Shown here: one piece after another, positions 1 through 31,483 of the stretch
How the letters are laid out: each line of letters starts with the position of its first letter
Numbering within the stretch: position 1 is the stretch's first letter
Source of the DNA: an uncultured Parafilimonas sp.
Lineage (GTDB): Bacteria; Bacteroidota; Bacteroidia; Chitinophagales; Chitinophagaceae
NCBI GenBank assembly: GCA_964598675.1
Contig: CAZRDD010000002.1
Coordinates: 1-31,483, forward strand
Length of the DNA: 31,483 nucleotides
Reading direction: 5' to 3'
Program-made: the position numbers and the translations under genes
Notes under the pieces: generated by a model
Databases searched by the model: none
What the model saw: the letters and a program-made list of their open reading frames with translations, nothing else
What the model was told of the DNA's origin: nothing

Positions 1-565
1 CGGAGGCAAGGCCATTGTGTACTTCCCCTTCTTCCAGCACAATTTCTTTTTCTTCGCAAAGCAAAACGTTCAGGCCGCTAAAATCTTTCAGCAACTCCCC
101 GGCACTGTACAACAGGCTTACATCTTCAGGGCCGCCGCATAAATTATACAACTGCTTTCTTGAAAAAGCTTCTATAATAATGTAGCCACCAGGTTTAAGT
201 GAGTTGAACAACTCTCTGTGAAATGATTTGCGCAACGCTTCGGGCAGGTGTACATATACCAGTGCTATAACATCGTACAACTTACGGGCTTTATAATCTG
301 CAATATCTTTTAATTCGTAGTGCAGCATTACGCCAGCTATTTCAGCATTTTCGGCTGCATTGCTCCTGGCTACTTCACTAAAATCAAAAGCCTCAACGCC
401 CCAGCCGTTTTTAGCGGCATAAATGGCGTTGCGGCCTTCGCCTTCTCCAGGCAACAAAATACGGCCAGCAGGCTGGCCATCAATAAATTGCTTAAAAAAT
501 TGGTTGGGCAGTTCGCCGTAAAAGGTATCGTGGGCGGTGTAGCGGTTGTCCCAAAATGTTTTCAT
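1..565 (-). CDS. Class I SAM-dependent methyltransferase (TehB/TPMT-like), 3' end truncated by the window edge; absent from the ORF track
   Basis: Manual translation from ATG at 565: MKTFWDNRYTAHDTFYGELPNQFF...RILLPGEGEGRNAIYAAKNGWGVEAFDFS...LKPGGYIIIEAF. SAM motif I (LLPGEGEGRN), an acidic post-I residue and LKPGG are present, and the frame is open to position 1. Confidence 0.9.
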   Translation of the reverse strand, partial: MKTFWDNRYTAHDTFYGELPNQFFKQFIDGQPAGRILLPGEGEGRNAIYAAKNGWGVEAFDFSEVARSNAAENAEIAGVMLHYELKDIADYKARKLYDVIALVYVHLPEALRKSFHRELFNSLKPGGYIIIEAFSRKQLYNLCGGPEDVSLLYSAGELLKDFSGLNVLLCEEKEIVLEEGEVHNGLAS

Positions 566-613
566 AACATTTATTTTCAAGTTGCAAAGGTTATGCAGGC
601 TTGTAAAATAAAG

Positions 614-629
614 TATGACTTATGTCACG
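614..629. promoter_or_regulatory. Candidate Crp/Fnr-family box upstream of the methyltransferase
   Basis: TATGA-CTTATG-TCACG matches TGTGA-N6-TCACA at 8/10, with a perfect TGAC-N4-GTCA core at 616-627, about 50 bp upstream of the ATG at 565. Confidence 0.4.
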
Positions 630-650
630 GCAATTACTGTCAAATATCAT

Positions 651-672
651 TTAGCCTGTGGGGGCAGGCTAA
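651..672 (-). terminator. Hairpin downstream of the RRM gene, probable terminator
   Basis: TTAGCCTG-N6-CAGGCTAA, a perfect 8-bp stem; the U-tail is weak. Confidence 0.45.
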
Positions 673-737
673 TATTATGCATCATTAAAATGCGGAGTAA
701 TAAACTGCTTAATATGCAAGCTGTTTTTAAACAGCGC

Positions 738-1028
738 TTACCACTTTCTGTTACCGCTTTTATCAACAAAAGTAGTTTTCCTGGCTTCTTTTGGCCTTGC
801 CTGGGCTACAAATAAAGGGCGGCCCTGAATTTCTTTGTTGTTGAGTGCGGCAATAGCTTCGTTGGCTTCTGCATCGGAGGGCATATCAACAAATGCAAAC
901 CCGCGTGATTTTTGTGTAAATGCATCTAAAACCAGCTTAGCCGATTTTACTGCACCAAATTTGCCGAAAAGTGTTTTTAAATCATCTTCGGTTGTGTGAA
1001 AACTCACATTAGAAACATACATGTTCAT
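738..1028 (-). CDS. RNA recognition motif (RRM-1) RNA-binding protein
   Basis: RNP2-like MYVSNV and RNP1 RGFAFVDM; single domain with a basic tail (ARPKEARK). Confidence 0.95.
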   Translation of the reverse strand: MNMYVSNVSFHTTEDDLKTLFGKFGAVKSAKLVLDAFTQKSRGFAFVDMPSDAEANEAIAALNNKEIQGRPLFVAQARPKEARKTTFVDKSGNRKW

Positions 1029-1203
1029 AAAAGAAAAAATTTTTAAATAAAATATTAGTGCAGAAAAAACATACTGAAGAGCAATGTATACCAGTAAAAT
1101 TTACGTGGTACTGTTAATGCGCGGGTATATAACTTGTGCTAACGCCATAAAGGTATGGCATTTTACAATATAAATACTGTGATTTAACAAACGGCGGACT
1201 TCG

Positions 1204-2283
1204 TTATTTTACTGCAAGGTTGTTTGATCCAAGCATTTTCATTAAGCGTATATGCGATGCAAGCGCCCCTGCCATTGTTTTATAACTGTGGTAAGGCAGG
1301 TTGAACAACTGGCATTTTTCCTTTACTATTTTGCTGATGGCGGGGTAATGTACATGGCTTATACGGGGGAACAGGTGATGCTCAACCTGGTAGTTTAAAC
1401 CACCTGCAAACCAGGAGATTACTTTGTTTTTTTCGGCAAAGTTGGCAGTGGTTAACACCTCGTGCACAGCCCACTCTTTTTGAATGGTTTTAGGTATATC
1501 GCCAGCCTCTTCAAAAGTGGTTTTTTCAACAACATGCGCCAGTTGAAACACTACCGAAAGTATAAGCCCCATGGTAACATTTACCAGCAGGTAACCTGCC
1601 AGCCATGCACCCCAGCCAACGCAGGCCACGGGTATTACAATATAAAAAAGCACATATAAGGCTTTGCTTGCCCAAAAAATAATGTGTTCCCTAACAGGTA
1701 TTTTCATATCTGTTACCACCACTTTTTTTGAAAAATATTTAATCATATCCGTTAAATACACCCACAATATAGTAGCCATGGAGTATAACAGGAACATGTA
1801 TATAAACTGGTACCTGTGCGCGGGTTTCCATTTTTGCGTGGTGCAATGGCGCAGCAATGGCGACTTTGCAATATCATCATCCATGCCATCTACATTGGTG
1901 TAGGTATGGTGTATAATATTGTGTTTAAGCTTCCAGATAAAAGCATTGCTGCCAAGCGCATTCATGGTTAAGCTCATGGTTTCGTTCACCCATTTTTTAC
2001 CTGAGAAACTGCCGTGGCAGGCATCGTGCATAATGTTAAAAGCAATAGATACCAATGTAAGGCCAAGCACTACTGATAATGCAATACCCACTGCAGCGTG
2101 GTATTGCCCAAACAACAAAAACAAGTACAGCCCAATGCCTAAAGGCAGCAGTATTAATGCTTTAGCGTACAACCTTATGTTGCCTGTTTTTTTAAGCTGG
2201 TTGGTATTAAAATATTCGTCAACCGAATTTTTTAGGGATTTGAAAAAAAACTGTTCTTTATTATTGAAAGAAACTTTAGCCAT
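1204..2283 (-). CDS. Membrane fatty acid (acyl-CoA) desaturase
   Basis: Three His boxes (HDACH, HNIIHH, QVEHH) and hydrophobic transmembrane segments. Confidence 0.95.
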   Translation of the reverse strand: MAKVSFNNKEQFFFKSLKNSVDEYFNTNQLKKTGNIRLYAKALILLPLGIGLYLFLLFGQYHAAVGIALSVVLGLTLVSIAFNIMHDACHGSFSGKKWVNETMSLTMNALGSNAFIWKLKHNIIHHTYTNVDGMDDDIAKSPLLRHCTTQKWKPAHRYQFIYMFLLYSMATILWVYLTDMIKYFSKKVVVTDMKIPVREHIIFWASKALYVLFYIVIPVACVGWGAWLAGYLLVNVTMGLILSVVFQLAHVVEKTTFEEAGDIPKTIQKEWAVHEVLTTANFAEKNKVISWFAGGLNYQVEHHLFPRISHVHYPAISKIVKEKCQLFNLPYHSYKTMAGALASHIRLMKMLGSNNLAVK

Positions 2284-2608
2284 GATAAATACAATTAATC
2301 AGGTGCATAGTTGCACTGCCGAACCCGGTAAATGTATACCTATTAACCCATACTAAAATGGTAAATGTTTGTTGTATTGCCGGGTGCCGCCTTTTAGTGT
2401 CGCCATCAGGGTATATTTAGGCGGTTACCTTTAAATGGTGTACCTTCACCATATTCTTGTAAACTTTTGCATTTCTGTTAATCTTCTTCTATTAAATGCG
2501 CAGCCTGTAATTACACTTAACCGTTAATTAATTACACGTTACCTGAACAAACGGGCTGCACCTCTTTCCAATAGCATTTAACATGTTGAACCTTACCGGT
2601 TTTAAGTT

Positions 2609-2628
2609 GGTACATTAAAAAATGTACC
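2609..2628. promoter_or_regulatory. Perfect 7-6-7 palindrome, candidate operator
   Basis: GGTACAT-TAAAAA-ATGTACC, 51 bp upstream of the 2680 ORF, in the divergent intergenic region. Confidence 0.45.
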
Positions 2629-2679
2629 GCAGGTGGTTATGCAATAAGCCATTAGCAATAACCCATAAAATAATTTGAT

Positions 2680-2940
2680 ATGAATATTGAGCAGATAGAA
2701 AAATTTTTGGGCCGCCAAAAAAGCACCAACGGCCAGCAGGTTAAAATTAGTTTTAAAAAGAAGCAAACCATGTATGGCTTGTTTGTAGAGGCAAAAGATT
2801 ACAACGACCTTAAAGCAAAAAACTTTTGGCGTATTGTTTCTGCGCCAAACATGCAGGCCTGGAACGAATCGAAAGACGCTAACCTGGCCAAAATATTTGA
2901 TGGCTCAGGCTTTTCAAAGCTGGGTGTTAACGATTTATAA
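2680..2940 (+). CDS. Small hypothetical protein, 86 aa, possible Sm/SH3-like beta fold
   Basis: AT-rich leader, clean ORF co-oriented with the next gene, no overlap with other genes, no Rossmann motif. Confidence 0.8.
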   Translation: MNIEQIEKFLGRQKSTNGQQVKISFKKKQTMYGLFVEAKDYNDLKAKNFWRIVSAPNMQAWNESKDANLAKIFDGSGFSKLGVNDL

Positions 2941-2978
2941 GGCTTTACCTGCCATTTAATAACGCAATTGCAAACACC

Positions 2979-3863
2979 ATGGCAGTAAAAATATTAATAC
3001 AGCACACCACCGTATACAGCTATAACAGGCCGGTGGTACTATCAACCCATACCATACGTTTAAAGCCTGCGGCGCATTGCAACACTTTTATTGAGGCATA
3101 CTCGCTTAACATAACACCAGTAAACCACATAATACACTGGTTGCAGGATGTTTATGGAAATTTTGAAGCCAGGGTTGATTTTGTGGGCACGGTTGAGCGG
3201 TTGGAAATAAAGGTTGATATAAAAGCTGTTTTATTACCCGTTAACCCGTTTAATTTTTTTGTGGATGATACAGCACAGAATTATCCCTTTGCCTACAGTA
3301 ATAAACTAAAGAAAGGGCTTGCCCCTTATTTGGATGAAGATACCCATGATGAAGCCATTGTTAGCTGGTTGCAAAAAATAAACACGGCCACTACAGAAAC
3401 AATCAGCTTTCTGAGTATGTTAACCAGTATGGTGTACAACGATATAGCCTATAACGTAAGGTTGCAGCCTGGCGTGCAAACGCCCGGGCAATCGTTAAGC
3501 AGCGGTACCGGCTCCTGCCGCGATTCGGCGTGGCTGCTGGTACAAATACTGCGGCACCTGCACCTGGCAGCGCGTTTTGTATCGGGGTACATTGTGCAGT
3601 TTACCACCGGCATACAGCAGGTGAAATATGGAGAAGGCGGCACCACCGGCCTGCATGCCTGGGCGGAGGTATATATACCCGGCGCAGGTTGGATAGGGCT
3701 TGACCCTTCTAACGGGTTGTTTGCTGCCGAGGGGTATGTGCCATTGGCCTGCACCCCACATTTTGAGGATGCTGCTGCTGTTACAGGTACCAGCGAAGTG
3801 TGTGAAACGGAACTTGCCTTCAGTAACAGTGTTACTGTTTTAAGTAACGATAACCTTTTATAA
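2979..3863 (+). CDS. Transglutaminase-like protein (bacterial N-terminal domain plus catalytic core)
   Basis: Catalytic triad motifs GSCRDSAWLL (Cys), LHAWAEVY (His) and GLDPSNG (Asp). Confidence 0.92.
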   Translation: MAVKILIQHTTVYSYNRPVVLSTHTIRLKPAAHCNTFIEAYSLNITPVNHIIHWLQDVYGNFEARVDFVGTVERLEIKVDIKAVLLPVNPFNFFVDDTAQNYPFAYSNKLKKGLAPYLDEDTHDEAIVSWLQKINTATTETISFLSMLTSMVYNDIAYNVRLQPGVQTPGQSLSSGTGSCRDSAWLLVQILRHLHLAARFVSGYIVQFTTGIQQVKYGEGGTTGLHAWAEVYIPGAGWIGLDPSNGLFAAEGYVPLACTPHFEDAAAVTGTSEVCETELAFSNSVTVLSNDNLL

Positions 3864-3928
3864 CAGCATTACCAACAGGCGTTTAGCCCCCACAATACCA
3901 TCTTTATTAGTACAGTTAAACAAACGAT

Positions 3929-4126
3929 ATGTATTCTAAACAAGCAGATAGTTCATTTATTACGGAACAGGCCGCGCGCGATTATGCTGCCCAGCAAACG
4001 GGTGCCAGCAGAAGCCGCCTGTACATTATACTTACAGCGGATAAATATTTTGTTACAGCTACTAAAGATGTGCAGCCTTACGAAAAACTGATAGCCAGTT
4101 TTGTAAATGGCATGGCCAGTAAGTAG
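3929..4126 (+). CDS. Small hypothetical protein, 65 aa
   Basis: A-rich leader (aaacaaacgat ATG), fills the gap after the transglutaminase, and is followed by a hairpin. Confidence 0.6.
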   Translation: MYSKQADSSFITEQAARDYAAQQTGASRSRLYIILTADKYFVTATKDVQPYEKLIASFVNGMASK

Positions 4127-4134
4127 GCTGCCGG

Positions 4135-4159
4135 GGTTATTGGCTGCCCTGCAATAACC
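4135..4159. terminator. Hairpin between convergent genes
   Basis: GGTTATTG-N9-CAATAACC, a perfect 8-bp stem with no U-tract. Confidence 0.35.
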
Positions 4160-4213
4160 AGGGTTGCATATAACTAAGCGGAGGCCAGCCTGAGGGCGAA
4201 ATGTTTACAAGGT

Positions 4214-5845
4214 TTACTCCTGCCGGGGCATTTGCATATCAAGGGTAAGGTCGTTAATATCCCTTTCCAGTTCGGCCTTTTTCAAAGCGCTGTCGCTAAA
4301 AGTCCCCTCTTTATGCATTTTTATAAGCAATTCCCGCTGAAACCTGGCTATTTCCCGCTGCGCGGCCAGCAGGGGCGAAATGGTTTTTTCTGCAATGTCT
4401 TCATCATTCGCCAGCTTCTTTTTATTAATCCTTATCTCTTTTGTAAGTTCATTGGCCTGTTTCTCGAACCTGTTTTTTAACTGCAGCCTGGTGGTGCGGT
4501 CAATTTCCGGCGGAAGGTCGTTTTCAATAAAATCGAGTGTTGCATTGGTTACGTGCAATTTTATGGCGGCTTCTTCCTCATCGTCGTTGCCTGCCGGTTT
4601 TACTTTAAGTATGCGTATAAGCAGGGGCAGCGTTAAACCCTGTACCACCAGCGTAACAAAAATTACTACAAACGATAGAAAGATGATGGCATGCCTCTTA
4701 GGGAAGGCTCCCCCGTTTTCGGTAACCAATGGCAGCGCCAGCGCCGTAGCCAGCGATATAATGCCCCTGGTGCCTGTCCAGGCAACTATCAATACGTTTT
4801 TCCAGGTGCCGGAATCGTCTGTATGGTTGTGTAACCCCCTCTTTCTTTTTCTGAAAACTTTTTGCCAGTAAGCCCCCGCAAACACCCAGAAAATGCGTAC
4901 CAGTATGGTGGCAAGGCTAACCCACAGGCCATCGGCCAGCAGGTTAAATATGTTGTAGTAAATAAGTGTATCGTGTATAACGGCGGGTAACTGCAAGCCA
5001 ATAAGAATAAATATAAATCCGTTTAAAAGGTAAATAAGCGTATCCCACACAATGCGGGTGCGTATGCGCACCTGGTAGGTAAACACTTCCGGCCCGCGCC
5101 ACGACATAATTAGCCCCGTACACACCACCGCCAATACGCCCGATACATGCACATGCTCCGCAGCCAGGTAGGTTACAAACGGGCAAAGCAGGGTAAGGCT
5201 GGTTTCAACAATAAAATTGTTTACTGTTTTTTTATGGGCAAATACAAACAGGTAACCAAAAACAATACCCACGGCAATGCCACCCAATACCACCAGTAAA
5301 AACTGTAGTCCTGCCTGCCATAGCACAAATGAGCCCGTAGTTACAGCAACAATGGCATAGCGGTAAGCAATCAAAGCGGAGGCATCGTTTAGCAGGCTTT
5401 CGCCCTCCAGTATGGTGATGACTTTTTTATTAAGTCCAAGCCCTTTGGTAATGCTGGTGGCTGCTACCGCATCCGGCGGCGAAATAATGGCCCCCAGCAC
5501 AAAAGCAAGCGGCCAGGTAAAGCCCGCAATAAGGTAATGTGCCGTAACGGCCACCGCTGTGGTGGTAAAAAAAACAAGTGATATGGCTAAAGCCGATATG
5601 GGGCGTATTAGTGCCCGCATTTCGTGTACCGAAGTTTTTGAGGCAGCATCGTATAAAAGCGGCGGTAAAAATATTAGAAAAACCACGGGAGGGTCAAGCG
5701 CTAAATCGGGCAATTGCGGTACAAAGCCAATTACCAGGCCTGCCACCACCATCAATATGGGGTATGGCAGTTTGGTTCTGTCTGCCACGGCAGACAAAGC
5801 TATCAGCACCGCCATAATAAAAATCACCACCTTAAATGTTTCCAT
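4214..5845 (-). CDS. CPA1-family Na+/H+ antiporter (YjcE/NhaK-like)
   Basis: Motifs GAIISPPDAVA, LEGESLLNDA and WTGTRGIISLA; many transmembrane segments and a charged helical C-terminal tail. Confidence 0.93.
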   Translation of the reverse strand: METFKVVIFIMAVLIALSAVADRTKLPYPILMVVAGLVIGFVPQLPDLALDPPVVFLIFLPPLLYDAASKTSVHEMRALIRPISALAISLVFFTTTAVAVTAHYLIAGFTWPLAFVLGAIISPPDAVAATSITKGLGLNKKVITILEGESLLNDASALIAYRYAIVAVTTGSFVLWQAGLQFLLVVLGGIAVGIVFGYLFVFAHKKTVNNFIVETSLTLLCPFVTYLAAEHVHVSGVLAVVCTGLIMSWRGPEVFTYQVRIRTRIVWDTLIYLLNGFIFILIGLQLPAVIHDTLIYYNIFNLLADGLWVSLATILVRIFWVFAGAYWQKVFRKRKRGLHNHTDDSGTWKNVLIVAWTGTRGIISLATALALPLVTENGGAFPKRHAIIFLSFVVIFVTLVVQGLTLPLLIRILKVKPAGNDDEEEAAIKLHVTNATLDFIENDLPPEIDRTTRLQLKNRFEKQANELTKEIRINKKKLANDEDIAEKTISPLLAAQREIARFQRELLIKMHKEGTFSDSALKKAELERDINDLTLDMQMPRQE

Positions 5846-5990
5846 ACATTTAAAAATACATAAAAGCAGCCAAACATGGGTAATAGCTGTGTTACGGTTT
5901 TGTATGTTATTATAGTAAATGGCAATACGGCTGCATCCTCATTGTGTGCATGGCTACCTACTTTAATGTCTATTAAGTTAGTAGAATATA

Positions 5991-5998
5991 TATATTTG
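5991..5998 (+). promoter_or_regulatory. Bacteroidota -7 promoter box
   Basis: TATATTTG matches TAnnTTTG, upstream of the DUF1684 gene. Confidence 0.55.
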
Positions 5999-6079
5999 CA
6001 CCTGTTAATGGCATTTTACGCCAAGCTGTATCTTAACAGCTTGCCAGCCATTACACTACATTTATTAAACGCAACATAC

Positions 6080-6985
6080 ATGAAACAACTTTGCCGCCTT
6101 TTTATGCTTTTAACAGCCTGCCTGCTGGTGAACACTTTAGTACTTGGCCAAACACAAACCCCTTACCAAAAGGAGTTGGAAAGCTGGCATACTAACCGCA
6201 TTAAGGCGCTGAAGGCAGACAATGGCTGGCTTAACCTGGTGGGCCTTTATTGGCTGCCCGAAGGTAAAAGCAGCTTTGGCAGCGGCAGCCAGAACAATAT
6301 TATTTTTCCCAAAGGCAGTATTGCAGATGTTGCGGGTTTTATTGAACGTACCGGCAATACGGTAAAGCTTATACCGGCCACTGCCGCAGGTATTGCGGTT
6401 AATGGTGGTGCCGTTAATACAGAGACAATTATTTTTGATGGTGGCGAAGGAAAAACACCCGTTGTATCTGCGGGCAGTTTGCAATGGACGATTATTAAAA
6501 GAGACGATAAAATAGGCATCCGCCTGCGCGACCTTAAAAGCCCGCAGGTAAACAGCTTTACAGGTATTGACCGTTTTAACGTTGATACCACCTGGCGTAT
6601 ACCGGCTAAACTGCAGGCCGAAAGCCAGGCATCAAACATATTTATTACCAACGTTATTGGCCAAACCACTGCACAAAAAAGCCCCGGCAAACTGGTTTTT
6701 ACTGTTAGTAACCAACAGTACACCCTGGATGCCCTTGAAGAAGGCAACGAACTGTTTATTATTTTTGGTGATGCCACCAGTGGAGTAACCACTTACCCTT
6801 CAGGCAGGTTTTTATCGGTTAAAAAGCCCGGCGCAGATGGCCTTACTGTAATTGATTTTAATAAAGCCTACAACCCGCCCTGCGCATTTACTGATTATGC
6901 TACCTGCCCTTTACCCCCCAAACAAAACATTTTACCCATTGCTATAACAGCAGGGGAAAAAAACTACGGCCACCACCTTAAATAG
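6080..6985 (+). CDS. DUF1684 domain protein, exported
   Basis: Signal peptide from ATG 6080 (MKQLCRLFMLL...); C-terminal YPSGRFL and DFNKAYNPPCAF..CPLPP..N.L...I.AGEK. The track start at 5876 is over-extended. Confidence 0.9.
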   Translation: MKQLCRLFMLLTACLLVNTLVLGQTQTPYQKELESWHTNRIKALKADNGWLNLVGLYWLPEGKSSFGSGSQNNIIFPKGSIADVAGFIERTGNTVKLIPATAAGIAVNGGAVNTETIIFDGGEGKTPVVSAGSLQWTIIKRDDKIGIRLRDLKSPQVNSFTGIDRFNVDTTWRIPAKLQAESQASNIFITNVIGQTTAQKSPGKLVFTVSNQQYTLDALEEGNELFIIFGDATSGVTTYPSGRFLSVKKPGADGLTVIDFNKAYNPPCAFTDYATCPLPPKQNILPIAITAGEKNYGHHLK

Positions 6986-7190
6986 GCTGCAAATTTATTG
7001 GTGCATATTGTTTTAGTAAAGCTGTTTAGCCTGGCCCTTGCATTAAACAAGTGGTTTAATAATGCTTATTAAGCCCTAAAAAACTGTGCATGTTATATGC
7101 TGAATTTGCAAACCTGTATTTTATAAAAGCTTCAAACATTTTGTTAAAGTAATTTGTTGTTGTGTATGTATGGTGTTGAGTTACAATAAG

Positions 7191-7241
7191 GTATACTGTT
7201 ATATACTGGTATACTATTGTATATCAGTATATTTTATATAC
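7191..7241. promoter_or_regulatory. Triple operator array upstream of the nitroreductase
   Basis: GTATAY-N3/4-RTATAY boxes start at 7191, 7209 and 7227 (18-bp period). 7201-7232 is a 14-4-14 dyad with one mismatch. Confidence 0.6.
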
Positions 7242-7252
7242 CAATATGCCAA

Positions 7253-7260
7253 TACCTTTG
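7253..7260 (+). promoter_or_regulatory. -7 promoter box of the nitroreductase
   Basis: TACCTTTG, ending 19 nt before ATG 7280. Confidence 0.65.
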
Positions 7261-7279
7261 CTGTACAAATTATAAGACA

Positions 7280-7912
7280 ATGAACATTAATGAAATACTT
7301 ACATGGCGTTATGCCACTAAGAAAATGAATGGCCAAAAAGTAGCACAGGAAAAAGTGGATTATATACTGGAAGCAGCCCGCCTGGCCCCCAGTTCCTCTG
7401 GCCTTCAACCTTACGAAGTATTGGTGATAACCAACAAAGAACTGCTTGAAAAAATTAAACCTATAGCATTTAACCAGGGCCAGGTTACAGACGCATCGCA
7501 CCTGTTGGTATTTGCGGCCTGGGATGGTTATACCGAGGAGCGCGTAAACAACGTATTTAATTTTACCGCTGAACAGCGTGGTGTGCCAGTAAGCAATTTT
7601 GACGACTACAAAAAGAGGTTGTTTGGCTTATTTGGCAACATGACTGCTGAGCAACAGTTTCAGCATGCTGCAAGGCAGGCATATATTGCTTTTGGTGCAG
7701 CCATTATTGCTGCTGCCGAACAGCAGGTGGATGCAACCCCTATGGAAGGGTTTAACGCCGCTGCACTGGATGAACTGCTTAACCTTAAAGCAAAAGGGCT
7801 GCGCAGCGTAACCTTGTTGCCACTGGGTTACCGCGATGCCGCTAACGACTGGCTGGTTAACCAGAAAAAAGTACGTAAGCCAAAAGAAGAATTTGTAATT
7901 GAATTAGCATAA
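7280..7912 (+). CDS. FMN-dependent nitroreductase (NfsB-like NAD(P)H oxidoreductase)
   Basis: WRYATKK, LAPSSSGLQPY, DATPMEGF and LPLGYR motifs. Start moved from 7217 to ATG 7280. Confidence 0.95.
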   Translation: MNINEILTWRYATKKMNGQKVAQEKVDYILEAARLAPSSSGLQPYEVLVITNKELLEKIKPIAFNQGQVTDASHLLVFAAWDGYTEERVNNVFNFTAEQRGVPVSNFDDYKKRLFGLFGNMTAEQQFQHAARQAYIAFGAAIIAAAEQQVDATPMEGFNAAALDELLNLKAKGLRSVTLLPLGYRDAANDWLVNQKKVRKPKEEFVIELA

Positions 7913-7954
7913 TGGTACGGTTGGTTTTGTTGTGCCAATGTACCAGGTAACTTT

Positions 7955-7992
7955 AAAAAGCGCAGGCTTACCGCAAGGGCCTGCGCTTTTTT
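7955..7992. terminator. Bidirectional intrinsic terminator
   Basis: AAAAAGCGCAGGC...GCCTGCGCTTTTTT between convergent genes. Confidence 0.85.
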
Positions 7993-8094
7993 ATTAATTG
8001 GTGTGAAGGAAATAAAAGCATGTTTGTTGACCAAAAGCCTGGAAGCATTTAAAGTAAAAAACATCAAGCAATTCGTGTTGCTTTTTTACTGCTG

Positions 8095-8550
8095 TTATGC
8101 TGCAACAATGCCTTTTTTTATAAAAGCATCAAGTATTAAAAGTGTTTCTGTGGCTTTCTTTTTCACCCTCTTGTTTATAAGGAAAAAACGCACCCAAATG
8201 CCATCGTGATTAAGCAAAATATAATCTGCATTATCTAATATCCAATTACCTTTCCCATACTTGTATTGTTGTAACTGGCCAGCAGCTACAACAAACACTT
8301 TCTTTTGTGCCAAAGGGGTAAAGTATTCAATATATAGTAGTTCATTCTCCACCTGCATACTAATAAAATACTTAACGCGGCTTAAAAGCAGCCTGATTAT
8401 AGATACGGAACAAAAGCCAATACCCACCCCAATATTTACCGGAAATTGTTTGAAAATAAGCTTTGCCGTAAGTATCAGCAGCCAGAATATAAGTACGCCA
8501 AAGTTATTTAGCAAAACCTTGTTTTTTATTTTACGGGTTGAGTTGTTCAT
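8095..8550 (-). CDS. Hypothetical membrane protein (two TM helices plus a beta-rich C-terminal domain)
   Basis: Two hydrophobic segments near the N-terminus; co-oriented 83 bp after the DoxX-like gene; AT-rich. Confidence 0.7.
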   Translation of the reverse strand: MNNSTRKIKNKVLLNNFGVLIFWLLILTAKLIFKQFPVNIGVGIGFCSVSIIRLLLSRVKYFISMQVENELLYIEYFTPLAQKKVFVVAAGQLQQYKYGKGNWILDNADYILLNHDGIWVRFFLINKRVKKKATETLLILDAFIKKGIVAA

Positions 8551-8633
8551 AAACGGGCTTAATAAAATGAAGGCGTTTTTTTACCCTGTACAGGTACCGG
8601 CTTTCTCAATTGCATAGTAAAGCTACTACCCCT

Positions 8634-9941
8634 TTACCTGTTATGCTCGCTAAGCCAGTGAAATTGTTTTTCTGCCAGTTGAAAATGGCGGTTGGTGCGT
8701 TTTAGCTCAACATACAAACTGTCGTTACGTTGCAGGCCCCATAAACGTATGGTGTTGGTATCGGGCTGGTCATAACGCATGTTAAGTATATAAGTACTGT
8801 CCTGTTCATAGCTTTTAAAACCAATGGTATGCTTCAAACTGTCTGTACTGTAGTAAAAATATGCCCGCTGGTACCGGTGCCTGAAGGCCGAATCGGCGGT
8901 TTTAATACTGCCGGTGCCGTCTTCAAAAATACAGTCCTGCCAGCGCATCGTGTCAGATAAAGCCAGTGGAACAGGGTGGTTATTAACCGCATACACCGCA
9001 ACCTCGTACACGCCATTTTTTACAGGTTGTTTTTTGGGTGGCTGGTGGGCGCTTTGGTAATACTGGTAGTTGTTTATAAAAGGCAGCACTACCGCTATAA
9101 CAATAAAGGCAATTTTTAAAACAATACGCGTTATGCGCATCCATAATTTGGTGTATTTAAACTGGTACAGGCTGCACACAGGCGCTGGTTTGTTTAGTAC
9201 AAAAAAGCAAACAATGCGGTTGGCCTCGTTGGCCAGTAAAAACAGGCAGGTAAGGGTAAGCTCCATGCTGAATATCTTAACCGGTATATCGTAACTTAGG
9301 TTAAGCATCATTACGTTTATAAATACGGCTGTGGCAAACAAAATACCAAGGGTGGCAGTGCGGCGGTACAGCAGCAGCAGGCCTGCAATGGTTTCCATAA
9401 CGCCGGAGAATACCTGGTATTTGGTGGAGTAGCCAATAAACAACCACGAAAGGCGCATGGGCAGCAAGTCGCCAAGCGGGGTGGCCAGCTGATGCATGCT
9501 GGGAAAATACATTTGCATGGCAAATATTTTAAGTATGCCGTACACAAATGCAAAAAGCGCTATATAATACCGTGCAAACAGGCAAAGCCAGTAGTTAAGG
9601 TGTATGTAGTTGGGCCGTTTGCGGTCAATGGCGCTCCACACTATGCTGCCAATGGCCCCCAGGCTTAGCAGCAGCCACAGCTGCGCCCACCCCCAGGAGG
9701 TATCCCCGCTGCCGTTTACCGGCACCAGCACTTTGCTTACATGAAACACTTTTGCATTGGCAAGCGTAACGGCCCAGTTAACCAGTTGCTCGTAATAACC
9801 AGTTACATAGTTTATACCGGGTACATCGCTAAGCCAGGTCCAAGGCGACATGAGTAATGTGAGGAAGATGAAAAAGAAACGGAAAATAATTTTTTTCCAC
9901 AAAGGCCATATCTGTGGCTGAGATGAGGCTGCAATATCCAT
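8634..9941 (-). CDS. DoxX-like integral membrane protein with a C-terminal soluble domain
   Basis: Multiple TM helices; segment YGILKIFAMQ...LGDLLPMRLSWLFIGYS..YQVFSG..E..AGLLLLYRRT typical of Bacteroidota DoxX-like proteins. Confidence 0.7.
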   Translation of the reverse strand: MDIAASSQPQIWPLWKKIIFRFFFIFLTLLMSPWTWLSDVPGINYVTGYYEQLVNWAVTLANAKVFHVSKVLVPVNGSGDTSWGWAQLWLLLSLGAIGSIVWSAIDRKRPNYIHLNYWLCLFARYYIALFAFVYGILKIFAMQMYFPSMHQLATPLGDLLPMRLSWLFIGYSTKYQVFSGVMETIAGLLLLYRRTATLGILFATAVFINVMMLNLSYDIPVKIFSMELTLTCLFLLANEANRIVCFFVLNKPAPVCSLYQFKYTKLWMRITRIVLKIAFIVIAVVLPFINNYQYYQSAHQPPKKQPVKNGVYEVAVYAVNNHPVPLALSDTMRWQDCIFEDGTGSIKTADSAFRHRYQRAYFYYSTDSLKHTIGFKSYEQDSTYILNMRYDQPDTNTIRLWGLQRNDSLYVELKRTNRHFQLAEKQFHWLSEHNR

Positions 9942-10062
9942 AATGGCAGGTTGATTGTTTTTTTTGAAGTGTGTGAGATGTTGTATTGCGAATATAACTA
10001 ACTGCGGGCAGGTTTACAAAGGCTGCCCTTAATAGATTACCGCAGGTTGCCAAAATCAATTT

Positions 10063-10070
10063 TATATTTG
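10063..10070 (+). promoter_or_regulatory. -7 promoter box of the GNAT gene
   Basis: TATATTTG, ending 8 nt before ATG 10079. Confidence 0.6.
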
Positions 10071-10078
10071 TTGCTGCC

Positions 10079-10756
10079 ATGCAACATGTACTAAACAATC
10101 CCGCTTACAATGCACTGGTAACGGGCTGCAGCCATTTAAGTGCCTGTGAGGGGCCTGCGAGGTTCTTCCCTAAAGAAGTGTCGCCGTTTGCCGGGCTGCA
10201 GCACTATGATGAGCATCACTTTGCGCTGCTGCACAAAGTGTTGCCGCCCAAAAGCACCGTTGCGCTGGTTACCGCACAAGATATTACGATACCGGCAAGT
10301 TTTACCCTAACCCATAAATCTGTCATTTACCAAATGACGGGCGAAAATGTTGTACCGCCCGGGGAGAATGCCCCTGAGCTTGTTGACCTGGATACAACCC
10401 ACGTGCCGGAAATGCTGGCGTTAACCAAACTAACCAACCCCGGCCCGTTTGCTGCCCGCACCATTGCGTTTGGCCATTACAAAGGCATATTTGTTAACGG
10501 CCAACTGGTGGCCATAGCAGGTTACAGGCTGCATGCAGGCCCGTTTATTGAAGTAAGCGCCGTGTGCACGCATCCACACTTTACCGGCAAAGGCTATGCC
10601 CGTGCATTAACCCTTTACCAGGCAAACAGCATAAAGCAGCAGGGCAGCACGCCTTTTTTACATGTACGTACCGAAAATACACAGGCCATTGCATTGTATA
10701 AAAAGCTGGGTTTTGCCATAAGAACTGATATAAACCTGCACATTATTAAAAACTGA
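10079..10756 (+). CDS. GNAT-family N-acetyltransferase (FR47-like C-terminal domain)
   Basis: EVSAVCTHPHFTGKGYA (motif A), PFLHV and N.QAIALYKKLGF. Confidence 0.92.
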   Translation: MQHVLNNPAYNALVTGCSHLSACEGPARFFPKEVSPFAGLQHYDEHHFALLHKVLPPKSTVALVTAQDITIPASFTLTHKSVIYQMTGENVVPPGENAPELVDLDTTHVPEMLALTKLTNPGPFAARTIAFGHYKGIFVNGQLVAIAGYRLHAGPFIEVSAVCTHPHFTGKGYARALTLYQANSIKQQGSTPFLHVRTENTQAIALYKKLGFAIRTDINLHIIKN

Positions 10757-10817
10757 ACAACAGTTTACATGCCTTTTGGGGCAGGGTTTTCTGCAAAATA
10801 TCCACAACAAATGTTTC

Positions 10818-10831
10818 CGCAAACGTTTCCG
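10818..10831. promoter_or_regulatory. LacI-family operator-like site
   Basis: CGCAAACGTTTCCG has a central CG and 6/7 dyad symmetry; a half-site repeat GTTTCCG lies 12 bp upstream. Confidence 0.55.
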
Positions 10832-10875
10832 TAACAATAACTGCCTAAATGGAATTTCTGCATAAAAGCGGGGTA

Positions 10876-10883
10876 TACCTTTG
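10876..10883 (+). promoter_or_regulatory. -7 promoter box with no downstream protein gene
   Basis: TACCTTTG on the + strand in the convergent GNAT/LacI gap. Confidence 0.5.
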
Positions 10884-10887
10884 TAAC

Positions 10888-11032
10888 ATCATTGGGGGTA
10901 CTAATTTTCTCATGTGCAATTTTTTTCGGATGGTTGTTCGCTTGTTATAATGTTTTGAGTTGCACATGTAGTCTCATAAGTAATGTAAATAAGCTTAATG
11001 CGGGCTTCCTTTTCAGGAAGCCTTCAGTTTTT
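10888..11032 (+). ncRNA. Candidate small RNA, about 140 nt; boundaries inferred
   Basis: Bracketed by a -7 box and a terminator-like hairpin; internal 9-bp stem CATGTGCAA (10911-10919)/TTGCACATG (10960-10968). No family recognised. Confidence 0.35.
11003..11032 (+). terminator. Terminator-like hairpin; may also serve lacI on the - strand
   Basis: GGCTTCCT-TTTC-AGGAAGCC followed by TTCAGTTTTT; the interrupted U-tract is on the + strand. Confidence 0.6.
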
Positions 11033-11050
11033 GTACCCGGCCAGCCCCGC

Positions 11051-12052
11051 CTACAGAGATCCGCCTTTTGTAATGGTGGGTTCAATCTTCAGCTCGCGCA
11101 CAAAAGTTTTACCATCAAAAATTTCCATCAGCCGGGCAAAAGCCAGTTTGCCAAGGCCACTGCCATTGGTTTCTATAAAAGTTATGGCGGGGTTGTACAA
11201 AGCGGGTATAAAACCATTGCTGATGGTGATGATGCCTATATCGCCTGGTATGTTAAGTTGTTGGGTGCGTATGGCCTTCATGGCCGCTATTAAAATATTA
11301 TCGCCGTTACAAAACACGGCATCGGGGCGGTTTTCGGTGGTTAGCGCCTGCAATGTAATTTGTTCAACAGCGGCAAGGTTTGTTTCAAAGTGAATATCCA
11401 GTACCGTTTCCGGTGCGCTGGCCTCAAATTCTGTTGTAAATGCGGCTGCCCGTTTCTGGTTAATGCTAAGGCTGCGGCTGCCCCAAAAAAGGCAGAGAAT
11501 ATTTTTTTTGCCACTGGCTATTAACTGTTTGGCGGCCAGGGCGGCGGCATCAGCATCGTTAAAACAAATTTTATCGCAGGCTTCAAATTGTGGCACCCTG
11601 TCGAAAAAAATAATGGGTATGCCCACCTCAGACAGCTTTAGAAAATGTTTTATATCGTTGGCGTTTTCGGTAACAGCAATAAACAAACCATCCACGCGGT
11701 TCATCTTCATAATAGCAAGGTTCTTCAACTCTGTTTCGGCCGATTCGCCCGACTGCAGCACCAGCAGCGAGTAGCCGTGGCGGCTGGCTTCTTCATCCAG
11801 CGCAGCAATAAAATATTCATAAAAAAGGTTTTGAAAACGGGGTACAATCACACCCAGTATGTGGCTTTTGTTGGTGCGCAGGTTTACGGCAAACGTGTTG
11901 GGTTCGTATTCAGTTAGTTCGGCAAGCTCTTTTACACGCTGCCTGGTGGCGGGCGATATATCAGGATGGTCTTTTAGCGCACGGGATACCGTTGAAACAC
12001 TTAGCCCCAGCTTTTGCGCAAGGTGCTTTAATGTACTAAACTGCTTCATCAA
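11051..12052 (-). CDS. LacI-family transcriptional regulator
   Basis: HTH TLKHLAQKLGLSVSTVSRALKD, hinge YEPN..A..L, and a periplasmic-binding-protein-like sugar domain. Confidence 0.96.
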   Translation of the reverse strand: MMKQFSTLKHLAQKLGLSVSTVSRALKDHPDISPATRQRVKELAELTEYEPNTFAVNLRTNKSHILGVIVPRFQNLFYEYFIAALDEEASRHGYSLLVLQSGESAETELKNLAIMKMNRVDGLFIAVTENANDIKHFLKLSEVGIPIIFFDRVPQFEACDKICFNDADAAALAAKQLIASGKKNILCLFWGSRSLSINQKRAAAFTTEFEASAPETVLDIHFETNLAAVEQITLQALTTENRPDAVFCNGDNILIAAMKAIRTQQLNIPGDIGIITISNGFIPALYNPAITFIETNGSGLGKLAFARLMEIFDGKTFVRELKIEPTITKGGSL

Positions 12053-12064
12053 TCGTTGTTTATG

Positions 12065-12109
12065 GTTTCAAATGGCGGATTGTACTGCACTAAATTAGCC
12101 ATTTGAAAC
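12065..12109. repeat. Perfect 12-bp inverted repeat with 21-nt spacer directly upstream of lacI
   Basis: GTTTCAAATGGC (12065-12076) and GCCATTTGAAAC (12098-12109). Confidence 0.85.
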
Positions 12110-12189
12110 AGCATAAATACAGTTTTTGCAAAGTTGATTTATAGCGCAACAATTGCCCGCTAATTATCAGGTAACCAGGTACCTCTAAC

Positions 12190-12229
12190 AAAAAACAACC
12201 CCCTGCTTCACCAATGGCAAAGCAGGGGG
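12190..12229 (-). terminator. Intrinsic terminator of the DUF1080 gene
   Basis: CCCCCTGCTT-N11-AAGCAGGGGG with a U-rich tail on the - strand. Confidence 0.85.
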
Positions 12230-12251
12230 CTATCAATAATATAGCTATGGG

Positions 12252-13031
12252 TTACAGTGGCCTAACCCAAATATTGCGGTAGCTTATAGGCTCGCTTTTA
12301 TCGCCATGCGCCTGCAGCTTAATAGGGGCCGGGCCATGTTTGTGGTACGATGGGTAACCAATATAAGGTGTATCGCCCAACAGGGTGGTGTTGTTTTGCA
12401 CCAGTACGCCGTTGTGCAGCACAGTTACACGGGCAAGGCTTTTAAGTGTGCCGTTCTGGTTAAACTCAGGGGCAGTCCAAATTACATCATACGCCTGCCA
12501 TTCGCCTGGGGGGCGGCAAGCATTGGCTAAAGGTACTGCCTGTTTGTACATGCTGCCTACCTGGCCGTTGGTATATGTTTTGTTATTGTAGTTATCCAGC
12601 ACCTGCAGCTCGTAACCACCGGCGCCCCAGGGTAACGCTGCCAGAAAAATACCGCTGTTGCCACGTGCCTGGCCGCTGCCGGTTATGTTGGCAGGTATGC
12701 GGTACTCAATATGTAACTGAAAACTGCTGAAGCTTTTTTTGGTTTGAATATCGCCGGTGGCTTTGTTAACCGTCATTACGCTGTCGGCAAGTATCCAGCT
12801 TGCAGCAGAACTGTCTTTTGTGTTAACCCACTCGTCAAGGTTCTTTCCGTTAAACAGAATAATAGCATCGCTCGGGGGCAGGCCAACGGTAGCACCGGGT
12901 GTAACCACGGCAGGCACCGGGTTGTAAAATTCGGTTTCTTCGGGCTTCATTGGTCTTTCCTGGGCCTGGCTGGTAACGGTAATGCCCATTAATACGGCGG
13001 CAGTTAAGGCCATGCGTACAAATTGTTTCAT
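12252..13031 (-). CDS. DUF1080 protein (3-keto-disaccharide hydrolase family), exported
   Basis: Signal peptide; LFNGKNLDEW, GNSGIF, YELQVLD, G.MY, GEWQ.YDV and LQAHG....ISYRNIWVRPL. Confidence 0.93.
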   Translation of the reverse strand: MKQFVRMALTAAVLMGITVTSQAQERPMKPEETEFYNPVPAVVTPGATVGLPPSDAIILFNGKNLDEWVNTKDSSAASWILADSVMTVNKATGDIQTKKSFSSFQLHIEYRIPANITGSGQARGNSGIFLAALPWGAGGYELQVLDNYNNKTYTNGQVGSMYKQAVPLANACRPPGEWQAYDVIWTAPEFNQNGTLKSLARVTVLHNGVLVQNNTTLLGDTPYIGYPSYHKHGPAPIKLQAHGDKSEPISYRNIWVRPL

Positions 13032-13286
13032 CTGGCTGTTTTTTTTAATGTTAAATGTTGGTAGATGCGTTTACGGCGGGCACGTTTAGCATTTGCGCTG
13101 CTAAAATAAGGCAAACAGGCCATTGAACCTGTGCCTAATTTATTACTCAGTAATTTGTTTGCCCGGCTAAGTGCGGTTGGTTTTAGCAAGTGGATGACCC
13201 CTGTTGCAACAATAGGTGTAACCTGTAAAAATGCACAGTGTGGTATTGCCAACCAAATGGGGGGCGTTGTTAAATGAGGCGAGGAC

Positions 13287-13934
13287 TTAATCTTTTATCA
13301 AAGGCAGGTGTACATGAGCATTAAAAGGCTGAGCCAAATGCTCTTTAAGCTTTTTAAAGCTCTCCATTGGGCCTTTGGTAATAAACAGGTTAATAAGCCA
13401 GGCAGGCACGCTGCCGCCGGGGTCGGCAAACAGGGTGTATTCAACATTTACCAGGTGGCCACCTGCGGGCGTAAGCAGCCATTTGCCCACGCTTTGTACA
13501 ATGCGTACCACGTTGGGTTTTTGCGGCGTAAAACCTGGAACGTTTTCGGCATCAATAGTAACGGTGCGGTTAACAGGGTTTTGGCTGGCGGTAAGGTGCG
13601 CCACAAAATCGCGGTTGCTTACAGGCCAGGGTACATCCACCTCGCTGTAATAAAACAACTCGTGTGGCGATACCTGTTTAAGCAGGCCGCAGCTTTTGGT
13701 GCTGTACACCCATTGCTTGCAACTGTTTATATCCATAATAATGTAGGCCAGTTGCGACAGGCCCGCCTGCAACGTACACTCAACCTTTATGGCCTTCACT
13801 TTTGAGCCGGGCATGGGCCTGGTATACACTTTTATGCCATCCTTATCGGCTTTTAATACCCAGTTGTTTTGTGCATTGGCAAGGGTTGCCTGCATAATAA
13901 CCATGCAAATAAGCAGTAATTTTTTAAACACCAT
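13287..13934 (-). CDS. START-domain lipid-binding protein, exported
   Basis: Signal peptide; W.L..DKDGIKVY, PWPVSNRD and DPGGSVPAWLIN. Confidence 0.9.
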   Translation of the reverse strand: MVFKKLLLICMVIMQATLANAQNNWVLKADKDGIKVYTRPMPGSKVKAIKVECTLQAGLSQLAYIIMDINSCKQWVYSTKSCGLLKQVSPHELFYYSEVDVPWPVSNRDFVAHLTASQNPVNRTVTIDAENVPGFTPQKPNVVRIVQSVGKWLLTPAGGHLVNVEYTLFADPGGSVPAWLINLFITKGPMESFKKLKEHLAQPFNAHVHLPLIKD

Positions 13935-14077
13935 AGTGTAAGGCGGTTAGCTTTTAAAAGGGGGCGGCCTATAGCCACTTACCATGGTGGACGATTGTGG
14001 CGATAAAATATTTTAAGTACCCCAAAAAATTTAAGGTGTACGCAGGGGCAGTCTCCCAATTGAGTAGGGGATGGAGC

Positions 14078-14112
14078 ACCACCGCACGGCAACAGGCTTG
14101 CCGTGCGGTGGT
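14078..14112. repeat. Perfect 15-bp GC-rich hairpin between cutC and the START gene
   Basis: ACCACCGCACGGCAA-CAGGC-TTGCCGTGCGGTGGT. Confidence 0.9.
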
Positions 14113-14160
14113 ATTAATATTTTACACGATGGGCGTTTGGTTAAGCAAGCCCATACAGCA

Positions 14161-14886
14161 CTACGCATTTAAAATGGCCACCATGCAGCGTAACTCCTCC
14201 TCATCGGCAATGTACACATGGCCATAATCGTTTACGGCGGTGTTAATGTAGGTAAGGGGGTTGGGGGCCGCCACCCTTGCCGAGGAGTGGTATTCAGTAG
14301 CGTTACACTCTTCTACCAGTTTGGCCAGGTTGCCCGATTTTACACCTGCACCCGGCATAATTACTATTCTGTTGCCCGCCTGTTGTACCAACTGGCCCAG
14401 CAGCACAGCAGCATCCGGCGCAGCTGTTTGCTGGCCCGATGTTAGCACCCGCTCGCAACCACATTCAATAATATCTTCCAGCGCCTTAAAAGGGTCGGGC
14501 GTGCCATCAAAAGCGCGGTTACAGGTTACACCCATAGGGCCTGCCCACTCCACAATGCGCTTCAGCCAGTCTTTATCAATCTCGCCGTTAATGGTTTGGG
14601 TACCTACCGATATACCATCGCAGTGCAGGCTGCGGCAGGCCATAATATCGTGTTTTATCATCTGGTACTCATCCTCCGTGTAAAAATAGTTGCCCGAACG
14701 GGGGCGTATAATGGGGTATAGCCCAATAGAAATACTATCCCTTACCTGCTTAATGGTGCCATAGGCGGGTGTGGTGCCGCCCTCAATGGGGTTGGCGCAC
14801 AGCTCAACCCTGGCTGCGCCCACTTTCTCGGCAATGCGGCAGCTTTCAATGGCAAAAGCGCATACTTCCAGTAACCTTTTTTGCAT
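14161..14886 (-). CDS. cutC: CutC-family TIM-barrel protein
   Basis: LEVCA, RVELCA...EGGTTP, IIRPRSGNYFY, RAFD, RVLTSG and IMPGAGV. Confidence 0.95.
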   Translation of the reverse strand: MQKRLLEVCAFAIESCRIAEKVGAARVELCANPIEGGTTPAYGTIKQVRDSISIGLYPIIRPRSGNYFYTEDEYQMIKHDIMACRSLHCDGISVGTQTINGEIDKDWLKRIVEWAGPMGVTCNRAFDGTPDPFKALEDIIECGCERVLTSGQQTAAPDAAVLLGQLVQQAGNRIVIMPGAGVKSGNLAKLVEECNATEYHSSARVAAPNPLTYINTAVNDYGHVYIADEEELRCMVAILNA

Positions 14887-15179
14887 CTGTACTAAGTTGT
14901 TTTGATAATTGGCAAACCTGCATCAACCGTTATTGGCAAACGCCCTGCCGCAGCAGGCCGTAAAATTATGGGTTAAAGCCATTGGAATGATGATGAAGGT
15001 TGGCGGTGAGGAAGATTGATGCCCAATGCCGCACCCCTGAAGCACCCTGCACTGCTTATTATGTTTGCCATTGCCCTAAAAAAAGGAAAGGCCACTTAGA
15101 AAAGCAGCCCCTATATAAACCAAACACTATATTTTTTGAGGGATGTTGAGAAAACCCCAAACACCCCGTTGCGATACGA

Positions 15180-15253
15180 TGGAAGCCATGGACGGATTCG
15201 AACCGCCGTAAAAGGTTTTGCAGACCTGTACCTCACCACTCGGCCACATGGCC
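15180..15253 (-). tRNA. tRNA-Cys (GCA), CCA encoded
   Basis: GGCCATG acceptor/CATGGCT, D arm GCC-GAGTGGTGA-GGT, anticodon loop CTGCAAA, T loop TTCGAAT, U73 discriminator and CCA; 74 nt. Confidence 0.95.
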
Positions 15254-15467
15254 CTGTTTTATATGCATGGCATAGCCCAAGCCCTGCAAGCCATTGCTGC
15301 AAAGCCGCCAAAGCCAACAAGTAAAAAGGTTAAATTAACAACACGCGCAACACCGGTATTGTGCCGGGCGAAGGATAAGTTGTATAAGCGCTGCTGATTG
15401 TATCATGCCACAAAACTAATCAAAATTATTAATCTACCAAATTAGTAGAGTAATAATTTTTTGAAAT

Positions 15468-15499
15468 ATAAAAAAGCCCGCCAATAAATCAGCGGGCTT
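15468..15499 (-). terminator. Intrinsic terminator of the DPP-IV gene
   Basis: AAGCCCGC-N10-GCGGGCTT with a U-tract on the - strand. Confidence 0.85.
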
Positions 15500-15523
15500 C
15501 ATAAATAATGTTTCCTCCTTCAC

Positions 15524-17710
15524 CTATCTGCCGCCGGGTGGGCAGTACTGGCGCAGGTAAGAGGTGTATAAAGTTGACAGGTGCCTGCGGGTGCCTTCCC
15601 CTTCTGAAATTGAGTGTGTTCTGTTAGGGTATGCCATAAACTGGAACACCTTGTTGTACTTAATCAGTTCGTTCAGCAGCAGTTCGGCATTTTCGTAATG
15701 CACGTTATCGTCGCCGGTGCCGTGTATGTACAGCAAATGGCCCTGCAGGTTTTTGGCGTAGGTAATGGGGCTGCCTTTAATAAAATCGGCCTTGCTTTCC
15801 TGCGGTATGCCCATATAACGCTCCTGGTAAATATTGTCGTACGTAAGCTGGTAGCCCACTGCGGCAATGGAGATGCCTGTTTTATAAATATCCGGGTGTT
15901 GAAACATAAGGTTAAGCGTGGCAGAACCGCCGCCGCTCCAGCCCCAAACAGCCACACGGCTGCTGTCAACAAATGGCCATTTCAACACTTCGCGGGCGGC
16001 CAGTGCCTGGTCGGTTATGTTTAGCTGCCCAATTTTGTGGCTGATGCTTTTGCGCCATTCGCGGCCCTTGGGGCAGGGGGTGCCACGGTTGTCAATAGAT
16101 ATGTATATGTACCCATCATTGGCCATGCTGCCATCGTATAACCTGTTGCTGCCAGCGCCGTACTCATCCTTAACGTTTTGCCCGGCAGGCTCGGTATACA
16201 CATAAAACACCACGGGGTATTTTTTGGTGCTGTCAAAATTGGTGGGCTTCACCATCCATCCGTCCATCGAAACACCTTCGGTTGTTTTAACCGTAAAAAA
16301 CTCAACGTTGGAGTTGCTTTTTTGTACCCCGGCCAGTTTATCGTTTACGTTATCGGCGGTAATGGCTTTATGCTCCGGCAGCGATACTATTTCATCCGTA
16401 TTAGGGGTGTAGTAGTTGGAGAAAGAGTGGAAGGCAAATTTGCCGGTTGGCGATACCTCGTATTCGTGCGTGCCGGGCTGGTTAAGCGGGGAAAGGCGCT
16501 CCGGCTGGGTGCTGCCATCCAGCTTTGTACGGAAGAGGTATTGCTGTGTGGCATTTTCCGGCGAGGCCGAAAAATACAGGTAGCCGCTTTTTTCGTCAAT
16601 CGCATTGATGTTTATCACATCATAATTGCCGGTGGTAATAAGCTTTTCGCTTTTGCCATCGCGGCCTAAGCGGTAAATGTGGCGCCATCCGTCTTTATCC
16701 GATGCCCAAATGTATTCCTTGCCATTGTTCAGCCAGTCCCAGCCGCCGTAATGATAGGCCCTGTCCCACGAGCCGATAATATCAATCCAGGCATTATCCG
16801 TTTCGTGGAAAATTGATTTTGATTCGCCTGTGGCTGCATTGCACAGCATTACATCCGATTCGTTCTGTTTGCGGTTAAGGTGCTGTATAATCAGCTCGCT
16901 GCTGTTGGCAGCCCATTCCATACGCGGTACGTACGACTGTAAAACGGGGTCGGTAGGTATTGACATCCAGGTGGTTTTAGTACCCTCAATATCCACCACG
17001 CCAATTTTATAAGGGCTTGGGGCCTCGCCCGCAACAGGGTATTCCACCGGTTTTACAAAAGGATAAATAGAGTCGGTATTATTTATCATCAGGTAATCTT
17101 TGGTGGCATGGGCATCAATGTTCCAGAAAGCAATTTTTTTGCTGTCGGGGCTCCAGCGGAAGCCATCGCGGCAATCAAACTCCTCCTCGTAGGCCCAGTC
17201 GAAAGTGCCGTTGATGTACTTGCGCGTGCCATCTTTGGTAAGCGGGGTTATTTTGCCCGTAGCAGCATCTTCCACATACACATTGTAAGCACTTACATAA
17301 GCCAGTTTTTTACCGTCGGGCGAAAACTTGGCAAACATAAGCGATGAGGCTGGCAGGCCCTGGCCAAGCTGGCGCAGGTTGCCGGTGGCAATATTAAGCA
17401 GCCAGTAATCGCCACGGGTATCGTAACGCCAAACTTTTTGGGTGTTGGTATAAATAAGCACCTGGCCACCATCTGCCGAAAAAAAGAAGTTGCGCACTGT
17501 TAGCGGACTGGTTTTGCCTTTGGGCACCAGTGCCTCAGCCTTTACCACCACTTTAGGGGTTAGCTTGGGCAACTGTACCAGCACAATGCCGGAGCCATCG
17601 GCCTCGTAGTAGCCATCGCCTGCCGTGTTCCAGCGGATACCGGCGGGCGGCTGGGCAGCTGCTGTTAACGCAACTAACACAAATACAATACATAAACGGA
17701 TTATACGCAT
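15524..17710 (-). CDS. S9B dipeptidyl peptidase IV family protein, exported
   Basis: Signal peptide; beta-propeller DPP-IV N-domain (WAYEEE); catalytic GWSGGG, HGTGDDNVH and HSI. Confidence 0.96.
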   Translation of the reverse strand: MRIIRLCIVFVLVALTAAAQPPAGIRWNTAGDGYYEADGSGIVLVQLPKLTPKVVVKAEALVPKGKTSPLTVRNFFFSADGGQVLIYTNTQKVWRYDTRGDYWLLNIATGNLRQLGQGLPASSLMFAKFSPDGKKLAYVSAYNVYVEDAATGKITPLTKDGTRKYINGTFDWAYEEEFDCRDGFRWSPDSKKIAFWNIDAHATKDYLMINNTDSIYPFVKPVEYPVAGEAPSPYKIGVVDIEGTKTTWMSIPTDPVLQSYVPRMEWAANSSELIIQHLNRKQNESDVMLCNAATGESKSIFHETDNAWIDIIGSWDRAYHYGGWDWLNNGKEYIWASDKDGWRHIYRLGRDGKSEKLITTGNYDVININAIDEKSGYLYFSASPENATQQYLFRTKLDGSTQPERLSPLNQPGTHEYEVSPTGKFAFHSFSNYYTPNTDEIVSLPEHKAITADNVNDKLAGVQKSNSNVEFFTVKTTEGVSMDGWMVKPTNFDSTKKYPVVFYVYTEPAGQNVKDEYGAGSNRLYDGSMANDGYIYISIDNRGTPCPKGREWRKSISHKIGQLNITDQALAAREVLKWPFVDSSRVAVWGWSGGGSATLNLMFQHPDIYKTGISIAAVGYQLTYDNIYQERYMGIPQESKADFIKGSPITYAKNLQGHLLYIHGTGDDNVHYENAELLLNELIKYNKVFQFMAYPNRTHSISEGEGTRRHLSTLYTSYLRQYCPPGGR

Positions 17711-17876
17711 ACAACATTATTATTGTGTGAAAATAAGCATTGGTGTATAAATGAACGCCAGAAAGTGATGGGCGATGTTTTTAGGATAATTTAGGTAAAC
17801 AGTAATAAACAAAAATTAACCGCCAGCCGGTTATAAAGCATTTTTTAATGACTATCCGTTATTTGGTTTGGGAGTT

Positions 17877-18009
17877 TTTAACCACATAGCGACATTAGAA
17901 AACATAAGAAACGCATAGGTTAGATAAAGTGCATAGAATATACATAACTATGTTTTTCAAATGTCATTCTATGTTTAACTATGTTAACTACTGAATCTAT
18001 GTGGTGAAA
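17877..18009. repeat. Palindromic REP/MITE-like element with iterated CATAG/CTATG units
   Basis: Terminal inverted repeats TTTAACCACATAG/CTATGTGGTGAAA (12/13); nested stems gacatt/aatgtc and aaaacata/tatgtttt; motif polarity switches near 17947. Confidence 0.7.
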
Positions 18010-18097
18010 GCTACCCCTCCCCGTAATGGGGGAATTACGCCGACCGCAAACCAAATTACGGATCGTCATTCATTTTTTAATACGAGGAGGGGATGCT
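18009..18097. repeat. Second inverted-repeat-bounded element abutting the first
   Basis: AGCTACCCCTCC (18009-18020) and GGAGGGGATGCT (18086-18097), 10/12 complementary; internal C-run/G-run hairpin. Confidence 0.45.
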
Positions 18098-18185
18098 ATT
18101 GGCAGAAACCGCCCTTGTGTTTTATGATACTCCGGTATTGCCCGGCAGCACCTGTACTGCATAAACCATGCCCTGCGGATAGTGC

Positions 18186-18237
18186 CAAAACAAAAACGCC
18201 TTACACCAAAAGCCTGGGGCTGTATTGGAGTAAGGCG
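18186..18237 (-). terminator. Terminator of the purL-hldD-TA-proC unit
   Basis: CGCCTTAC...GTAAGGCG outer stem with inner pairing, followed by TTTTTGTTTT on the - strand, 24 nt after the proC stop. Confidence 0.75.
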
Positions 18238-18261
18238 CAAAGCCACGTTTTTTTAAAGCGG

Positions 18262-19062
18262 CTACATATCGTTTACTATTTTTTTATAGCTGGTTACCAC
18301 CCCTTTTATAAGCGATGAGCTAAAGCCCTGGTGTTCCATCTCGTTAAGGCCCGCAATGGTGCAGCCTTTGGGGGTGGTTACTTTATCAATTTCCTGTTCG
18401 GGGTGGGTGTGTTTGGTCAACAGCAGTTCGGCAGCACCTTTAACGGTTTGTGCCGCTATAAGCGATGCGGTGGCCGCATCAAAGCCAATTTCAATACCGC
18501 CCTGTATATTGGCCCTTATGTAACGCATGGCAAAAGCGGTGCCGCAGGCCCCCAGTACGGTGGCCGCATCCATCAGCTTTTCCTCAATAAACACGGTTTT
18601 GCCCAACTGGTTAAACATATCGGCGGTGTAGCCCACCTGTTCATCGCTGGCGTTGTATTTACAAATGCAGGTAATGCTCTCCTGTATGGCTATGGCGGTG
18701 TTGGGCATGGCACGGAACAGGGTAAATTCGTTACCGATAATTTCCTGTATGTCTTTAATCCAAACGCCGGTAATAACGCTTACCAGTGCATGCCTGCCAG
18801 CCTGCAGGTGCGGCTTAAGGTTTTGCAGAATTTCTTTAACCTGGAAGGGTTTTACCGCCAGTATTACCCAATCGGCATACTGCACCGCTTCCACATTGTT
18901 GTTGCTTACCAGTACGCCTTTTTCTTCCAGGCTTTTTAGGGTGGCAATATTTCTTTTGGTGATGATGATGTGTTCGGGCAATATAAAGCCGCTGCTTATC
19001 AACCCCTCTGCAATGGCTGTACCCAGGTTACCCCCGCCTATGATGGCTATTTTCTTGCTCAT
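18262..19062 (-). CDS. proC: Pyrroline-5-carboxylate reductase
   Basis: IAIIGGGNLG Rossmann motif, LAVKP, RAMPNT and V.TP.G.TI.GL. Confidence 0.97.
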   Translation of the reverse strand: MSKKIAIIGGGNLGTAIAEGLISSGFILPEHIIITKRNIATLKSLEEKGVLVSNNNVEAVQYADWVILAVKPFQVKEILQNLKPHLQAGRHALVSVITGVWIKDIQEIIGNEFTLFRAMPNTAIAIQESITCICKYNASDEQVGYTADMFNQLGKTVFIEEKLMDAATVLGACGTAFAMRYIRANIQGGIEIGFDAATASLIAAQTVKGAAELLLTKHTHPEQEIDKVTTPKGCTIAGLNEMEHQGFSSSLIKGVVTSYKKIVNDM

Positions 19063-19442
19063 TATTTTATCCGTTTTACATTGCTTTGAATGTAGTCAAC
19101 AATATTTTCAAACTCAGTATTTGAAGAAGCTATTTTAATTACAAACTGGTATGCTTCTTCTTCCGTTAAGGTAAATGTATAGTTATTTAGCCGCAGTATT
19201 ACTATGCAGGCAAGCCATCCGGTTCTTTTATTGCCATCTACAAAAGGATGGTTTTTAAGAATGCTTTCTAAAATTGCAGCGGCTTTGGCAAAAGGGGTAG
19301 TATATAATTCCTGCCCGTCAAAAGTGGCATAGGGCCTTTCTGCCGCACTCTTGAGCAAATCAATATCCCGTATTCCCTGGCTTCCGCCAAAATCTCTTAT
19401 TGAAAACGAGTGGAGCAGCAACAGGTTGTCAAGCGTTATCAT
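19062..19442 (-). CDS. doc: Death-on-curing (Doc-type Fic-domain) toxin
   Basis: Motif HPFVDGNKRTG (Doc-type Lys); G.RD..LL.SA..RP; 126 aa stand-alone domain. Confidence 0.93.
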   Translation of the reverse strand: MITLDNLLLLHSFSIRDFGGSQGIRDIDLLKSAAERPYATFDGQELYTTPFAKAAAILESILKNHPFVDGNKRTGWLACIVILRLNNYTFTLTEEEAYQFVIKIASSNTEFENIVDYIQSNVKRIK

Positions 19443-19618
19443 TGGGCAAGCTTTCTAAGGGTGTTGCCATATTGTTTAACGGCATCGGCATACATATCCT
19501 CGATGGAGGGCTGCTGTTCAAAGCTGTTTATAATCTCCAGCATTTTATTAAGCAACTGTTCGTCTTCTGTACTATCAATTAACCTTTTCAATTCAACCCG
19601 CATTTCAGCCGCGCTCAT
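19439..19618 (-). CDS. Probable cognate antitoxin, 59 aa; below the ORF-track cut-off
   Basis: Manual translation: MSAAEMRVELKRLIDSTEDEQLLNKMLEIINSFEQQPSIEDMYADAVKQYGNTLRKLAQ. Its stop overlaps the doc start (ATGA); acidic and helical. Confidence 0.85.
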   Translation of the reverse strand: MSAAEMRVELKRLIDSTEDEQLLNKMLEIINSFEQQPSIEDMYADAVKQYGNTLRKLAQ

Positions 19619-19632
19619 AACCTCAATTTTTA

Positions 19633-19640
19633 CAAATTTA
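19633..19640 (-). promoter_or_regulatory. -7 box overlapping the hldD stop codon, candidate TA promoter
   Basis: TAAATTTG on the - strand, whose TAA is the hldD stop; 14 nt upstream of the antitoxin ATG. Confidence 0.45.
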
Positions 19641-20711
19641 CCAAATTTTATCTTGCAGTAAATAGTTGGTAACGTAATCCATCACGCCATCTTCAAGGCT
19701 GTAAAAAGGTTCGGTATAGCCTGCATTGTGCAGTTTTGCCATGTTGGCCTCGGTAAAATACTGGTAGCGGTCGCGTATGTCTTCGGGCATATCAATATAC
19801 ACAATAAAAGGCTCCTTGCCCATGCCCGCATACGTAGCATTTACCAGGTGGTTAAAGGTGCGGGCCTTGCCCGTGCCCAGGTTGTATATGCCGCTTTCAA
19901 GGTTGCACATTACGCCGGGGGCGGTGGCATTGCTACTGTCAACAGTTATGCCGCCGCCAGCTTTCTGCATCATCCAGTATATTACTTTAAGCACATCTTT
20001 TACGTAAATAAAGTCGCGCAGTTGTTCGCCATCGGCAAACTCAGGCTTGTGGCTTTTAAACAGCCTAACCACCCCATCCTTACGTATCTGGTTAAACGAG
20101 TGGAATATAACACTGGCCATCCGGCCCTTGTGCCCTTCGTTAGGGCCGTACACGTTAAAAAATTTGAGGCCCGCCCAAAAAGGCGGCTGGTTTATTTGTA
20201 CAATGGCTAATTTATCAAACTCGTTTTTGCTTACGCCGTAAGGATTAAGCGGGTGCAGCTTTTCAATAATATCGTGGTCATCGTTGTAGCCCAGCTCGCC
20301 CACGCCGTAGGTGGCGGCAGAGGAGGCATAAATAAGCGGCACCTGTTTTGCGGTACAGTAATGCCATATTTTTTTGGAATACTCGTAGTTAAGCTCCTGG
20401 TGAATTTCGTAGTTAAACTCCGTAGTATCGGTACGTGCACCCATGTGTATTACAAAATCAATCCTGGGGTCGTGCAGTTCCAGCCAGTCGAAGAGGTTAT
20501 ACCTTTCCACCACGTGCGAAAAAGTTTTGCCCTCCCAGTTTTTCCGCTTCCCTTCCACGCCAAAATCATCCACAATAATAATATCTTCAAACCCCTGCTC
20601 ATTTAAAAAACGGAGCATACAACTGCCAATAAAACCGGCAGCCCCGGTGAGGATGATGCACCCCTTTTCCAAAGAAGCTTTTTGTGCGGAATTGGTATTA
20701 TTTTCTGGCAT
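19638..20711 (-). CDS. hldD: ADP-L-glycero-D-manno-heptose 6-epimerase
   Basis: TGAAGFIG, GARTDTT, YASSAATYG, YGVSK, FFNVYGP.E.HKGRMAS, RDFIYVKD and YQ.FTEA; also called rfaD/gmhD. Confidence 0.93.
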   Translation of the reverse strand: MPENNTNSAQKASLEKGCIILTGAAGFIGSCMLRFLNEQGFEDIIIVDDFGVEGKRKNWEGKTFSHVVERYNLFDWLELHDPRIDFVIHMGARTDTTEFNYEIHQELNYEYSKKIWHYCTAKQVPLIYASSAATYGVGELGYNDDHDIIEKLHPLNPYGVSKNEFDKLAIVQINQPPFWAGLKFFNVYGPNEGHKGRMASVIFHSFNQIRKDGVVRLFKSHKPEFADGEQLRDFIYVKDVLKVIYWMMQKAGGGITVDSSNATAPGVMCNLESGIYNLGTGKARTFNHLVNATYAGMGKEPFIVYIDMPEDIRDRYQYFTEANMAKLHNAGYTEPFYSLEDGVMDYVTNYLLQDKIW

Positions 20712-20762
20712 TGGTTATTTGCTTTTTACTGGTACTGCACTATTCACGTTAATTACTGCCTC

Positions 20763-23036
20763 TTAATCGTTCACTTCCATCGGCTCCACATCAGGCCCCA
20801 TTTCAATAATTTCACCGGCAGAAGCCTTTAACAGGTTGCCAATGGCATTATCGTGCTTATCCTTCCAGGCAGCTATGCTGCCCCAGTCTGCACCATTAAC
20901 CTTAACTGCACCACTGGTAACAGTGCCCAGCACCGTAACCGGAATGTTGTTTGCAGCACCTTTTTGTTTAATGGCTTCGGCCTGCTCTTTGCTGGCGGTT
21001 ACCACCACCCTGCTCTGCGCCTCGCCCAGCCAGTAAGCATCAAGCCTTATGCCCGCATCGGCAGCCACATCAAAGCCCAGTCCTCGGTGGAAGCCTTTTT
21101 CAATAAGCGTAACTATTAAACCACCTTCGCTAATGTCGTGCGCGCTTTTAATAAGCTGGTCTTTAATAACGGAGGTGACAAATTTTTGTACCGCAAACTC
21201 CTCATCCAGTTTAAAATGCGGGGCGGGCGAAAATTCCACGCCTTTAATCTTGTGCAGGTATTCTGAGGAGGCTATATCGTTCTGCTGCTCGCCAATAAGT
21301 AAAATAACATCACCGGCAGCTTTGTAATCAAGTGTTGTGCGGGTGCCAAAATCGTCCAGTATGCCCACCATGCCAATGGTTGGGGTTGGGTACACCGGCC
21401 CTTCGGGGTTTTGGTTGTAAAAGCTTACGTTACCACCCGTAACCGGCGTGTTAAATTTACGGCAGGCTTCACCCATACCGTTAACCGCCTGTACAAACTG
21501 GTAATAAACACCCGGGTTATAAGGGTTGCCAAAGTTTAAGCAGTTGGTAACGCCAATAGGCTCGCCACCGCTGCAAACAATGTTGCGGGCCGCTTCGGCC
21601 ACCGCAATCATAGCGCCTTTGTGCGGGTTGGCATATACGTAACGGCTGTTACAATCGGTGGTAACGGCCAGTGCCTTGCCGGTGCCTTTTGCCAATACTA
21701 TTGCAGCATCGCTGGGGGCGTTGGTGCTGGCATTGGCTGCGCCAACGGTGCTATCGTACTGTACGGTTATCCATTTTTTGCTGGCAATGTTGGGTATTTG
21801 TATCACCTCGTCTGCAACGGCCTGCAGTGCGGCAGTATCAGCAATATCTTCAATAGTATCCTGGGAGAAAGCCGCAATTTTTTCCAGGTATTCAGGTGCT
21901 GCATATTCCCTGGTGTATTGGGGGGCACCGCCGCCTAATACCAGCTCGTACGCAGGTATTTCGGCCTCAAGTACGCCGTGCATGTAAAATTTAAGCAGTC
22001 CGTCGCCGGTTACATGGCCAATTTCGCTGCAGGGCAGGTCCCATTTTTCAAACACTTTCAGCACAGCTTCTTCTTTGCCTTTTTCCACCACAATCAGCAT
22101 GCGCTCCTGGCTTTCGCTCAGCAGCAGTTCCCATGCCTTCATGTTTTTCTGGCGGGTAGGCACCTTGTCAAGGTCAATGTGCATGCCCGATTTGCCTTTG
22201 GCGCTCATTTCGGCGGTGCTGCAAATAATACCTGCAGCGCCCATATCCTGCATGCCCACCACGGCACCTGTTTCAATTACTTCAAGGCAGGCTTCCAGCA
22301 GTTTTTTCTCCTGGCAGGGGTCGCCCACCTGTACGGCTGGTACCTCCTCGGTCCTTTCGGCGGTAATATTGGCAGATGCAAACGATGCACCACCTATACC
22401 ATCCTTACCGGTGGCACTGCCTACAAAAAATACCGGGTTGCCCACACCTTCGGCAGTGGCGCTAACGGTTTTACCGGCCTGTACAATACCCACGCTCATG
22501 GCATTTACCAGCGGGTTGGTATGGTAGCAGTCCTCAAAATATACTTCGCCGCCTACGGTGGGTACGCCAAAGCAGTTGCCGTAATGGCCAATGCCTTTAA
22601 CCACCCCGCTTAACAGGCGTTGTGTTTTTTTATCTTTTATATTACCAAAACGCAGGCTGTTGAGCGATGCTATAGGCCTGGCACCCATAGTAAAAATATC
22701 GCGCTGTATACCGCCCACACCGGTTGCCGCACCCTGAAAGGGCTCAATGGCGCTGGGGTGGTTATGGCTTTCAATTTTAAATACTACGCCAAAGCCATTG
22801 CCAATATCCATAAGGCCTGCATTTTCCTCGCCCGCTTCCACCAGCATACGCCCACCACTGCGGGGCAGGGTTTTTAGCCATCTGATAGAGTTTTTATAGC
22901 TGCAGTGCTCGCTCCACATGCCACTGAAGGCGCACAGTTCAGTAAAATTGGGGGTGCGGCCGAGTTTTTGTTTTATCAGCTCAAATTCTTCTGCTGTAAG
23001 GCGAAGCTCCTGGGCGGTTTTTGCGGTAATTTCCAT
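20763..23036 (-). CDS. purL: Phosphoribosylformylglycinamidine synthase, small-type PurL subunit
   Basis: WSEHCSYK, ESHNHPS, QDMGAAG, LSESQERM and NCLNFGNP; 757 aa with no fused glutaminase domain. Confidence 0.98.
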   Translation of the reverse strand: MEITAKTAQELRLTAEEFELIKQKLGRTPNFTELCAFSGMWSEHCSYKNSIRWLKTLPRSGGRMLVEAGEENAGLMDIGNGFGVVFKIESHNHPSAIEPFQGAATGVGGIQRDIFTMGARPIASLNSLRFGNIKDKKTQRLLSGVVKGIGHYGNCFGVPTVGGEVYFEDCYHTNPLVNAMSVGIVQAGKTVSATAEGVGNPVFFVGSATGKDGIGGASFASANITAERTEEVPAVQVGDPCQEKKLLEACLEVIETGAVVGMQDMGAAGIICSTAEMSAKGKSGMHIDLDKVPTRQKNMKAWELLLSESQERMLIVVEKGKEEAVLKVFEKWDLPCSEIGHVTGDGLLKFYMHGVLEAEIPAYELVLGGGAPQYTREYAAPEYLEKIAAFSQDTIEDIADTAALQAVADEVIQIPNIASKKWITVQYDSTVGAANASTNAPSDAAIVLAKGTGKALAVTTDCNSRYVYANPHKGAMIAVAEAARNIVCSGGEPIGVTNCLNFGNPYNPGVYYQFVQAVNGMGEACRKFNTPVTGGNVSFYNQNPEGPVYPTPTIGMVGILDDFGTRTTLDYKAAGDVILLIGEQQNDIASSEYLHKIKGVEFSPAPHFKLDEEFAVQKFVTSVIKDQLIKSAHDISEGGLIVTLIEKGFHRGLGFDVAADAGIRLDAYWLGEAQSRVVVTASKEQAEAIKQKGAANNIPVTVLGTVTSGAVKVNGADWGSIAAWKDKHDNAIGNLLKASAGEIIEMGPDVEPMEVND

Positions 23037-23071
23037 TGTTCAATGATGAATTGACGTTTGAAAGAAAGGCG

Positions 23072-23079
23072 CAAAGGTA
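23072..23079 (-). promoter_or_regulatory. -7 promoter box of purL
   Basis: TACCTTTG on the - strand, 35 nt upstream of the ATG. Confidence 0.7.
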
Positions 23080-23234
23080 AGGAGTTGGGGGCAAGCGAGA
23101 AAGAGGGATTACCGGAAACTGCGAAAGTGTTTGGCGATTGCTGCCCGCGGGGGCATAATTACAGCGAGCGGCTGGTTATTTAAGGGGGATATTAAACTGG
23201 AAAAGGATGTGGGAATCAGCAATGGGGGTGCTGG

Positions 23235-24389
23235 TTACAACTTCACCATTACCCCTTCCTCCAGTAAAACAGGCGCGGCGCTGTACTTAAACGTATCAAA
23301 AATATCGGCTTCACCGGTAATGTTGTCTATCATTACCGCATGGCCGTAAATATGGCTGGCATCTGCCGTAAGCTGCAGGTAGCCATGCGTTTCGTCCTGG
23401 CCTTTTACCAGCCTGGCACCTGTTTCGGGGTCAACAGCGCCGTTTTCGGCAATAATTTCATGCAGAATATAATAGCCGCCGTTACCGGCTACAAAAAAGG
23501 GGGTGGGCATGCCTGGTATCATTTCTTTCTCTATGCGCTGGTAGGTGTGTACATGTGCAGTTAGCACCATGTTAGGCACCCTGCGCGACTGGTTGATGGC
23601 TGCCTGCAATACCGCCCCCATAACGGGGCTGCCGCTGTGCTGGCTGTCGAACGAGTACGCGGGGTTATGCATGCACACCACCACAGCCTTATCTTTCGGA
23701 GCATTGCACAACTCGTTGGTAAGCCATTGCTGCTGGGCCGCATCTATTACGCCGTGTTCAGGCACGTTGGTATACAGGCCAATAATGGTTACAAAAGGGC
23801 ACAGCAGGGTAAAATACACATTGGGCTGTGCCATGGTTAAGCGCGGCGCATCTTTAGAAATGGGGTCTATGTGCGGCTGCGCGGTCATAAAATATGCCAC
23901 CCAGCCATCCAGTGATGTTTGCTGCGCATCCGCAGGGTCGCCATCGTGGTTGCCGGGTATGGAAAAAATGGGGGCATTGTATGGCTGGTATGCTTTGTAA
24001 AATTGCTCGTAATATTCCTCGTAGCGGCCGTGGGTGTATACCAGGTCGCCCAGGTTGTAAAAAAAGGAGGGTGCTTCCCCGGCAGGTTTTTCCAGGTCGG
24101 CCTTCATAGCCCTTACCACATCGGCCAGGTTGCTGCCGTACAGGTAGGGGCCGGTATCGCCCACGGTATGAAAAACAATTTTGCCTGCTGCCTCCGCCAT
24201 TTTGCCAATACCGGGCAATACTGTTTCCAGGTGGTAATGATACGGTGGTTTACCCACCGGCGCTGGCAATGGCTGCAGCTTTCGCGCCCATTGGGCCAGT
24301 ATTTCGGGCGATGGCGTGCCTTTATAAGCCTGTGAACGATTTTTTGAGGGCCTTGCATTGGGTGTGTGTGCTAAATAATCGTTTGCCAT
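23235..24389 (-). CDS. Metallophosphoesterase of purple acid phosphatase type
   Basis: GDTG, GDLVY, GNHD, VCMH and AHVH metal-ligand blocks. Confidence 0.88.
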   Translation of the reverse strand: MANDYLAHTPNARPSKNRSQAYKGTPSPEILAQWARKLQPLPAPVGKPPYHYHLETVLPGIGKMAEAAGKIVFHTVGDTGPYLYGSNLADVVRAMKADLEKPAGEAPSFFYNLGDLVYTHGRYEEYYEQFYKAYQPYNAPIFSIPGNHDGDPADAQQTSLDGWVAYFMTAQPHIDPISKDAPRLTMAQPNVYFTLLCPFVTIIGLYTNVPEHGVIDAAQQQWLTNELCNAPKDKAVVVCMHNPAYSFDSQHSGSPVMGAVLQAAINQSRRVPNMVLTAHVHTYQRIEKEMIPGMPTPFFVAGNGGYYILHEIIAENGAVDPETGARLVKGQDETHGYLQLTADASHIYGHAVMIDNITGEADIFDTFKYSAAPVLLEEGVMVKL

Positions 24390-24523
24390 GCCTGTTAACT
24401 TTTGCGGCTATATTAGGCAAAAACAGGCAAAGAAAACAGTTTGTGGCGCAGCTTATTGATAATTTATTTCCGTTAAAGCCCCTGCTGCGACTGTATTTGC
24501 TGGTATGCGGGGCTTACACATTA

Positions 24524-24531
24524 TATATTTG
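24524..24531 (+). promoter_or_regulatory. -7 promoter box of the phosphotransferase
   Basis: TATATTTG, ending 4 nt before ATG 24536. Confidence 0.6.
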
Positions 24532-24535
24532 CCGC

Positions 24536-25531
24536 ATGAAACCTGTATTTGCCACCACTTATTCAACCCTTTGCCCGGCAGCATTGGGGCATTTTATTGC
24601 GGAGCAATATGGCCTGCACAATGTTGACTGCCAGTTTTTTTTAAGAGGGGTGGGGGATACTTATATGGTAAACACCGCTGGCAACCGCTTTGTATGGCGT
24701 GTGTACAGGGCAGACCAGAGAAGCCTGCCGCAGATACAGGCAGAAGTGCAATTACTGTTAGCCCTTACAGCAGCGGGCATTGGGGATGCAGCCCCAGTGG
24801 CCGACCTGAACGGCAACGCCATACAGGCACTGGAGGCCGCTGAAGGGGTAAAACATGCGGTGCTGTTTACCTACGCCCCCGGCAAACCCGCAACACTGCT
24901 TACTGATAAACAGCTTTGCCACCTGGGTACCGAAATGGCTAAGTTTCATACGGTGTCCTCTGCTATACAATTACAGGGCGGGCGTTGGGAGATTACTTTA
25001 GAAAGCACCCTTTTTGAACCGCTGGAACGGTTGAAAAGTTATTTTGAGGATAATGCAGAAGATTATGTCTGGCTAAAACAGGCTGCTGCCTTTGTGCAGG
25101 AAAAGCTTGGACAGCTTAACACTGCGGCTTTTGCAAAAGGGTATTGCCATTTTGACTTTTTGCCAAAGAATTTTCATTTTGATGATGAGGATGCGGTAAC
25201 TTTTTTCGACTTTGATTTTGTTGGCTATGGCTGGCTGGCCAACGATGTAATGAGCTTTTGGCAACACCTGTGCTTAGATGTGCATTTTGGAAAGATGGCA
25301 CAGGCTGATGCAGACAAGGCTTTTGCCACCTTTATAGAGGCCTACCGTGCCATAAGGCCATTTACCAACGAGGAAATGGAAGCCGTTCCGTATTTAAGCC
25401 TGGGTTTCTGGCTGTTTTATATGGGCTTTCATACCACGCACGACCAGTTTTACCCCTACGTACAACCAGCCCATTTAACATTACGGGTGAATTTGGTGAG
25501 GACGCTGATGGATCGTTACTGGCACAGGTAA
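24536..25531 (+). CDS. APH/homoserine kinase type II-like phosphotransferase
   Basis: Brenner motif HFDFLPKN and metal-binding FFDFD. Start moved from 24245 to ATG 24536. Confidence 0.88.
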   Translation: MKPVFATTYSTLCPAALGHFIAEQYGLHNVDCQFFLRGVGDTYMVNTAGNRFVWRVYRADQRSLPQIQAEVQLLLALTAAGIGDAAPVADLNGNAIQALEAAEGVKHAVLFTYAPGKPATLLTDKQLCHLGTEMAKFHTVSSAIQLQGGRWEITLESTLFEPLERLKSYFEDNAEDYVWLKQAAAFVQEKLGQLNTAAFAKGYCHFDFLPKNFHFDDEDAVTFFDFDFVGYGWLANDVMSFWQHLCLDVHFGKMAQADADKAFATFIEAYRAIRPFTNEEMEAVPYLSLGFWLFYMGFHTTHDQFYPYVQPAHLTLRVNLVRTLMDRYWHR

Positions 25532-25587
25532 TTTTGCAGGGCAAATACGCAATGCGCTCATCAACACCTGTTACAGTATGTTATGCG

Positions 25588-26925
25588 CTAAAACTGTAAG
25601 GTAAAAGCGGTACCTTCCCCCACAAGGGATTGTACAGTAATATTGCCCTTGTGCAGCATCATAATTTGTTTGCACAGGCTTAGGCCAATACCACTGCCGG
25701 TTTTTTTGGTACTGAAGAAGGGGATGAAGATTTTATCCAGCAATTCCTCCGACATGCCGGGGCCATTATCTGTTACGCGTATAAATGGTTTTTTGCCAAA
25801 CGGCTGCGATGCCGAAAGCATAATATGCGGGTCTTCAATTTCCTTAACGGCTTCAATAGCGTTAACCACCAGGTTTATCAATACCTGCTCCAGCAGGTTA
25901 ATATCGGCCTCAATCATCAGGTCGGGGTCTTTCAGTATCACCTCCATTTCAATATTCTTCTGCTCCAGGGTAGGCTCCATCAACTGGTGCAGGCTTTCAA
26001 ATACATCCCTCACAAAAACTCTTTTGGTATTAAGGGTGGTTATTTTATTAAGGTTGCGGTATGTTTCTGCAAATTTAAGCAGCCCTTCGCTGCGGCGCTT
26101 AATGGTGTCTATACCAACGGCGAGGTCTTCCAGTGAGGTGGCTTTGTCCTTATTGGTGGCAGACTCGCGCAGCCTGTTGCCCAGCGTGTCGGCAAGGGAG
26201 GATATAGGGGCTACGGAGTTCATAATCTCGTGCGTCATCACACTCAGCAGCTTTTGCCATGCGCGGGATTCTGTTTCGTCCAGCGCCTCGTTCACGTTTT
26301 GAAAAGCAATCAGTTTGTACACACGGCCTTCGGTTTGAAAGGCTGTGGCAGAAAGCAGCACTTTAATAGAATTTTGATCGGGGTGCGCCGTGCCAATAAT
26401 GTTATCGCCCGGTTTAAGGTCTACTATTTGCGAGCATAGTAAATGGTCGCGCCTGTCGAGCGATTGTATCGTTTTTAAATAGGGTATCTGCAACAGTTTC
26501 TTCAGCGATTCGTTCATCCACACCACTTCGCCGCTTTCAAGCTCGTAGGAGAGTATGCCGGTATCTACCAGTTCAAGTATTTTTTGCAGGTACTGGTATT
26601 GGGTTTCTTTTTCCTTACTTATTACTTTAAAAGTGGTGTTGATGTCGTTAAAGCCTTTGCGCAGCCGTTGCAGGTCCTGCGGGGCATGCTTTACATCAAA
26701 GTTGCGCGAGAAATCGCGGTAGTGTATGCTCTCCACAAACTGCTCAACATCCTGCTGCGCCTTTTTGTGAAATTTAAAAAAATCAAGTACCTGGTAGATA
26801 ATTACCGGTACAATAATCACCTCGTAATGGTACAAATTATTTACCAGCAAATAGGCCGCTGCCGATATTGTAATAAACATCATAAGCACTTTAAAGCTTA
26901 TATTCCACTGGTATCGTTTAAACAT
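25588..26925 (-). CDS. Sensor histidine kinase (NtrY-like)
   Basis: Two N-terminal TM helices; H-box THEIMNS, N-box INLVVNAIEA, DNGPG, FIPFF and GSGIGL. Confidence 0.95.
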   Translation of the reverse strand: MFKRYQWNISFKVLMMFITISAAAYLLVNNLYHYEVIIVPVIIYQVLDFFKFHKKAQQDVEQFVESIHYRDFSRNFDVKHAPQDLQRLRKGFNDINTTFKVISKEKETQYQYLQKILELVDTGILSYELESGEVVWMNESLKKLLQIPYLKTIQSLDRRDHLLCSQIVDLKPGDNIIGTAHPDQNSIKVLLSATAFQTEGRVYKLIAFQNVNEALDETESRAWQKLLSVMTHEIMNSVAPISSLADTLGNRLRESATNKDKATSLEDLAVGIDTIKRRSEGLLKFAETYRNLNKITTLNTKRVFVRDVFESLHQLMEPTLEQKNIEMEVILKDPDLMIEADINLLEQVLINLVVNAIEAVKEIEDPHIMLSASQPFGKKPFIRVTDNGPGMSEELLDKIFIPFFSTKKTGSGIGLSLCKQIMMLHKGNITVQSLVGEGTAFTLQF

Positions 26926-27040
26926 AATAAACCTGCTTTTCCGCGCCGCAACTGCGGATGTTAAAATTTTTGTTCACAAATTTTCCTTGCTAAAAATAAG
27001 CACCGTTTTGCCGCTGGCAATGCCCTTGCCACTGGCAGTA

Positions 27041-28399
27041 TTATATTTCGTATTTGCTTAGCCGCCTGTACAGGGCAGTACGGGTAAGGCCCAGCTCCTT
27101 GGCTGCTTTGGTAATGTTGCCGTTATACTTTTCAATTACATGTAAAATGGTGTTTTTTTCAATGGTGCTAAGCTTCATATCATCATCTTCGGCAACATTG
27201 GCCGGGGCCGACTCAATGGGCGAAAATATAAGGTCGCGGCCCAGCAGCACATCACCCTCGCTCATAATAATGGCGCGCTCAATGGTGTACTGCAACTCGC
27301 GCACATTACCGGGGTAATGGTACTGCAACAGTTTTTCCTGGGCGTTTTCATCAAAGCGCATGGCTGGTTTTAAATATTTATCAGCATACACTTTTGCAAA
27401 ATGTTTGGCCAGTAACATAACATCGGTGCCGCGCCTGCGCAGTGGCGGCACGGTAATTTCAACAGTGTTAATACGGTAAATAAGGTCTTTTCTAAACCGG
27501 TTTTCGTTGGCCAGTTGGGCCAGCGGCAGGGTGGTGGCCCACATAAGGCGTATCTTAATAGGCATGGGGGTGTTGGAGCCCAGCCGCGTAACCTGCCTGT
27601 TTTGCAGTACCGTTAAAAGTTTGGCCTGCTGCGTAAGGCTTATGTTGCCAATTTCATCTAAAAACAGCGTACCCTCGTTGGCACTTTCAAAACGGCCCAC
27701 CCTGTCGTCTTTGGCATCGGTAAAAGCGCCTTTTTTATGGCCGAACAGCTCACTCTCAAAAAGCGTTTCGGTTAAGGCACCCACATCCACCTTTACAAAA
27801 GGCTTATTGGCGCGCAGCGATTTTTGATGAATGGCTTTGGCAATAAGGTCTTTACCGGTACCGTTCTCCCCCAGTATTAAAATATTGGCATCGGTAGGGG
27901 CTATTTTTTGGGTTTTGTAAAATATATCATGCATTACATCGCTCTCGCCCAGCAGTTCTTTGCCAATCACACTGTCGCCCGCAAAGCTGTCCTCTGCTTT
28001 GCCTTTGCCGCCTGCTTTTTTGCGCAGGGCATCCTCAATGGTTATAATCAGTTTCTCGTTGTGCCAAGGCTTCACCACAAAGTCCGACGCACCTTCTTTT
28101 AAGGAGCGCACTGCCAGGTCAATATCGCCATACGCCGTTATCATAATCACGGCTATATCGGGTTTTAGCTCCTTTATGCGTTTAAGCCAGTATATACCCT
28201 CGTTACCGGTGTTGATGGAAGATTTAAAGTTCATATCCAGCAGCACAAGGTCAAAATTCTTAGGCATCAGCGAGGGGATATTGTCCGGGTTTTTTTCGGT
28301 AACAATTTCCTTTACTTCTGTTTTCAGCAGCAGGCGTACGGCTGTAAGCACATCTGTATCATCGTCAATGGCAAGTATGCTGTATTTTTTCAGGTTCAT
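27041..28399 (-). CDS. Sigma54-dependent response regulator (NtrC family enhancer-binding protein)
   Basis: Receiver (IDDD, LLDMN, KPW), Walker A GENGTGKD, ESELFG..KGAFTDA, Walker B LFLDEI, and a Fis-type HTH. Confidence 0.96.
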   Translation of the reverse strand: MNLKKYSILAIDDDTDVLTAVRLLLKTEVKEIVTEKNPDNIPSLMPKNFDLVLLDMNFKSSINTGNEGIYWLKRIKELKPDIAVIMITAYGDIDLAVRSLKEGASDFVVKPWHNEKLIITIEDALRKKAGGKGKAEDSFAGDSVIGKELLGESDVMHDIFYKTQKIAPTDANILILGENGTGKDLIAKAIHQKSLRANKPFVKVDVGALTETLFESELFGHKKGAFTDAKDDRVGRFESANEGTLFLDEIGNISLTQQAKLLTVLQNRQVTRLGSNTPMPIKIRLMWATTLPLAQLANENRFRKDLIYRINTVEITVPPLRRRGTDVMLLAKHFAKVYADKYLKPAMRFDENAQEKLLQYHYPGNVRELQYTIERAIIMSEGDVLLGRDLIFSPIESAPANVAEDDDMKLSTIEKNTILHVIEKYNGNITKAAKELGLTRTALYRRLSKYEI

Positions 28400-28429
28400 A
28401 TATATACATTCAGGATAACAACTGTAATA

Positions 28430-28444
28430 GCTATAAATATACCA
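28430..28444 (-). promoter_or_regulatory. Candidate sigma54 -24/-12 promoter of the regulator
   Basis: TGGTATATTTATAGC fits GG-N10-GC, 30 nt upstream of the ATG and 52 bp from the enhancer boxes. Confidence 0.55.
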
Positions 28445-28496
28445 ATACTGAAAGATATGATTTTTAATGTATTACACATATAATTACCCGGTATTG

Positions 28497-28536
28497 GTGT
28501 ATCAGTTCCGTACACTTGTGTAATAAAAGCGTACAT
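28497..28536. promoter_or_regulatory. Tandem enhancer (UAS) boxes
   Basis: GTGTATCAGTTCCGTACAC (28497) and GTGTAATAAAAGCGTACAT (28518), 21-bp period. Confidence 0.7.
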
Positions 28537-28668
28537 GGCGCGGGGTAAAATGTATACCCTTATTGCCAAACCGGTGGTAAATTAAGGGTGTTTTACCAGT
28601 AAGTACCGTTAAATAATACCAGTAAGTTGTATGCCCCTGTATAACCCACAAAACTAACGGCGGGGCAT

Positions 28669-31083
28669 CTACTCGCTTCTTAAACTTTTTATGGGGTTGG
28701 CAACCGCTACCTTGTAGCATTGTATGGCAATTAAAATAAATGCGGCCATAAAAATAAAGCCACATACAAACAGGTACGGTACAACATTCTGCTGCATGCG
28801 GTAGGCGTAATTTTGCAGCCAGCTATTGGTGGCAAGGTAAGCCAAAGGCCAGGCGATGATATTGGCAAAAAGAATAAGCACCGCATATTCCTGTAAAATA
28901 ATGCTGATGATATTTTTTACCCCTGCGCCAAGCACTTTGCGCCTAGCAATTTCTTTGGTGCGTTTGGTTAGTGTAAAAGCCACTACCCCAAATACGCCCA
29001 TAAAAACAATAACCAGGTTAAGCACCGTGGCAATATCAGCAGCTTTTTTTAGTTGCAGCTCCTGCTGGTACAGCAATTGAAATTTATCATCCATAAAAAA
29101 GTATTCAAAACCAGCATCCGCAAATTGGCTCTTCCAGGCATCCTGTATAGCCACCAGTGTACCAGACGGGTTACCTGCATTTATTTTTACAGAGTAATAC
29201 CGGTATGCCCGCGTATAGGGTTCGTTAACATTGGCAATCATTAACGGCTGCACATTTTTCTGCATAGATTCAAGGTTGAAATCTTTTATAACACCGGCAA
29301 CCGTTACCGGGGTGCCTCCAATACCGCCCAGCAACAATTGTTTACCAACAACCGGCTGGTTTAACTTTAATGTGTTTACCGCCGTTTGGTTTAACACCAC
29401 CTGGCCTGGCAAATAACTGCCCCCTTTATGTTGTAAAAATATGCCGCTGGTAACTGTAAGGCCGTATACTTTGGCATAATCTTCATCAGCAGTTATCATC
29501 ATTATATTACTTGCCTGTGCATTGTTGCCGGCAGATACGCTGGTAAAACCGCCGCTGTTGCCATCGGGTATTTCGTAACTTAATGCAGCCTCTTTTACAC
29601 CCGGTATTTCAAGTAGCCTTTTTTTGGCGGCTTCCATTTTTATTACCCCTGCCGAATCCCACTGGCGGGGCAAAGAAGAAATGATAACGACCTGCTCTTT
29701 ATTGTACCCCACATCTTTACTAAAAAAATAGCTCACCTGCCTGCTTACATTCAGGGCACAAATAAACACCAGTATGGCCAATGTAAACTGCACCACCAGC
29801 AGTGTTTTACGCAACATGTACCCACCCCTGGCTGAGTTTATTTTGCCCTTTACCGCATTAATAGTATTTGCAGCGCTTAATACAAAAGCAGGGTATGTAC
29901 CCGATAGAAGGCCCACACCAATAGTAAGCAACAGGATAAACAATAATTTGGCCGTATTAAACTGCCAAAAATGGCTGAGCGTGGTTTGTAATACCTGGTT
30001 AAACAACGGCCGCAACCCCTCGTACAGGCCAACGGAAATTAACGCAGCCCCCAAAGTAAGCACAAGGGCTTCTGTAATAAACTGCACCACCAGTTGTTTT
30101 TTTGCGCCACCAAACACTTTACGCAAACCAATTTCTTTTAGCCGGTTGGCACTGGTGCCTATATTGATGTTTACAAAGTTTATAATGGCCAGTAGTAAAA
30201 TAAATGCTGCAATAAGCGACAGCGTGGTTAACATTTTTTGCACGGCATTATCGTTCTGCCGCAAATAGTAATCGGCCATAGGCGCTAACGCCACCTTTAG
30301 GTTGCCTTTTACAAATGGGGGCTGATACTTATTAAGCACACGGGCAAAAGGTGTTGCCATATCGTTTGGCGTTACACCTGGCTTTAGCGTTAGCATGCTG
30401 CCCATATAAACATTGGCCCAGTTATCGCCTTTATCGCCCCCCTGAAAATATTGATTGGCATCCATGGGCAGGTACACATCGTACGCAATGCCTGTAAAAT
30501 TTATAACGGTGTTAACTGGTGCATTTTTTAGTACAGCCGTAATTACAAAATTATGCTTACCCCCATCGGAAGGGGTTTGTACCGTTATTATTTTTTCAAC
30601 CACGTCGGTTTTGCCAAAAAATTTACGGGCAAAATTCTCTGTTACCACTGCTGACTGATTATTGCGAAATGCCTGTTGTGCATTGCCATGCAGCAGCGGG
30701 AAGCCAAACATAGTTACCAGCGTGGTATCGCCCACTGAAATTTGTGTGCGGAAATGCTTTTCGCCCGCCGATACAATATTCACCACGGGGTCGAAGCGGT
30801 AATAATTTTCCACCAGGCTGGGGTATTCATCCCGCATGGTTTTGGCCAGCGGCCCCAGCGTGGTAATATCAGCACCCATATTCTCGCTCTTCCACTTGCT
30901 TTTTACCACATATTGGTTACTTATGTTTTTAATATCCCGGTTAATGCTTTGTTCATCAAGCACAAAAACGCCTATCAATATGCTAAACGTAAGCCCTGCT
31001 GCCAGGCAAAGAATATTAATGGCGGTAAACAATTTGTGTTTGGCTAAGTGCCTGATGGCAATAACAAGGTAATTTTTTAACAT
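28669..31083 (-). CDS. Duplicated MacB/FtsX-type ABC transporter permease
   Basis: MLKNYL.IA.RHL start; two periplasmic plus FtsX repeats with R.KEIG.RK.FG and RTKEIA.RKVLGA; ends with ANPIKSLRSE. Confidence 0.95.
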   Translation of the reverse strand: MLKNYLVIAIRHLAKHKLFTAINILCLAAGLTFSILIGVFVLDEQSINRDIKNISNQYVVKSKWKSENMGADITTLGPLAKTMRDEYPSLVENYYRFDPVVNIVSAGEKHFRTQISVGDTTLVTMFGFPLLHGNAQQAFRNNQSAVVTENFARKFFGKTDVVEKIITVQTPSDGGKHNFVITAVLKNAPVNTVINFTGIAYDVYLPMDANQYFQGGDKGDNWANVYMGSMLTLKPGVTPNDMATPFARVLNKYQPPFVKGNLKVALAPMADYYLRQNDNAVQKMLTTLSLIAAFILLLAIINFVNINIGTSANRLKEIGLRKVFGGAKKQLVVQFITEALVLTLGAALISVGLYEGLRPLFNQVLQTTLSHFWQFNTAKLLFILLLTIGVGLLSGTYPAFVLSAANTINAVKGKINSARGGYMLRKTLLVVQFTLAILVFICALNVSRQVSYFFSKDVGYNKEQVVIISSLPRQWDSAGVIKMEAAKKRLLEIPGVKEAALSYEIPDGNSGGFTSVSAGNNAQASNIMMITADEDYAKVYGLTVTSGIFLQHKGGSYLPGQVVLNQTAVNTLKLNQPVVGKQLLLGGIGGTPVTVAGVIKDFNLESMQKNVQPLMIANVNEPYTRAYRYYSVKINAGNPSGTLVAIQDAWKSQFADAGFEYFFMDDKFQLLYQQELQLKKAADIATVLNLVIVFMGVFGVVAFTLTKRTKEIARRKVLGAGVKNIISIILQEYAVLILFANIIAWPLAYLATNSWLQNYAYRMQQNVVPYLFVCGFIFMAAFILIAIQCYKVAVANPIKSLRSE

Positions 31084-31150
31084 GGGAGTGTGTTATTTAT
31101 GGTGTTGGCGGCAACGCATGGTTTGTATTTACACGAAACTAAATTAAAAT

Positions 31151-31165
31151 TACGAAAATTTCGTA
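31151..31165. promoter_or_regulatory. Perfect 7-1-7 palindrome upstream of the permease, candidate repressor site
   Basis: TACGAAA-A-TTTCGTA. Confidence 0.5.
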
Positions 31166-31206
31166 GATTATTAACTGGTTCAAAATTTATGCAGAAAACT
31201 GCATAC

Positions 31207-31267
31207 CTGTTTTAGGGCGATACACCCTGTTACAATAGCGGACACAAAGTGTATCAAAACCGTACAC
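31207..31267. promoter_or_regulatory. Three tandem enhancer (UAS)-like boxes
   Basis: CTGTTTTAGGGCGATACAC (31207), CTGTTACAATAGCGGACAC (31227) and GTGTATCAAAACCGTACAC (31249); the last is 16/19 identical to the 28497 box. Confidence 0.7.
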
Positions 31268-31305
31268 TGCGTTTTGTGGTGATTTTGTAACGTGTTGTTT
31301 ATCAA

Positions 31306-31333
31306 TGGTATTTTTTTTGGCATCAATCTTTAA
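31306..31333 (+). promoter_or_regulatory. Candidate sigma54 promoter facing out of the window
   Basis: Overlapping TGGTATTTTTTTTGG (31306) and TGGCATCAATCTTTA (31318); both have an imperfect -12. Confidence 0.4.
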
Positions 31334-31483
31334 CTATATCTCCCCGGTTACGTTTCTCATGTGCAATTATACCTGGTGTTTCTACGCCCGGTTTTTTTAA
31401 AAACTCCGCCGCAACGGAAAAGTATTTAAAAATTACCTGCCACCTGGGAAAGTTAACCAAAGAACAAGTAAAACAGCAACGGA

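Follow-up and report, generated by a model that had tools for sequence, protein, structure and literature searches.

The window, by which we mean the whole stretch of 31,483 nucleotides that was analysed, carries a run of genes that begins with purL and continues through hldD, a small open reading frame and the gene of a Doc (death-on-curing) toxin to proC (Table 1). The Doc assignment passes both profile cut-offs, with 68.6 bits against TIGR01550 (cut-off 38.65) and 70.3 bits against PF02661 (cut-off 24). The kinase-type Fic motif HxFx(D/N)(A/G)NKR is present as HPFVDGNKR, of which H, P, F, D, G, N, K and R are invariant among 8 aligned Docs. The solved structures nearest to this Doc are 9vzc, from the Phd-Doc module of E. 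faecalis (E = 2e-12), and P1 Doc, 3k33 (5e-5). By analogy with P1 Doc, this Fic-fold kinase would phosphorylate EF-Tu and bring translation to a stop. The gene at the end of the run, proC, is present in one copy in the genome (threshold E<=1e-40).

A first-pass annotation of this DNA had described the small reading frame as starting 19 nt past hldD and overlapping doc by ATGA, and the doc stop codon as overlapping the proC start in a TAATG. These junctions read exactly so: hldD ends at 19638, the ATGA overlap occupies 19439–19442, and doc and proC share a single base, position 19062, which closes the doc stop codon and opens the proC ATG. The −7 promoter box that it had seen formed with the hldD stop is also there, with TAAATTTG taking in the hldD TAA, and we likewise saw no transposase or att scar. 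A protein identical to the 59-amino-acid product already exists as a called protein in a public collection.

Table 1 Features of the purL–proC run, in positions of the window
Feature	Positions	Strand	Evidence
proC (pyrroline-5-carboxylate reductase)	18262–19062	−	TIGR00112, 4.5e-66
Doc (death-on-curing) toxin, 126 aa	19062–19442	−	PF02661, 2.6e-19; TIGR01550, 5.1e-19
Doc catalytic motif HPFVDGNKR, residues 65–73	19224–19250	−	read directly
Antitoxin candidate, 59 aa	19439–19618	−	ORF list
Antitoxin C-terminal amphipathic helix, residues 39–58	19445–19504	−	AlphaFold helix H39–58
Antitoxin N-terminal helical hairpin, residues 3–34	19517–19612	−	AlphaFold helices H3–16, H20–34
TAAATTTG, Bacteroidota-type −7 promoter box, spans the hldD stop	19633–19640	−	sequence read
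hldD (ADP-glyceromanno-heptose 6-epimerase), upstream neighbour	19638–20711	−	TIGR02197, 2e-109
purL, first gene of the run	20763–23036	−	ORF list
TACCTTTG box, 35 nt 5′ of the purL ATG	23072–23079		

A family of small helical proteins upstream of Doc

Searched on its own, the 59-aa protein has few visible relatives: a word-indexed search with the single query returned only 3 near-identical clusters, and a full HMMER scan 17. The family came into view only when the open reading frames 5′ of Doc in relatives were aligned and the alignment was used for searching. It comprises about 87 homologous clusters, all named 'hypothetical' and none with an informative Pfam domain, which are found in Chitinophagales and more rarely in other Bacteroidia. 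At every locus inspected (more than 20, in the same genus, other genera, other families and another family of the class) a homologue lies directly 5′ of Doc or overlaps it, so that the pairing of the small gene with doc, as first proposed, is conserved. The reading frame is thus more than a product of chance and, judged by this neighbourhood, the protein is very probably the antitoxin of Doc. The layout is that of a type II toxin–antitoxin module, in which a small gene overlaps the toxin gene on its 5′ side and the pair is kept in varied genomic contexts and in several families. We consider it likely that doc and the 59-aa reading frame form a genuine module of this type, with a helical antitoxin family, a −7 box of its own and cassettes that are exchanged. 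The roughly 90 'hypothetical' clusters could now be annotated as a Doc-antitoxin family.

The AlphaFold model of the 59-aa protein consists of three helices (pLDDT 88.9), the first beginning at residue 3, and has no beta strand, in agreement with the initial description of an all-helical antitoxin that lacks a Phd or AbrB pattern. Both of those types are among the usual antitoxin partners of Doc (PMC2701414), which speaks for an antitoxin of one of the ordinary kinds (Phd/YefM, AbrB/MazE or ribbon-helix-helix) having diverged past easy recognition. The profile searches argue otherwise. Models of Phd/YefM (PF02604), AbrB/MazE/SpoVT (PF04014) and ribbon-helix-helix proteins gave no match, even at E<=1, in ten members of the family, and Pfam and NCBIfam scans of the window protein and ten members gave only scattered sub-threshold matches, with no family common to two members and no end-to-end Phd or AbrB match. 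A profile search of the PDB with the family retrieved no antitoxin, only designed armadillo repeats, which we take as spurious helical matches, and a Foldseek comparison of the three-helix model with the PDB gave 0 matches. Together with a model whose helices run from residue 3 and include no strand, these results make a diverged antitoxin of a known Doc-partner type highly unlikely.

The antitoxins of the VbhA–VbhT and YhfG–Fic systems, helical proteins of about 55–62 aa whose genes lie 5′ of a Fic-fold toxin, are close to the present one in size, in all-helical prediction and in gene order. The 59-aa protein could be imagined to act as they do, by sending the inhibitory glutamate of an (S/T)xxxE(G/N) helix into the Fic active site. 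This motif, however, occurs in 1 of 71 members of the family, no YhfG-family Pfam match was obtained, and the toxin motif is that of a Doc kinase with its Lys (HPFVDGNKR) rather than the GNGR of Fic AMP transferases, all of which leaves a VbhA-like or YhfG-like action very improbable. The antitoxin family is newly described, and is not Phd, AbrB or VbhA-like.

The two halves of the antitoxin

Within the family, hydrophobic residues recur at positions 0, −3, −4, −7, −10, −11 and −14 counted from an invariant Leu. Position 0 is Leu in 100% of members and position −3 is L or M in 100%, whereas large hydrophobic residues fill position −11 in 95% (I/L/V/M) and position −10 in 70% (mostly F); in the window protein, the register is occupied by Y43, A46, V47, Y50, L54 and L57. 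Both the window protein and the family have the hydrophobic register expected of a Phd-C element, an amphipathic C-terminal helix or helices with hot spots at i,+3,+4,+7,+11,+14 that end 2–3 residues before the C terminus. The hot spots of Phd itself are F56, I59, M60, H63, L67 and L70 (PMC9207808). Many amphipathic helices show a pattern of this spacing.

The pair resembles Phd-Doc of phage P1/Salmonella (PF02604 with PF02661; PDB 3k33, 3dd7) in toxin family and catalytic motif, in having the antitoxin gene upstream of and overlapping the toxin gene, and in a proposed neutralising segment at the extreme C terminus, in the same register as the Phd residues above. It differs from P1/Salmonella Phd in its N terminus, which is a helical hairpin in place of the beta-rich DNA-binding fold of Phd/YefM, and homology is detectable in neither half; a C-terminal profile of the antitoxin, searched against the PDB, found no Phd chain at E<=10 and nothing else of relevance. 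Of the early suggestion that the C terminus resembles the Doc-neutralising helix, the hydrophobic register therefore stands, but a sequence relationship to Phd does not. By analogy with the C-terminal segment of Phd, the C-terminal helix (residues 39–58, ending ...TLRKLAQ) is most likely the part that binds Doc. A Phd-type mechanism is not a given, because the closest solved Doc by sequence, the E. faecalis protein in 9vzc, which likewise belongs to a chromosomal module, is neutralised through antitoxin-driven dimerisation, with its active site not occluded; unlike the antitoxin described here, its partner has a beta-sheet DNA-binding domain (PMC13034048).

For the N-terminal hairpin, a likeness is found within the same genome. 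The marginal matches of the family HMM in its own genome are exactly the antitoxins that partner ParE/RelE toxins (C3:4095-4346 and C96:11277-11519), and their N-terminal parts have a helix-turn-helix sequence pattern and predicted helix boundaries similar to those of the hairpin, with helices at 2–17 and 20–41 in the AlphaFold model of a ParE-partner antitoxin (a low-confidence model, pLDDT 70) as compared to 3–16 and 20–34 in the 59-aa protein. A profile–profile comparison by hhalign, picked after the marginal matches had been seen, gave P=0.001 and a probability of 21%, in a test that is underpowered because a homology search seeded with the ParE-partner antitoxin found only 5 relatives. 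The likeness that had been noted to helical RelE/ParE-partner antitoxins is thus recovered in these same-genome proteins, in weak form, and ends with the hairpin: the two kinds of antitoxin partner different toxins and have unrelated toxin-binding parts at the C terminus. We propose a modular antitoxin, with a C-terminal helix for Doc and a separate N-terminal hairpin like that of the ParE partners, which may serve in dimerisation or DNA binding.

An arrangement of this kind has a precedent in the NetFlax study, in which the Doc of Corynebacterium doosanense is paired with PanA_Phd-C, a portable Phd-C neutralising element on an unrelated N-terminal domain (PMC10440598). The two antitoxins would have in common a portable, helical Doc-neutralising element at the C terminus, here a proposed one, joined to an N-terminal domain of other origin, but the domain there is a large Panacea domain and here a hairpin of about 35 aa in a protein of 59 aa in total. 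As modular Phd-C antitoxins have already been described (PMC10440598), the shuffled architecture put forward in the first-pass annotation is a variant and not a new principle. The family would lend a further case, all-helical and very small, to the idea that antitoxins are assembled from neutralising and accessory modules that can be exchanged.

Exchange and decay of the cassette ahead of proC

The trio of antitoxin, Doc and proC occurs in at least nine genera, behind three different upstream genes (hldD, purL or a DUF2279 gene), and hence the link of the cassette is to proC and not to hldD. Of the 30 genomes with Doc in a sample of 201 from the family, 11 have it immediately 5′ of proC, to which G002 and G004 are added; in about two thirds of the genomes with Doc, the same antitoxin–Doc pair occurs at sites other than proC. 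Foetidibacter luteolus, which is in culture, also has the locus, with a stop codon in its Doc. Where Doc is intact at the proC site, the gap between the two genes is 0–14 nt, in keeping with the tight joining of proC to Doc first noted from the TAATG overlap in the window; we did not find the link between Doc and proC in the literature. According to the genome, the slot before proC, an essential gene of biosynthesis, is empty, holds one of three divergent Doc allele classes or a PIN-type module (G007), or contains decaying remnants. A survey of relatives for hldD–proC synteny had been proposed at the outset, and its result qualifies the original picture of a module spliced into a purL-hldD-proC operon: one relative (G024) has an empty junction, hldD-TAA-tatt-ATG-proC, which fits that picture, whereas the trio itself is recurrent across genera.

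The cassette evolves differently from its flanks. Between the window genome and its closest relative (G005), DNA identity falls abruptly from 90–98% in hldD to about 40% across the cassette, and rises as abruptly to about 85% in proC. The proC tree keeps the two genomes together; the Doc tree rejects both their pairing (p-AU 5e-5) and a clade of the genus (p-AU 0.0014), and the cassette has therefore been replaced between lineages. Compared with the closest relative, the allele in the window is one that was swapped in. The regions 3′ of proC in the two genomes are not homologous at all, which places the right end of the exchange only at or after the proC start. Recombination within a pair of conserved islands is the probable route of exchange; the left island consists of the promoter and the first antitoxin codons, and the right one of the 5′ end of proC. 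In G075, a full pair stands behind the remnant of an orphan antitoxin from a different class. The swapping of alleles may possibly be under diversifying selection, for example in phage defence.

Long residence next to proC raises the question of whether Doc has been domesticated to slow translation in a regulated way that is linked to the supply of proline or amino acids, with the small protein as a regulatory partner rather than a labile antitoxin. A family-wide link in at least nine genera and a catalytic motif that is intact at most loci would suit such a role. The cassette decays, however, in several genomes (G001, G010, G024 and G184), and several copies are pseudogenes; the decay shows that Doc can be dispensed with and speaks against its having a fixed role in physiology. 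Alleles are moreover replaced horizontally and differ by 40–60% within one genus, most Doc-bearing genomes keep the pair elsewhere, and a PIN-type module can take the same slot. We therefore regard domestication as improbable. The proC slot, at which relatives can be compared directly for exchange of alleles, for decay and for possible promoter capture, is a clean natural system in which to ask why chromosomal toxin–antitoxin modules persist.

The −7 box and the transcription of proC

At every locus read, those that lack hldD included, a TAnnTTTG box precedes the antitoxin start codon (ATG) by 14–17 nt, so that the −7 box at the hldD–antitoxin junction is conserved well beyond the window. The box belongs to the cassette; G117 and G209 have it without hldD. 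The empty hldD–proC junction of G024 has no such box. Across the window, TAnnTTTG is depleted (28 observed, 41.6 expected), and none occurs on the gene strand between the antitoxin and proC. As in Bacteroidota sigma-A promoters, a TAnnTTTG −7 element lies at a conserved distance from the gene; the region at −33, where such promoters have a TTTG element, here falls inside conserved hldD codons and reads TATTTA in the window and TATTTG in G005 and G004.

The module would accordingly bring a putative promoter of its own to a position directly 5′ of proC, and proC is probably transcribed through the module, because the arrangement leaves proC no space for a promoter of its own. Its transcription could come from the cassette promoter, from read-through from purL and hldD, or from both. 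We tentatively suggest promoter capture, in which the cassette provides the single-copy proC with the promoter it needs and with translational coupling, while alleles are swapped between genera by way of the conserved flanks; on present evidence this is a doubtful reading, but a specific one. Dependence of proC on the cassette promoter would mean that the cassette is not cleanly deletable or separable, would account for the persistence of the trio across rearrangements, and would tie proline synthesis to the autoregulation of the module, although control of proline synthesis by a toxin–antitoxin module is at this point speculation. If true, promoter capture would offer a testable way for a chromosomal toxin–antitoxin module to last as long as a bacterial family itself, and the slot yields a simple test of whether a housekeeping gene has come to depend on a selfish module.

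A plausible alternative, short of probable, is that the cassette is selfish and neutral, having inserted at a junction that tolerates it, with proC read through from the purL/hldD promoter, neither the promoter of the cassette nor the tight junction of any consequence for proline synthesis, and the recurrence of the trio due to shared descent and a lack of viable breakpoints. In its favour, the empty site shows hldD and proC natively 4 nt apart in one operon, and a TACCTTTG box stands upstream of purL. Cassettes decay, and a second toxin–antitoxin slot, between purL and hldD, is occupied or vacant among close relatives. Contigs from probable RNA runs (the type is guessed, and these are assembled contigs at low coverage) cross both the hldD–antitoxin and the Doc–proC junction, and those across the former fit read-through from hldD as well as an internal promoter. 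Two further observations speak against this alternative. G209 and G075 keep the trio with neither hldD nor purL upstream, and there the box of the cassette is the only one ahead of proC. What survives of the decayed locus in G001 is the box, the beginning of the antitoxin and the part of Doc that adjoins proC, its 3′ end.

A Doc module with a small helical antitoxin

On the minus strand, from 23036 to 18262, five genes follow in the order purL, hldD, a 59-aa ORF, a 126-aa ORF and proC. The genes are tightly packed: 19 bases separate hldD from the 59-aa ORF, which overlaps the 126-aa ORF by ATGA, and the proC ATG starts on the last base of the TAA stop of the latter. The 126-aa ORF encodes a Doc toxin with the kinase-type motif HPFVDGNKR, and the solved structures closest to it are E. 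faecalis Doc 9vzc (2e-12), then P1 Doc (5e-5). A promoter-like box, TAAATTTG at 19633–19640, contains the hldD stop codon. The layout described in the first-pass annotation (overlaps, 19-nt gap, box over the hldD stop and Doc motif) is right in all details that can be checked.

Coordinates of the operon, its upstream promoter box and the small helical proteins encoded elsewhere in the same genome
Feature	Position	Strand	Profile match or remark
purL	20763-23036	-	
hldD	19638-20711	-	TIGR02197 2e-109 (profile search)
59-aa ORF, antitoxin candidate	19439-19618	-	
Doc, 126-aa ORF	19062-19442	-	PF02661 2.6e-19, TIGR01550 5e-19 (profile search)
proC	18262-19062	-	TIGR00112 4.5e-66 (profile search)
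TAnnTTTG site upstream of purL	23072-23079	-	35 nt before purL ATG
Small helical protein	C3:4095-4346		
Small helical protein	C96:11277-11519		
Small helical protein	C230:7739-7987		
Small helical protein	C422:2724-2912		

The 59-aa protein has no match in Pfam or NCBIfam, and a single-sequence search with it finds almost no relatives. The family was reached by aligning the ORFs upstream of Doc homologues in 40 relatives and seeding a search with that alignment. Each Doc in the inspected relatives is preceded by an ORF of 60–63 aa, starting MSVAEMK and ending LLKRLA(Q), that overlaps or abuts the toxin gene. The seeded search returns 87 clusters of 54–78 aa from Chitinophagaceae, Chitinophagales or Saprospiraceae, with no informative Pfam domain and with every named member a ‘hypothetical protein’. 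The family is rare beyond the order in a 301-genome sample of the phylum; it also occurs in another family of the class, there too directly upstream of a Doc gene, and one genome encodes a 94-aa version with an N-terminal extension. Because the antitoxin lies beside Doc at every locus inspected, the concern that the small ORF is not conserved next to doc homologues can be set aside. The locus is probably a true Doc module whose antitoxin belongs to a new family of very small helical proteins.

AlphaFold2, given a 71-sequence alignment, predicts three helices (residues 3–16, 20–34 and 39–58; mean pLDDT 88.9) and no strand. Foldseek finds no match to this model in the PDB, where the sequence profile has designed repeat proteins as its sole matches. 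A Phd/YefM, AbrB/MazE or ribbon-helix-helix identity is very unlikely, with none of the ten members scanned matching such models at E<=1, as is the VbhA/YhfG type, whose inhibitory motif (S/T)xxxE(G/N) appears in 1 of 71 members. The empty profile scan and strand-free model bear out the earlier view of an all-helical protein lacking a Phd or AbrB pattern.

Likeness to Phd and to ParE partners

The antitoxin family was aligned by anchoring on its invariant C-terminal leucine (position 0, Leu 100%). Upstream of it, hydrophobic residues recur at −3 (L/M 100%), −4 (L/V 88%), −10 (large hydrophobic 70%, mostly F), −11 (large hydrophobic 95%, I/L/V/M) and −14 (large hydrophobic 65%), with Y/N/H at −7; the window antitoxin carries L57, L54, Y50, V47, A46 and Y43 in this register. 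The neutralizing peptide of Salmonella Phd has six hot-spot residues (L70, L67, H63, M60, I59 and F56) in the same register and at the same distance from the C terminus (PMC9207808). Such a hydrophobic pattern is generic among amphipathic helices, and a PDB search with the C-terminal profile recovers no Phd chain. The suggested likeness to a Doc-neutralizing helix thus extends to the shared register and not to common descent, and can be described as analogy, not homology. A PanA–Doc pair was shown experimentally to use a portable ‘Phd-C’ element on an unrelated N-terminal domain (PMC10440598), and modular antitoxins of this type are therefore a known principle; the architecture seen here fits that published model.

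The N-terminal hairpin had been compared to helical partners of RelE/ParE toxins. Searched against all ORFs of the window’s own genome, the family HMM gives, beyond itself, marginal matches only (E 1–6), and the top eight include two small ORFs that each immediately precede one of the four ParE-family toxin genes of the genome. No Pfam model matches these ParE-partner proteins. Profile–profile comparison aligns residues 2–32 of the window antitoxin with residues 3–32 of the ParE-partner family (P=0.001, probability 21%), and a low-confidence model of the latter has helices at residues 2–17 and 20–41; these results thus hint at a RelE/ParE-type N terminus and do not establish it. The N-terminal pattern of the Doc antitoxin also occurs in the four small helical proteins in the table, which likewise lack a Pfam or NCBIfam model; two adjoin ParE-family toxin genes on the upstream side. 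The four are a second unannotated antitoxin family in this genome.

A slot upstream of proC

The more unusual result is the slot, in which cassettes of antitoxin and Doc bring their own box, are exchanged between lineages and decay in place. Across a bacterial family, the module family sits at one constant place, immediately before the single-copy gene proC. A Doc homologue is present in 30 of 201 sampled genomes of the family, and in 11 of these 30 it directly precedes proC, with both genes on one contig and one strand; adding G002 and G004 gives 13 genomes from at least nine genera. The order hldD, antitoxin, Doc, proC recurs in four other species of the genus, and a fifth species, G001 (L015:1047-1420), keeps degraded copies at the same place: a short duplication throws the antitoxin out of frame, and Doc, which carries a large internal deletion, has lost its N-terminal two thirds. 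Stop codons within Doc mark decaying copies in G010 (L010) and G024 (L008). Wherever Doc is intact, it lies 0–14 nt from proC.

The upstream neighbour is usually hldD, with purL in G117 and a DUF2279 lipoprotein gene in G209 and G075. At the empty site of G024, the hldD TAA is followed by four bases and the proC ATG. The cassette had been described as spliced into the operon: insertion into the hldD–proC junction did take place, as the empty junction indicates, but it is old or recurrent, and the conserved unit, kept behind other upstream genes, is antitoxin–Doc–proC, not a location after hldD. The same slot in G007 (L021:2301-2808) holds, in place of the Doc module, a 53-aa ORF and a truncated or frameshifted PIN (VapC) gene that retains only profile positions 59–118 of 120 and whose stop codon overlaps the proC ATG as TAATG, like the window Doc.

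The window has fewer copies of TAnnTTTG, the Bacteroidota −7 consensus, than shuffled sequence would predict (28 observed, 41.6 expected). Minus strand 23100–18262 has just two: one ahead of purL, the probable operon promoter, and one that precedes the antitoxin ATG by 14 nt. A box recurs 14–17 nt upstream of the antitoxin ATG at all loci read, for example as TAAATTTG after purL in G117 and TATTTTTG after the DUF2279 gene in G209; the empty G024 junction has none. Because the box precedes the antitoxin even without hldD and is absent from the empty site, it is part of the cassette and overlaps the hldD stop codon by coincidence. Since Doc and proC are separated by no box and almost no spacer, transcription of proC must run through the cassette. 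Four runs, guessed to be RNA, yield low-depth contigs that span both the hldD–antitoxin and the Doc–proC junctions, which fits co-transcription and read-through from hldD and is uninformative on an internal start. The pieces surviving in G001 (box, antitoxin start and 3′ end of Doc beside proC) fit a need for those parts in proC expression. It is conceivable, and on balance doubtful, that proC now depends on the cassette promoter, which would entrench the cassette. Control of proline synthesis through the module’s autoregulation is speculative.

In run X10 a lone contig over 19246–19416 is one base short at 19378, a loss that would shift the Doc frame around codon 22; either the assembly is wrong here or the population includes a variant whose toxin is inactivated. 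Separately, a second toxin–antitoxin pair lies between purL and hldD in the closest relative, G005, and in near-identical metagenome contigs (L048:8624-9281; L037:2267-2939); it consists of a 73–75-aa ORF and a 149–153-aa PIN/VapC gene that abuts the hldD start. The corresponding gap in the window (20712–20762) is just 51 nt. The purL–hldD junction is a second slot of the same operon, filled in some genomes and empty in others.

Cassette replacement between lineages

G005 is the closest relative; its proC protein and that of the window are 96% identical. DNA identity between the two genomes is 85.7% in purL and 90–98% along hldD, 35–50% over exactly the stretch bounded by the antitoxin ATG and the Doc stop, and ~85% again from the first proC codons. 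The window Doc shares 40–45% identity with the Docs of its own genus, and 64% with the Doc of G209, 57% with that of G100 and 56% with that of G063, three genomes in which proC protein identity to the window is just 69–86%. In a maximum-likelihood tree the window Doc groups with that of G209, and both a monophyletic genus (p-AU 0.0014) and a pairing with G005 (p-AU 5e-5) are rejected; the proC tree places the genus on one side of a branch, with G005 nearest to the window.

At least three C-terminal antitoxin classes (...QYGNTLRKLAQ, ...ENDxLLKRLA and ...KYDDLMKKLA) are distinguished, all present within the genus and each travelling with its Doc type. G075 has an orphan 49-aa antitoxin-like ORF of the QY..TL class (L047:1544-1690), without a Doc of its own and preceded by two TATTTTTG boxes, directly upstream of a complete antitoxin–Doc pair of another class and then proC. 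This arrangement has the look of one cassette midway through being replaced by another. On the left, the border of the exchanged segment falls at a conserved island (the box plus ATGAGYGTAGCAGAAATGA); on the right, it falls at the 5′ end of proC, which is highly conserved. Recombination in these two islands may be the route of exchange.

Downstream of proC, window positions 17880–18260 contain palindromic or GC-hairpin elements, such as CCCCTCCCCGTAATGGGGG near 18040–18060. This stretch has no counterpart in the closest relative, in which synteny stops right after proC.
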